From the NCBI GenBank assembly GCA_943788445.1, contig CALSQH010000005.1:3263-67262 (forward strand): a stretch of DNA of 64,000 nt, in the 5' to 3' direction. Shown here piece by piece: positions 1 through 64,000 of the stretch (position 1 is its first letter; each line of letters opens with the position of its first letter). The notes beneath the pieces are model-generated. The model made no database searches, was not told the origin of the DNA, and saw only the letters and a program-made list of their open reading frames with translations. A program made the translations under genes and the position numbers. Source of the DNA: an uncultured Pseudomonadales bacterium (lineage in GTDB: Bacteria; Pseudomonadota; Gammaproteobacteria; Pseudomonadales; Porticoccaceae).

Positions 1-673
1 CAGAGGTTGAGGGCTTTTTCTTTAAACCGGGAATCTTGCGGACATCAAAGAATATATCTAGCGCCTGATCGACCAATGTTTTTTTGATCGCCGGAAAATG
101 CACATCGACAATGCGCTGCATGGTGGCTCGATCTGGAAAGCTAATAAAGTGGAAGAAACAGCGACGCAAAAATGCATCTGGCAGTTCTTTTTCATTGTTG
201 CTGGTAATAATCACAATCGGACGCTGTATGGCTTTAATCGTCTCTCCAGTTTCATAGACATGAAACTCCATGCGATCTAACTCAAGCAACAGGTCATTGG
301 GAAATTCAATATCGGCTTTATCGATTTCATCAATTAACAGCACAACCTGTTCATCAGCGGTAAACGCCTGCCACAGCTTACCCTTATCAATATAGTTGCC
401 TATATCATTTACTTTGTCATGGCCGAGCTGTGAATCGCGCAGTCGCGATACCGCATCGTATTCATACAATCCTTGCTGAGCCTTGGTTGTCGATTTGATA
501 TGCCAGGCTAAGAGTGGTTTGCCCAAGGCTTTGGCAACCTCTTCCGCCAACAGGGTTTTACCGGTACCCGGCTCACCTTTAATCAGCAGTGGTCGCTGCA
601 ATGTTACCGCCGCATTAACCGCCATTTGTAGCTCTTCGGTGGCCACATAGTTTTCTGTACCTTCAAATTTCAT
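1..673 (-). CDS. MoxR-family AAA+ ATPase, 3' end runs off the window
   Basis: Hand translation from ATG at 673: MKFEGTENYVATEELQMAVNAAVTLQRPLLIKGEPGTGKT (Walker A), VLLIDEIDKAD (Walker B), ITSNNEKELPDAFLRRC. Open to the window edge. Confidence 0.92.
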   Translation of the reverse strand, partial: MKFEGTENYVATEELQMAVNAAVTLQRPLLIKGEPGTGKTLLAEEVAKALGKPLLAWHIKSTTKAQQGLYEYDAVSRLRDSQLGHDKVNDIGNYIDKGKLWQAFTADEQVVLLIDEIDKADIEFPNDLLLELDRMEFHVYETGETIKAIQRPIVIITSNNEKELPDAFLRRCFFHFISFPDRATMQRIVDVHFPAIKKTLVDQALDIFFDVRKIPGLKKKPSTS

Positions 674-864
674 AGCATCTAAATCCACAATAAAAGTTAT
701 ATGCTGAGCATAATAAGCTAAAAATACTCAGCTTGATGTAGCCAATATGACCGCAGAGTTTTAAGCGAGCTAAGCTAGTAAAATGGAGTACAAGAACAGA
801 ATGGAACAGATTAGCGAAATAAGGGGAACGCTAATTTTTAATCGCGCACTTTACTGGTGCGCTT

Positions 865-1281
865 TCACTCTTCAACAACAAGCTTGTCTTTGAATTTTGC
901 ACCGCGAGGCTTTTGATCGTTTTTTTTGTTGCCAGACAGCTTGTTAGACATAAGCTTCCAAAGCAGCCGCAAAAGCAGATAAAGGATTATCCCGAACAGG
1001 GCAGCCGCAACAATCGGCGCAAAACCGCGCTGAAAACCTGCCTCGGCTCCTGAGAGCATGACACCCTCATAAAGGCTGACAAAAAATGCCGGCGCCAGAT
1101 GACCATCATCGCGATAGGCGGTAACTGGAGTCAATAAAATAGCGGCGGATACCAGCAAAAGAAGATGGCGAACGGTTGTCCAGGCAGACTTACGCAACAC
1201 TAACCAGAGGAATAGCAGAAGACAGCTCGCCCCGATTAAGTAGACAATCCAACCCTGCAAATAATCTTCAGCAGTAAACAT
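865..1281 (-). CDS. Hypothetical membrane protein, about 3 TM segments, basic C-terminal tail
   Basis: 138-aa ORF with hydrophobic stretches, co-oriented with and 2 nt from ycgN. Confidence 0.75.
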   Translation of the reverse strand: MFTAEDYLQGWIVYLIGASCLLLFLWLVLRKSAWTTVRHLLLLVSAAILLTPVTAYRDDGHLAPAFFVSLYEGVMLSGAEAGFQRGFAPIVAAALFGIILYLLLRLLWKLMSNKLSGNKKNDQKPRGAKFKDKLVVEE

Positions 1282-1283
1282 AA

Positions 1284-1727
1284 TTAATCAATCCATTTAA
1301 TAATATGATCTTCAACATCGTCTTCATGCACATTCAACTCCGAGACCACTTTACCGCGCAATGAACCGCCATAGCTGTGTATTTTTTCCCTATCACCGGT
1401 ACGCAGATGGTGCCAGTCGGGCAATGGCTGACCTGCAGCTACAAGTCTATAAGAACAGCTTTTCGGCAACCATTCCAATGTATTTATATTATTTCGATCA
1501 AGCTTAATACAGTCATCAACCACACTGTGGCGACCAGCATAGTCGGAACAGCGACAGGACTCTGTATCCAAAAGCTGGCAGGTTACGTTGGTATAGTAAA
1601 TCTCAGCGCTGTCGTAGTCTTCAAGTTTAACCAGACAGCATTTAGCACAGCCATCGCAGAGTGACTCCCACTGACTGTCGCTTATATCTGCGAGGGACAA
1701 AGCTTCCCACCAGGGTTGTAATTTCAT
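1284..1727 (-). CDS. ycgN: YcgN (UPF0260) cysteine-cluster protein
   Basis: WESLCDGCAKCCLVKLED, CRCSDY and WLPKSCSYR motifs; usual neighbour of ycgL and rnd. Confidence 0.9.
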   Translation of the reverse strand: MKLQPWWEALSLADISDSQWESLCDGCAKCCLVKLEDYDSAEIYYTNVTCQLLDTESCRCSDYAGRHSVVDDCIKLDRNNINTLEWLPKSCSYRLVAAGQPLPDWHHLRTGDREKIHSYGGSLRGKVVSELNVHEDDVEDHIIKWID

Positions 1728-1987
1728 TGGCAGTCGTCAGCTCTAGGGAATTTAGGCGGTGGCATCTGCAGATAAAAACCCGGAGCAGTGAGATCTGCCA
1801 TTACCTTGATCACATCTGCGCGGGCTAATTTCTTCGCCTCTGTAAGTACCATTGTGGTGACTAAAATTGGCTCACCAAAGCTTTTTAACAGCGCCTCTGG
1901 AACAGATTTAAAGCCTTTAGCCCTGCAAAGGTAGAGATACATTTCATCTTTACTGGCAGTCTTGTAAATATCGCAAAGTATTTTCAT
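1724..1987 (-). CDS. ycgL: YcgL domain protein
   Basis: CDIYKTASKDEMYLY, VPEALLKSFG and GFYLQMPPP signature. Confidence 0.9.
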   Translation of the reverse strand: MKILCDIYKTASKDEMYLYLCRAKGFKSVPEALLKSFGEPILVTTMVLTEAKKLARADVIKVMADLTAPGFYLQMPPPKFPRADDCQ

Positions 1988-3117
1988 AGTCGGTCACTGC
2001 TTTTAATCACTGACTGAAGTGCTGGCAAAACCATAGCAACACGCCAACCTTCACTCAATCTTGTTGGCCACTGGCATTCACCCTCGACAGCGCTGCGCAG
2101 AATCGATTCCAACTCTTTTTTGTTGCACATCAACTCTTTAGGAATAGCTTGATCTTCAGCCACTTCGTTGAGCCTAGCGCGCATGGTCTTCATCACCTCG
2201 GAGACTGGGCGGGAAAGTGGCTGGGGCAATCCCTGAGGGATATTGTCGTGGTCGACATCGGCTATCTGCTGGAGTACGTCCGCACCAAATCGCTTGATCG
2301 AACGCGAGTACCAGTCATCAATACTGTGCAACTGGCCTATAGTCGTCGGCATGCTGTTAGCTAATTCCAAAAGCACATTGTCTTTAATAATATGCGAGCG
2401 CGGCTTGTCGAGACTGCGGGCGGTTATTTCACGCCAATCACAGAGCTTTTTAAGCACACCCAGAGAACTGCCCTGCAGGCGCCAAGCGCCTTTAATACGC
2501 AGATAGTAATTGGCTGCTTTCTTGCGTTCGGCAGCAATTTTCAGTAGCCCAAGCATCTCTTCTTGCAGCCAACTCTGACGCTGTTGCTCGACAAGTTTGT
2601 CGCTGAGTATTTTGTGTAGCCGATGCAGATAGAGGACATCGTCTGCCGCATAGAGTTTTTGCCGATCACTCAACGGGCGAACCATCCAGTCAGAACGAGT
2701 ATCTTCTTTACCCAATTCGACATCAAACACATGGGCAACTAGTCGCGCATAGCCCATGGAATATCCAATATTGACCAGACCGGCAGCGACCTGAGTATCA
2801 AAAATATTGGTTGGTGTGATCGACAGCGCATGGTCGAGCACTTCGAAATCTTCACCGGGTGCATGGAATATAAGCACCAGCTGAGGGCTCTCAAGCAGCG
2901 CCTTAAGGGGAGCAAATTGATCAATCGTCAAGACATCAATTAACCAACACTGCTGACCATCAGAGAGCTGAATAAGTGCCAATTTGGGGAAATAGGTGTC
3001 GGTGCGCATAAACTCAGTATCAATCGCCAGTGACGACGATGCCTGTAACTGCTCACAGAGCTCGGCTAACTGTTGATTGCTGGAGATCCAGTGGTTCATC
3101 GTTGTCGACGCGGTCAT
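1984..3117 (-). CDS. rnd: Ribonuclease D
   Basis: DEDDy exonuclease motifs AIDTEF, FDTQVAA, DWMVRP, YAADDV, plus an HRDC-like region. Confidence 0.95.
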   Translation of the reverse strand: MTASTTMNHWISSNQQLAELCEQLQASSSLAIDTEFMRTDTYFPKLALIQLSDGQQCWLIDVLTIDQFAPLKALLESPQLVLIFHAPGEDFEVLDHALSITPTNIFDTQVAAGLVNIGYSMGYARLVAHVFDVELGKEDTRSDWMVRPLSDRQKLYAADDVLYLHRLHKILSDKLVEQQRQSWLQEEMLGLLKIAAERKKAANYYLRIKGAWRLQGSSLGVLKKLCDWREITARSLDKPRSHIIKDNVLLELANSMPTTIGQLHSIDDWYSRSIKRFGADVLQQIADVDHDNIPQGLPQPLSRPVSEVMKTMRARLNEVAEDQAIPKELMCNKKELESILRSAVEGECQWPTRLSEGWRVAMVLPALQSVIKSSDRL

Positions 3118-3711
3118 CTAGAGTGACTTCCTACTTTGTAAGGCCATATTTAAGGTTCCACCATCGACATATTCGAGCTCGCCCCCCATGGGAACACCGT
3201 AGGCAATTCGCGATACTGCAATGCCCATAGCCTTGGCTTTATCAGCAATAAAGTGGGCTGTAGCTTCGCCTTCCACGGTCAGGTTGGTGGCGAGAATTAA
3301 CTCGCTGACAAGACCCGTTTTTAAGCGATCGGTTAACTGATCTATACCCAATTGCTCGGGGCCAATACCGTCGATCGGCGACAGGTGTCCGAGCAAAACA
3401 AAATATTTACCGCGAAAACTTCCCGCCTGCTCAATAGCGTATAAATCCGCAGGATTCTCAACCACACAGATTTGTTCCGGCAGTCGACCCGCGTTGCTGC
3501 AAATAGCGCAGAGCTCATGCTCGGTTAATGTGCGGCATTCCCCGCAGCGTCCAACCTTGTCTACCGATTCTACAATCATTTCGGCGAGCCGAGAGGCTCC
3601 ACTGCGATCCCGCTCAAGCAGATGCAACGCCATACGCTGAGCCGATTTAGCACCGACACCGGGCAATACCCGCAGCGAGTCAATAAGTTGATCAATTAAA
3701 TTACCGTACAC
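3118..3711 (-). CDS. recR: Recombination protein RecR
   Basis: [11 protein letters not shown] HhH, CxxC zinc finger, Toprim [16 protein letters not shown]. Confidence 0.97.
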
Positions 3712-3744
3712 AATTTCGCCTTTCGCAATTATTTAAACTAGATA

Positions 3745-4062
3745 TTAAAATGGCATTTTAAAGCCGGCGGGCAAATCCATACCGCCAGTCATCTTACCTA
3801 AGGCATCCTTGCTCTGGGCTTCAACTTTGCGCACCGCATCATTGACAGCAGCAGCCAGCAGGTCTTCAAGAAACTCCTTATCTTCCTTCATAAGCGACGG
3901 ATCGAGCGTCACCTGACGCACATCGTGTCGACCGGTCATAACCACTTTTACCATTCCAGCACCGGACTCGCCGATAACTTCAGCGTTTGCCGCCTGCTCT
4001 TGCATCTCGGCCATTTTGCCCTGCATCTCTTGGGCCTGCTTCATCAAATCGTTAATATTCAT
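3745..4062 (-). CDS. ybaB: YbaB/EbfC nucleoid-associated protein
   Basis: [10 protein letters not shown] and [12 protein letters not shown]; lies between dnaX and recR. Confidence 0.96.
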
Positions 4063-4116
4063 GCGTTCCTCGAAACTGTTTGTTTACTGTCTTTTTTCTG
4101 TTGATCTGTAGTGAGC

Positions 4117-5922
4117 TTAATCTATTGGGCGCACTGAGCGCTCATCGACTGTTCCATCGAACAGCTGTTTAAATTTAACCACTGCAGGGTCGTTGTTTAG
4201 AGTATCTACGGCTTCGGCAAGACGCTCGGACTTCTCTCGCAAGTTTGCCGCTCGCGGTGTCTCCTGCTCGGCAACGCCAAGACTGATCTCTACACTGACC
4301 GGTGTTTTAAAGTAGTCACTGAGAGCCTCACTAAACTGCTCTTGGTGAGCAACGTCATAGAGGCTGTTGTGACCACTGTCGATAAGAAAGTTTAGCTGTG
4401 TTCCAGTGCGACCCAGATAGAGACAGTGGCTGGCAATCTCACCCAATGAGGCGACTATGGTTAATTGCTTGCGCAGTTCAATCCAGTTAGCTGGGGTGAA
4501 ATTTTGTAGGGCGATCGGTTCTTGTTGCTGTTCTTTATTGCTGGACGCTGAGGGGGCCTCTTTATTAGGTGGAGCTGAGGGCTCCTCATTACTAGAAACT
4601 AAGGGCTCCTCATAACTAAAAGCTAAGGGCTCCTCATTACGAGAAGCAAGGGGCTCATTCTCTTGAATAGATGAATCCAATGGCTCCCAAGGTGGTCTAT
4701 CCTCTTCGACTAGCGTTTCAGACTTTTTTACGCTGGGCTCCACCTCCAGTGGAACCGGTGCTGCTGAGCTTGGGACTAAAGAGCTTGGGACTAAAGAGCT
4801 TGGTGCTGCAGAGGCTAAAGCCTGGCCGCGCACCGAGGTCTGTGGACGAAAGGCCAGCGCCCGCAACATAACCATTTCAAAACCAGATTTTGCATCCGCA
4901 GATAACTGTAGGTCTTTGCGGCCCAAAAGGCATATCTGATAAAACAGCTGGACATCTTCGCGGCTGACCTCAGCAGATAAAGCGAGGACTTCGCTGTAAT
5001 TAGCTAAGCCCTGATCTAAGGCTTCAGGAACAGTTTGCACAATCGCCACCTGATGCCAGATCGACAGGACATCTGCTAGGGCCGCATCATAATCCGGGCT
5101 CTGTTCGGCCATTCTCGCAATCGCCGCCAACACATCAGTGCCAGAATCCGAAGACAATGCTTTGCAGATATCAACAACGTAACTGCGCTCGATAGTACCG
5201 AGCATAGCGCTGACATCGGCCTCATTAATTTGCCCACCACCGTGCCCTATCGCCTGATCGGTCAAACTTAGAGCATCACGCATACTGCCGTCGGCAGCTC
5301 GTGCCAGCGACCAGAGTCCCGCTTCTTCAAAGGGTACCTTCTCTTCGCCAAGTACAAACTGCAAATGCTCGGTAATTCTCTCTGGGCTGAGGTTTTTAAG
5401 ATTAAACTGCAAGCAACGGGACAATACCGTTATCGGTAGCTTTTGCGGATCGGTAGTAGCAAACAAAAACTTAACGTGAGGCGGTGGCTCTTCAAGGGTT
5501 TTTAACAGTGCCGCAAAGCTGTTTTTCGACAGCATGTGCACCTCATCGATCAAATAGATTTTATAGCGCCCACGGGCTGGGGTGTACTGCACGTTATCAA
5601 GTAGATCACGCATATCGTCAACGCCGGTTCGCGATGCCGCATCCACCTCAATCAGATCAATAAAACGACCCTCGTTAATTTCATTACAGGCCGCGCACTC
5701 ACCGCAGGGAACCGAGCTAACACCAGCTTCGCAGTTTAAACATTTGGAGAGGATTCTGGCGATGGTGGTTTTACCTACACCGCGAGTACCGGTAAATAAA
5801 TAGGCGTGATGAAGACGGTCGTTGTCCAGCGCATTAATCAATGCCTGCAACACATGTTGCTGGCCAGCCATTTCGGCAAAAATACGTGGACGCCACTTGC
5901 GGGCAAGTACTTGATAACTCAT
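4117..5922 (-). CDS. dnaX: DNA polymerase III subunits tau/gamma
   Basis: MSYQVLARKWRP, GTRGVGKTT, DEVHML, SRC motif and tau C-terminal domain. Confidence 0.98.
   Translation of the reverse strand: MSYQVLARKWRPRIFAEMAGQQHVLQALINALDNDRLHHAYLFTGTRGVGKTTIARILSKCLNCEAGVSSVPCGECAACNEINEGRFIDLIEVDAASRTGVDDMRDLLDNVQYTPARGRYKIYLIDEVHMLSKNSFAALLKTLEEPPPHVKFLFATTDPQKLPITVLSRCLQFNLKNLSPERITEHLQFVLGEEKVPFEEAGLWSLARAADGSMRDALSLTDQAIGHGGGQINEADVSAMLGTIERSYVVDICKALSSDSGTDVLAAIARMAEQSPDYDAALADVLSIWHQVAIVQTVPEALDQGLANYSEVLALSAEVSREDVQLFYQICLLGRKDLQLSADAKSGFEMVMLRALAFRPQTSVRGQALASAAPSSLVPSSLVPSSAAPVPLEVEPSVKKSETLVEEDRPPWEPLDSSIQENEPLASRNEEPLAFSYEEPLVSSNEEPSAPPNKEAPSASSNKEQQQEPIALQNFTPANWIELRKQLTIVASLGEIASHCLYLGRTGTQLNFLIDSGHNSLYDVAHQEQFSEALSDYFKTPVSVEISLGVAEQETPRAANLREKSERLAEAVDTLNNDPAVVKFKQLFDGTVDERSVRPID
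4578..4660. repeat. In-frame 24-nt tandem repeat (about 3.5 units) in the dnaX linker, encoding NEEPLxxx
   Basis: agggctcctcattactagaaacta / agggctcctcataactaaaagcta / agggctcctcattacgagaagcaa at 4578, 4602 and 4626. Confidence 0.9.
4718..4747 (-). promoter_or_regulatory. Candidate programmed -1 ribosomal frameshift signal of dnaX
   Basis: Minus strand reads GGAGG, 13 nt, A AAA AAG, TCT GAA. The -1 frame reads AAA AAA GTC TGA. Confidence 0.75.
4766..4810. repeat. In-frame 15-nt tandem repeat (3 units) in dnaX, encoding SSLVP
   Basis: gagcttgggactaaa twice, then gagcttggtgctgca. Confidence 0.9.
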
Positions 5923-6052
5923 ATCAACAGGTCTTCAAATTCAAAAACCCATTATAGGGAGATATACAGAGCGCGGAAAGAGGAGATCAGCATAAAGCGT
6001 TTAAGAGTAAAAAATTGGCTAGGTATCTATAGAAGATCGAATTGCGCTAAAA

Positions 6053-6215
6053 GCCCAAGAGTGGCGCTGCCCTGATTAAATCAATCCGACTCCGCTTATG
6101 GTTGCAGTGGTTTACAGATTGAGCGAACAACTGTCTAAGCGAAGCGAGTTTTGTGAGCGCTGTAAACCACTGCAACTATGGAGTCGATCTAATCAGGGCA
6201 GCGCCACTCTTGGGC
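6053..6215. repeat. Nested-hairpin element, copy 1
   Basis: 26-bp perfect outer inverted repeat (6053-6078 / 6190-6215), inner 6-bp and 20-bp stems, 42-nt conserved central loop. Confidence 0.9.
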
Positions 6216-6280
6216 GATCCGACTACAAAGTGAAATCCTTCACAATCGTTCGGATTAACAAGTCAGGCAGTTATAAGAAG

Positions 6281-6316
6281 GAGATTCCTCGTCGCTAAGC
6301 TCTGTCGGAATGACAG
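6281..6316. repeat. CGTC/GTCAT-type REP-like palindrome
   Basis: gagattcctcgtcgctaagctctgtcggaatgacag; near-identical units at 48933 and 50912. Confidence 0.8.
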
Positions 6317-6345
6317 ACTGGAGGACAATAAAGAGGGTAACCAAT

Positions 6346-6460
<115 letters not shown>

Positions 6461-6473
6461 ATTGAAGCGCGGG

Positions 6474-6502
6474 ATTATCCGAGGTTTAGCCGCCAAGTGC
6501 AA
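6474..6502 (-). promoter_or_regulatory. Sigma70-type promoter of ffs with GC-rich discriminator
   Basis: Minus strand TTGCAC-N17-GATAAT followed by CCCGCGC. Confidence 0.7.
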
Positions 6503-6707
6503 CAAGTCTTCGGCTACAATTCAAAAGATATGGTTTTCTTGCCATCTAGGGTTGTTTACACTGCTTGGCAATACCTTAGTAAAAGCAAGCTAAATAATTA
6601 TTTTTTTGTATTGATGAGCGACTAAACCAAATCGTTTCCTCTATACAAATTATAATAAGTACAACGAACCAAACAACTTTTCGCCGCTCATAAAAGGAGC
6701 TCACCCA

Positions 6708-8420
6708 ATGCCCCGCACTCAACTCCAGCAAGGAAATCTCTGGCGTTCTTCAGCCATTATTGTTTTTTCTATACTTCTCAGCGCCTGCGGTGACAGCGGC
6801 GATAATAAAACGGCTTCAGCGGCAAGCGACGAAAAAGAACTCACCATTGGTTTAACCCAATACCCTTCAACCATGCACCCGAATATAGAGTCTATGGTCG
6901 CCAAATCCTACGTTAGAGGAATGACCGCCCGCGCTATTACTATTTTCAATCATGCTTGGGAGCTTGAGTGTGCACTCTGCGTTGAATTACCCACCCTAGA
7001 AAATGGCCTCGCTGTTTTAGAGCAAACCCCAGAGGGGCAGCCTGGAATTGCAGTTACCTATGAATTGCCTGCCAATACCTCTTGGGGAGACGGAACAGCT
7101 TTAACAACAAAAGACATTCAATTTGCCTATGAAGTTGGCCGCAATCAGAAAACCGGCGCCAACAATATGGAGATGTATCGACGCATCTACAAGCTCGATA
7201 TCATTGACCAGCAGCGCTTTACGGTGCATCTCAATAAAGTAACCTTTGACTACAATGCGCTGGGTGACCTCTACCCCTTGCCAGAACATATTGAACGGCC
7301 GATTTACGAAGAAGATGCCTACGAGTATCGCCACAGGACGCAATACAATGCCAACATAACCAACCCAGGACTCTGGTTTGGGCCCTATATCGTCAGCGAT
7401 GCTGCTCAGGGTTCATTTTTGGTCATGACAAAAAATCCCTACTGGCATGGCAAAGCGCCCTACTTCGACAAAATCACCACCAAGGCGATTGGCAATACCT
7501 CGGCAATGGAGGCTAATTTGCTCTCCGGTACTATTGATATGATCGCCGGCGAGTTGGGCTTGCAGCTCGATCAGTCACTCGCCTTCGATAGTCGCCACGG
7601 CAGTAAATTCAATATTATTTATAATCCGGGCCTGCAGTACGAACATATAGATATCAATTTAGAGAATCCAATTCTCGCGAACAAGCTAGTGCGCCAAGCA
7701 ATGCTCTACGGCATGAATCGCGAAGAGATGAATCAGCGCATCTTTAAAGGCCGACAGCCCGTTGCTGACACCAGCGTGAGCCCTATGGATCGTGCCTCAT
7801 CAAATAACATCATTAAATATAGCTACAACAAAGCCAAGGCCATAGAACTTCTCAACAGTGCCGGCTGGAATGATATCCGCGATGGCATTCGTCATGATGC
7901 CCAAGGCGAACCTTTAAAAATTGAAATCATGTCTACCGCTGGAAATAAAACCCGTGAACTCATTCAACAAATACTCCAGAGCCAGCTAAAAGATATAGGT
8001 ATAGATTTACGTATCCGCAACGAGGCACCACGTGTCTTCTTCGGTCAGACCACCAGAGAGCGGCGTTTTAGTGGACTAGCATTATTTGCCTGGGTCAGCG
8101 CACCAGAAAATGTCCCGCGTAGCACCCTGCACTCCAGTGAAATCCCCACTGCTGAGAACAACTATTCTGGGCAAAATTACTCGTCGATCAGCAACCCTGA
8201 ACTGGACCGCGCTATCGAAGCCGTTGAAGAAAATTTAGTTTTTTCCGACCGCCTTCCTCACTGGGAAAAAATCCAGCAGATTTACGCCGAAGAGCTGCCC
8301 GTATTCCCCTTATTCTGGCGCCCTAATTCCTATATTCTTCCGCACTGGCTCAAAGGCCTTGAGCCCACCGGTCATCTCGATTCAAGTACTAACTGGATCG
8401 AGTACTGGAGCCGCAATTAA
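6708..8420 (+). CDS. Peptide ABC transporter substrate-binding lipoprotein (OppA/DppA family), system 1
   Basis: Lipobox LSAC, family 5 SBP features (NPGLWFGPY, VRQAMLYGMNR). Confidence 0.92.
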   Translation: MPRTQLQQGNLWRSSAIIVFSILLSACGDSGDNKTASAASDEKELTIGLTQYPSTMHPNIESMVAKSYVRGMTARAITIFNHAWELECALCVELPTLENGLAVLEQTPEGQPGIAVTYELPANTSWGDGTALTTKDIQFAYEVGRNQKTGANNMEMYRRIYKLDIIDQQRFTVHLNKVTFDYNALGDLYPLPEHIERPIYEEDAYEYRHRTQYNANITNPGLWFGPYIVSDAAQGSFLVMTKNPYWHGKAPYFDKITTKAIGNTSAMEANLLSGTIDMIAGELGLQLDQSLAFDSRHGSKFNIIYNPGLQYEHIDINLENPILANKLVRQAMLYGMNREEMNQRIFKGRQPVADTSVSPMDRASSNNIIKYSYNKAKAIELLNSAGWNDIRDGIRHDAQGEPLKIEIMSTAGNKTRELIQQILQSQLKDIGIDLRIRNEAPRVFFGQTTRERRFSGLALFAWVSAPENVPRSTLHSSEIPTAENNYSGQNYSSISNPELDRAIEAVEENLVFSDRLPHWEKIQQIYAEELPVFPLFWRPNSYILPHWLKGLEPTGHLDSSTNWIEYWSRN

Positions 8421-9400
8421 TGTCTGATAAGAACCTCCCTGTGCTCGAGGTTGAAAATTTGAGTATCGGCTTTGAAAGCGACAATCAGCTGGTCTCTGTG
8501 GTGGAAGATATTTCTTTCACCCTCAACAGCGGGGAGACACTGGCTCTGGTTGGCGAGAGCGGTTGTGGTAAGTCCTTAACCGCCCTAGCTATGCTGCAAC
8601 TGTTACCCGCCTTTGGAAAAATTCTCTCGGGCTCGATAAAGTTGCATGGCAAAGAACTTGTGGGTATGTCTGACCGCAGTATGCAGGCTATACGCGGCAA
8701 TAATATTTCGATGATATTTCAAGAGCCGATGAGCGCCCTAAATCCAGTATTTACTATTGGTCAGCAGGTCGCTGAGCCGTTAATACTGCATAAAAACATG
8801 TCCAAAGCGGCAGCTTTCAAGCGCGCTATTGAAATGCTCGAGGCCGTGGGTATTCCAGATCCAATATCACGGGCCAATAATTACCCTCACCAATTATCCG
8901 GCGGTATGCGCCAGCGAGTGATGATTGCTATAGCACTGGCCTGCGAGCCAGACATTCTTATCGCCGATGAGCCGACTACCGCTCTCGACGTCACGATTCA
9001 GGCGCAGATACTTGACCTAATGCATGATCTGCAAGAGAAGTTTGGCACCAGTATTTTATTTATCAGTCATGATTTTGGAGTCGTCTCGCGCATGGCCGAC
9101 GAGATTGCCGTAATGTATGCAGGCCGTGTTATTGAAGAGGGTTCAGCCCAGGATATTTTAGTCGAACCACAGCATCCCTATACGACCGCCCTTCTCAACA
9201 CGACACCGCGCATTGATGTCAGCGTCGATCGACTTCCCGCGATACCCGGTCGAGTTCCGACTCCAGCAGAGAGGCCTGAGGGTTGTTTTTTTGCCCCGCG
9301 CTGCAAACTTGCCAGTAGTCTCTGCAGCACTGAACAACCACTACCCACTAAGCTTAGCCGCAGTCACAGCGCAGCCTGCCACGAGGTTGGCAATGGATAA
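8420..9400 (+). CDS. Peptide ABC transporter ATPase (OppD/DppD type)
   Basis: [27 protein letters not shown]-terminal Cys cluster. Confidence 0.95.
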
Positions 9401-10448
9401 TAATCATCTTAGTAAAACCATCGTAGAAGCGAAGAATCTAACCAAAACCTTCGCGATCAAAGTTGCTACCGAAAAAGGCTGGGAGAAAAAAGCCGTAGCA
9501 GCAGTAACCGATGTAAATCTCACCATCCACGCCGGAGAGACGCTGGCGTTAGTGGGCGAAAGCGGCTGCGGCAAGACAACTCTTGGTCGTATGCTTGCAC
9601 TGTTCTATCAGCCCTCAAGTGGGCAGCTTTCGATTCATGGCAACTCTGTTACTGGATTAAAAAACCGTCAGTTAAAACCACTGCGACAACATGTGCAGAT
9701 GATATTTCAAGACCCCATGTCTTCGTTAAATCCAAGGCACACGGTAGAGGGCATTCTTACCGAGCCAATGAAAATATTTCCAGAATTAGGAGGGGCTGAA
9801 GCAAAGCGTCAAAATACTCCCGCAGGTCGCTTTGAAAAAGCCGCTAAATTAATGGACGCCGTGGGTCTATCGAAAGCCGATCTGGCTAAATACCCGCATG
9901 AATTTAGTGGTGGTCAGCGCCAACGTATCACCATAGCCAGAGCACTGGTACTCAACCCGGCCTTTATTGTTGCCGACGAGCCAGTCTCGGCACTGGATGT
10001 CTCCGTACAGAGCCAGATCCTTAACCTGATGAAGGATTTACGCGAAGAGTTTAATCTGACCTATCTATTTATTAGCCATGATCTAGCGGTAGTACATCAC
10101 CTTGCCGACCGGATCGCCGTTATGTATTTGGGCCGAATAGTCGAGATCGCCGATCGCAACAGTTTATTCGCTGATGCGCGCCACCCCTATACACAATCAC
10201 TGTTGCGCTCAGTGCCAACGGTAACGCCAAACAAAAGCAAGATTGGCCAGATTCTGCAGGGCGATCCACCCAGCCCAATCAACCCGCCTAATGGCTGTGC
10301 TTTTCACCCACGCTGTGATCGCGCCACCGACATTTGCCGCGAGCAATTACCCGACATGCAAAAAGTCAGCGACACGCATTTTGCCGCCTGCCATCACCAT
10401 GAGCATCGGGTTAACACCGACAGTCTACATACTATGGCGGATACATAA
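9393..10448 (+). CDS. Peptide ABC transporter ATPase (OppF/DppF type)
   Basis: GESGCGKT, FSGGQRQR, VADEPVSALD. Start set at ATG 9393, overlapping the upstream stop, rather than 9213. Confidence 0.93.
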   Translation: MDNNHLSKTIVEAKNLTKTFAIKVATEKGWEKKAVAAVTDVNLTIHAGETLALVGESGCGKTTLGRMLALFYQPSSGQLSIHGNSVTGLKNRQLKPLRQHVQMIFQDPMSSLNPRHTVEGILTEPMKIFPELGGAEAKRQNTPAGRFEKAAKLMDAVGLSKADLAKYPHEFSGGQRQRITIARALVLNPAFIVADEPVSALDVSVQSQILNLMKDLREEFNLTYLFISHDLAVVHHLADRIAVMYLGRIVEIADRNSLFADARHPYTQSLLRSVPTVTPNKSKIGQILQGDPPSPINPPNGCAFHPRCDRATDICREQLPDMQKVSDTHFAACHHHEHRVNTDSLHTMADT

Positions 10449-11410
10449 TGAGATGGTTTTTATTCACCCGAGTGACCCAGTCGCTGATAGTCCTAATGAT
10501 CATGTCATTTGTTATCTACGCGCTTATTGGCCTGATGCCTGGCGATCCTATTGATCTAATGATCAGCGCAAATCCGAATATGACCGCTGCCGATGCCGTG
10601 GCGCTGCGTGAGCTTTTCGGTCTTGATCTACCGATCTACAAACGCTATCTGAACTGGTTGGGAACTGCACTGGGAGGCGACTTAGGTTACTCTCGACTGT
10701 TTGGCCAGCCTGTATTGGACGTTTTGTTCCCGGCCATGAAAAACACGGTAGTGCTGATGGGAACCGCTTTTATTCTCTCTGTGTGTATCGCCATTCCAGT
10801 CGGCACCTTTGCCGCATCTAAGCCACGTTCACCCATCGATTATGGTGTTAACCTTTTTGCTTTCGCGGGTATTTCAATTCCCTCATTCTGGCTGGCATTG
10901 ATGCTCATCATCATTTTCTCGGTCTTTCTCGGGTGGTTTCCCGCCGGGGGCATTGCCACAGAGGGCGCGCCATTTCTCGAACAGATCAAGTATATGGTGT
11001 TGCCTGTAGCAACCATCACTATTGTCAGCATTGGCGGTCATTCACGCTATGTGCGCTCATCCATGCTCGAGGTATTACGCCAAGATTACATTCGTACCGC
11101 CCGCGCCAAGGGCGCAGACAACAACCGCGTTATCTGGAAGCATGCCCTGCGCAACGCAATGATCCCGGTGGTTACTATTCTGGCACTGGATTTTGGCTTC
11201 CTTTTTTCCGGCGCATTAATTACCGAAACAATTTACTCCTGGCCGGGTATGGGAAAACTGATTTTCGATTCAGTGATGGGCAATGATTTCAATTTGGCTC
11301 TGGTAGCACTGTTATTTGCAACCGCTCTGACCCTGACCGGCAATTTGCTCGCTGACATCTGTTACGCCTGGCTAGATCCCAGAATAGTTATTGGTGGAGA
11401 CAGCACATGA
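10448..11410 (+). CDS. Peptide ABC transporter permease (OppB type)
   Basis: MPGDP N-terminus, EAA motif DYIRTARAKG, TETIYSWPGMG. Confidence 0.95.
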   Translation: MRWFLFTRVTQSLIVLMIMSFVIYALIGLMPGDPIDLMISANPNMTAADAVALRELFGLDLPIYKRYLNWLGTALGGDLGYSRLFGQPVLDVLFPAMKNTVVLMGTAFILSVCIAIPVGTFAASKPRSPIDYGVNLFAFAGISIPSFWLALMLIIIFSVFLGWFPAGGIATEGAPFLEQIKYMVLPVATITIVSIGGHSRYVRSSMLEVLRQDYIRTARAKGADNNRVIWKHALRNAMIPVVTILALDFGFLFSGALITETIYSWPGMGKLIFDSVMGNDFNLALVALLFATALTLTGNLLADICYAWLDPRIVIGGDST

Positions 11411-12309
11411 TCAATCAAAATTCACCGCTGTTTTTAGCCATGCGCCGCTTTCGTCGCCATCGGCTGGCGATCTTTAGCTGCTGCGTATTACTCAGCATGA
11501 TCGTACTGGTGATTAGTGCCCCATTATTTGAAATCTGGCTGGGCGTCAGCGCCAATCAGGTTGATCTCTACAGCCGAATGGTTGGCTCCTCACTACAGCA
11601 TCCACTGGGTACTGATGAGTTGGGCCGAGATGTTTTTCTGCGCTTACTTTACGGTGGGCGTATCTCACTGTTTACCGGACTGACGGCGGCCTGTTTCGCA
11701 GCCTCGATTGGCACCGTGATTGGGCTTTCAGCCGGCTACTTTGGCGGTCGCTTAGACGCCCTGCTAATGCGCCTGACTGACAGTGTTATCGCCCTGCCCC
11801 TATTACCTTTATTAATTGTATTGGCGGCAATTGATCTGAATAAAATTGGCCTGCCAGAAGCCATAGTTCAGTCGGAAGATGTGAGTTTCTATCGGATTGT
11901 TTTAATTGTCGCTCTAACCGGATGGACAACCGTGGCGCGTCTGGTACGCGGCGCTACCCTAAGTTTAAAGGAGCGTGAATTTGTCATGGCCGCTCGGGGT
12001 ATCGGCGCCAGCGACAGGCACATTATGTTCCGACATATACTGCCCAATTTATTATCGCCGATTATCGTCGCCGTCACGCTCTCGGTGGGATCGGTCATTT
12101 TGCTCGAATCGGTACTTAGCTTCCTCGGTCTGGGTATTCAACCTCCCATGGCTAGCTGGGGTAATATGCTAACCAATGCCCAGCAACTTATTTGGGAGGC
12201 ACCGCTGTTAGCGGTATATCCGGGACTATTAATCTTTATTACCGTAATCTCATTTAATTTTTTGGGTGACGGCCTGCAAGACGCCTTTGATCCTAAGGCA
12301 GAATATTAA
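11407..12309 (+). CDS. Peptide ABC transporter permease (OppC type)
   Basis: HPLGTDELGRD, EFVMAARGIG, NFLGDGLQDAFDP. Confidence 0.95.
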   Translation: MINQNSPLFLAMRRFRRHRLAIFSCCVLLSMIVLVISAPLFEIWLGVSANQVDLYSRMVGSSLQHPLGTDELGRDVFLRLLYGGRISLFTGLTAACFAASIGTVIGLSAGYFGGRLDALLMRLTDSVIALPLLPLLIVLAAIDLNKIGLPEAIVQSEDVSFYRIVLIVALTGWTTVARLVRGATLSLKEREFVMAARGIGASDRHIMFRHILPNLLSPIIVAVTLSVGSVILLESVLSFLGLGIQPPMASWGNMLTNAQQLIWEAPLLAVYPGLLIFITVISFNFLGDGLQDAFDPKAEY

Positions 12310-12324
12310 TAAAAAAGAGCCACT

Positions 12325-13992
12325 ATGCAAAAGCTAATCTCAAGTCTATTGCCAGTCTGCACAGTGGCCATCTGCCTTATTCTAAGTGGCTGTGGTATGG
12401 GTGAAAGCCGAGTCGAGTCAGGTAATCGCGAGGGTATTTTACACTGGGGAAACGCCACTGAACCTCAGAGCCTAGATCCGCATATTGCCACTGGCGTTCC
12501 TGAGCACAAAATTATCACCGCGCTAATGGAAGGCCTAGTCCTTAAAGACAGCACCACTCTGGAACCCATCCCCGGTGTTGCCGAATCCTGGCATATCAGT
12601 GACGACGGTCTTATCTACACTTTCTATCTTCGCAAAAACGCCCGCTGGTCAAATGGCGATCCCCACAATGCCCATGATTACGTCTGGTCTTGGTGGCGAG
12701 CACTGCAACCGGCACTGGGCAATCTCTACGCCTACATGTACTTTCCAATCTACAACGCCCAGGCTTATTACGAAGGAGATCTACAAGACTTTACTGATGT
12801 TGGCGTAAAGGCGCTCGACGACCATACTCTTCAGATTCAGCTAGAGAATCCAACACCCTACTTTCTGCAACTGCTCGATCACTACAGTCTGTTTCCTGTG
12901 CATCGTCCAACTGTGGAAAAGTTTGGCACCGCAGACGAACGCGGTACCCGCTGGACCTTCGAGGGAAACCTGGTTGGCAACGGCGCTTTTACGCTTAATG
13001 AGTGGAAGATCAATCGCTATATTAGTGTTAACAAGAATCCCCACTACTGGGACGCCGAGCGAGTAAAACTCAATCAGGTGTATTTCTATCCGACTGAAAA
13101 TCTTACTACCGAAGAACGCATGTTCCGTGCAGGACAGTTGCACTACACCTATGAAGTCCCGGTGGATAAAATTGCTGTGTATAGGCAAAAGAAGTCTCAA
13201 GAATTACAGATATCTCCCTATCTAGGCAGTTACTTTTATCGCTTTAATACCAGAGTTGAGCATCTAAGTGACAAACGGGTACGCCGAGCATTGGCAATGG
13301 CTGTAGATCGCCAAAAGATTGCCGACCAAGTCCTCAAAGCCGGTCAGGTACCGGCCTATGCGATCACCCCGCCCAATACCATGGGTTATTACCCACAGAG
13401 TAATCTAACTTTTGATCCAGATCAGGCACGGGCACTGATGGCCGAGGCCGGCTATCCCAACGGTCAGGGTTTTCCAAAAACTGAAATTCTCTACAACACT
13501 CAGGAGGAACACCGCAAAGTCGCTGTAGCAATTCAACAGATGTGGAAAGATGTCTTAAACATTGATGTCGTGCTACTTAATCAAGAGTGGAAAGTCTATT
13601 TGGATAGCGTCGCCAATGGCGACTATGCTATCGCCCGCGCCGCTTGGATCGGGGACTATGTCGATCCAAATAACTTCCTCGACATGTGGCTCTGTGATGG
13701 TGGCAACAACCGGACTGGCTGGTGTAATCCTGACTTTGATCAAATGATTCTTGAACAGGCACCCAAGGCTAAAACTCACGCTGAACGCCTAAAAATCTTT
13801 ACCCAAGCAGAGACATTATTACTTGAAGACATGCCGGCACTCCCTCTGTACATTTATGTCAGCAAGCATCTGGTTAGCCCGTCGATAAAGAATTTCCCAC
13901 AGAATATTCTCAACCAGCCTTCGTTCAAGGATATTTATCTACAAGCGCCTGATACTGCAATGAGTGATATTACCGGCAAGGAGACTAACTGA
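12325..13992 (+). CDS. oppA: Oligopeptide ABC transporter substrate-binding lipoprotein, system 2
   Basis: Lipobox LSGC, EPQSLDPH, AESWHISDDGLIYTFYLR, W-x-G-D-Y-x-D-P motif. Confidence 0.92.
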   Translation: MQKLISSLLPVCTVAICLILSGCGMGESRVESGNREGILHWGNATEPQSLDPHIATGVPEHKIITALMEGLVLKDSTTLEPIPGVAESWHISDDGLIYTFYLRKNARWSNGDPHNAHDYVWSWWRALQPALGNLYAYMYFPIYNAQAYYEGDLQDFTDVGVKALDDHTLQIQLENPTPYFLQLLDHYSLFPVHRPTVEKFGTADERGTRWTFEGNLVGNGAFTLNEWKINRYISVNKNPHYWDAERVKLNQVYFYPTENLTTEERMFRAGQLHYTYEVPVDKIAVYRQKKSQELQISPYLGSYFYRFNTRVEHLSDKRVRRALAMAVDRQKIADQVLKAGQVPAYAITPPNTMGYYPQSNLTFDPDQARALMAEAGYPNGQGFPKTEILYNTQEEHRKVAVAIQQMWKDVLNIDVVLLNQEWKVYLDSVANGDYAIARAAWIGDYVDPNNFLDMWLCDGGNNRTGWCNPDFDQMILEQAPKAKTHAERLKIFTQAETLLLEDMPALPLYIYVSKHLVSPSIKNFPQNILNQPSFKDIYLQAPDTAMSDITGKETN

Positions 13993-14927
13993 TGTTGCGA
14001 TTTGCCATAGGCCGCCTGCTACAGGCAATTCCGGTACTGCTAATTGTGATCAGTGTAACCTTTCTGCTTGTTCACTCAGCCCCAGGCGGCCCTTTTTCTG
14101 CGGACAAAGCGGTTCCACCGGAGGTTATCAAAGCTCTTGAAGCGCAATACAATCTCGACCAACCCCTCTGGCAGCAGTACCTCAGCTATCTGGGTGATGT
14201 GATTCAGGGTGATTTTGGTCCCTCGTTTAAATACTCTGGCCGCACAGTCAATGAGTTAATCGCAGCCGGATTACCGATCACCGCCGAACTGGGTCTCTAT
14301 GCCCTATTGATTGCCCTTATTATCGGCATCACCGCTGGCGTAATGGCGGCTATCAGACCCAACACACTACAAGACTACATTCCGATGTCCGGCGCCATGC
14401 TCGGCATCTGTATGCCCTCATTTTTGCTTGGCCCACTGTTAGTTTTAGTCTTTGGCATCTATCTGGATTGGCTTCCGGTATCCGGTTGGGGAGATATACC
14501 CGGCGATAAAATCTTGCCTTCGATTACCCTCGGCGCTGCCTACGCCGCCTATATAGCTCGGCTGTCGCGAGGCGGCATGTTGGAGGTTCTCTCACAGGAC
14601 TATATCCGCACCGCTCGCGCCAAAGGGCTCTCAGAGCCGTTAATTATCGTCAAACACGCATTGCGCGGCGGTTTAATACCGGTGGTGGCTTTTCTTGGGC
14701 CAGCCTTTGCCGGTCTCTTGGGCGGTTCCTTTGTCGTCGAGACCATCTTCCAAATTCCCGGCCTTGGCCGTTTCTATGTGCAGGCCGCCTTTAACCGTGA
14801 TTACACTATGATTCTCGGCATGACAGTATTCTTTGCCACCCTGATTATCCTCTTTAATCTGCTCTCGGATATGCTCGCTATCTGGCTCAATCCGAAACTT
14901 CGGCAGCAATCTAGAGGAGATAGCTAA
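13992..14927 (+). CDS. oppB: Oligopeptide ABC transporter permease
   Basis: APGGPF, GDFGPSFKY, DYIRTARAKGL, RDYTMILG. Confidence 0.93.
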   Translation: MLRFAIGRLLQAIPVLLIVISVTFLLVHSAPGGPFSADKAVPPEVIKALEAQYNLDQPLWQQYLSYLGDVIQGDFGPSFKYSGRTVNELIAAGLPITAELGLYALLIALIIGITAGVMAAIRPNTLQDYIPMSGAMLGICMPSFLLGPLLVLVFGIYLDWLPVSGWGDIPGDKILPSITLGAAYAAYIARLSRGGMLEVLSQDYIRTARAKGLSEPLIIVKHALRGGLIPVVAFLGPAFAGLLGGSFVVETIFQIPGLGRFYVQAAFNRDYTMILGMTVFFATLIILFNLLSDMLAIWLNPKLRQQSRGDS

Positions 14928-15823
14928 TGGCGGCTAATGCCCCGACAAGCACCCAAGTCAGCGCCATCCCGGAGCAGGGAACATCTTTATGGCAGGATGC
15001 CTGGATAAAATTGCGTAAAAACCGCCTCGCACTCTATGGACTAGCGATTCTCGTGCTACTCTGCCTTGTGTCTCTGGCAACCCCGTGGATTGCCCCCTAT
15101 GGCTACGAAGAGCAAAATCTCGGGCTGGGTGCCACTGCCCCCTCACTACAGCACTGGCTGGGCACCGATATCTTTGGCCGCGATATGCTCACCCGCATTA
15201 TGTATGGAGGTCGAGTCTCTCTGGCGGTTGGTTTTATCGCCACCGCTGTAGCGCTGGTAATCGGCGTTCTCTGGGGTGCGATTGCAGGCTTTACTGGGGG
15301 CCGTGTGGATGCCCTGATGATGCGCATTGTTGATATCCTTTACGCCCTGCCCTTTATGATATTTATTGTTCTACTGATGGTGATTTTCGGGCGCAATATC
15401 TTTTTGCTGTTCTTTGCCATTGGTGCCGTCGAATGGCTGACCATGGCACGAATAGTTCGCAGTCAGGTTATGTCTTTGCGCAAACAAGAATTTGTTGAAG
15501 CGGCTCATTCGTTGGGGCTCTCCCAATGGACAATTATTCGCCGCCATATTATTCCCAACACCCTTGGCCCGGTGATTGTCTACACCACCTTAACCATTCC
15601 CAGCGTTATGTTACTGGAGGCCTTTTTAAGCTTTCTTGGGCTCGGTATTCAGCCGCCGCAAAGCTCTTGGGGGCTGTTGATTAACTACGGTGTTGAGACC
15701 ATGGAAGAATACCCCTGGCTGTTGATTTTCCCGGGTATCGCATTATCGCTCACACTGTTTGCCCTCAACTTTCTCGGCGACGGCCTGCGCGACGCCCTAG
15801 ACCCCAGAACCTCTAAGGATTAA
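14927..15823 (+). CDS. oppC: Oligopeptide ABC transporter permease
   Basis: HWLGTDIFGRD, EFVEAAHSLG, NFLGDGLRDALDP. Confidence 0.93.
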   Translation: MAANAPTSTQVSAIPEQGTSLWQDAWIKLRKNRLALYGLAILVLLCLVSLATPWIAPYGYEEQNLGLGATAPSLQHWLGTDIFGRDMLTRIMYGGRVSLAVGFIATAVALVIGVLWGAIAGFTGGRVDALMMRIVDILYALPFMIFIVLLMVIFGRNIFLLFFAIGAVEWLTMARIVRSQVMSLRKQEFVEAAHSLGLSQWTIIRRHIIPNTLGPVIVYTTLTIPSVMLLEAFLSFLGLGIQPPQSSWGLLINYGVETMEEYPWLLIFPGIALSLTLFALNFLGDGLRDALDPRTSKD

Positions 15824-15827
15824 CCCC

Positions 15828-17477
15828 ATGGCACTGCTTGAGGTAAATAGATTAAAGGTCTACTTCCAGACTAGAAATGGTCTGGTTAAAGCCGTCGATG
15901 ATGTTAGCTTCAGCGTTGATGCCGGTGAGACACTGGCTATTGTCGGTGAATCTGGCTCGGGTAAATCTGTCACCTGCTACAGCCTCTTGGATCTGCTACC
16001 AAAACCTCCAGCGGTTATCGAAGGCGGCACAGCACTGTTTGATGGCGAGGATTTATTAACCTGCTCTACACCCCGCATGCGGCAACTTAGAGGCAATGAT
16101 ATCGCGGTGATTTTTCAGGATCCAATGACCTCGCTAAACCCGTTTATCAGTATCGGTGAACAGTTGATTGAGCCGCTGATTTATCACCCCGATAAAACCC
16201 GTATTCAAGGTCGCAAACAGGCTCGTCTCCGCGCCATAGAATTACTCGACGAAGTGGGTATTATTGATCCCGTAGCGCGCTTTGACTGCTATCCCCATGA
16301 ATTCTCTGGTGGTATGCGTCAGCGGGTAATGATCGCCATGGCACTAATCAATGAGCCGCGGCTATTGATCTGCGATGAGCCAACCACAGCTCTAGATGTG
16401 ACCATTCAAGCACAGATTTTAGAACTGATTAAAAAGCTACAGCAAACCCGCGATGTGGCCGTTATCTTTATCAGCCACGATCTCGGTGTAGTCGCTGGCA
16501 TTGCCGATAAAGTATTAGTCATGTGCGACGGCACAATCCGTGAAGCTGGCGATACAGAGTCTATTTTTTACAACAGCCAAAATGACTACACCAAGAAACT
16601 GTTAGCGGCTATTCCCGAGGGTGCCAAGGTTCTAACAAACCGATCCGAGCCGGATAAACCACTCGTTGAGGTACGAGATTTAAAAACCTATTTCAGCGAT
16701 TACAGTAAAGCCGCTGCTAGTGGCGGAAAAAAATATATCAAAGCCGTCGACGGCGTTTCGCTAGATATTCGGCGCGGTGAAATCCTCGGCCTTGTCGGCG
16801 AATCCGGCTCTGGGAAATCGACCCTGGGCCGCTCTATTTTACAGCTGGCACCGACCAGTTTTGGCACAGTGACATTTGATGGCACCCTGCTTGACGATCT
16901 GAATCCAAAACAGACAGTACCTTGGCGACGCAGGATGCAGATGATTTTTCAGGATCCCTACGCCTCTCTAAACCCTCGCATGACGGTTTATCAAACTCTC
17001 TCTGAACCACTGCTATATCACGGTTTAGCTGACAGCAAGTCGATTGATCAACAGGTCCGCCAGTTGATGGATGATGTGGGTTTAGCCTACGGTCAAATGC
17101 GCAAATATCCCCATGAATTTTCCGGCGGTCAACGCCAGCGCATCGCTATTGGTCGCGCGATTGCGACCAAGCCTGAGCTTATTATTGCCGATGAACCGGT
17201 GTCCGCTTTAGACGTTACCATTCAGGCACAGATTCTCGACCTTATTCTCGATTTAGTGGAGCGCCACAATCTGACGATGTTATTTATCTCTCACGATTTG
17301 TCTGTGGTTCGCTACATTTCAGATCGGGTGATGGTGATGAATAAGGGTGTGATTATTGAGTCCGGCGATACCGAAACACTCTGGGCGAATCCGCAGCAGG
17401 AATACACCCAACGGCTACTAAAAGCGATTCCATTGGCCGATCCAAGGCTTGAGCGCAGGCGAATTGCCAGCCTCTAG
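15828..17477 (+). CDS. Fused double-domain peptide ABC ATPase (OppD-OppF fusion)
   Basis: Two Walker A motifs (GESGSGKS) and two signature/Walker B sets. Confidence 0.95.
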   Translation: MALLEVNRLKVYFQTRNGLVKAVDDVSFSVDAGETLAIVGESGSGKSVTCYSLLDLLPKPPAVIEGGTALFDGEDLLTCSTPRMRQLRGNDIAVIFQDPMTSLNPFISIGEQLIEPLIYHPDKTRIQGRKQARLRAIELLDEVGIIDPVARFDCYPHEFSGGMRQRVMIAMALINEPRLLICDEPTTALDVTIQAQILELIKKLQQTRDVAVIFISHDLGVVAGIADKVLVMCDGTIREAGDTESIFYNSQNDYTKKLLAAIPEGAKVLTNRSEPDKPLVEVRDLKTYFSDYSKAAASGGKKYIKAVDGVSLDIRRGEILGLVGESGSGKSTLGRSILQLAPTSFGTVTFDGTLLDDLNPKQTVPWRRRMQMIFQDPYASLNPRMTVYQTLSEPLLYHGLADSKSIDQQVRQLMDDVGLAYGQMRKYPHEFSGGQRQRIAIGRAIATKPELIIADEPVSALDVTIQAQILDLILDLVERHNLTMLFISHDLSVVRYISDRVMVMNKGVIIESGDTETLWANPQQEYTQRLLKAIPLADPRLERRRIASL

Positions 17478-17557
17478 ACAATCTCCAACTTTAGTTTTAT
17501 TGCTAGGCTAGGTTGTGAATGGTAACCGTGCCACGTCAGCAGTGTGCCTCTATCCGA

Positions 17558-17640
17558 TCTACTATCAGGGTCTTTAGTCTAGACTCGCTGTAAATACATC
17601 CCTGCCGCTCACGGTCTAGACTAAAGACCCTGACAGCAGA
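17558..17640. repeat. Long hairpin, 27-bp stem, 29-nt loop
   Basis: tctactatcagggtctttagtctagac / gtctagactaaagaccctgacagcaga around tcgctgtaaatacatccctgccgctcacg. Confidence 0.85.
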
Positions 17641-17682
17641 CCTAACATCGAGCGTAATTCAATATTTGTTAATGCTGTGTGA

Positions 17683-17843
17683 GAGTTAAAGCGTGGGGGC
17701 ACCTTGAAGATCAGTCAGGCTCCGCTTATGGTTTAGATATTTTCAGATTGAGCGAGCAACAGTTTGAGCAACGCGAGTTTTGCGAGCGCTGAAAATATCT
17801 AAACCATGGAGCCGATCTTCAAGGTGCCCCCACGCTTTGACTC
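17683..17843. repeat. Nested-hairpin element, copy 2
   Basis: 26-bp outer stem (one G-T pair), GATC junctions, GGCTCC/GGAGCC stem, 19-bp perfect inner stem, conserved central loop. Confidence 0.9.
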
Positions 17844-18016
17844 GGATTCATGGCACAAATACCATTCACAACTAAGCCCACCGACAAACACAATTAAACA
17901 GGCGGTCTAAAAAAACAGGTTAAGAAGCTACCAGAAAAACTCTACAGTCATAGATTATCAACTCGACCACCTAATCGCTGATAAGATTAAAACATTGATT
18001 AATAAAAGAGGCCCTA

Positions 18017-18748
18017 ATGTTAGAACTTATCAAGGTAACCAAAAACAGTGGCATTTTATCCATCACCCTTAACAGGTTGGATAAAAAGAACGCCCTAACC
18101 GCAGCCATGTATTCAGAATTGGCAGCTATCTTTGATCAACAGGTATCCGACATCAATGCCGTTATCATTTCTGGCGGAACAGACTTCACCGCTGGCAATG
18201 ACCTCGCAGACTTTCTCGATAACCCGCCGACAACCAGTGACGCACCGGTTTACGAATTTATGCGCGCCCTCTCCACCTGCCCCGTGCCCGTTGTTGCCGC
18301 CGTTGATGGGTTTGCAGTTGGTATTGGAACAACCCTGCTACTGCACTGCGACTTTGTCTACGCCACGGCAAAAACAATCTTTGTACTGCCGTTTATCAAT
18401 CTCGCCGTTGTCCCAGAATTTGGCTCATCACAACTCTTACCCATGCGTATGGGCTATGTGAAAGCCGCTGAAATGCTTCTGCTCGGGGATAAGTTTGATT
18501 CATCAACCGCACTGCAATACGGGCTTATTAATCAAATCTGTGATGCTGAAAATCTCATGGCAACCGCAACAGCGACCGCCGAAAAGCTAGCCAGTAAACC
18601 ACAACAGGCAATGATACAGAGCAAAGCCTTTATGCGTCGTGATGCCGAGCCATTGGCCCAGCGCATTGCACTTGAGTCAGAGAGTTTTTCAAGGATGGTC
18701 GCAGCGCCAGAAGCCAGAGCGGCAATCAATAAGATTTTAAAACGTTAA
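18017..18748 (+). CDS. Enoyl-CoA hydratase/isomerase family protein
   Basis: LNRLDKKNALT, FTAGNDL, AAVDGFAVGIG, VPEFGSS. Confidence 0.93.
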   Translation: MLELIKVTKNSGILSITLNRLDKKNALTAAMYSELAAIFDQQVSDINAVIISGGTDFTAGNDLADFLDNPPTTSDAPVYEFMRALSTCPVPVVAAVDGFAVGIGTTLLLHCDFVYATAKTIFVLPFINLAVVPEFGSSQLLPMRMGYVKAAEMLLLGDKFDSSTALQYGLINQICDAENLMATATATAEKLASKPQQAMIQSKAFMRRDAEPLAQRIALESESFSRMVAAPEARAAINKILKR

Positions 18749-18772
18749 ATTTTTAATTTTAAACATCTAACC

Positions 18773-19396
18773 TTAGTCAGCACAGCTGATGCCTGTTCCG
18801 CATAAACCGCAGTAGCCACCGGGATTCTTCGCCAAGTATTGCTGATGATAATCTTCGGCGTAATAGAACGCCGGCGCCTCACGCATCTCGGTTGAAATTC
18901 CAGGATAACCCTGTGCAACTAACTTTGCTTCGTAAGCCGCGGCAGACTCGATAGTCTCGACCAACTGTTGAGCATCCTGACAATAGATAACCGAGCGATA
19001 CTGACTACCTATATCATTGCCCTGACGCATCCCCTGAGTTGGATCATGGGACTCCCAGAACAACACCAAAAGTGATTCGAATGAAATTATTTCAGGATCA
19101 AAAACCACCAACACAACTTCAGAGTGGCCAGTCAGGCCTGAACAGGCCTCTTCGTAAGTAGGGTTAGGCGTAAACCCACCGGCATAACCAACCGCAGTGG
19201 TAATAACACCCGGCTGTTGCCAGAAACGCCGCTCGGCGCCCCAGAAACAACCCATACCAATGATCACCCAATTCAAGCCGGGGTCAAAAGGTGGTTTAAT
19301 TGGTTGACCATTAACATAATGAGAATTGCTGACATCCATTACCACATCGCGTCCGGGCAGTGCCTGCTCAGCAGTAGGAAGAATTAACATGGACAT
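18773..19396 (-). CDS. msrA: Peptide methionine sulfoxide reductase A
   Basis: [33 protein letters not shown]. Confidence 0.97.
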
Positions 19397-19428
19397 ATGA
19401 CGACCTCGTTTATTTAAACCTATGCAAC

Positions 19429-20613
19429 CTATATAAGCTCTAAACCGATTTTTAGATCATTCTTAATATCTATAATATCTTCTAAGCCAACTGCAACACG
19501 AATTAAGTTATCGGTAATCCCAGCTTGCAGGCGGTCTTCGTCGCTAAGGCGGCCATGAGTCGTCGTCGCTGGGTGCACGATAGTGGTTTTGGTATCACCA
19601 AGATTAGCGGTAAGAGAGATAACCTTAGTGCTATCCAAAACGCGCCAGGCCTCTGTACGACCTCCTTCGACACAAAAGGAAACCACACCGCCGAAATCAC
19701 TCTGCTGTTTTTTCGCCAGCTGATGACCCGGGTGATCTTCAAGACCAGCATAAAAGACCTTAGTCACCATAGGATGGGCATTAAGCCAAGAGGCAAGCTC
19801 TGCGGCATTTGCCGAATGGGCTTGCATACGAATACGCAAGGTCTCCAAACCTTTAAGGAAAATCCAAGCATTAAACGGGCTCATACTTGGCCCCGCGGCA
19901 CGTAAAAAGCCAACTACTTTGTTCATCAATTCATGACTGCCGACCACAGCACCACCGAGGCAGCGGCCTTGCCCATCCAGATATTTAGTCGCCGAGTGGA
20001 CAACAATATCCGCACCCCAGTTAAGTGGTTTTTGCAGAACCGGCGTACAGAAACAGTTATCCACCACAAATAATGCACCCGCCTGTTTTGATATTGCAGA
20101 GAGTGCTTCAAGGTCAGCAATTTCAGACATCGGATTGGATGGGGTCTCGCAAAACAGCATCTTAGTGTTGGGCTGAATTGCCTGCTGCCATGCGCTCAAA
20201 TCAGTCAATGCCACATAGGTCACTTCGACACCAAACTTGATGATGTAGTTATTGAGCATAACTCGGGTACTGCCAAACACATCCTGCGAACAGATAATAT
20301 GATCGCCAGATTGCAGCAGAGCCATAACAACACTGAGGGTTGCAGCCATGCCAGAAGCTGTCGCGACGGCCTGCTCACCCTCTTCCATCGCCGCCAGACG
20401 TTCTTCAAAAGCGCGCACGGTTGGGTTGGTATAGCGTGAGTAAACATTGCCCTCAACCTCATTGCTAAAGTGCTTGGCAGCCATCTCGGCATTTTCAAAC
20501 AGATAGCTTGAGGTCAGAAACAGGGCCTCTGAATGCTCATTCTCATGAGTACGCTGATAACCCGCGCGAATAGCGAGGGTATCCTGCTGTAACTTATCAT
20601 CGTGGGCTGACAT
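19429..20613 (-). CDS. metZ: O-succinylhomoserine sulfhydrylase
   Basis: YSRYTNPTV and [12 protein letters not shown] (PLP lysine); directly follows purF. Confidence 0.95.
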
Positions 20614-20634
20614 GTTTTATCCCGGGGTTTTTCT

Positions 20635-22170
20635 CTAATTAGTCGAGCTATTGTTATTGTGTATACCAATAATCGAATCTTTCTTCGTCTCAGCACTAAC
20701 ATCTGTTTTTTGTTTTGCAGAGTCATTGCGCTGGGCTTCAATTCGGCTTAAGTAGACTTCATCGATATCACCGGTAATATATTTGCCGTCAAACACCGAA
20801 CATTCAAAGCGTTTGATATCAGTGTTACCTTCGATGCCAGAATCAATAAGATCCTGCAAATCCTGATAGACAATCCAATCGGCACCAATTAAATCGCCTA
20901 CTTCAGCATCAGTACGACCGTGAGCGATTAATTCTGAGGCCGACGGCATATCAATACCATAGACATTAGGATACCGTACACCAGGAGCCGCTGAGGCCAT
21001 ATAAACATTGTTGGCACCGGCATCGCGAGCCATTTGAATAATTTCCTGCGAGGTAGTCCCGCGTACAATCGAGTCATCCACCAAGAGAACATTCTTTCCG
21101 GCAAATTCGAGTTTTACCGCATTGAGCTTTTGACGAACAGATTTTTTGCGCTCCGTCTGGCCCGGCATAATAAAGGTGCGGCCGATATAGCGGTTCTTCA
21201 TAAAGCCTTCACGCAATTTTATGCCCAGTCGCTCGGCCATGGCCTGCGCCGATACACGGCTGGTATCCGGAATAGGAATAACCACATCAATATCGTGATC
21301 AGGTTTTTCACGGACTAATTTATCAGCCAGCTTCTCGCCCATTCGCAGGCGGCATTTGTAGACTGAAATATTATCGATTAAAGAATCGGGTCGGGCAAAA
21401 TAAACATGCTCGAAAATACAGGGGACCAGTTCGTGTTTTTTTGCGCATTGCTGTAAATGAATCTGACCCGATTTATCGACAAACAAAGCTTCGCCTGGAT
21501 CCAAATCACGAATAAGTTCAAACCCTAAGCTATCCAGCACAACAGACTCAGACACCACCGCATATTCAGTTCCTGTCTCGGTTTCGCGCTTACCAAAACA
21601 CAGCGGACGAATGCCGTAGACATCGCGAAACGCAAACATACCGTAGTTGGCAATAAGGCCAACCACTGCATAGGCTCCGCGGCAGCGGTCGTGCACATGA
21701 GTAACGGCGGCAAATATATCTTCACTGGTTGGCTCCAGCTTTCTGCGCGACTGCAGCTCATGGGCAAAGACATTGAGCAGTACTTCAGAGTCGGAGTCTG
21801 TATTCAGGTGACGTAAATCATCGCGAAAGATATTGTGACGTAACTCAGCGGCATTGGTGAGATTACCGTTATGGGCAATAAAAATCCCATAGGGCGAATT
21901 CACATACATTGGCTGTGCCAAGGCAGGCCCAGAGCTACCCGCCGTCGGATAGCGAACATGGCCGATACCCACATTGCCGACCAGACGCATCATATGGCTG
22001 CGACGGAATACATCTCGCGCCAAGCCCTCGCCCTTGCACTGATGAAGCTCACCCTCAGCTTCTGTAACAATACCGGCGGCATCCTGACCGCGATGCTGCA
22101 ACATGGTCAAGGCATCATAAAGCCGTAAATTAACACTCGAAGTTCCAGAAATTCCTACTACACCGCACAT
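20635..22170 (-). CDS. purF: Amidophosphoribosyltransferase
   Basis: MCGVVG N-terminus, [19 protein letters not shown]. Confidence 0.98.
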
Positions 22171-22173
22171 CTT

Positions 22174-22674
22174 TTAGACCCAACCCATTATAAAATCTTT
22201 AACCGCCGCGGCCGTTTCCGTTCCCCAGTCTGCAAAACTCTGGAAGACAGGAATTAACGCCGAAGCTTGCCACCAGGAATCCTGATCGACTGGCAGCGCT
22301 TTGGGTAAAATAATTACCAGCGCCAAAACAATCAATAGTCCCCTGAAAACCCCAAAAATCAGCCCTAACATCCTGTCTGTTCCGCTCAATCCCGTCGAGC
22401 TAACCAGTTTCCCCAATAAATAATTAACCATACTGCCCAGCAACAGTGTGCCGATAAACAAAAGCCCCCAGGCTGCCAACTGTCTGAGCGAAGCCAAACT
22501 TATAAAATTCACCAACAGCTCTGAGACCGGCTCTTTAAAATTCATCGCCACAGCAAATGCCGCAATCCAAATAACCAGAGACATGGCCTCTTTGATAAAA
22601 CCCCGCACCAAACTGATCAGTGCCGAAATCACCAGTATCCCAAAGATCACCCAGTCCACTGTTGCTATATCCAT
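22174..22674 (-). CDS. cvpA: CvpA family (colicin V production) membrane protein
   Basis: RGFIKEAMSL and GLSGTDRMLG; upstream of purF. Confidence 0.95.
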   Translation of the reverse strand: MDIATVDWVIFGILVISALISLVRGFIKEAMSLVIWIAAFAVAMNFKEPVSELLVNFISLASLRQLAAWGLLFIGTLLLGSMVNYLLGKLVSSTGLSGTDRMLGLIFGVFRGLLIVLALVIILPKALPVDQDSWWQASALIPVFQSFADWGTETAAAVKDFIMGWV

Positions 22675-22712
22675 AATCGAGCCGTCCTCTCCAAGCTATC
22701 CTTTAGAAAATC

Positions 22713-23234
22713 CTAGGGCACATATTGCAGAACAATTGAGTCCGTAGAGAAATTACTATCAATCTTGGCCTTCTCAGCCATTGCTCTGCGCTTGTCCGCC
22801 TTGGGGCCGACAAACACACGAAAAAAGGTTTTATTATCAATCACTGCTGCTTTAACGAAAGCCTTAAAGCCACTGTCACGAAGCTGTTGCATTAGATTTA
22901 CAGCCTTATCCTGCTCTTCAAAACTACCCGCCTGAAGAACCCAGTGACGGAGTAAATCATTTTCATCTAAGCCGTAAAAGGTTTCACTGGTGTCGTTTGC
23001 AGGCTGGGATTTGACGACATCAAACAGCGTATCTGTTTCGCCTAATTTGGCAGAATTATCAGGACGTTGCGCTTTGGCAACATCGATCGATTTAATTTCA
23101 GGAGCGGCGGGTAATTTACTGGTGCGATCTATTTTAAGAGGGTCTGCGAAGTCAAAGATAATCGGCAGAATAATCAAGCCGAGGGCACCCAAAACCAGTG
23201 CACCAATAATTCGCTGCTGTAAACCATTACTCAT
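22713..23234 (-). CDS. dedD: SPOR-domain cell division protein
   Basis: QRIIGALVL TM anchor, SPOR WVLQAGSF...RVFVGP; between folC and cvpA. Confidence 0.88.
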   Translation of the reverse strand: MSNGLQQRIIGALVLGALGLIILPIIFDFADPLKIDRTSKLPAAPEIKSIDVAKAQRPDNSAKLGETDTLFDVVKSQPANDTSETFYGLDENDLLRHWVLQAGSFEEQDKAVNLMQQLRDSGFKAFVKAAVIDNKTFFRVFVGPKADKRRAMAEKAKIDSNFSTDSIVLQYVP

Positions 23235-24595
23235 TGAACAGTCCCATCAATATTTTGTTTTGATTGTTGCTGCAATTCATCATGTAAATAAAGCACTGCT
23301 GATACGCTATAAAATGAGCCAAACACAACCACCGTATCATCTGCCGTCGCCTCATAATGGGCGGTTATAAATGCCTCTTCAAGCGTTTCATGCAAGGTAC
23401 CTGAGAGACCCGCATTGTATAACACTTCTAACAGAGTTTGGCCTTTAGTCGCTCTATCCGTGTCGCTTATTTCCGCGATGCGCCACTGATCAATAATTTC
23501 GCTCAAAGGCTCGACAATACCTGACCAATCTTTGTCCGACAAAACCGAAGCCACAGCGATATAACGCCCCGCAATCGGCGGCAAATTTTTCGCTAAAGCC
23601 ACAGCCGCAGCAGGATTATGAGCGACATCAAGAACAACCTTAACGCCATTAAACTCAAGCGACTGTTGACGTCCAGTCAAAATCAGACCGTTCAGCGCAT
23701 GGATAACATTGTTATGGTCTAGATCAAAGCCAGCACAGATTAGCGCCTGTACAGCCAGGGTTTTATTGATTGGCAACAAACCAGACACCGGCAGACCCAC
23801 GAACTCTAGAGGCTGCCCATCAGTAGAGAGCTCTCCAACAGAAAGCTCTCCAACAGAACGCTCTCCAATAGAGAGCACTTCAATAGCAAACTGATCCTCG
23901 TGCAAATCAATCGAAAAATCGACCCCAACCAACAGCGCCTGCGCACCGGTTTCAGCAATCATCTGATCAAAACCTTGCGGGCTATCAGATTCACCAATCA
24001 CCAGCGGCCTGCCAGCACGAGCAATGCCAAGCTTCTCGACCGCTATCAGTTCACGGGTGTTACCCAGCCAAGCTTGGTGATCGAGGGCAATACTAGTAAC
24101 CACTGCCACATCTGCATCAATAATATTAATCGCATCAAGACGGCCGCCCAGCCCTACTTCAAGCAAGATAATATCTAAATCCGCATCGGCAAAAATCAAC
24201 AGCGCAGCCAGAGTGCCAAATTCAAAGTAGGTTAAAGAGATCTGCCCTCGAGCAAGTTCAATTTCAGCAAAAGCAGCAACAATTAAATCATCGTAAACGG
24301 GCTGACCCTGCACAGAGATACGTTCGTTGTAAGCAATAAAATGCGGTGAAGTTGTGGCGCCAACGCGATAGCCATGCTGCAACATAATCGCCTGCATACT
24401 GGCAATACAGGAACCTTTCCCATTGGTACCAGCGACAGTTATCGCAGTAGGTAATACAAGCGGGGTTTTCTTATCTAGACGACGCGCAATAATCTCAGAC
24501 CAAACCGCGGCTACACGGTCTAGTCCTAAATCAATCTCGCTGGGGTGCCGTGCTTCTAGCAGAGTCAACCACTCCGCTAGACAGCGATCAGGCAT
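23231..24595 (-). CDS. folC: Folylpolyglutamate synthase/dihydrofolate synthase
   Basis: [34 protein letters not shown]. Start at ATG 24595 overlaps the accD stop. Confidence 0.96.
23830..23889. repeat. In-frame 15-nt tandem repeat (4 units) inside folC
   Basis: gctctccaacagaaa / gctctccaacagaac / gctctccaatagaga / gcacttcaatagcaa, encoding [16 protein letters not shown]. Confidence 0.85.
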
Positions 24596-25460
24596 CGACG
24601 GGTTCAGGTAGATTAACAAACTTGGAAAGAATACTGGCTAAACGATCGCGCATTTCATTACGCGCAACAATCATATCAATCTGACCCTTGTCCAACAGGA
24701 ACTCACTGCGCTGAAAGCCCTTGGGCAATTTCTGACGAATGGTCTGTTCAATGATATTGGGGCCGGCAAAGCCTGCACGAGCTCCGGGTTCGGCGACATT
24801 CAAATCACCCAACATGGCCAGACTGGCAGATACGCCACCGTAGACAGGGTCGGTCATAACCGACACATAGGGTACGCCAGAAGCTTTTAAACGCTCCAAA
24901 ATAGCACTGGTTTTAGCCATCTGCATCAACGAGATAAGCGCTTCCTGCATACGTGCGCCACCCGTGGCAGAGAAACAGATCAGGGGCTTGTTTTCGGCCA
25001 GTGCCAATTTCGCTGCGCGGGTAAATTTCTCACCCACTGCGTAACCCATAGAACCACCGTGGAAGGCAAACTCAAAGGCAACTGCGACTACGGGAATACC
25101 TTTGACACTGCCACTCATAGCAATCAGAGCATCTTTCTCACCGGTTTTCTTCTGGGCATCGGTCAAACGGTCTTTGTATTTTTTAACATCGCGAAATTTG
25201 AGTCTATCAATAGCCACAACATCTTCGGCAATTTCACTGCGGCCGCCACTGTCGAGGAAGATATCCAAGCGGCGACGAGCACCAATACGCATATGATGTT
25301 CACATTTAGGACAGACATCCAGATTGCGTTCAAGCTCTGGACGATAAAGGGGTGAGGCACACTTTGGACACTTTTTCCAAAGCCCCTCTGGTACAGCATT
25401 TGAACGTTCAGTATTTTCCGCCGCTGGACCTGCGGGTCGAATGCGTTTCAACCAATTCAT
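24588..25460 (-). CDS. accD: Acetyl-CoA carboxylase carboxyltransferase beta subunit
   Basis: [11 protein letters not shown] zinc finger, [18 protein letters not shown]. Confidence 0.97.
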
Positions 25461-25578
25461 TTATTTCCCTTACGCCATCTGAATGAAATATTAATATCTT
25501 AAGCTTAGTGCTTTTCTAAGGTGTGCAGTTTAACACGACAGGCAGACAGTTAAACACCGCCTAAAATTATTTTTGCCT

Positions 25579-26199
25579 CTAGGCTACTGCCCGAGCATTA
25601 TTGATAAATGCACGTACTTTTTTCTCATCTTTAATTCCCGGCGACTCCTCAACCCCACCGCTGACATCGACCATATCAGGCCGCGCTGCAGCCACGGCCT
25701 CAGCGACATTAAACGGTGTTAAACCACCGGCAAGAATCAAATGAAAATCTCGTTCACTGGGCAAACGCTGCCAATCAAACTGCTCTCCAGTCCCCCCATA
25801 TTGATTGGGGTTCCATGCATCAAACAACAACCCATAAGTATTGTAATAAGCGCGCGCTTCAGCGGGGATATCTAGGTCGTCGCGCATACGCAGCGCGCGA
25901 ATATAAGGAAAGTCGAACTGCTGGCAAAAGTCTGCACTTTCATCGCCGTGAAACTGCAATAAATCGGGTTTAACCTCGGCTATAACCTGTTTAACAAACT
26001 CTTTGTCCGCATTGACCAGCAGCACCACACAGAGCGTGTCAGTTGCAATAACCGCACGCAACGCGATGGCCTGTTGCAAATCCACATAGCGGGAGCTTTT
26101 CGAATACATCACCAAACCCAGTGCATCTGCACCAGCCTGCTGTGCCATCAAGGCATCTTCAACACGAGTAATACCGCAAATTTTAACCTGTACAGACAT
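25579..26199 (-). CDS. trpF: Phosphoribosylanthranilate isomerase
   Basis: VKICGIT, QFHGDES, GGTGEQFDW, LAGGL, DVSGGVE. Confidence 0.97.
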   Translation of the reverse strand: MSVQVKICGITRVEDALMAQQAGADALGLVMYSKSSRYVDLQQAIALRAVIATDTLCVVLLVNADKEFVKQVIAEVKPDLLQFHGDESADFCQQFDFPYIRALRMRDDLDIPAEARAYYNTYGLLFDAWNPNQYGGTGEQFDWQRLPSERDFHLILAGGLTPFNVAEAVAAARPDMVDVSGGVEESPGIKDEKKVRAFINNARAVA

Positions 26200-26267
26200 T
26201 CTTATACTCTCAATAATTTACTTTAATTAATTTCTATAACCCATTGAATTTAATAAGCTTAATGACG

Positions 26268-27131
26268 TCATATCACAGTAGGCAAAAACAGTGGCCCGCG
26301 AGGTATAGGCGCAATTGCAAAATTCTCAGGATAAACAACATCCACCAGATATAGACCATTTGGGGCTGCCGTAGCAGCACTTTTACAGCGGTCTTTGCCG
26401 TCGATTAACTCTGCGATCCAATCCGGCTGCTTACGCCCAAAACCAACCTCCATCAGAGAGCCAACCATATTACGGATCATATGTAATACGAAAGCATTAG
26501 CCGATACTTCAAAGACTATCAACTGACCAACCCGAATAATTTTTGCACGGGTGATATTTCGAAACGGCGAATGGGACTGACAGCCAGCACCGCGAAAAGC
26601 TGAGAAATCCTGCTCACCTAACAAATACTGACAGGCCTCTTGCATAGGTTCAATATCCAGTGGATAGCGAACCCAAGTCAAGCCCTGCGAAAGTATCGCC
26701 GGACGCGCGCAAGAGGCGTGCATAACATATCTGTAGGTACGCGAGGTTGCGCTAAAGCGCGCATGAAAGCTCTCCGGCACCTGCTCTGCCCAGAGCAGTG
26801 AGATACTATCCGGCAACTGACTGTTAGCCCCCTTTAGCCAATTGCGGCCAGTTCGCTCAGCGGCCGTATCAAAGTGAATCACCTGATAGCTGGCATGCAC
26901 AGCGGTATCTGTCCGCCCTGCGCAACTGACTACAAGCTCTGCATTGGCCACCGAACTCAGCGCACGCTCTAACTCTTGTTGCACCGAGGGGCTGTGCTTT
27001 TGTTTTTGAAAGCCACAAAAAGCACTGCCGTCGTAAGATACGACGGCAGCATAGCGTTTGATTCCGACTGGAAGGTTCTGACCTTCGGGAATCTTACAAT
27101 TTGGGGTATATACCCAATCTAATTCTGACAT
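26268..27131 (-). CDS. truA: tRNA pseudouridine(38-40) synthase
   Basis: CAGRTDTAVHA, FHARFSA, NAFVLHMIR. Confidence 0.97.
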   Translation of the reverse strand: MSELDWVYTPNCKIPEGQNLPVGIKRYAAVVSYDGSAFCGFQKQKHSPSVQQELERALSSVANAELVVSCAGRTDTAVHASYQVIHFDTAAERTGRNWLKGANSQLPDSISLLWAEQVPESFHARFSATSRTYRYVMHASCARPAILSQGLTWVRYPLDIEPMQEACQYLLGEQDFSAFRGAGCQSHSPFRNITRAKIIRVGQLIVFEVSANAFVLHMIRNMVGSLMEVGFGRKQPDWIAELIDGKDRCKSAATAAPNGLYLVDVVYPENFAIAPIPRGPLFLPTVI

Positions 27132-27153
27132 GGGAGAAATTATACACAGTCAT

Positions 27154-29592
27154 TTAAACAGTCTCTAGCAAAGCCTTTGCCTTTGCCTTGCCATCTTCGT
27201 CAGAGTCTTCAATCAACTCCTCAAGAATCTCCTTAGCACCCTCAGGGTCACCCATCTCAAGATAGGTTTTTGCCAAGTCGAGCTTGACGTCGACAGCGCT
27301 CTGATCATCGGCACCATCGAATCCAGAAAACTCATCGACAAGTTGATCGCTTAGAGGCTCAAACTTTTGATCTTCCTGCTCTTGAACAGGCTCGGGGGTT
27401 TCTATAACTGGCTCAGGCTGTTCTTGTTCTAGCTCAGGTTCTTCGATAAGCGGCTCAGGCTCTCCTATAACAGGCTCAGGCTGTTCTGCAGGCTCAATAT
27501 CAAAATCATCGGCAGTTAAATTATCCAGGTCAAGGTCTTCCAGCTCATCGCCTTCAAACTCAACACCCTCTATATCGATATCGTCCAAGTCGAGCTCTGT
27601 AAGATCAACACTGCCCAGCCCCAGATCCTCAAAGTCGGAACTCTGAAAATCAAGCCCCTCTAACTCTGAAGCAACAGATTCATCAGAGATCGACACCACC
27701 GCATCAGGGTGGGTGTCAGGGCCAACAATAATGGCCGCCATCTCAATTTCCGACTCATCCCCAGTCGCTTTAATTTCATCAAATAGCGGTCTAAGCTCAT
27801 CTTTCCGATTCTCACGAAATAGTACTTCCATCAATTTCAGACGCGAAGAAGCATCGGCGGGATCCTGTTCTCGCGCCTCTTCAAGCACCTCAATAGCTTC
27901 AGCGGTTTTACCAAGTGACAGATAGACATCAGCCTCGGCAACAGCCTCAACCATCATGTCAAAAACTTCAGGATTAACAGGCTGATCTTGGTTTTCGAAA
28001 ATATCAGTATCTGACTCATCGAATAAATCATCGTCTGGATTTAACTCCAGATCATCGAGAGCATGTAATTGGTTATTATTGGAGGCACTGGGTGCATGTG
28101 CTTTATCATCATAGGCTTCATAGCCACCATCCATCGACAGATTATCACCGAGCGCCTTGGACTCCTGATCTTTGGATGACTTGCGAACCAACAGCACCAG
28201 TAGGAATAAAATAATGGCAATCAACAGCAGCCAGAAATACGACGGCACTGCAGATAGCTGCTGCGTTAGACTCTGATTATCTGGATTGCCCTGCTGAGTA
28301 TTGTCTGCAGCGCTGGCCGCTTCAACCATACCAACAGTAGTAGAGCTGGGTTTCTCAGACTGACTGAGCAGAGCCGCCATAGTAGCAACCTGCGCTTCCA
28401 GAAGAGCCAATCGCTCACGTAGTTCAATATTTTCCTGCTGTACTTTATTTGCTTCATCACTGGCAACAGCTAGCTCTTCGGCCAACTGGTTGATCTGATT
28501 CGTCTCGCCAGAACCGGACTGGCTACTCGCATCCGTCACTGAAGACTGGTCGTCAATCGCCCCATCGGCCTCAGGTTGCTGATCATCAAGCTGTTGACTA
28601 TCAAGCTGTCCACTATCAAAAGCCGAGGCAAGCTCAAGGCGACCATCGTCTAGCAATGGCTGATCTTCATCAAACGCATAATTGTCGTTATCAGATGGCT
28701 GATTGGCCTGCTCCAGAGCCGACTCTAGCTCTGCGGAAGCTATAGAAGGGTTTTTAAGACCAATCTGCGCGGCAACTGTATTGCCAGCCTCAAGACTAAT
28801 CTCATCAAAAGAAGGTAAGCGCAAAATAGAACCGGCTTTTATACGGTTAGCATCGCCCTCGACAAAGGCGTCAGAGTTTTGGCGATACAGCGAATCCATG
28901 GTTTGCAGGATTGTGGTATTTCTAGGACGCAAACGTTTCGCGACATTCCACAGCGTATCCCCAACGATCACCCTGTGCTCGTCTCCGGAAAGCGGCTTCC
29001 GTGGTGGCTCGGCTGATTGCCCTACTATTTGCCCTACTGTTTGCTCTACTGCCTGACCAAAACCAGACGAGCCACTTTGCACCGAAGGCGAGGCTTGCTG
29101 TGCAGGAGCAGATTGAGAAGCAAGGCCAACCTGCTTTGCCTGATCCCCGGCATCACTATAAATCGGCAGATCCAACAGTAATGTATATTCCCGCATAACA
29201 CGACCCGCGGGCCACTGCAGCTGAACAAGAAAATCTAAATAGGGTTCGACAACTGGCTGTTTGGTAACAATTTTAATAATATGCAGATCAGAACTATCAC
29301 GATAGATTGAGAACTGCATTTGATTAAGGAAAAAGCCACGGCTGATACCCGCACGTTCAAAAGATTCCGCCGAGGCCAGAGATACCAACAGCTGACCTTC
29401 ATCAAGATCTGCAGAGCTGAGCACCTTAATATCGGCATCCAACGGCTCATTAAGCGAAGAATTAAGCGTTATCTCACCAAGACCTAAAGCCATTAGCGAT
29501 GGCGTTGCGAACAACAGGCAAGCCATAAACACCGCTTTCACCTGCACATTAAATTTCCCTGTAAACACCATCGACCAACTCCGTATTGTCAT
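27154..29592 (-). CDS. fimV: FimV/HubP polar landmark protein
   Basis: ALGLGEITLNSSLNEPL, LysM-like HRVIVGDTLW, coiled coil, TM, acidic region, C-terminal KLDLAKTYLEMGD. Exact start uncertain. Confidence 0.92.
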   Translation of the reverse strand: MTIRSWSMVFTGKFNVQVKAVFMACLLFATPSLMALGLGEITLNSSLNEPLDADIKVLSSADLDEGQLLVSLASAESFERAGISRGFFLNQMQFSIYRDSSDLHIIKIVTKQPVVEPYLDFLVQLQWPAGRVMREYTLLLDLPIYSDAGDQAKQVGLASQSAPAQQASPSVQSGSSGFGQAVEQTVGQIVGQSAEPPRKPLSGDEHRVIVGDTLWNVAKRLRPRNTTILQTMDSLYRQNSDAFVEGDANRIKAGSILRLPSFDEISLEAGNTVAAQIGLKNPSIASAELESALEQANQPSDNDNYAFDEDQPLLDDGRLELASAFDSGQLDSQQLDDQQPEADGAIDDQSSVTDASSQSGSGETNQINQLAEELAVASDEANKVQQENIELRERLALLEAQVATMAALLSQSEKPSSTTVGMVEAASAADNTQQGNPDNQSLTQQLSAVPSYFWLLLIAIILFLLVLLVRKSSKDQESKALGDNLSMDGGYEAYDDKAHAPSASNNNQLHALDDLELNPDDDLFDESDTDIFENQDQPVNPEVFDMMVEAVAEADVYLSLGKTAEAIEVLEEAREQDPADASSRLKLMEVLFRENRKDELRPLFDEIKATGDESEIEMAAIIVGPDTHPDAVVSISDESVASELEGLDFQSSDFEDLGLGSVDLTELDLDDIDIEGVEFEGDELEDLDLDNLTADDFDIEPAEQPEPVIGEPEPLIEEPELEQEQPEPVIETPEPVQEQEDQKFEPLSDQLVDEFSGFDGADDQSAVDVKLDLAKTYLEMGDPEGAKEILEELIEDSDEDGKAKAKALLETV

Positions 29593-29724
29593 GACAATTT
29601 TCCTAATTTAAAGACGCTTTAATATGCAGGGTACAATAAATGTTTAGACAAAAATCTGCAATATTTCGCAACACCGCTAACCCTTAAGTCTTAGCACATT
29701 ATTGTAGCCTTTAATTAAAGGCTT

Positions 29725-30837
29725 TTAATCTTCAATAACAATCCGCAACATACGTCGCAAAGGCTCCGCAGCGCCCCACAACAACTGATCGCCCACAGTG
29801 AACGCCGACAGGTACTGATCGCCCATATTCATCTTGCGCAAACGCCCCACCGGAACATCCAAACCACCGGTCACAGCCGCCGGCGTCAAATGAGCAACCG
29901 AAGACTCTTTATCATTAGGGATAACCTTAGCCCACTGATTAGCCCCAGCCAGCATAGACTCAATCTCATCCATCGGCACATCCTGAGTCAACTTAATCGT
30001 CAACGCCTGACTGTGGCAGCGCATAGAACCAATCCGCACACAGAGACCATCCAGAGGAATAGGATTGCCCTCACGGTTAAGAATCTTGTTAGTTTCCGCC
30101 TGATTCTTCCACTCTTCACGGCTCTGGCCGTTCTCAAGCTGGGAATCAATATAGGGCAGCAAACTACCGGCTAGAGGATAACCCCAGTTATCAACCGGGA
30201 AGTTATCGCTGCGTAATGTGTCAGTCACCTGACGATCAATATCCAAAATCGCCGACCCTGGGTTAGACAGCGCATCCGCAACCGACCCTTTAATCACCCC
30301 CATCTGGTTAATCAGCTCACGCATATTCTGCGCACCGGCACCAGAAGCCGCCTGATAGGTCATCGACGAAGCCCACTCCACCAGATTGGCATTAAACAAC
30401 CCGCCAAGAGACATCAGCATCAAACTAACCGTGCAGTTGCCACCGATATAATCTTTAACGCCATTGGCCAGACCATCTTTAACCACATTCATATTGACTG
30501 GATCGAGAACAATAATCGAACTGTCTTCCATACGCAGCGCCGAAGCCGCATCAATCCAATAGCCATCCCAGCCTGCACTACGCAGCTGTGGGTAAACTTT
30601 CTTGGTGTAGTCGCCACCCTGACAGGTAACAATAATATCCAACTGTGAAAGCGCATCGATATCGAAAGCACTCTGCAATAGCGGAGTCTCCACCCCCACA
30701 TCTGGCGCCGCTTGACCGGCCTGAGAAGTGGTGAAGAATATTGGCTCGATATCGGCAAAGTCGTTCTCTTCACGCATTCTGTCCATCAGCACAGAACCCA
30801 CCATGCCACGCCAACCTACAAATCCTGTTTTTTTCAT
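29725..30837 (-). CDS. asd: Aspartate-semialdehyde dehydrogenase
   Basis: [27 protein letters not shown]. Confidence 0.98.
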
Positions 30838-30920
30838 TTTTCTAAACTCTCTTAAATTTTAATTAATTCTTAGTCTTAGCCTTGACCGTTCTTCCGACCT
30901 GTCACTCGGTATCTCAGCGC

Positions 30921-31067
30921 AGCCATGGTGATCCTTTACGATCAATCAGGGCCCGCTTATGGGTTGAGCATTTTCAGGTTGAGTGAGCAACTGTTTGAGC
31001 GCAGCGAGTTTTGCGAACGCTGAAAATGCTCAACCCATGGGACCGATCGTAAAGGATCACCATGGCT
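30921..31067. repeat. Nested-hairpin element, copy 3
   Basis: 19-bp perfect outer stem, GATC junctions, 19-bp perfect inner stem, conserved central loop. Confidence 0.9.
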
Positions 31068-31103
31068 TAGCCCACACCAAAACAGCTTCGCCCACTACCA
31101 AAC

Positions 31104-31129
31104 AGATACCAGCCTTCGCTGGCATGACG
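31104..31129. repeat. CGTC-type REP palindrome
   Basis: agataccagccttcgctggcatgacg; reverse strand CGTCATGCCAGC-GAAG-GCTGGTATCT. Confidence 0.8.
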
Positions 31130-31133
31130 ATAC

Positions 31134-31200
31134 AACGCTGAAAAGAACTACCCCATGGGACCGATCGTAAAGGGTTCCCATGACTGCGCCCACACCAAAC
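31134..31200. repeat. Orphan right half of a nested-hairpin element
   Basis: Colinear with about 31017-31082; differs mainly at variable stem positions. Confidence 0.8.
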
Positions 31201-31201
31201 C

Positions 31202-32283
31202 CTAAAGCGCCGCAACCACCGCATCACCCATCTCAACCGTACCAACCCGCGTCATACCATCCGTATAAATATCCCCAGTCCGCAACCCCTGATCCAGCAC
31301 ATCACTCACCGCCTTCTCAATCGCATCCGCCGCCTCAACCGCATCCAGCGAATAGCGCAACATCATCGCCACCGACAAAATAGTCGCCAATGGATTAGCC
31401 ACCCCCTGCCCCGCAATATCCGGCGCAGAACCATGACAGGGCTCATACATACCGCCACCATCCTTATCCAGAGACGCCGAAGGCAACATACCAATAGACC
31501 CCGTCAACATCGCCGCCGTATCCGACAGAATATCGCCAAACATATTGCCCGTCACAATCACATCAAACTGCTTAGGCGCCATCACCAACTGCATCGCCGC
31601 GTTATCCACATACATATGGCTCAGCTCCACCTCAGGGTAGTCCGCCGCCAACTCAGTGATAATCTCCTTCCAGAGTACGGTCGCCTCCAATACATTGGAC
31701 TTATCCACCGAACACAAACGCTTACCGCGAACCATCGCCGCCTCAAAGGCCATACGACCAATACGACGAATCTCAGACTCACTGTACTTATACGTGTTGT
31801 AACCCTCGCGCTCACCATTCTCAAGCGTACGAATACCCCGCGGCTCACCAAAGTAAATACCACCCACCAACTCGCGAACAATCAGAGATATCCAAACCAG
31901 AGACAAACTCAGGCTTTCAACGAAGAGGCATGAGCCAACTGCGGATACATAATCGCCGGACGCAAATTACCAAACAGATCCAACTCAGAACGGATAGTTA
32001 ACAACCCCTTCTCCGGACGCAGATGACGTTCAACATCATCCCACTGCGGGCCACCCACAGCACCCAACAAAATAGCATCGGAACTGCGCGCCTTATCCAA
32101 AGTCTCCTGAGGACAGGGCTCACCCACCGCATCCAGAGCCGCACCACCCAGATGGGCGTAATCCAACTCAATACCCAGACCATACTTATCACTAACCGTC
32201 TCAAGCACCTTAACCGCTTCAGTGACAATTTCCGGGCCAATATTGTCCCCGGGTAATACTAAAACCTTCTTCTTATCTGTCAT
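31202..32283 (-). CDS. leuB: 3-isopropylmalate dehydrogenase, frameshifted as sequenced (two extra bases near 31890-31915)
   Basis: [11 protein letters not shown]...NLRPA, then [39 protein letters not shown]. 1082 nt equals 360 codons plus 2. Confidence 0.95.
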
Positions 32284-32931
32284 TACTTAATCGCTCCAAA
32301 TACCCAGGGATGCTGTGCCGCACGCTGAGTTTCATATTCTTTAATATCATCTGCATTCTGCAAAGTCAGACCAATCTCATCCAAACCATTGAGCAGACAC
32401 TCTTTACGGAACTCATCCAACTCAAACGAGAACACATGACCAGAATCGGTTGTCACCGTCTGCGCGGGCAGATCAATAGAAAGCTGATAGCCCTCTTCCG
32501 CATCCATCTCGTTAAACAGAATATCCACCTGCTCTTCCGTCAATATCACCGGCAACAGACCATTCTTAAAACAGTTGTTATAAAAGATATCCGCATAACT
32601 CGGCGCAATCACCGCATTAAAGCCATAGTCTTCCAATGCCCAGGGCGCGTGCTCACGACTGGAACCACAGCCAAAGTTCTTGCGCGCCAATAGAACTGAA
32701 GCGCCTTTATAAGCGTGGGAAGTTCAATGGAAAATCCGGATTAACCGGACGATTAGAACAGTCCGCACCCGGCTGCCCCTCATCCATATAACGCAACTCA
32801 TCAAACAGGTTGGGCCCAAAGCCACTGCGCTTAATCGACTTAAGAAACTGCTTGGGGATAATCATATCCGTGTCTACATTAGCGCGATCCATAGGACCGA
32901 CCAAACCACGGTGTGCAGTAAATGCTTTCAT
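32283..32931 (-). CDS. leuD: 3-isopropylmalate dehydratase small subunit, frameshifted as sequenced (one extra base near 32710)
   Basis: [13 protein letters not shown] and [15 protein letters not shown] lie in adjacent frames. 649 nt equals 216 codons plus 1. Confidence 0.95.
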
Positions 32932-34376
32932 TAAACGGCTCCTCCAACTTCTTGTAACAAAAAGCTTCGGACATCAACAATATGACCAGCCACCGCCGCA
33001 GCCGCAGCCATCGCCGGACTCATCAAATGGGTACGCCCGCCATTGCCCTGACGACCTTCAAAGTTACGGTTCGAGGTAGAAGCACAGTGCTCCCCCGCCC
33101 CCAACTTATCCGCATTCATCGCCAGACACATAGAACAGCCCGGCTCACGCCAATCCATTCCCGCCGCAATAAACACCTTATCCAATCCCTCCGCTTCCGC
33201 CTGCGCCTTCACCATCTGCGAACCGGGCACAATCAATACCTGCTTAACCGAACTGGCCACCTGACGACCCTTAGCCACAGCCGCCGCCGCACGCATATCT
33301 TCAATACGGGAATTAGTGCAAGAACCAATAAACACACGATCCACAGCAATCGACTCAATCGCCTGACCGCCCTCAAGACCCATATATTCCAGCGCGCGCT
33401 CAAGACCTTTGCGCTGCTCATCATTCGACTGCTCTTCCAAGGTTGGAACAGAAGCCGTCACCGGTGCCACCATCTCAGGCGAAGTTCCCCAGGTCACCTG
33501 CGGCGCAATATCATCCGCATGCAGAACAACCTCAGTATCAAACAGCGCATCCTCGTCACTGACTAAACCATTCCAGTACTCAACCGCCTGAACCCACATA
33601 TCACCCTTAGGCACAAACTGACGACCTTCACAGTAATCAATGGTCTTCTGATCAACAGCCACCATACCGACACGGGCACCCGCCTCAATCGCCATATTGC
33701 AGACCGTCATACGACCCTCAATCGACATATCGCGGAAAACCGAACCGGCAAACTCAATCGCATGCTCATTACCGCCCGCAGTACCAATCTTGCCAATAAT
33801 CGCCAACACCACATCTTTAGGGGTAACACCAGCGCCCACTGTGCCATCCACAGTCACACGCATATTCTTCATCTTCTTAGCCACCAGACACTGAGTGGCC
33901 AGCACATGCTCAACCTCAGAAGTACCAATACCATGAGCCAGACAGGCTAATGCACCATGAGTCGCCGTATGGGAATCACCACAGACCACGGTCATACCCG
34001 GCATAGTCGCGCCCAGCTCCGGACCCATCACATGAACAATACCCTGCCCCATCTCATTGATCTTGTATTCCTTAATACCATAGAGATCGCAGTTATCATC
34101 CAGCGTCTGAACCTGAATACGCGACACCTCATCCGCCATACCAGCAACACCCGCATCGCGCTCGGTTTTATCCGTCGAGATATTGTGATCAGGGGTAGCG
34201 ATATTAGTATCCAGACGCCAAGGCTTGCGATTCGCCAGACGCAGACCTTCAAACGCCTGCGGTGACGTCACCTCATGCAATACATGCCGATCAATATAAA
34301 TCAGCGATGAACCATCGCTATTCTGCTTAACAAGGTGGCTATCCCAGAGCTTGTCGTAAAGTGTTTTTCCTGCCAT
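32931..34376 (-). CDS. leuC: 3-isopropylmalate dehydratase large subunit
   Basis: [41 protein letters not shown]. Start at ATG 34376 after GGGAGA. Confidence 0.97.
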
Positions 34377-34460
34377 TGCCGTCTCCCAGACGTAGGTTTT
34401 GCTATTGCGCCTATTGTAGACCTGCACTATGATGAAATAAATTCATATTTAGCATATTTA

Positions 34461-34479
34461 TCATTCCCTCTAGGAATGA
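34461..34479. promoter_or_regulatory. Candidate LysR-type operator between leuC and the LysR gene
   Basis: Perfect TCATTCC-ctcta-GGAATGA dyad containing T-N11-A in the divergent intergenic region. Confidence 0.6.
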
Positions 34480-34513
34480 ATATAAAAACTAAAAACTATG
34501 AGCATTTAAAGAA

Positions 34514-35379
34514 GTGGATAACCAGAATCTAAAAGCCTTTATTACCGTCGCAGAACTCGGCTCCTTTTCAGAAGCCGCCGACAGCCTCTACCTAACTCAA
34601 TCGGCGATCAGTAAGCGCATTGCCCTGCTTGAGCAGCAGATAGGTAAAAGGACTGTTTGATCGCATCGCCAGACAGGTATCCCTCACCGAAGCCGGCAAT
34701 GAACTCTTACCCAGAGCCAGACGCATACTGCAGGAATATGAAAATGCCCTGCAGGCGATTAATGATCTCTCTGGTGAAGCCAGCGGCACACTGAGATTAG
34801 CGATTAGTCACCATCTGGGCCTGCATCGGTTGCCCCCTATTCTGAAACAGTTTGCCCAGCAATATCCCAATGTGACCTTGGATATTGAGTTTATGGATTC
34901 TGAGAAAGCCTATGAGCAGGTATTGCATGGTGACTCGGAAGTGGCGGTGATTACCTTGGCTCTGGATAGTCATCACAATATTAATAGTAAGAAGATATGG
35001 AATGACCCGCTGCGGTTTATCTGTGCGCAGGATCATCCATTGGCGGAGTTAAAGAAACCGGCGCTAAAAGATCTTGCCGAGTATCCGATTATTTTGCCGG
35101 GGTTAAATACCTATACCGGGCGGATTATTCAGAATCTTGTTTCAGAAGGAAGGGATACCTTTAAAGGCACCTATGTCGACTAACTATTTGGAGACGATTA
35201 GTACCATGGTTGAGATTGGGCTGGGCTGGAGTGTGTTGCCGGAGACGCTAGTTCGGGGGCTGCATGTGATGCCGTTTGAGGCGGTTAGGATTGAGCGGGA
35301 GTTGGGGTATATTCATCATACCAAGAGAAGTCTTTCGAATGCGGCGGTGGCGTTTTTGGGCTTGATGGATGGGGGTTAG
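34514..35379 (+). CDS. LysR-family regulator divergent from leuC, frameshifted as sequenced (extra bases near 34648 and 35138)
   Basis: GTG start gives MDNQNLKAFITVAELGSFSEAADSLYLTQSAISKRIALLE (HTH); substrate-binding domain continues in two further frames. 866 nt equals 288 codons plus 2. Confidence 0.9.
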
Positions 35380-35389
35380 AGCCCAGAAC

Positions 35390-35498
35390 CGTCACTCCAG
35401 CGAGGGAACGTCACTCCAGCGAGGGAACGTCACTCCAGCGAGGTAACGTCACCCCAGCGAAGGAACGTCACCCCAGCGAAGGCTGGGGCTGGGGCCCA
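35390..35498. repeat. Tandem array of five 19-nt CGTC-REP half units ending in one complete palindrome
   Basis: Units start at 35390, 35409, 35428, 35447 and 35466; the last reads cgtcaccccagc-gaag-gctgggg. Confidence 0.9.
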
Positions 35499-35509
35499 AT
35501 TCCAGTGCA

Positions 35510-35752
35510 CTACTTGTCTTTAACTGAGGGCAAACTCTCCAAACGCTCCGCCAACCAAACCTTGATAATAGATTGGCGCGTAACCCCAAGCCGAGCAGCC
35601 TCGTTATCCAGAGACTCAATCATCCAGGTAGGAAAATCAACATTCACGCGCTTTTGCTCACGGTTAGGCCGCTTGACGCTAGCTGTATCCAGCTGATCGA
35701 TAATGTCGGCCTTGTTGGCATCAAATTTTTCGTCAAATTCTTTAGCTTTCAT
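35510..35752 (-). CDS. BrnA-like/CopG-family antitoxin
   Basis: KRVNVDFPTWMIESLDNEAARLGVTRQSIIK ribbon-helix-helix; overlaps the toxin stop. Confidence 0.88.
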   Translation of the reverse strand: MKAKEFDEKFDANKADIIDQLDTASVKRPNREQKRVNVDFPTWMIESLDNEAARLGVTRQSIIKVWLAERLESLPSVKDK

Positions 35753-36005
35753 AAAGTGCTACCTCACTACTACGTGATCTCCTGACAGAAATTATCCTGA
35801 TATTTTCATTGCGCTGGGTAACAACTGCAGACCAAGATTTTCCGGCAATCAAACCAATAACCAGCGTGCGTCTCTCATCACCGGATTTCGCTTGGACCTC
35901 TAAAAGATCCGGGTCATCCCACAGTGACTGGGCATCAATAAAATCAATGCCGTGCTTGTCACGATTTACCTGACTTTTATAGTCATCAAACTCGAAACTG
36001 CGCAT
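35742..36005 (-). CDS. brnT: BrnT-family toxin
   Basis: FEFDDYKSQVNRDKHGIDF...IRIISVRR. Confidence 0.9.
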   Translation of the reverse strand: MRSFEFDDYKSQVNRDKHGIDFIDAQSLWDDPDLLEVQAKSGDERRTLVIGLIAGKSWSAVVTQRNENIRIISVRRSRSSEVALYES

Positions 36006-36180
36006 AGTGTATAAATTATACCTTTTTTATATTATCTGCAAGTTATTGATAAATCTTCATAGCCTTTAATCCGAGAGCGATTTTAACTAACCTGAATATA
36101 CACATCTGAGATGGGAGTCACTGAAAGTCTACACAACGGAAACCTCAGAAATAACCCGCAGACGAAAGGCGAAGTTTTAA

Positions 36181-36278
36181 GAAAAATAAGGTCAGGCTCG
36201 AATTTACCTGAACATTGTCTTACTAGTCTTGCCGCAGTATCGTATTTCCACTTTAAGTTCCACTCTGACCCTAATTTA
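36181..36278. mobile_element. 98-bp MITE-like element, copy a
   Basis: Imperfect terminal inverted repeats (GGTCAG...CTGACCC); 4 mismatches to copy b, exactly 960 nt downstream. Confidence 0.75.
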
Positions 36279-36289
36279 CTTCTAATTTA

Positions 36290-36423
36290 CGGAGACATTG
36301 GTTCCGGGGGATGCCGTTTGAGGCGATTAGGATTGAGCGGAAGTTGGGGTATATACACCATACTAAGAGAAGCCTATCGAATGCGGCGGTGGCATTTTTG
36401 GGGTTGATGGATGGAGGTTAGAA
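36290..36423 (+). pseudogene. Duplicated 3' end of the LysR gene
   Basis: Aligns with 35240-35381 through the TAG stop, with a short deletion and mostly synonymous substitutions. Confidence 0.88.
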
Positions 36424-36623
36424 ACGAGAGCTATCGTCCCAACTTAGACTGGTGCTGGACCTAGAACCTATCTCGAAAAATACTTTGGTACTAGTAACTT
36501 GAAAACAATTAATTATCGGCTATGACTTATTGAATCATATCGCCCCATAGCAGCGATTTAATGCTCGAACCAAGGAAGGGTAATGAAATACTGCAACTGG
36601 CTTACAACCGAAAAAACTAACCA

Positions 36624-37121
36624 TTGCGTATGGACTCACCAATGAGCCTTGCGGAAGTCGTCACGGCAGTAATCGCAGTTATAGCAATATCTATCTCAAT
36701 CATTTCTTTGTACAACTCTTATAGAACCTCTAAGAAAATGGTTGATTTAGAAGAAATTCATGCCAAGGTCAGTAAGATCCAACTCCAAAAATATGAAGCT
36801 GAAGAAAAAGAACAAAGAAAAGCCAATCTTCATGTTGAGCTCCAGTCCAACGGTGGCAGCGGCAAGTTCCTTATACAAAACAGAGGGCCCGCTTCAGCTA
36901 AAAACATCCACTTCTACCTTACCGAGAATAATGATCATAACCCTCTTGTAGGTGGAGATTACGAAAATAAAACACCATTCCCCACTCTCAACAAAGACGA
37001 GTCATATTTTTTCCTCGCGAGCTTCCCAATTAATATCTCACAATCAATCTATGAAATTTCGCTTCGCTGGACTAATCCAGATAACAGTCAAGAAACAAGA
37101 AATTATTCAGTCTCGAGATAA
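36624..37121 (+). CDS. Hypothetical protein with N-terminal TM helix
   Basis: 165-aa AT-rich ORF; VVTAVIAVIAISISIISLY TM then a charged helix. Start uncertain. Confidence 0.7.
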   Translation: MRMDSPMSLAEVVTAVIAVIAISISIISLYNSYRTSKKMVDLEEIHAKVSKIQLQKYEAEEKEQRKANLHVELQSNGGSGKFLIQNRGPASAKNIHFYLTENNDHNPLVGGDYENKTPFPTLNKDESYFFLASFPINISQSIYEISLRWTNPDNSQETRNYSVSR

Positions 37122-37140
37122 TCTTATACAGTAGGAATCG

Positions 37141-37238
37141 GAAAATTAGGGTCAGACTCGAATTTACCTGAACATTGTCTTACTAGTCTTGCCGCAGTAT
37201 CGTATTTCCACTTTAAATTCCACTCTGACCCTAATTTA
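37141..37238. mobile_element. 98-bp MITE-like element, copy b
   Basis: aaattagggtcagactcgaattta ... taaattccactctgaccctaattt, a 24-bp inverted repeat with 2 mismatches. Confidence 0.78.
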
Positions 37239-37767
37239 TATCGTGAGACATATGCACAATGCACTTAAAACCGAGCGTGCTGGCGATAACACCAATGCTT
37301 AACCCGAGGTTACCGGTGCTTCCCACTGAGATGGTATGTTGGGCAAATAACGCTCTGCCCTCATCGGTAGCGAAAAGATCAAAATCGTCACCTGCTTCAA
37401 TTAGGCCCTCTGCAATAGCGATTTTTTCAGCAATCACCAACACCGCATAAATGCCCCCGCGCGCTTTAATTGAACCGGCGATGGGTAGGAGGTTATCGGC
37501 CTTAACAAACAGCTCGCCTTTAATCTCCTCAGGCAGCAGCATTGCCCTAATTTCTGGCGCTCGACATAGCGGCGATTCGACAATGCCCTGCGTGCTTTCA
37601 AGTTCTGGAAACAGGTTTTTTAGTAATAGTCTGGCGCGATCCCAGAGGTAGTCGGCTTGTTCTACATCGCTGAATCCCAGGGGTAAGGTAGGGAGTACAT
37701 CGGCAGCATTGCCAAGATTGGGGTTGATCCAGAAAACTCTTTTTTGGGTTTTGATTCTGCTTAACAT
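37231..37767 (-). pseudogene. dsdA: D-serine dehydratase, N-terminal fragment truncated at MITE copy b
   Basis: FWINPN, LFVKADNLLPIAGSIKARGG (PLP lysine), VGSTGNLGLSIG, then VHMS running into the repeat. Confidence 0.88.
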
Positions 37768-37853
37768 GGTCTACGTCCTTTGTAGGTTGGGTTGTGGTGA
37801 TAAATTCGTGCCATAAGAACAGGGGCGTTAATTGATCATGCATATACGCAACT

Positions 37854-39305
37854 TTAGGGACAGCGCAGAAATTCTTTATCCACAGCCACTAAACTGTATA
37901 CTTTTCCTGTTTGATCCAGCCTGAATTGAGCAGGACCACTGAATAGAAGTTTGCCTAAATGAGGTGTTTTGACTTTTATAAAAAAAGTATCGTGATTCGC
38001 ATGTAACAAGTCACCTTTGTAGGTTGTGCCAAGGGTGAAAGACAATTCTCCGTTTGTAGCCTGTACTGTCAGGTCTCCAAGCAGAGGATGTTGATAGAGC
38101 CCCGCATAAGATTCGATTGACTGACCGGGCTTTTTGGAAGGGTCGGTAATCTCTTCTCGGTTCTTTTCTAAATCAGACAATATCGTTTCAACGTATTCTG
38201 AATAAAAAGGCACAAGCTCATTGACCCAGTCTTTATCTGGCGCATCGGTATAACGATCAATAATCCAGGCAATCAAGGGCTGCGGCATCACTTTCGTTGA
38301 ATTGACCATAACCGCAATACCCAAATCAAGCTCAGGCAAAAAAGCATGGTAGGATTCAAAGCCTTCTGCATCGCCGCCATTACTATAAAGTTTATGGCCA
38401 GAACTGCTGTCTGAAATATAGAGGCCAAGGCCTTGGTTAATAAAGTTTTTGGCGATGCCCGGAAAATCAAAATTAGCGGCAATATGACTGGTGCGCATCA
38501 TATTAATACCCTCTTCTGAAATGAGGGTTTCATCACCTATCCTGCCATCATTAAGTTGAAAGGTCAGCCATTTGGCCATATCTGCTGCGCTACTGTAGAT
38601 TGATGAAGCTGGGCCAACATTAGACGAGCGAGCATGAGAAACGGGCGTGACTGCTCCCTCTTCCGCTTCATGAGGCGTCGCAATATTGGAATTGTTTCCG
38701 AACAGATGTGGCCCAGTAATACTGTCAGTCATACCAATAGGTTTGAATAGACGATCAAGTACAAAATCATCCCAACTTATACCCGTTAGAGATGGAATAA
38801 TTTCTCCGGCGGCCAGATTCATATTAAAATTAACGTCCCAGTGATTTCGAAAGTTATTAGGCGACTCTAAATATTTCATTTTTGACAAGATGTCTGCCCG
38901 ATCAAGATCGGGATGGGGAGAAAAAGATAACATATCCGAGGGCAGTCCTGTTCGGTTCGCTAACGCATCAATTACTGTTGCGTAGTTAGAGACAAGATCA
39001 TTGCCTGTTTTAAAACCCGGCAATAAATTGACGATAGGGTCATTCCAGTCCAGCTTATCTTCTCCAACCAGAATGGCCAGAGCCGAAGCCGTGAACGCCG
39101 CAGTAGAACCTGAAATTGGAAATAACGTGTGTTCGTCAACGGGTAAATCTTTACCCACTTCTCGTGTACCGTAGCCCTTGGCAAGCAGGGTTTTTCCGTC
39201 TTTTACAATGGCGATGGCAAGGCCGGGGACCTCCCACCTTTTGATGGCGTCAGTAATATAGCTTTCCAGTTCGTTCATATCTAATGCTGTTTGATTATTT
39301 GTCAT
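37854..39305 (-). CDS. Beta-lactamase-fold serine-hydrolase homologue lacking catalytic SxxK and YxN
   Basis: WEVPGLAIAIVKDG...GYGTRE, DEHTLFPISGSTAAFT, C-terminal YAGLYQHPLLG domain; intact 483-aa frame. Confidence 0.88.
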   Translation of the reverse strand: MTNNQTALDMNELESYITDAIKRWEVPGLAIAIVKDGKTLLAKGYGTREVGKDLPVDEHTLFPISGSTAAFTASALAILVGEDKLDWNDPIVNLLPGFKTGNDLVSNYATVIDALANRTGLPSDMLSFSPHPDLDRADILSKMKYLESPNNFRNHWDVNFNMNLAAGEIIPSLTGISWDDFVLDRLFKPIGMTDSITGPHLFGNNSNIATPHEAEEGAVTPVSHARSSNVGPASSIYSSAADMAKWLTFQLNDGRIGDETLISEEGINMMRTSHIAANFDFPGIAKNFINQGLGLYISDSSSGHKLYSNGGDAEGFESYHAFLPELDLGIAVMVNSTKVMPQPLIAWIIDRYTDAPDKDWVNELVPFYSEYVETILSDLEKNREEITDPSKKPGQSIESYAGLYQHPLLGDLTVQATNGELSFTLGTTYKGDLLHANHDTFFIKVKTPHLGKLLFSGPAQFRLDQTGKVYSLVAVDKEFLRCP

Positions 39306-39360
39306 TGCGTCGTTATTCCTTTAAGAATTTGTAGATTGTTTATCTTGAAAATACCGTGCG

Positions 39361-41697
39361 TTATAGCTTGAACTCTTTGGGTGGTTGCTCACCTTGAAGG
39401 TGAGTCACCAAATAGTCCCATGCTTTGCGTATTTGATAAGGACTGGCTGAATATCCCCAATTGGGATCTACAACCAGATCAAAATCTTTGTTGGCTTTCT
39501 GTAAGGCTTCTACTACCCTGAAAGTCACCGCAGCAGGTACATAATCTTGCAAACCCACCATCATCAACATTTTTCCTTTGAGGTTATTAACCAGTTCTTC
39601 TGGGTGTTTATCATCGGGGTTTGGCACCGGGCCTTCATTAAAATCACCCCAATTTGCACCCATAATCCGTGAGTCATATAACTGAGCGGCCGCTCCTACC
39701 TTGTAAAAATCGGGGTGTTTCAAGAGCCCCTCTAACACACCGTTACCGCCCATATTAAGACCACAAATACCCACACGCTCCAGATCCATATAGGGGAACC
39801 GTTCAGCCAACTGTTTGATACCTGCAACATGATCATCAATTTGGCTGGCAGAGTTCATCCAGCCATAGCTTTCATCCATAAAAGCCTTGCCTCTATGGCG
39901 ACTGCCTCGGCCATCAATTTGCACCACGATAAAACCCAGCTCCGCCAGTGCGGCGGCTTCAAAATACATCGGACCAAGAGCACTGGCCATAAAATTACCA
40001 AAAGCACCTTTAGCGGCGATAGGTAATGTGTAACCAACAAAAGACTGATCAATAACAGGATAAGATTTATCGGGTGAAAAATCTGAGGGGCGATACACCA
40101 CGCCATAGATATCGGTTTGACCATCAGCGGCTTTAAGTTTTACCGGTTCTGGCCATTGCCAGTTTTTGGCGAGACTTTTGCTGTTTGGGTATTCAAGATC
40201 AAGGATTTTCTTCCCATCTCGATCCAATAGATAGCTCGCTGGCAACTGATCTGCTCGGGTGCGTGTCACCACGGCGTAATCTCCCAAAGGCGATACACCA
40301 CTGGATGTCCCCACATAACCATTCAAAAACTGCATGAGATCTCTGGAAGAGACAGTGATGTATTCGTGATCGCTTGAGATAAGCGTGGTGATCTTTCCGG
40401 TATCAATATTGACCCGCGCTAGATCATGGTAGTAAGGATCCCGATCTTGATCGTCCGCGCGCCCCGACGTCTTGACAAATAACGCTCTGCGCTTCGCATC
40501 AAAGTGAATCATCCCCCGCACTAGCCACTGTCCGGATGTGACGGCGTTTTTAAGCTGGCCAGTTTTCAAGTCGTAAAGATAGTAATGAGACCAGCCACTG
40601 CGATCCGAATACCACAGTAATTCATTCGTTTCTGGTAGTGGTAACAGGTGCGTTTGATCACAAGTGCCTGCGAGCATATCAACTCGGGTTGCCGATATTT
40701 CTTCAAACAAAATTCGTGTGGCACCGGTGTGGGTATTAAATTCCACCACACGGGCATATTTATAATAACGATCAACATCCACAAAATACGCGTGACGGCT
40801 ATCAGTACTCCACCAGCCAAACGAATTTTCGAAGAAACCGCCTGAGCCTCCAGAAGTTGTTGGAATCCGGCCATAATTTGCGTCCTGAATATCCCCGGAC
40901 TCTAGGTCAATCGCCAATAATCGATAGGTTTCTACATGAGTATCTTCTGGAAAGGCCAGTTTTCTAAAGGTTGTTTGCGGGCGCAACGTACCGTCAGGGG
41001 GCACATGAGTCACAACGCCAATGGTCTTTATCTGTCTTTGATCGAGCTGCACGGTAAAAAGTCGTTTGCTATCGGGTGACCAAAGCGCCTGCAGCCCTAA
41101 GAAGGAGATGAACTCGTTATTGCCGTGAACGGAGCCTGGGATAGCGTATTGATAATCTTCCTGACCATCGGTGGTCAACGCTCGCTCCCCACCGGTGTTT
41201 AAGTCTCGCACCCAGATATTGTAATCGCGACTGAAGGCAACTTGTTGGCCATCAGGAGAAACCAAGTCATGGACATGAGGCTGCTCGACTTCGTTAAGGG
41301 AGCCTGACTCGTCGATAAATTCCCAACGTTTACTAAAGGCCGTGAAATTCACCGTTAATGGATTCAGGGTTATTTCAATGGCGTTGGTCGTGAGCGGACC
41401 ATTTAAGTTATTAACGGGCAAATGTTTTGCATCTACCGGCTCACCCAAGACTTCTGCGAGTGCGTTTGCCAATGTCTCATGATTAAACGCGAGCTCATTA
41501 CTTGCTGTTTCTGCATTCACCAAACGGAATTCTTTTCCATCACTCAGTTGCCGTTCATACCAGAAGCTGTTGCTGTCTTTAATCCAGACGGGGAGTAACA
41601 AAGCATTGGGGACGGAAAACTGTGATAGCGCTTTTGCTCTCTCATAGGCTGATAGTATTTTTTCAGCCTGTTATGAGCTGTTGAGTGTGTGGGTCAT
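39361..41697 (-). CDS. S9/DPP IV-like peptidase homologue; in-frame TAA at codon 9; catalytic Ser and His replaced
   Basis: SPDGQQVAFSRDYNIW, WSPDSK, GVVYRPSDF, QIDGRGS. ATG 41697 overlaps the pepQ stop; TAA at 41671-41673. Motifs read GLNMGG and PNWGY. Confidence 0.85.
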
Positions 41698-43048
41698 AAT
41701 ATTTCCTTAAAAGCCTGCCGTGTGAGGTTCACGGGGCCATCTGTTGTGATCAATATATTGTCTTCTATGCGCATACCGCCATAGGGTTTGAGTTGTTCGA
41801 TGCGATCCCAGCCAATCACATTGCGATGCTCACTTTGCGCCAATGACTTCAGCAGAATGTCGATAAAGTAGATGCCCGGCTCTACGGTCAGTATTTGATT
41901 CGCTTCAATAACGCGTCGCATCTTATGTTTAGGTTCATTGGAATCGATTAGGGTGCCGCTAATATCGGCTTGATTTCCGCCGACATCGTGAACTTGCAAA
42001 CCCAGGAAGTGACTCACATTGTGTGGCATAAAGTATTTGATTAGATCCAGCTCGACTGCTGAATCTGGCTCGAGATTAATGATTTGAAACTCTTTTAGTA
42101 GTCCTGCAAGCTGATGCATGGCTAGGATATGATTATCTATGTACTGAGCTCCTACCCTGAGGGCCTTAACAATTGTTTGCTGTACTGTATCTAAGGCCGA
42201 AATCATCTCTGCATATAAGCCCTCTCTGTAAGCATAGGTTCGACAGGTATCTGCGGCATAACCGTTATAGGTAGCGCCTGCATCAATTAACAAGCTATGA
42301 CGTTTATCGGCAGTAATGCGGTTTGTGTCTCTGCCAGAATAATGCAAGATGCCTGCGTGTTCGTTGATACCTATGATGCTTGCAAAAGCCAGCTGCTCTT
42401 CCGGTTGTTGGCACGCTTGCTGGAATGCCAAGGCAATGTCTAATTCACTGGCACCAGTATAAAAAGCCTCCCGTGCTGCCGCTATGCCCCTGAACAGTAA
42501 TACGATTCGCTTCTGCCACACAGCGTTGCTCATACTCTGTTTTGTAACTGCGGTACCAGTTGAGTTCGTGAATAAGGGCTTCTGGATTGTGCTGACCCAA
42601 ATCCCACGATTGAATACTCTCGTTGCTTTCACCTAAAAATGCGCAATGTTTTGTGTTACCAAAATATTGCTGTGCATCTTCTTTTTCCCTCAACGGGATT
42701 ATTTCAAAATAGGATGACCAAAAGGTTGAAGGCAAATCAGGCGTTCCGTGCCAGAAATCGTCTGGCTGAAACAGTAATAACAAGGGTTTTTCAGAGGTCT
42801 TCCAGATAACCCAGCTTTCAGGCGCATCGCATAATGGAACAATGGCTTTAAACTGCAAATTAACAAAAAATGGGTACTGAATATCATCCTGAAACCGTTT
42901 CTTGATTGCACCGCTGTATACGATCAGTGACTCGAAATTATGGTTCTCTAGCGCACGGTCATAGACTTCGCGCAGGTGATTAAAGTGCGCATCGTAGCTC
43001 TGAGCTAATTGAGATTGAAGGTCTGTTTGAGAGATGATTATCTAACAT
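41694..43048 (-). pseudogene. pepQ: Xaa-Pro dipeptidase, two frameshifts as sequenced
   Basis: FQDDIQYPFFVNLQFKAIVP, QPDDFWH, LLIDAGA, YAADTCRT, PHNVSH...LQVHDVGG, TVEPGIYF, RIEDN. Extra bases near 43030 and 42482. Confidence 0.88.
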
Positions 43049-43051
43049 CGT

Positions 43052-44460
43052 TTAGGCTTCCCTCGTGTTGGTTCGTGGAAGCATTCGGGTACTGAAGATA
43101 TAGCGATAATGACCTGAATCATCAGGCTCAAGAAAACGAAGCTTCCCGCCTGGAACGCCCTCCTCGCTAAAGCCCATCCATAACGCATCATCCAGTGGCT
43201 TAAGGTAGGTCTTTACGGCTGGGGCCTTGGTTGCAAGGTCTTTATAGACCGCGGTGAGCTGTCCATTTTCTAATCTTATGGCGTAGTGCTCACCGGAGGA
43301 TTGATAGTCACCAATGTAATGGGATAAGCTGCTCATCAGGTACCGTTGTAAATGATGGTTCCGGTTCGGTTAAATCAAAGTCAGCCAATTCCTTTAACAA
43401 GGCATTGATGACCGTTTGATAGGCTACCTCGGCATGTTCAGCATTCACCAGAACCGCAATACAGGTATCTTGATCGGCAACAATTCTAAGCATCGACATC
43501 TGGCCGTAAGTGCCACCACCATGACCATAAATCAAACGGCCATTGGCATTGAGACGATGTCAGCCCCAGTTCAGCCCCATGAGCTGGTTGTCACACTAGA
43601 CAAGGATGGCATTTCTATTTGTGGCTTCTGCATCTGCGCTACGGCAGTTTCCGATAACCAACGCTCACCATTTTGAGTAAGGCCACGATCCATATGCGCT
43701 CGGGCAAAGGTAATCAGGTCTCTGGCACTCATGGTGATTGTTGCGCCAGCGGGTGCCTGCCCCAGCGATAAATAGAGTTGTTGAGTTTGCTGCCAATAGT
43801 CTGGGCTATCGGGCCCTGAACTCTCGGGGTTAGGAATATGGCCAATAGCGGCACGATAACGCAGAACATCCATGGGGCGACAGATAGCGTGGTTCATACC
43901 CAGCGGCTTAAATATTCGTTCCTCAATCGCATCAAACCACGTGGTACCAGTTACAACCTCGACCAAGCGGCCTGCTATTGCAAAGGCTGTATTTGAATAG
44001 GAATACTGTTCACCGACAGGGTGTACAAGTGGGAGTAAATTACAGCGATCGACAAAACGAGCAATCGGGTTGCCTGTTTGGTGATGATCATCGGGAAGAA
44101 ATCACCATCCATACCGTTGGTGTGATTAAGTAATTGGCGCACGGTAATAGATTCGGTGGCCTCTTCGTCGGCAATGGCGAAATCACGGATATACTGTTTA
44201 ACAGGTTTATCCAGGTCGACCTTGCCTTCGTCCACCAATTGCATGACTAAACTGGAGGTCATTACTTTGGAGATAGAACCAATTTGAAAAATGGAATCGG
44301 TGGTGGCTTCTACACCGGTTTCTAGATTTAGGATACCTGCGGCGGCTTGGTGTAATTGACCGTTGTGCCACACAGCCAATGAAATGGCCGGTATTTTGTG
44401 GGTGTCAATCAGGCTTTCAGCATAGGCCTGAAAATCTTCGAGAATTGAAGTCTTAAGCAT
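43052..44460 (-). pseudogene. Beta-lactamase-family serine hydrolase, split into four ORFs by frameshifts
   Basis: Intact motifs FQIGSISK (SxxK), YSYSN and YGHGGG spread across frames. Confidence 0.85.
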
Positions 44461-45911
44461 TAGCGTTCCTACGTGGAGATGATGATGCGATTTGGGTATC
44501 GAGACGGCGGCGAATAATTCCGTGGCGGCGGGTGTTAATGGGGCTCAGTACAATCAACACCAGCGCGATAAGAATAAAAAACATGGGCAGCCAGGCCATA
44601 CCGATCAATAGACCAACAACACCCTCTGCGGTTTGAACTGTCGTAGTTGCATCTAGGCCATACCAACCGGCAATGGCTAAACCCAGACCACCACCAACGG
44701 CAATATTGAATTTACCTAAAAACATAAACAGTCGCGTAATAGGTTGCGGTATTTTCGATGCGGTATTTCAAGGTACTGTAATCGATAATCTCCGAGAGCA
44801 TGGCGGGTGCAAAGGCCATCATGCAGACCCCCCCACGGTATTTATTGTCTGTAAAACCAATAACTCACGAAAACCTGAACCTTCGGGCGTTAATAGAGAG
44901 GCATAAAGAAACTGAGATCAGTAAAATCATCGCCATTGAAAGAACTCGTTTTTTTACCTAAGATAATGGCTAACTTGCACCAGACTAGGCGTAGCGATAA
45001 TGCCCACAATAAAGGACAGTAGAACACTTGCGCAAAATCTCTCCCAAGCCTAAATAGCTATCGACATAGAGAAAAACTAAGGCCATACCACATGCCAGCC
45101 GCAAAGCCATAGGCTAAAAAGGCGCTAAAGAAAGTCACTAGAGGTTTATTGCCCAATAAGAGATTGAAATAAGTCCAAAGACTTGTTTTGTTCTTTTCGT
45201 CAGCATCTGTTTACTGTTGATCAACGCCAGAAGAGGCGCAAACGTTCGGGGTATTTTTTAATACAGAGATACAACAAAGGCAACATCAAAACAGCCGCAG
45301 ATGATCACCGATACTTTTAAGGTTTCTGGCGTAATATCTTGTGTATCAAAAAACGGCAACAAGCGGCACCAGATAAAAACAGACCATACCCAATGATCCG
45401 GCCACACTGCGGAAACTGAAAATTTTGGCTTTGTCCTTAGAGCGTTATGCAAGCTCGCTTGCCCAAGCACATGGGGAATTTCAAACAGCGTCATAGCTAA
45501 ATAAAGCGCCATAAACCAAAAGGTAAAATAGGCAACGCTGACGTTGCTGGATTCACCAACAGTCATCGCCACTAGGCACATATAAGAAAATAGGCGCTGA
45601 GTATCAAGCAGAATCCGCCAGACAAAATAAAAGGCTTTCGGGTACCGGTGCGACGAGCATAGCGGTCAGAGTAGTAACCAATCAAGGGATCAGTAATGGC
45701 ATCAAAAAAACGGGCCAGTAGAATTATCGTGGCCAGTGTTGTTAATGAAAACCATAATATTTTGCATATATTCCCTGAAGAATCGGAATAGGAGCGCCCA
45801 ACCAAGTCATTGTTAGATAGGGTGCGAATAAGTACAGGAATCACTTAAGAGAAAGCTATGGCTACCTGCTTCGACTCTAACTAGAGATGGTTTGATGGTT
45901 GATACTGCCAT
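44453..45911 (-). pseudogene. GPH/MelB-like MFS transporter, heavily frameshifted
   Basis: ARFFDAITDPLIGYYSDR...GTRKPF, YLAMTLFEIPH, KFNIAVGGG fragments. 5' boundary approximate. Confidence 0.8.
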
Positions 45912-45956
45912 AAGTAGTGCTCTTAACTAGTACAGCTGAGAAGGAGAGGCTTAGAA

Positions 45957-45994
45957 AGATCACAGCAACATTTTTACAAATGCTGCTGTGATCT
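45957..45994 (-). terminator. Hairpin after the TonB receptor stop (terminator or mRNA stabiliser)
   Basis: agatcacagcaacattt-ttac-aaatgctgctgtgatct. Confidence 0.6.
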
Positions 45995-46011
45995 TAGTAA
46001 TAGGTCAAACA

Positions 46012-48730
46012 TCAGAATTGATAAGTCAGATTTAAACCAATAGTACGAGGGCGAATACGATAAGCCGTACTATCTGCGCCGAGAACCACACCAGATTCTC
46101 AACCCAAGTAACACCATCGCCATTAGTCAGATTATTAACAAATATATCTGCAGTGATTTGATCAAACTGCAATACCCGCTTTTAAGATTGACTTGCCCGA
46201 AACCACCGGCAGGCGTCTGACCAGCGCCGCTACCTATGCTACTAAAATAATCACTAATGTAGGTATAGTCAACCGGGCAAAGCTGTTGTGATTTGCCAAG
46301 GTAAATTCATATTGCACACCAAGACTCAAGTTAAAATCTGATGAACCCGGCAGATTATCTCCATCACTGCCAATACTTGAATCACCGACTAATGTTGTTT
46401 CACCATAAGACGCGCTCAGATCAGTTCGGAAGTTTTCACTTAACTGTGCCTGCATTTCAATTTCAACACCCTCGGCTTTTGCTTTACCCGCATTAAGTGA
46501 AAGAAAACAATTGGCCACAGGGTTAACGCGCACGGGAATATCTTCCCAATTAATACGATAAAGTGCGGCATTGAAGGTAATACGGTTATCGGCGAAGGAT
46601 GATTTAAAACCTAATTCGATATTTTCTGTTGTATCTGGACCAAGCTTGTCTGGAGAAGGTATACCTTGCGCAGTACATCCAGGTATCTCATTTAGCGCAC
46701 TGCCTGGACGAAACCCCTCAGACCACTGAGTATAGAGCAGCATATCTTCATTAGGGGTATAGCTGAGATTAGCCTTATATAGCTGACCCTTATCGACAAC
46801 ATTGGTTATCGTTGGAATAGTTAATACAGTGCTAAATTTGTATACTCTATTGATATCTCTCTCATACTCATAATGACGCCCACCAATGGTTGCAGTGAGT
46901 TGATCCGTAAAAGCGTAAGATAACTCCCCGAAAAATGACTCCTGCTGAAGCGTTTCGATCCCTGTAGTGGATTGCAGAGGGACGCCTGAATCTTGGGATA
47001 CATCGCCGGTCCAGTCATGTTCAAAGCGTCCGTATACCGATTCATTATCGCTATAGTAAAGACCGGCAACAAACTGAAGCGGGCCGTCAAGATTGGACGC
47101 TAGCCGCAGCTCTTGAGTGAAAGCCTCCGTATTTCTCTCATTAAAGGAGCCATAAGGTTGATCAGCAAGCCCGAAAAGAGCTGAAAAATAAGTAAGATCG
47201 GTTTCATTCCTTACATCGTAATTAACCCAAGAGGATGCACTCGTCACTGTGCCCCAACCAAGCTCGTAATTGACAACCAGACTAGTGATATCAACTTCAT
47301 TCTCAAGTAATTCGAAACTACTGCCTCCGACTCCAGTGTTAACACGACGCTGTTGATAGTCACCGGCCAAATTCAGACTCACTTCGGGTATACCATCCTG
47401 TTCGATATCTTGCTCGAGATAAGAGAGCGTGATATCCAGCTCATCGATAGGTTGCCATAAGGTGGTTAAACGAAAACCTGTGTATTGATCATTGCCTACA
47501 TCGTCCCGATCATTTGCAACTCCGCCATAAACACCTGTGGTTGTGGCAAGGCCAGGGACTGACTGACTAACAACAACATTATCTATGTAACCACTGTTAT
47601 CAAATTGATAGACAACCCCTCGAACAGCAAGTTTATCTTCAATTAAAGGCACATTAAGCACCGCTTGCACCATGGTGTTATCGCCACCCCTTTCTCCTGT
47701 TTGGGAATAGCGAGTCGCTAACTTACCTTCCATCTCTTGCAAATTAGGCGCGACAGGTAGAACACGAACGGTTCCGGCCATTGAGTCTGAGCCGTATAAG
47801 GTGCCCTGCGGGCCACGTAACACCTCAATGCGCTCGATATCCACCAACTTGAGATCTATGTTTCCTTGAGTAGCGATAATACTTGCAGGTTGGAATCCCG
47901 CTAGTGGTGTCTCACCAAAATAGATACCCGCCGAACCCGACTGGCCTTGCGGGTCACCTGAGAGCCCACGGATGACGACACTATTTTGACCGGCGCCAAG
48001 GTCTTGCATGCTTATTCCCGGCAGTGTTCTCAGGTAATCATCCATCCCCACCAACCCACGTTTCTCAATCGTATCCCCACTCAACGCAGAAATCGCCATA
48101 GCAGTATCCTGAATACTCGTCCCTGCTCCGCGCTTACTTGCCGTTACAATAATTTCATCAATTTGATTTTGCTGCGTTGCAGCCTTGATCGCTATCTACA
48201 CCCTGTGCGGTTGCACCTGCTGCAAACATCGCTATAAATGTTGCCAGTAAATTTTTCCGTTTATTTATATTCATTCTCTTCCCCTTACCGTTTTGGTTAG
48301 CGGGGTAGCTCGCATTCTCAGTCAGTGAGATGGTGAGTACCCCATCCACAAGGTCGCTTTTTAGTCCTGTGTTTTGCAGAAGACGATTGGTTGCTTCTAA
48401 CAGGGTGAAGTGTCCATTGACTGGATTGGCTGTCCGGGATTTTGCAAGCTGGTATGAGAAGAGGAATTGTGCGCCGGTGTGCGTGGCTAAATCGTTTAGC
48501 GACTCGGCTACCGTTTGCTGTGGTAGGTTGAGTGTGTAGCGTGCTTGGTGTATTTGATGTTGCTTTGCGGTTTCGTTAGCTACCGCAGGTGCGGTGCTTA
48601 ATACAGCGCAAAGCGAACTGGTTATTATCAAATAAAACACAAGCGTGCGACTTGCCATCCAATTTATACACGAGGCATTCATTGTTTTGTTTGCCCCATT
48701 CCCTTTCCCATGGTTTGGCTTGTTGTCCAT
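46012..48730 (-). pseudogene. TonB-dependent receptor/transducer with STN domain, frameshifted near 48187 and several times in 46050-46280
   Basis: STN (NLPQQTVAESLNDLATHTGAQF), TonB box DEIIVTA, plug end ERIEVLRGPQGTLYG, C-terminal RPRTIGLNLTYQF-stop at 46012. Confidence 0.88.
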
Positions 48731-48761
48731 GGCAGCACCACTTCATGTGGCCTTGTGTGAT

Positions 48762-48793
48762 GTAAAACTTTTGGGAATGAGAAACCCGCTAGT
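48762..48793 (-). promoter_or_regulatory. Candidate ECF-sigma promoter of the receptor
   Basis: Minus strand ACTAGCGG-N16-AGTTTTAC; identical boxes and spacing at 50835-50866. Confidence 0.7.
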
Positions 48794-48932
48794 GGGGTTG
48801 GCATTTTTTTATTGCTGGGGGTTTTGGCTTGTATGGTTGTGGCCCTCCCTGGGGTTGGTGGTGGTTTTGGTGGGTGATTTTTTTAAGTGTAGTTGAGGAT
48901 TTTGGGGTTGGTGGGGGTTAGAGTGGTGGGTT

Positions 48933-48991
48933 AGATCCCTCGTCGCCTTGCTCTGTCGGGATGACAAAAATGAGGCTCTGGCGGGATGACA
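48933..48991. repeat. REP-like palindrome plus partial second unit
   Basis: agatccctcgtcgccttgctctgtcgggatgaca, then gctctggcgggatgaca. Confidence 0.8.
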
Positions 48992-49016
48992 GGGATAAAA
49001 GAGGGTTTATCCTCTG

Positions 49017-50111
49017 TCATTTAAGGGCTAGGTGGACGGTGCTGGGGTTGGGGCGGCTGACTTGTATGCCAAAGCTGGTTTCTAGGACTTTTAACATGGC
49101 TTCGGTTTCGCCAACTTTGAATTGACCGCCGATGGTGATGGCGGCGACATTGGGGTCGGTGATTTGTATTTCTAACTGGGTGTAGCGGTTTACTTCACTG
49201 ACTACTTGGGCGAGAGGTTCTCCGGTAAATAGCAGTAGGCCTTTGCGCCATGAGAGTTGTTTGTCGATTTCTTTTTGTTTAAGTTCTTGTACCTGGTTGC
49301 CTAGCCCTGCTTTGACCTGTGGCTGGAATATTACGCTCTGCCCTTTTTCTAGATAGCCTCTGTCGGTTTGTTGGGCCAGTTGTAGGGTTTGTGTCGGCTG
49401 CATGGTCTCTGTGGGCTGAGAGGCACTGCTGGCGAGGGCGACTTTGCCTTCGGTAACGATAACTTTGACGGCTTGCTGGTCGAGTCTAACGGAGAAGGCG
49501 GTGCCGACGGCGCGGACCATGCCTTCGCCTGCGCTTACCACGAAGGGTCGCTGCGGGTCTTTGGCGACGTCGAAGTGGGCTTCTCCGGCGGTTAGGACGA
49601 TGTTGCGCTGGTTGCCTAGGTAGTTGACCTGTATTTGGCTGTCGGTGTTGAGCTGAATAACTGAGCCGTCGACGAGGGTGATGGTGTTTTGTTCGCCAAT
49701 TCGGGTTTCGTAGATGCCGTTGCCGGATACGCCGTCTCTGTTAAAGGGCATTAGGCTTAGGGCGATTGCGACGGTTAGGCTAACGGCGACGCCCATGGTG
49801 GCGGTGACTTGCCAGCCGTGGCTAAACAGTTGTTTAAATTGATAGCGCAGGTTGGCGAGCAGGCCGTCACGCTGGCTGCCGGGCAGTGGGAATGAGAGTT
49901 CGGTGAGCCGGTTGGCGCTGTGCCAGTGTTGGGTGAGGCGCTTGAGCTGCTGTCTGTGCTCTGGGCTGCGCTGCATCCACTCTTTGAGGTCGGCGAGTTG
50001 TTCGGCACTGGGCGGTGTTTCGCTGTCGAGGCGCACTAGCCAGTCTGCGGCTTGCTCTTCGATAAGGTTCTCGACACTGCTTTGTGATGTTAGCTCGTGG
50101 ATATTATCCAT
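49017..50111 (-). CDS. FecR-family anti-sigma factor
   Basis: EQAADWLVRL, TM helix, YETRIGEQ...LNTDSQI...GEAHFDVAKD...VRAVGTAFSV, SWRKGLLLF. Confidence 0.95.
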   Translation of the reverse strand: MDNIHELTSQSSVENLIEEQAADWLVRLDSETPPSAEQLADLKEWMQRSPEHRQQLKRLTQHWHSANRLTELSFPLPGSQRDGLLANLRYQFKQLFSHGWQVTATMGVAVSLTVAIALSLMPFNRDGVSGNGIYETRIGEQNTITLVDGSVIQLNTDSQIQVNYLGNQRNIVLTAGEAHFDVAKDPQRPFVVSAGEGMVRAVGTAFSVRLDQQAVKVIVTEGKVALASSASQPTETMQPTQTLQLAQQTDRGYLEKGQSVIFQPQVKAGLGNQVQELKQKEIDKQLSWRKGLLLFTGEPLAQVVSEVNRYTQLEIQITDPNVAAITIGGQFKVGETEAMLKVLETSFGIQVSRPNPSTVHLALK

Positions 50112-50709
50112 GTTGTTGCTCTACCTTTTTATCAACGCTGTTGTTTGCTGGTTGCGCGTTATTCGGTTGGTTGTCGCCGGTGCGCTGCTGTATAAAACTG
50201 GCGCAGTCTCTTACACCTTTCGACATGTGCTTTTCGACGGTGCTGATGGCGATATTCAGTTCCTCGGCTATTTCTTTGTGGCTCATGCCATGTACTTTGC
50301 GCATTAAATAAACGCGCCGACACCGGGGCGGTAATTGCGCGGCCGCTTCGCAGTGAATGCCTATAAGTTGCTCGGCCATTACTTGGTCTTCTACCGAGTC
50401 TTCTATCCATAGAACTGCTGACTCGTCGATGTCCGCTATATAGTCGATGATTTGATGGGATTTTTTAGTTAATTCTGTGATGGCGACATTGTGAGCGATG
50501 CGGAATAAGAATGATTTCGGTTGTTCGATGGGCCGGCCTTTTTCGGCTCTGTAGGCACGTAGAAAGGCTTCTTGGGCAACGTCGTCTATATCTTGAGGGC
50601 GCTGAACAATACGCGAGATAAAGCGTCGCAGTGCGCCTTGGTGGTTTTGGAAGGCTTGCAGTATAGATGTCTGTTGGCTTTCCTGCTGTTTGTTGTGTTT
50701 TTTCATCAC
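50104..50709 (-). CDS. FecI-like ECF sigma factor
   Basis: DIDDVAQEAFLR, FLFRIAHN, LPPRCRRVYLMRKVHGMSHKEIAEEL; overlaps the fecR start. Confidence 0.95.
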   Translation of the reverse strand: MMKKHNKQQESQQTSILQAFQNHQGALRRFISRIVQRPQDIDDVAQEAFLRAYRAEKGRPIEQPKSFLFRIAHNVAITELTKKSHQIIDYIADIDESAVLWIEDSVEDQVMAEQLIGIHCEAAAQLPPRCRRVYLMRKVHGMSHKEIAEELNIAISTVEKHMSKGVRDCASFIQQRTGDNQPNNAQPANNSVDKKVEQQHG

Positions 50710-50834
50710 TGCTTCGTCCGTGGTTGAGCCAGTGAATTTCTTGTACCGATTTGCGCGGCAATGCAGTGGCTCTACCCTTTAGTGATAATGTAGAAACTGC
50801 GCTTTGGCAAGTCGTGCAATGAAACCCCTCAGTA

Positions 50835-50866
50835 GTAAAACTGCTGGGGTGCGGGAATCCGCTAGT
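50835..50866 (-). promoter_or_regulatory. Candidate autoregulatory ECF promoter upstream of the sigma gene
   Basis: Minus strand ACTAGCGG-N16-AGTTTTAC. Confidence 0.7.
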
Positions 50867-50911
50867 TTGGGGGTTGGCTCTCTGTCATATTGATCGGAAT
50901 GGTTTGTGTTG

Positions 50912-50944
50912 AGGTCCCTCGTCGCTTTACTCTGTCGGGATGAT
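50912..50944. repeat. REP-like palindrome
   Basis: aggtccctcgtcgctttactctgtcgggatgat; same family as 6281 and 48933. Confidence 0.75.
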
Positions 50945-50974
50945 TCGGTGGGATAGCAATGGCTGGTCCTGCGG

Positions 50975-51619
50975 TTACGCAGTATTAGCTTTAGGCCCTG
51001 AGTGAAAGCGAAACTCGGTATCGGGTTGTTCCACCAATTCGCGCTCGCGCTGTGCTATTTCTGCAATACGCCCGTCAATGCATGTATCCCCCGCTGCTGT
51101 CTTCGCCAAGCGTAAATAATCTTGGTAATGACGAGCCTCGGATTTTAATAGGGAGCGATAGAATTCCTCTAGTTCAGAGTCCAGGTGCGGGGCTAGTTTG
51201 GCAAACCGCTCGCAGGAACGCGCTTCTATAAAGGCGCCAATAATAAGCACATCTACCAATTTATGCGGCTCTTTATTGCGTACCATATCTCTTAGACCTG
51301 CCGCATAACGGGAAGCGGAAATATGTTCGTAAGCAATATTGCGGCGTTTCATAAGAGCAATAACCTGCTCGAAATGGCGCATCTCTTCGCGCGCCAATCG
51401 CGACATTTTATTGAGTAGTTCGAAGTTATCGGTGTAGCGATTGATTAAACTTAATGCCGTACTGGCCGCCTTTTTTTCACAGTTGGCGTGATCAATCAGC
51501 ATTATTTTTTGATTTTTGAGGGCATTTTCAACCCATAGGTCCGGTGTGGAACAGGGTAAAAACGCATTGATCTCATCTAAGGCTGAAATGGTGGAGGCTG
51601 TAGAGGCTGAAACTGTCAT
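50975..51619 (-). CDS. miaE: tRNA-(ms2io6A37) hydroxylase
   Basis: IDHANCEKKAASTA, LAREEMRHF, IEARSCERF, SEARHYQDY di-iron motifs. Confidence 0.95.
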   Translation of the reverse strand: MTVSASTASTISALDEINAFLPCSTPDLWVENALKNQKIMLIDHANCEKKAASTALSLINRYTDNFELLNKMSRLAREEMRHFEQVIALMKRRNIAYEHISASRYAAGLRDMVRNKEPHKLVDVLIIGAFIEARSCERFAKLAPHLDSELEEFYRSLLKSEARHYQDYLRLAKTAAGDTCIDGRIAEIAQRERELVEQPDTEFRFHSGPKANTA

Positions 51620-51701
51620 TTAATACTCTTTTTATTCTGTTTTATTCAATAGATACCCAAGCCTTTCATTCTGGGGCGCCCTTTTGTATCACCCTGCCGG
51701 C

Positions 51702-52352
51702 TTATTCAGCGGCATCCATAAATGCCTTAATCGCGGCATTGCGCTCAATATCAACCTGCTGAATCAAGGGCCGTTTAGACATTAGTTGCAGCCAATCGCC
51801 CAGACCATCGACCTCATCGACAATATTCCAGCCCCAGACTTTATTCGCAACAGGCACAGCACTCTTAAAGACATAGTAGGCAAAAAAGTCTGCCATAGTA
51901 ATCTCGTCGCCCATCAAATAGGGGGAAAACCTGGCTAATCTCTGCAACGCTGCCAAACCTTTACCCATTGTCGGCTTAACCTCATCGGCTAGCGTCTGGT
52001 TAAGCGCTCGGCCAAAAAACACATATCCCATCAAGCGTGCAGATTCAATCGCAATATACAGTTCAACAACCTTGATTAGCTGCGCCATCTGCGCGCATCG
52101 AAAACTATCCCTATCAGTCATCGGGAGCTCTGGAATACAGCTTTCCAAAAAACCCATGATTGCCGTGGTCTCACTTAAATAGCCTTCATCAACCTCAATA
52201 CAGGGGATTTTACCCATCGGGCTCAATTCCAAAAACGGTTCACTGTAGGTTGGTGCTATATAAACCTCTTCAAAATCAAAGCCCTTTTCTAATAAAAAGA
52301 CCTTAACCATTGCGTAATAATTACTTAAGGGGGCTCCATATAGTTTGATCAT
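51702..52352 (-). CDS. Glutathione S-transferase family protein
   Basis: SPMGKIPC...SETTAI and YLMGDEITMAD. Confidence 0.92.
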   Translation of the reverse strand: MIKLYGAPLSNYYAMVKVFLLEKGFDFEEVYIAPTYSEPFLELSPMGKIPCIEVDEGYLSETTAIMGFLESCIPELPMTDRDSFRCAQMAQLIKVVELYIAIESARLMGYVFFGRALNQTLADEVKPTMGKGLAALQRLARFSPYLMGDEITMADFFAYYVFKSAVPVANKVWGWNIVDEVDGLGDWLQLMSKRPLIQQVDIERNAAIKAFMDAAE

Positions 52353-52811
52353 AATTTGGCTTTCAACTCCATGTGAGGGATTATAAACATTGTAAGGACA
52401 ATTATAGCGCTTGCTTTTGAAGCGGACAGGATAAGTCTTATAAAAATATTTTGTTTGGAAAAGTCTTGTAAGAAAGCGCCTTGTAAAAAAACTATTTAAA
52501 TCAGACTAATTCATTCAAAGATAGTCTTAGTTTGTAGCAAAGATTAAATCACCCGCCAGTAATAACGGCTATAAGCTATTGCTATATTGACAAGCCTGCT
52601 CCAATTTTCTCTCGAATAAAAAATTTAAGCCTATATCACAAGGGTTTAAGGCCAGCCGACGGAGAATGTCCGCGTAAAACTTAGACAGAGTCACAATAGA
52701 CAACAGCCTGTAAATAAACTACAAATTCACATATAATAGCGCTCCGTTTTCAAGGCCGATTCTCGGATTTGAAGCAAACAATTACTATTTAAACCACAGG
52801 AGAAACCAGCT

Positions 52812-55424
52812 GTGCTAGAAGCCTATCGTGCTCACGTCGCTGAACGTCAATTACAAAATATTCCACCAAAACCTTTGGATCCAGAGTGGACCGCAGGTCT
52901 GGTTGAGCTATTAAAGAACCCTCCTGCTGGCGAAGAAGAATTTCTGCTCGACTTAATTGCCAACCGCATACCCCCAGGTGTAGATGAAGCAGCCTATGTT
53001 AAGGCGGGCTTTTTAAGTGCGCTTGTTAATGGTGACGCGTCTTCTCCACTGATTGATCGCAGCGCCGCAGTTACTCTGCTCGGCAATATGCACGGCGGCT
53101 ACAACGTTGCCACACTCGTCAGCCTGCTGGATGATGCAGAGCTTGCCGGCCAAGCGGCTGAAGAATTAAAAAGCACATTGTTAGTATTTGACGCATTCCA
53201 TGACGTTGCAGAAAAAGCTGACGCAGGTAATGCCAATGCTAAAGCGGTCATGCAGTCTTGGGCTGATGCCGAATGGTTTACCAACAACGATGCCGTGCCA
53301 CAGAGCATCAAAGTAGCCGTGTTTAAAGCCACCGGCGAAATCAACACCGATGACCTGTCTCCGGCACAGGATGCTTGGTCGCGTCCCGATATTCCACTTC
53401 ATGCCCGCGCTATGTTTAAAATGACCCGCGATGGTATGCACCCGGAAGAGCACGGCGTAACCGGCCCAATGACTCAAATCGACGAGCTAAAAGCCCGCGG
53501 TCTGCCGGTTGCCTTTATTGGTGATGTGGTCGGTACAGGTTCATCGCGCAAGTCGGCGACAAACTCAGTGCTGTGGTTCTTCGGTGAAGATATGCCCGGC
53601 GTACCCAACAAGCGCTCTGGTGGCATCTGCTTCGGCAGCAAAGTTGCCCCGATCTTTTTCAACACTATGGAAGATGCTGGCGCTCTGGTCTTTGAAGCCC
53701 CGGTCGACAATATTAACAATGGCGACGTGATCACCATATTCCCTTACGAGGGCAAGATTCTTAACGAAGCTGGCGACGTAGTGTCCGAATTCGAACACAA
53801 ATCAGAAGTGATTCTCGATGAAGTACAGGCCGATGGCCGTATCAACCTAATTATTGGCCGCGGCCTAACCCAGCGTGCTCGCGAGCACATGGGTCTGGCG
53901 CCTTCAGAAGTCTTCCGTCACCCAACAGTGCCAGTAGAATCTGACGCCGGTTACACCTTGGCTCAGAAAATGGTCGGTAAAGCCTGTGGCGTTGAAGGAA
54001 TTCGCCCTGGAACTTACTGTGAACCTAAGATGACCACTGTCGGCTCTCAGGACACCACCGGCCCTATGACCAGAGATGAACTGAAAGATCTGGCTTGTCT
54101 AGGTTTCTCAACCGACCTGGTGATGCAGTCTTTCTGTCACACAGCTGCCTACCCGAAGCCGGTTGATATCTCCACCCAGCACAGTCTGCCTGATTTTATT
54201 ATGAACCGCGGTGGCGTTTCTCTTCGCCCTGGCGATGGCATTATTCACAGCTGGCTCAACCGCATGCTACTTCCGGATACCGTGGGTACCGGCGGCGACT
54301 CACATACTAGATTCCCCATGGGCATTTCATTCCCTGGCGGTTCTGGTCTAGTCGCATTCGCAGCAGCCACAGGCGTTATGCCATTGGATATGCCCGAGTC
54401 AGTGCTAGTCCGCTTTAAAGGCAAAATGCAGCCCGGCATTACCTTACGAGATCTAGTACATGCGATCCCTTATTACGGCATTAAAGAAGGTTTGCTAACC
54501 GTTGAGAAGAAAGGCAAAAAGAATTTCTTCTCTGGTCGCATTCTGGAAATTGAAGGTATTGATGAGCTGACCGTAGAGCAGGCCTTTGAATTATCAGATG
54601 CCTCAGCCGAGCGTTCAGCAGCTGGCTGTACCATTAAGTTGAGTGAAGATTCAGTTGGCGAATACCTGCGCTCAAACGTCACCCTACTGCGCTGGATGAT
54701 TGCCGAAGGCTATGGCGATGTGCGCACCTTAGAGCGTCGTGTTCGCAAGATGGAAGAGTGGTTAGCCAAGCCATCATTGATGGCCGCGGACGCTGATGCA
54801 GAATACGCCGCCGTGATTGAAATTGATCTGGCGGATATTAAAGAGCCTATCGTCTGTTGTCCGAATGACCCAGATGACGCCAAGCTCTTATCTGACGTCG
54901 CCGGCGACAAAGTCGACGAGATCTTTATCGGTTCATGCATGACCAACATTGGTCACTTCCGCGCCGCAGGCAAGCTACTCGACGAAGCAGGCTCAGTGGA
55001 TGCAAGATTCTGGATCTGCCCTCCAACGCGTATGGATGCCCACACGCTGATGGAGGAAGGCTATTATAATATCTACGGTAAAGTTGGCGCTCGTACAGAG
55101 ATGCCTGGCTGTTCACTGTGCATGGGTAACCAGGCGCGTGTGCTGGCCGGCGCTACTGTAATATCAACCTCAACGCGCAATTTCCCCAACCGTTTAGGTG
55201 ATGGCGCGAATGTTTATCTGGCCAGTGCTGAGCTTGCATCGGTGGGTGGTATTCTGGGTCGACTGCCAACACCGGCTGAGTATATGGAATACGCGAGTAA
55301 GATTGATTCCATGTCTGATGAGATCTATCGCTATATGAACTTTGATCAGATCGAATCATTCCAGAAGTCAGCAGAAGAAGGTAAGTTGATTGCGGCGGAG
55401 CAGATTGTTGAGGTGACGGTTTAA
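52812..55424 (+). CDS. acnB: Aconitate hydratase B
   Basis: MLEAYRAHVAER, SQDTTGPMTRDE, GGDSHTRF, FIGSCMTNIG, GCSLCMGNQAR. Confidence 0.98.
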   Translation: MLEAYRAHVAERQLQNIPPKPLDPEWTAGLVELLKNPPAGEEEFLLDLIANRIPPGVDEAAYVKAGFLSALVNGDASSPLIDRSAAVTLLGNMHGGYNVATLVSLLDDAELAGQAAEELKSTLLVFDAFHDVAEKADAGNANAKAVMQSWADAEWFTNNDAVPQSIKVAVFKATGEINTDDLSPAQDAWSRPDIPLHARAMFKMTRDGMHPEEHGVTGPMTQIDELKARGLPVAFIGDVVGTGSSRKSATNSVLWFFGEDMPGVPNKRSGGICFGSKVAPIFFNTMEDAGALVFEAPVDNINNGDVITIFPYEGKILNEAGDVVSEFEHKSEVILDEVQADGRINLIIGRGLTQRAREHMGLAPSEVFRHPTVPVESDAGYTLAQKMVGKACGVEGIRPGTYCEPKMTTVGSQDTTGPMTRDELKDLACLGFSTDLVMQSFCHTAAYPKPVDISTQHSLPDFIMNRGGVSLRPGDGIIHSWLNRMLLPDTVGTGGDSHTRFPMGISFPGGSGLVAFAAATGVMPLDMPESVLVRFKGKMQPGITLRDLVHAIPYYGIKEGLLTVEKKGKKNFFSGRILEIEGIDELTVEQAFELSDASAERSAAGCTIKLSEDSVGEYLRSNVTLLRWMIAEGYGDVRTLERRVRKMEEWLAKPSLMAADADAEYAAVIEIDLADIKEPIVCCPNDPDDAKLLSDVAGDKVDEIFIGSCMTNIGHFRAAGKLLDEAGSVDARFWICPPTRMDAHTLMEEGYYNIYGKVGARTEMPGCSLCMGNQARVLAGATVISTSTRNFPNRLGDGANVYLASAELASVGGILGRLPTPAEYMEYASKIDSMSDEIYRYMNFDQIESFQKSAEEGKLIAAEQIVEVTV

Positions 55425-55429
55425 AAAAC

Positions 55430-55494
55430 CGTCATCCTTCGCCACGACGTGGCGAAGGATCTCAAGAAGATTTCTCCCTTTGGTCGAAATGACG
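55430..55494. repeat. Inverted pair of CGTC-type REP palindromes
   Basis: cgtcat-ccttcgccac-gac-gtggcgaagg-atct followed by agatttctccctttggtcgaaatgacg. Confidence 0.85.
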
Positions 55495-55501
55495 ATACAA
55501 T

Positions 55502-55554
55502 AAAAAACCCGCTATACAGGATGCGTTTTACACAGCGTCTTTAGCGGGTTTTTT
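55502..55554. terminator. Bidirectional terminator-like hairpin between acnB and nfuA
   Basis: aaaaaacccgcta ... tagcgggtttttt. Confidence 0.7.
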
Positions 55555-55621
55555 ATTGGTATTCTAATGTAGCTTGAAGGAGATCCTTAGGCTGCACTGA
55601 GGATGACCGGCCTACGGCCTG

Positions 55622-56203
55622 TTACATATATGCGTTACTGGTATCCGTATGGTCCGTCACATCACGCACACCCTTCAACTCGGGAATCTTTTCCATCAGG
55701 GTTTTCTCTACGCCCTCTTTCAAGGTTAAATCCACAGCCGAACAACCCTGACAACCACCACCAAACTCTAATACGGCAAAGCCATCAGCCATTTCTGCCA
55801 GTGACACTACACCGCCATGAGAGGCTAGGCCTGGATTAATTTCGTTATACAGCAGGTAGTTAACCCGATCTTCAATTGGGCTATCGTCACTAACATTAGG
55901 AAGTCTTGAGTTCGGTGCACGAATAGTTAACTGGCCGCCAAACTTATCTTCGGCAAAATCGACTTTGGCTTCATCAAGAAAGGGAATGCTGCGTTGTTCG
56001 AAGTAAGCATTGAAGGCGGCGTATTCAACCACGAGGTCTTCTTCGTTATGCTCGCCGGGACGGCTGTAGGCGATACAGGTTTCAGCTTTGGGTGTGCCGG
56101 GATCGGAGACGAACATACGAATGCCTATGCCTTCGCAATTTTGTTTTTCCAATAATCCAGCAAGATATTCCTGGGCTGATTCTGTAATCGTTACGTTGAG
56201 CAT
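55622..56203 (-). CDS. nfuA: Fe-S biogenesis protein NfuA
   Basis: [30 protein letters not shown]. Confidence 0.96.
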
Positions 56204-56409
56204 AGTTGAATCCTAAAAAACTAAATTTCAAAGACGGAATTGAAAAACCAATTCCTGAGTAAAAGACTAAGGTATTTTACGCTATTCTGGTGCCTTGGCA
56301 AAAGCCCCTTTTCACTTTTTAAAGGTCGCTTTTTAGATTTATTTTGGTATGATGCTCATCCATCAAAATATTTTGATACATCAGAAAAACTAGGGTACAG
56401 ACAACCATT

Positions 56410-59400
56410 ATGTCTCAGCAAGATAAAGCTCAAGATCTTAAACAGCGCATATTAGATGCTGCCCAACAGCGAATTCTAATTATAGATGGCGCTATGGGAA
56501 CTATGATTCAGCGCCATACACTTGAGGAAGAGCACTTTCGCGGTGAACGTTTTGCTGACTGGCACACCGACCTTAAGGGCAATAATGATCTTCTGAGCCT
56601 GACTCAGCCTGATATTATCTGTGATATCCACCGCGCCTATCTCGACGCGGGTGCCGACATTATTGAGACCAATACGTTTAACTCCACGACTATCTCGCAA
56701 GCTGATTATGAGATGCAGGCTATTTCGCGGGAGATCAATGTTGTCTCTGCACAGCTCGCGCGAAAAGCCGCCGATGAGTTTTCTACCCCTGAACGACCAC
56801 GCTTTGTTGCCGGTATTCTTGGGCCGACGAGTAGAACAGCGTCCCTATCACCGGATGTTAACGACCCCGGTGCGCGCAATGTCAGCTTTGATGAGTTGGT
56901 CGAGGCCTATGTGGAATCCACCGAAGCACTTATTGAAGGTGGTTCAGATGTGATTATGATCGAGACTATTTTCGATACCCTCAATGCTAAGGCTGCATTA
57001 TTTGCTGTCCAGCTGGTATTTGAAAAACAGGGCTATGAGCTACCGATTATGATCAGCGGCACCATCACTGATGCCAGCGGCAGAACTCTGTCAGGTCAAA
57101 CCCCTGAAGCATTCTGGAACTCTGTGCGACATAGCAAGCCGATTAGTGTTGGTCTTAACTGTGCGCTTGGACCCAAGGAGCTGCGCCCTCACCTGCTGGA
57201 AATCTCGTCCGTTTCCGATACTCTGGTCAGCTCGCACCCAAATGCCGGTCTGCCGAATGAATTCGGCGGCTATGATCTGGATGCCGATGCCATGGCCGAA
57301 ACTGTGGCGGAATTTGCCCGTTCTGGCCTGCTGAATATTGTCGGTGGCTGCTGTGGCACGACCCCGGAGCATATTCGCGTAATTGCCGATGCGGTGGCTG
57401 ATATAGCTCCGCGCAAAGTGCCTGAAATTGCACCTGCCTGTCGTCTGTCTGGTCTTGAGCCCTTCACCATCACTGCGGAATCACTGTTTGTGAATGTCGG
57501 TGAGCGCTGCAATGTTACGGGTTCTGCAGTGTTTAAGCGATTAATTCTGGAAGAGAACTACGACGCTGCATTGGAAGTTGCCCGCCAGCAGGTGATTAAT
57601 GGCGCGCAGATTATCGATGTAAACATGGACGAAGGCATGCTTGAGTCATTGCCTGCCATGGTCAAATTTTTAAACCTGATTGCCAGCGAGCCGGATATTT
57701 CTCGCGTGCCGATTATGGTCGATTCTTCAAAGTGGGATGTGATCGAGGCGGGTCTGAAATGTATTCAGGGTAAGTCTGTGGTCAACTCTATCAGCCTTAA
57801 AGAAGGTGAAGCGGAGTTTATCGAACGCGCCAAGCTGTGTAAAAAGCACGGTGCTGCGATTGTGGTTATGGCTTTTGATGAAAACGGTCAGGCGGATAAT
57901 TTAGAGCGTCGCAAACAGATCTGTCAGCGCAGCTACGATATGTTGGTCAACGAGATCGGTTTTCCTGCGGAAGATATTATTTTCGATCCCAATGTGTTCG
58001 CCGTAGCCACGGGTATTGAAGAGCACAATCGCTACGGTCTCGACTTTATTGAAGCCTGCCACTGGATTAAACAAAACCTACCCTATGCGCTTATTAGTGG
58101 CGGCATCTCCAATGTGTCATTCTCGTTCCGGGGCAATAACCCGGTGCGCGAAGCAATCCACTCGGTATTTCTCTTCCATGCGATCCGCGAGGGTTTGAGC
58201 ATGGGCATCGTCAATGCCGGTCAGTTGGCGGTCTATGACGACCTTCCCGAAGAGTTACGCAATATTGTTGAAGACGTGGTGCTGTTCCGCACCTCAGCAG
58301 GCACAGACAATCTGCTGGCGATTGCCGATAAATATCGCGGTGATGGTTCAACTCAAGCATCGGTTGAAGACTTGAGCTGGCGCGATGCCAATGTTAATCG
58401 TCGCCTTGAGCACAGTCTGGTAAAAGGCATTACCGCCTATATCGAGGAAGATACTGAAGAAGCCCGACAACAGGCTGATCGCCCGCTACATGTGATTGAA
58501 GGCGCGCTGATGGACGGTATGAATATTGTTGGCGACCTGTTTGGTTCCGGCAAGATGTTTTTGCCTCAGGTGGTTAAATCTGCCCGCGTAATGAAACAGG
58601 CCGTTGCCTATCTACAGCCCTATATTGAAGATGAAAAAGATCAAGCTGCCAGCACCAACGGCAAGATTCTGATGGCTACGGTTAAGGGCGATGTACACGA
58701 TATTGGCAAAAATATTGTTGGCGTGGTATTGCAGTGCAATAACTATGAGGTGATTGACCTCGGCGTGATGGTGTCGGCAGAAAAGATTCTGACCACGGCT
58801 CGCGAACAGAATGTCGATATTATTGGTCTCTCTGGCCTGATTACCCCATCGCTTGATGAGATGGTGACCTTGGGTAAAGAGATGCAGCGTCAGGGCTTTG
58901 ATGTGCCTCTATTGATTGGTGGCGCTACTACCTCGAAAGCACATACGGCGGTCAAGATTGCCCCAACCTATCAGCGTAACCAGACCATTTATGTGTCGGA
59001 TGCCTCCCGCGCTGTGGGTGTGGCCAGTAAGTTGATCAGCAAAGAGAAACGCGATGCCTTTATCGCCGAAATACAGCTGGATTACGATGCTGTAAGACTG
59101 CGTACGGCCAACAGAACCCCAAGGGGAACTCTGTACACCTACCCGGATGCGATCAAACAGAAGCCACAGATTAACTGGCGTGATTACCAGCCAACCCTGC
59201 CGGCAACATTGGGCGTGACAGTGCTTGATGATTACCCGCTGGAAGCATTGGTGCCCTATATTGATTGGACGCCATTCTTTATTACTTGGGATCTAGTGGG
59301 CAAGTACCCGAAGATATTCAATGATGAGGTTGTCGGTGAAGCAGCAACGACCCTTTTCGCCGATGCTCAGGCACTGCTCAAAGATATTATCGACAACAAG

Positions 59401-60105
59401 CGCCTTACTGCCCGTGCGGTTTTTGGGTTATGGCAAGCCAATACGGTTAACCACGACGATATCGAAGTCTACGCAGAGAGCGGCGAAACCCTTGCCACCC
59501 TGCACCATATTCGTCAGCAGATCCAAAAGCCTGGCGCCAGTGAGGAACTCACCTCTCTAGCCGATTTTGTCGCCCCAAAAGAATCAGATATCACTGACCA
59601 TATTGGCGCTTTTGCCGTATCAACAGGCATAGGGGCTGATGAACTAGCCGCCGAATATGAAGCTGTGCATGATGATTACAATGCGATTATGGTAAAGGCG
59701 CTGGCTGACCGTTTAGCAGAAGCCTTTACTGAGCACTTGCACGAACGTGTTCGCCGCGAGCACTGGGGTTATGCCGCTGATGAAGAACTCGACAATGAAG
59801 CTCTAATTAAAGAGAAATATCGTGGTATTCGGCCTGCACCGGGCTACCCGGCCTGCCCAGATCACACCGAGAAAGGCACCTTGTTTGAGCTGTTGAATGT
59901 CACGGAGAACATTGGTCTAGAGTTAACCGATAGCTTTGCGATGTCACCTGCTGCGGCAGTGAGCGGCTGGTACTTTGGCCACCCAGATGCCAAGTATATC
60001 AATACCGGAAAAATTGATGGCGATCAGGTGGAGTCACTGGCTCAACGTAAAGGCATGTCAGTGCCAGAACTTGAGCGTTGGTTGACGCCTATTCTGAATG
60101 ATTAA
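56410..60105 (+). CDS. metH: Cobalamin-dependent methionine synthase
   Basis: [37 protein letters not shown] (B12-binding), [10 protein letters not shown]. Confidence 0.98.
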
Positions 60106-60330
60106 TTGGGGCTAATTGTGATTGAAGAAAATAAATCCAAAAAACCCGGTTTAGGCTCGCTGATCAAAAGTATTTTGGCGGCGGCAATTGGCGTGCAGAG
60201 TAATAAAAATCGCGAGAGGGATTTTGAACATGGAAGTCCTCTGGCCTTTATTGTCGGCGGTTTTGTTTTTACTCTGCTGTTTATCGCGACCATTGCTACG
60301 GTTGTTGGAATTGTATTAAGTAATAACTGA
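60106..60330 (+). CDS. DUF2970-like small membrane protein
   Basis: SILAAAIGVQSNKNRERDFEHG. Confidence 0.85.
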   Translation: MGLIVIEENKSKKPGLGSLIKSILAAAIGVQSNKNRERDFEHGSPLAFIVGGFVFTLLFIATIATVVGIVLSNN

Positions 60331-60407
60331 CCGAGAAGCGGTCATCCTTAAAGAGCGACGCGAAGCATCTTTTTTAGATATCTCAGCTCACTCTACCACC
60401 TAAAATA

Positions 60408-60438
60408 AAAAAGAGGCTGCAGTTACGCAGCCCCTTTT
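60408..60438. terminator. Bidirectional terminator-like hairpin
   Basis: aaaagaggctgc-agttac-gcagcccctttt between converging genes. Confidence 0.6.
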
Positions 60439-60464
60439 AAACGTCCTAACCAAACAACTTCACC

Positions 60465-62834
60465 CTAAAACATATACCTAGCTTGCAGCGCAACATTCCT
60501 CGGACGATTAACAAACGCGTAATAGGAATTGCCCGCACCACCAGTCAATGTTCCGCCCAGCGGCGTATTACCACCAAAGTTAATCACTGTCTCATCGGTG
60601 AGGTTACGACCGATCAGTGCAAACTCCCAATCACCTTCGGCATTGGATAGGGCAACACGGGCATTAACCAAGGTGTAGGCTTCCTGTTCGGTGCGCGGAT
60701 CAAGGTTGGGGCTATAGATGTAATCACCCATATAATTCAAATCGATAGAAGCATCGAGAACCAGATTATCTGCAACAGTATCTGACCAAGCAGCGCCTAT
60801 ATTAGCTTGAAACTCAGGGGTGTACTCCTTGCGTTCACCGGCCACATCGCAGAGCCCGGGGAAGTCGGGTGCGTTTGGCACCTGACCAAAGTAACATTGA
60901 GAGTTGGGGAACTTGTCGTATTTAAAGTCCAGATAGGCTGCAGAACCCGTTAGCGTCAACTGATCAGTTGCCGCCCAACGGCCATCAACTTCAAAGCCCT
61001 GCACTGTTGCCTCTCCGGCGTTGGTTACGTTAAAGCCAAGAGTTCCATCAAACTGAGAGACTTGTAGATCGGTGTACTCAGTCATATAAAAAGCCATACT
61101 GAGTTCAGCCGCGCCATCCGCCAAGCTCATTTTAGACCCTAACTCAATACTGCTTGCCTCTTCGCGATCAAATTCCCAGCTACCGGTGATTGACGCACCA
61201 TTCAAGGGGTTTACAGCATTGACGACAGTTGCATCTGGATGACCATTTGAACGGGCATCAAAACCACCTGATTTATTACCCTTAGTCCAGGTCGCATAGG
61301 CCATGGCATCTTCACTGACATCCCATTCGAGAGTCACTACGGGTGTGAACGAGTCATCATCGATCTTTCCAGTGATTTTCTCGTAGGGCTCAATAGCAAA
61401 TATGCCATACAAAAGATTGTATGGATCAGTGGCTATTCCTGTGGGTAATGTTGCTCCCATAAAGGGTGATCCAACACTGGAGACATGCTGCTGAAGGCGA
61501 TCTGCATCTTTGTTTTCTTGGCTGTAACGACCACCGAAGGTTAGGCGCATATCATCGGCAATAGACCAGGTTGCCTGCGCAAATAGCGACCAGATATCAC
61601 CGTCTTGATTAAATTCACGATTGGTCGAAGAACCCGCTGCCAGAGGAGCCAGAGCACCTGCACCTGCACCAACCAAAGCTGCTGTGATCACTGTTGGGTC
61701 AGGCAGTATTATCTTATCGCTATACTCAAGCTCTGTTGACTGGAAAAAGATCCCCGCTATGTAGTCAACATCACCGCCAATATCTGAGGTTATGCGGAAT
61801 TCCTGACTGAACTGGCTGTATTCTTCTTCGCCAGTGGTGTCAAAAACAGCTGCCCCAGTAAAGTCGCAGTCACAGTTTTCCTGAAACTCATAATCAACAT
61901 AACCCGTGGTCGAGGTCAGAGTAAAACCCTCTAGGTCCCAACTGACACCCAGCGTTGTATTGTTGACTTCGTTGTTACTGTAATGACCATTGTTGTCGCC
62001 AATATAATTGAGCTCCGCATCGACTTGAAAGGCTTGAAGAGCATTCAACACGGTTATATGGTCTGGCGTACCAATACTGTTGTAGACCTCCAGGTTTCTG
62101 CCGACAACATCAAAGGTGGAGCGCGAAACTTTGAGATCAGCGGTCACATCGGCATTGATATCCCAGCGCAGCGACGCGCGGATAACATCTTCCGACTCCT
62201 GCTGCTCATCCTGACCGTTTACAGCATTCTTAACATAGCCATCCATATCACGAGTTAGCACTGCAAGCCGACCGCTTAGGTTGTCAGTTAGTGGCCCCGA
62301 TAGTACCAAGCGCAGGTCTTCTTCACCGTGATCAGGCTCGTACAGGGCGGTAATCGACCCCTCAAATTCATCCGTCGGTTTGGCAGTGATCTGGCTAACC
62401 GCACCGGCAATACTGTTTTTACCAAACAGAATACTCTGGGTGCCTCGCAATACTTCTACGCGCGCCATATCCATCATCGGAACGCGAGCCAGCTGACCTC
62501 GACCGTAAAATAGACCGTCGTTGTACATACCAACGGACTGCTCAAACCCAGGGTTAATGCCAGAGCTGATACCGCGAATAGTGATGGTGGTGGAAATACC
62601 GGTTTCATTGATTGAAAAGTTAGGTACATATTCAGATAGCCCTTGCAGGTCAACGACGCCTGCATCAGACATTTTCTCTGCGGTTACCGCTGCCACTGAG
62701 ACGGGTACATCCTGAAGTGATTCAGCACGCTGTTGCGCAGTGACAATAACTTCCTCGAGCACGGCGGAGTGGACAACCCCCACCGAGCTGGCAATAACTA
62801 TCGATAAAATTGATCTAGCTAAAAATTTTTTCAT
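60465..62834 (-). CDS. TonB-dependent receptor
   Basis: Signal peptide, EEVIVTAQQRAESLQDVPVSV, EVLRGTQSILFGKN, C-terminal RPRNVALQARYMF. Confidence 0.95.
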   Translation of the reverse strand: MKKFLARSILSIVIASSVGVVHSAVLEEVIVTAQQRAESLQDVPVSVAAVTAEKMSDAGVVDLQGLSEYVPNFSINETGISTTITIRGISSGINPGFEQSVGMYNDGLFYGRGQLARVPMMDMARVEVLRGTQSILFGKNSIAGAVSQITAKPTDEFEGSITALYEPDHGEEDLRLVLSGPLTDNLSGRLAVLTRDMDGYVKNAVNGQDEQQESEDVIRASLRWDINADVTADLKVSRSTFDVVGRNLEVYNSIGTPDHITVLNALQAFQVDAELNYIGDNNGHYSNNEVNNTTLGVSWDLEGFTLTSTTGYVDYEFQENCDCDFTGAAVFDTTGEEEYSQFSQEFRITSDIGGDVDYIAGIFFQSTELEYSDKIILPDPTVITAALVGAGAGALAPLAAGSSTNREFNQDGDIWSLFAQATWSIADDMRLTFGGRYSQENKDADRLQQHVSSVGSPFMGATLPTGIATDPYNLLYGIFAIEPYEKITGKIDDDSFTPVVTLEWDVSEDAMAYATWTKGNKSGGFDARSNGHPDATVVNAVNPLNGASITGSWEFDREEASSIELGSKMSLADGAAELSMAFYMTEYTDLQVSQFDGTLGFNVTNAGEATVQGFEVDGRWAATDQLTLTGSAAYLDFKYDKFPNSQCYFGQVPNAPDFPGLCDVAGERKEYTPEFQANIGAAWSDTVADNLVLDASIDLNYMGDYIYSPNLDPRTEQEAYTLVNARVALSNAEGDWEFALIGRNLTDETVINFGGNTPLGGTLTGGAGNSYYAFVNRPRNVALQARYMF

Positions 62835-63006
62835 TGTTACTTCTCCCCAAGTAATAGTTCACGGTTACCCGCTCTAATTATTAAGACGCACGACAAAAGT
62901 TATTCAGTGGTAATACAAATTAACCCACTACTTAAATATTAGCCGTGTTTTTAGGGGTTTTTATAATTTCTCGCAATTCACCTAGTGATTAACCTCACAA
63001 ATCCCG

Positions 63007-64000
63007 CTAGAGGGTTAAAAAGTCCTTCTCGTCAAGACTCTCCAAATAGCTTGAGCTGCCTGTAATAGTTGCCAAATGGGAATAATTGCGCGTTAGCAAC
63101 TGTGTCGCAAAGAATTGCGCTGTGGCAATTTTCTGAATATAAAATCTGTCCTCTGAGCCATGATCTACATGCTTTTGCGCGGCGATAGCCTGTTTGACCA
63201 TCAGCCAGTAAGCCACTGAATTGCCGAATAACATCATATGGCTATAGGCCAGATAGCCCGACTGGTCGGGATTAGCCAACACATAATCAAGCGCCTCTTG
63301 GCACTGGGTAATTGCGTATTCAAGGGAATTGAGCAATCCCTGTATTTGAGCAGAAGCATTGGCGAGCGAAGCGGTTTCCGTCATGTCGGCGATCAGTGCC
63401 GACAAACCCTCTCCGCCATCGCGAAGACATTTACGGCCGACAAAATCCAACGCCTGAATGCCATTGGTGCCTTCATAGATCGGCAGGATTCGTGCATCGC
63501 GCATATGCTGGGCAGCGCCGGTCTCTTCAATAAAGCCCATACCACCATGAACCTGAACCCCCAGCGAAGTCGATTCCATAGCAACTTCGGTGCACCAGCC
63601 TTTAACCAGTGGGGTCATTATTTCAACCCGTTTTGCGTTGGCGGCTCTGACGGTTTCGTCAGGGTGATGAGAACTGCGATCTTCCGCGGCAATAGCAAAA
63701 AATGACATGGCGCGACCGGCTTCGGTGAGCGCGCGCATGTGCATTAACATGCGTTTAACATCGGGGTGATGAATAATCGGCGCACGCCCTTCAATGCCCG
63801 AAACTCGACCCTGCACTCTGTCCTGAGCATAGGCGACCGCTTGCTGATAGGCGCGCTCACCAACGGCGACGCCCTGATGCCCTACAGATAACCTAGCGTT
63901 ATTCATCATTGTAAACATACATTGCAGGCCGCGATTTTCTTCTCCGACCAAATAACCAACCGCACCCCCATTATCGCCAAACTGCAGGGTACAGGTGGGG
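63007..64000 (-). CDS. Acyl-CoA dehydrogenase, C-terminal part (start lies beyond the window)
   Basis: PTCTLQFG...GYLVGEENRGL...MNNARL, QVHGGMGFIEE, IYEGTNGIQALD. Confidence 0.93.
   Translation of the reverse strand, partial: PTCTLQFGDNGGAVGYLVGEENRGLQCMFTMMNNARLSVGHQGVAVGERAYQQAVAYAQDRVQGRVSGIEGRAPIIHHPDVKRMLMHMRALTEAGRAMSFFAIAAEDRSSHHPDETVRAANAKRVEIMTPLVKGWCTEVAMESTSLGVQVHGGMGFIEETGAAQHMRDARILPIYEGTNGIQALDFVGRKCLRDGGEGLSALIADMTETASLANASAQIQGLLNSLEYAITQCQEALDYVLANPDQSGYLAYSHMMLFGNSVAYWLMVKQAIAAQKHVDHGSEDRFYIQKIATAQFFATQLLTRNYSHLATITGSSSYLESLDEKDFLTL

Follow-up and report, generated by a model that had tools for sequence, protein, structure and literature searches.

The window, by which we mean the whole 64,000-nucleotide stretch analysed here, contains three intergenic elements (6053-6215, 17683-17843 and 30921-31067). 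Direct reading of all three bore out the common layout that had been noticed from the letters alone, a long hairpin interrupted by bulges on one side, which we term the bulged hairpin. The flanking genes are dnaX and ffs (copy 1), those for an ABC ATPase and an enoyl-CoA hydratase (copy 2), and leuB and asd (copy 3). All three copies do face the same way, on the + strand, with flanking transcription running −, + and −. The features are as follows.

6053-6215, + strand: copy 1, subfamily A; outer ends AAGCCCAAG...CTTGGGC; 156 bits; flanked by the 3′ end of ffs (SRP RNA) and the start of dnaX, both on the minus strand
6283-6315, + strand: REP2 unit, GATTCCTCGTCGCTAAGCTCTGTCGGAATGACA; 67 nt downstream of copy 1 on the same strand
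17558-17640, no strand assigned: neighbour hairpin of copy 2 with a 27-bp stem; not a member of the bulged-hairpin family
17683-17843, + strand: copy 2, subfamily B; outer ends GAGTTAAAGC...GCTTTGACTC; 182.7 bits
17683-17708 with 17818-17843: outer stem of copy 2, 26 bp
17709-17712 with 17814-17817: GATC/GATC pair of copy 2 (AATC in copy 1)
17713-17717: 5-nt 5′-side bulge of copy 2, AGTCA (family form ARTCA)
17718-17723 with 17808-17813: 6-bp stem of copy 2, GGCTCC/GGAGCC
17724-17727: 4-nt 5′-side bulge of copy 2, GCTT
17728-17746 with 17789-17807: inner stem of copy 2, 19 bp (19-20 bp across the layout, ATGG...TTTYCAG)
17747-17788: structured apex of copy 2, 42 nt, followed by the mirror arms
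30905-30920: conserved leader of copy 3, CTCGGTATCTCAGCGC
30921-31067, + strand: copy 3, subfamily C; outer ends CAGCGCAGCCATGG...CCATGGCT; 160 bits; between the 3′ end of leuB and the start of asd, both on the minus strand
31106-31125: small hairpin near copy 3
about 31130-31192, + strand: orphan right half of a second element, from ...AACGCTGAAAAG through CCATGGGACCGATCGTAAAGGGTTCCCATGAC

Each copy folds into a single near-perfect rod of about 60 bp (−104.7, −104.1 and −86.5 kcal/mol for copies 1, 2 and 3, respectively). The corresponding z-scores against dinucleotide shuffles are −13.7, −15.2 and −12.7, and 0 of 200 shuffles folded equally well. The core pattern matched the window exactly three times, against 0.00 expected matches. 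The 42-nt segment at the tip, which the sequence-only reading took for a loop, is a structured extension of the rod. Within this segment, the suggested apical mini-hairpin is present as GC-GAA-GC in copy 1 and GC-GCA-GC in copy 3, and the suggested covariation of ACAA/TTGT with GCAA/TTGC is real and belongs to a 4-bp helix for which at least ten Watson–Crick variants occur family-wide. A further palindrome does lie beside each copy: the REP2 unit at copy 1, the 17558-17640 hairpin at copy 2, and the orphan half with the small hairpin at copy 3. The 17558-17640 hairpin is single-copy in the genome, blastn returning only itself. The orphan half is a partial nhmmer match covering model positions 104-155, and a full element with the same outer arms fills the leuB-adjacent site in other species (loci L126 and L041, the latter in G051).

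The window's genome (G000) is 96% complete. A loose core pattern recovered six copies in it, and a covariance model built from five of these returned 17 matches. Across the whole genome, nhmmer identified 14 full copies, two diverged copies and one orphan right half, and we place the number of bulged-hairpin copies at 16-17, all of them intergenic. With the covariance model, the hairpin was found in 31 of the 79 genomes of the genus, at 1-20 copies per carrier. A 23-nt motif scan of one genome per bacterial or archaeal species matched 97 stretches, all but one of which come from the SAR92 clade, HTCC2207, MOLA455, Porticoccaceae or uncultured Pseudomonadales MAG records; the one stray match lies outside SAR92, HTCC2207 and Porticoccaceae. 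A narrower pattern, run on 16 further families of the order, gave no matches. Viral contigs, scanned twice for a motif, yielded no bulged hairpin, and we rejected a phage origin on that ground. At the gathering threshold, Rfam detected only the SRP RNA beside copy 1 (6355-6451, minus strand). In E-value mode, it returned only generic long-hairpin miRNA models, the best being MIR5635 (39.9 bits; gathering score 149), and with no valid family match in either mode a known RNA family was rejected. A search of the literature on repeats or non-coding RNAs of SAR92 and HTCC2207 found nothing relevant. The sequence-only reading had recognized no named family, and it was right in this: no described Rfam or REP family matches, and further copies and covariation exist. 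Copy numbers are low for a REP family. Taken together, these data show that the bulged hairpins form an undescribed family of intergenic repeats of about 165 bases, detected, one stray hit apart, only in marine SAR92-clade bacteria.

We aligned 98 distinct copies under the guidance of the model, using a refined apex structure. In this alignment, which was fitted to the model so that its counts lean towards the structure, 93.9% of cells are standard pairs, 49 of the 61 pairs show changes on both sides, and the covariation score is 0.558, compared with 0.154 when shuffled and no more than 0.076 with slid partners. The stored, unrefined structure gives 91.7% paired cells and a score of 0.551. The effect size and the raw sequences leave no doubt that the covariation, which is strong in the stems, is real. 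Conservation of sequence is found in the GATC pair (96-98 of the 98 rows), the bulges ARTCA and GCTT, the stem ends ATGG and TTTYCAG, and the apex. The rod carries three conserved 5′-side bulges, and at every internal asymmetry the extra bases lie on the 5′ arm. From CAG onwards, the apex comprises a 4-nt 5′ bulge, A·G, G-C, an N:N′ pair (C:G, T:A or A·A), a tandem G·A, a 4-bp helix, 5′ CTGTYT opposite 3′ GTT, a second tandem G·A, a 2-bp helix and a G-N(1-2)-A loop. The 4-bp helix occurs as GCAA/TTGC, ACAA/TTGT, GCAC/GTGC, GCGC/GCGC, AGAC/GTCT, AGAT/ATCT, GCTC/GAGC, ATGC/GCAT and others. Many apical loops are GYYA or GNA, not GNRA, and some copies have a longer hairpin in place of the apical loop.

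Two paired patches of 7-11 bp each, one in the middle of the outer stem and one in the middle of the inner stem, are hypervariable and change freely provided that pairing is kept. Between copies 2 and 5 of the window's genome, for example, 6 of 11 patch positions differ in each arm, all of them matched, and the remainder is about 96% identical. The variable arms matched nothing in the rest of the window's genome beyond chance 14-15-mers, and we therefore rejected the idea that they act as guides. The hairpin of about 165 nt is preceded by some 20 nt of conserved, unpaired leader and followed by a trailer rich in C and A, which bring the unit to about 230 nt. The outer ends define at least four subfamilies, each distinct, which have the leader and trailer in common; a variant with a 52-nt insertion is also present in the family.

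The two strands of the element are not equivalent. When each 5′ arm was aligned to the reverse complement of its 3′ arm, G·T-type mismatches outnumbered A·C-type mismatches on the + strand by 219 to 92 (67 elements against 16), in a direction consistent across subfamilies and with p about 4e-13, a value that overstates independence because the copies are related. Moreover, the + strand was the steadier in 93 of 106 trimmed copies under RNA parameters (means of −93.8 and −85.6 kcal/mol) and in 100 of 106 under DNA parameters, and its tandem G·A motifs become U·C on the opposite strand. The + strand is therefore the strand selected for folding. Such a strand-specific fold (219 against 92 mismatches; 93-100 of 106 copies) fits the earlier suggestion that the element is recognized as a folded single strand.

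The orientation of the element relative to genes is strongly biased. The gene on its 3′ side points at it in 66 of the 74 copies with callable neighbours (35 convergent, 31 tandem antisense, 6 divergent and 2 tandem sense). After orthologous loci were collapsed, 32 of 40 followed the same rule (convergent 20, tandem antisense 12, divergent 5 and tandem sense 3; p about 2e-4). By either count, then, the folding strand is mostly antisense to the gene that ends next to the element. The stop codon of that gene often lies 4-60 nt from the base of the hairpin, so that the reverse complement of the folding strand must be part of the upstream mRNA. At the three window copies, neither a sigma70-like promoter nor an intrinsic terminator was called, and both were rejected there. 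Nor do the subfamilies have a promoter motif in common: a GATAGT/GATAAT hexamer placed some 7 nt ahead of the first paired base, often after TGn, occurs only in the leader of subfamily D, and this −10-like hexamer is absent from subfamilies A, B and C. Together with the antisense placement, these results disfavour an ordinary non-coding RNA gene, one of the options initially raised. With regard to replication, in two closed genomes, with dnaA as a proxy for the origin, 21 of 29 copies have the folding strand on the leading-strand template and 8 on the lagging-strand template. In the window's genome, GC skew placed 9 of 16 copies on the leading-strand template and 7 on the lagging, and a bias towards the lagging-strand template was rejected on both counts. 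The gene-orientation rule alone would produce a mild leading-template bias of this kind.

The bulged hairpin often occurs together with REP2, a 33-nt repeat (GATCCCTCGTCGCTnnGCTCTGTCGGGATGACA) of which the window's genome holds about 40 copies. In 6 of the 16 hairpins of this genome, a REP2 unit lies 26-34 nt downstream on the same strand; the REP2 of copy 1 is further out. REP2 units apart from hairpins follow the same orientation rule (25 of 29). Across the 79 genomes, 26 carry both repeats, 5 only the hairpin, 1 only REP2 and 47 neither, a co-occurrence part of which may reflect common ancestry. Leader, hairpin, trailer and REP2 also form tandem arrays, with periods of 256 and 315 nt.

Comparison of orthologous loci revealed both persistence and turnover. 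At the ffs-dnaX site, the element is present in six species, the window's and five others, with compensated arm changes between orthologues; dnaX is about 80% identical and the surrounding intergenic DNA cannot be aligned, and the element is kept. The G079 element at this site combines a similar inner module with an entirely different outer arm. The site of copy 2 is occupied in the closest relatives (79% protein identity) by other repeats, and of the element only a 3′ remnant is left there; G056 has a copy in the opposite orientation. The leuB-asd site contains the element in G023 and in the window's genome. In G059, whose flanks are 95-98% identical to those of G023, all that is left at this site is GCGAAGCCATGGCTTCGC, the fused ends of the arms, which fits what slippage between two CCATGG arm copies would leave. 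G024 has REP2 arrays in the element's place. At these two loci, relatives lacking the element thus show a remnant, a collapse product or other repeats, and no clean empty site; no target-site duplication was seen at the limits of conservation. We rejected nested insertion into GATC- or CCATGG-centred palindromes, as no empty outer palindromes were found in the window's genome or at about 180 loci, and short palindromes like GCGAAGCCATGGCTTCGC form no family and hence no target class. Within genomes, the median identity between copies is about 0.65, and pairs at distant loci reach 0.96 (G079) and 0.92 (G001), which indicates fairly recent copying or conversion. These comparisons together show that, over the time in which species diverge, copies arise, duplicate, collapse and disappear, and that some persist at one locus across species.

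The sequence-only reading had offered an HUH/Y1 enzyme as a possible partner, and the distribution of these genes does not support such a link. Y1_Tnp (PF01797) has no match in G000, which holds 17 copies of the element. It occurs in 11 of the 79 genomes; 8 of these are carriers, and 23 of the 31 carriers do without it. The RAYT gene of G024 is flanked by inverted repeats (TAAACCGGGGTCAGATGAAGG...) that are neither the hairpin nor REP2. With the gene missing from the window's genome and a different repeat flanking it in G024, the RAYT/Y1 link was rejected. We likewise rejected mobilization by a resident insertion sequence, as for a DDE-derived MITE, given that the ends of the IS3- and IS256-family elements in the window's genome are unrelated to the bulged hairpin. 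A hairpin on contig C13 has an IS3 copy 153 nt away, and the other insertion-sequence copies have no hairpin nearby. The genome also encodes an intact intI (G000:C4:29062-30030; 439 bits against a cut-off of 265), a gene that is intact in only 2 of the 79 genomes. The cassettes beside it have ordinary attC sites (TAACAA...GCGTTA) unlike the bulged hairpin. An identity with integron attC sites was rejected, because the sites on C4 are unrelated, the hairpins are dispersed and no boxes occur in attC order.

Multiple copies, subfamilies, arrays, halves, collapse, a patchy and clade-bound range, and a preference for the 3′ flanks of genes together amount to the behaviour of REP, REPIN and ERIC repeats. 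The element is best described as a lineage-specific non-coding repeat that takes part in BIME-like mosaics at the 3′ flanks of genes, and it resembles known repeats rather than an sRNA gene. We propose that it is a repeat of the REP/REPIN/ERIC class in which a folded single strand, most likely of DNA, is read by a putative protein; class and mechanism taken jointly, we give this proposal an even chance of being correct. The molecule that is read would be folded single-stranded DNA of the + strand. A putative structure-specific DNA-binding or -cutting protein would recognize its conserved bulges and apex, much as REP sequences are recognized by RAYT or the bottom strand of attC by IntI. Arm pairing would be kept by selection on the fold, probably aided by hairpin-templated correction (quasi-palindrome template switching), through which a change in one arm would give rise to a matched change in the other. 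The homogenization of arms by strand-switch copying that was suggested earlier is retained as a plausible contributor.

Quasi-palindrome template switching is established in E. coli, and it can produce compensated changes in the arms without selection. Given this, and given that compensatory changes on both sides of the hairpin are common in REPINs (PMC3116915), covariation alone is no argument for RNA. Selection is required to explain why the bulges and apex are conserved in sequence and why the two strands are asymmetric. Folded single-stranded DNA ranks first because the favoured strand is antisense to the abutting gene, has no common promoter and is rarest where read-through would make it. 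The choice of DNA over RNA is thus made by elimination, from the antisense rule, the lack of a promoter or terminator, and the GYYA and GNA loops. Several observations run against the folded-DNA reading: no cognate enzyme emerged from the Y1_Tnp, RAYT, IS3/IS256 and IntI candidates; the folding strand is mostly on the leading-strand template; no clean empty site or target-site duplication was seen; and there are few copies for a REP family. Long-term retention at ffs-dnaX suggests, in addition, a role at the level of the host that this reading does not name.

Among known systems, the REPIN-RAYT system of Pseudomonas fluorescens SBW25 (PMC3116915) is similar in being an extragenic, hairpin-forming repeat of about 100-200 nt with conserved boxes, a variable paired region and compensatory changes, which persists vertically in its lineage, occurs as singlets, tandem clusters and decayed halves, and is thought to be read as folded single-stranded DNA. 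By contrast, the arms of the bulged hairpin are not short REP palindromes, its conservation lies in internal bulges and the apex rather than at two ends, and it has 1-20 copies rather than hundreds, with no RAYT in G000 or most carriers. E. coli BIMEs likewise combine two repeat units at fixed spacing and in arrays (here, the hairpin and REP2), lie downstream of genes and are rare in divergent promoter regions, although one of the units here is a 165-nt rod as opposed to a 35-nt REP. The ERIC, YPAL and Correia elements of Enterobacteria, Yersinia and Neisseria are imperfect palindromes of 120-170 bp that are intergenic, lie in transcribed 3′ flanks, have low to moderate copy numbers and an orientation-dependent context, and are conserved more in structure than in sequence. 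The bulged hairpin resembles these in length class, 3′-flank context and the precedence of structure over sequence, but in kind only. It is unrelated to them in sequence and host clade and has no terminal inverted repeat common to all subfamilies and no target duplication that we could see. It also differs in being a near-perfect rod of about 60 bp with three one-sided bulges, a structured apex and a selected strand that is antisense to mRNA. Single-stranded DNA elements of the IS200/IS605 type act on the lagging-strand template. The folding strand of such elements, including PATEs, is thus lagging, whereas that of the bulged hairpin is mostly on the leading template (21 against 8).

We weighed four other explanations against folded single-stranded DNA, and rank them in the order of + strand RNA, an mRNA-sense hairpin, a duplex or cruciform site, and attC. 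A family of structured + strand RNAs could arise from independent sRNAs or from convergent or divergent read-through, acting in trans or as cis-antisense to the abutting 3′ UTR, with the bulges and apex as putative binding sites for protein or RNA. This is a possibility that we regard as unlikely but would take seriously. The strand-specific fold with its tolerance of G·U, the tandem G·A motifs, and the strong covariation, which extends to the 4-bp apex helix and the 2-bp apical helix, are all what such an RNA would show. The GATAGT/GATAAT hexamer of the subfamily D leader, often preceded by TGn, also speaks for it, the C/A-rich, G-poor trailer of the + strand resembles a Rho-loading tract, and with roughly half of the copies placed between convergent genes, read-through from the left gene could supply the + sense. 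However, the three window copies have no promoter-like site, the hexamer is missing in subfamilies A, B and C, and sense placement behind a gene is the rarest arrangement (2 of 74); for 31 of 74 copies the gene to the left is directed away from the element, leaving nothing obvious to transcribe the + strand. A near-perfect duplex of about 60 bp is also unusual for a bacterial regulatory RNA, and the apical loops are often GYYA or GNA, not GNRA. Rfam has no match, and copy number and presence vary as in a repeat, not as in a regulator. If the element is instead read from the opposite strand, its reverse complement in the 3′ end of the upstream mRNA would be a terminator, an attenuator or a barrier to exonucleases of the REP/ERIC type. 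The orientation rule would then follow from the fact that only one orientation puts a short U-run after the stem, and the + strand bias would be a by-product. We consider this improbable. The mRNA must enter the element, given stop codons that are often 4-60 nt from the base, and the orientation rule (66 of 74, with REP2 likewise at 25 of 29), the TTT(T/G) that follows the stem in the mRNA sense in subfamilies A and C, and the still very stable minus-strand RNA (mean −85.6 kcal/mol) all agree with such a role. Selection nevertheless favours the other strand: in the mRNA sense, A·C mismatches exceed G·U by 219 to 92 and G·A becomes U·C, and known mutational biases linked to transcription or replication would be expected to push in the opposite direction. 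Moreover, a generic barrier leaves the sequence conservation of the bulges and apex unexplained, the U-runs are short with no terminator-like site called, and the element is dispensable at leuB-asd in close relatives.

The remaining two explanations invoke DNA in other forms. E. coli BIMEs have been proposed as protein sites where positive supercoils build up downstream of genes, and the bulged hairpin might similarly be a duplex or cruciform site for a chromosomal protein (gyrase, an IHF-like protein or another nucleoid protein) at places where such supercoils gather. A position in 3′ flanks, most notably where genes converge (35 of 74 copies; 20 of 40 loci), the mosaics with REP2 and the tandem arrays would suit this role, as would the invariant GATC pair and the three conserved boxes. 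We nonetheless think it quite improbable, as it gives no reason for the strand asymmetry in wobble pairs or for strand-specific stability, 0-20 copies per genome are few and unevenly spread for a structural role, and no protein was identified. An attC-like recombination site used by the integron integrase of the genome is highly improbable and largely refuted. The geometry is alike: both lie just 3′ of a gene, fold from the bottom (template) strand, which is mostly the leading-strand template, carry one-sided extrahelical bases and conserve structure over the sequence of variable stems, and the window's genome has its intact intI (439 bits). The likeness is one of functional analogy only. The integron's own cassettes bear ordinary, unrelated attC sites, and the bulged hairpin has no R/L box consensus and no RYYYAAC/GTTRRRY boxes in attC order. 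Its apex is conserved whereas the terminal structure of attC is variable; it is dispersed singly beside housekeeping genes, outside cassette arrays; and its distribution does not track that of IntI, with intI intact in 2 of 79 genomes against 31 with the element.

Returning to folded single-stranded DNA, a more specific and tentative version, which we think could be right but probably is not, is that the hairpins are recognition sites of a putative SAR92 enzyme system that is specific for DNA (or RNA) structure, resembles attC or REPINs in reading a folded single strand and has no HUH, RAYT or integrase partner. It would read a template-strand fold 3′ of genes through the three one-sided bulges and the G·A-rich apex, and the mechanism of copying might itself write the hypervariable paired patches.

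Repeats are scarce in SAR92 bacteria, which are abundant and streamlined marine heterotrophs, and a conserved 165-nt rod that is retained from species to species is conspicuous there for that reason. The family is a clean natural case of conserved structure with free stem sequence, offering about 100 divergent copies, an orthologous series and decay products, and it should be useful for separating selection on pairing from the self-correction of palindromes by template switching. The real puzzle is that selection keeps one strand foldable when transcription, or exposure at the replication fork, concerns the other. Solving it could lead to a novel protein that partners folded single strands or, alternatively, antisense or divergent transcription could prove to make a functional RNA; failing both, the family would amount simply to a new REP-like repeat, useful for strain typing.

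The 33-nt partner repeat REP2 (GATCCCTCGTCGCTnnGCTCTGTCGGGATGACA), often found 26–34 nt downstream of the hairpin, is present in about 40 copies genome-wide in G000, the genome to which the window belongs. Three of these lie in the window and about 37 more elsewhere in the genome:

6283-6315, REP2
48934-48966, REP2
50913-50945, REP2

REP2 is antisense to the upstream gene in 25 of 29 cases. Among the 79 genomes of the genus, 27 carry the repeat, and this set is nearly identical to that of the hairpin carriers.

Copy 2 of the hairpin is adjoined by another hairpin with a 27-bp stem (window 17558-17640), which is single-copy in G000. This hairpin is located immediately downstream of the ABC-transporter ATPase gene and may be its terminator. 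In the relatives G059 and G086, the copy-2 site (between the ABC transporter and enoyl-CoA hydratase genes) is occupied by tandem arrays of a GGTGGGTAAGCTCAAACGATA-like unit of about 22 nt (loci L168 and L170, about 1100-1400), interspersed with REP2-type units.

Beside copy 3, leuB (31202-32283) is divided into two open reading frames by an in-frame stop codon:

31909-31911, minus strand, TGA, in the context ...AAA GCC TGA GTT TGT...

The Pfam Iso_dh domain spans this codon, matching at positions 1-116 ahead of it and 126-348 beyond it; leuB could be a pseudogene, the TGA could have arisen as a sequencing error, or it could be read through. At an orthologous site adjoining leuB, two other species (G002 and G042) share an element that is complete except that a 52-nt insertion interrupts its 3′ arm (L126:3617-3668 and L127). 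The insertion consists of two small hairpins placed between CCATGGG and CCGATC.

G000 also contains insertion sequences of two families:

C13:46972-48249, IS3-family element
C1:187086-188362, IS3-family element
C1:189371-190633, IS3-family element
C10:6453-7729, IS3-family element
C2:33695-35000, IS256-family element
C3:875319-876626, IS256-family element

The IS3-family element, which consists of orfA/orfB and includes an rve domain, has at least four copies with a mutual identity of 99.7–100%, one of them 153 nt from a hairpin copy. Outside the window, G000 encodes an integron integrase that is intact (439 bits against TIGR02249) and is accompanied by a short array of cassettes with ordinary attC sites (TAACAA...GCGTTA; C4:29062-33600). 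Of the 79 genomes, only 2 have the integrase in intact form, and several others have fragments. The final 10.85 kb of the window's contig (C5:58952-69803; window 55690-64000) matches the end of C10 (20489-31340) in reverse at 99.96% identity; either the two contigs overlap in the assembly or a large segment was recently duplicated.

In the relative G024, a third repeat, TAAACCGGGGTCAGATGAAGGTTTT, occurs on both sides of a RAYT-like Y1 transposase gene, its copies being inverted relative to each other:

L161:1124-1174, third repeat
L161:1955-1985, third repeat

This repeat is probably the REP family belonging to that RAYT-like gene itself.
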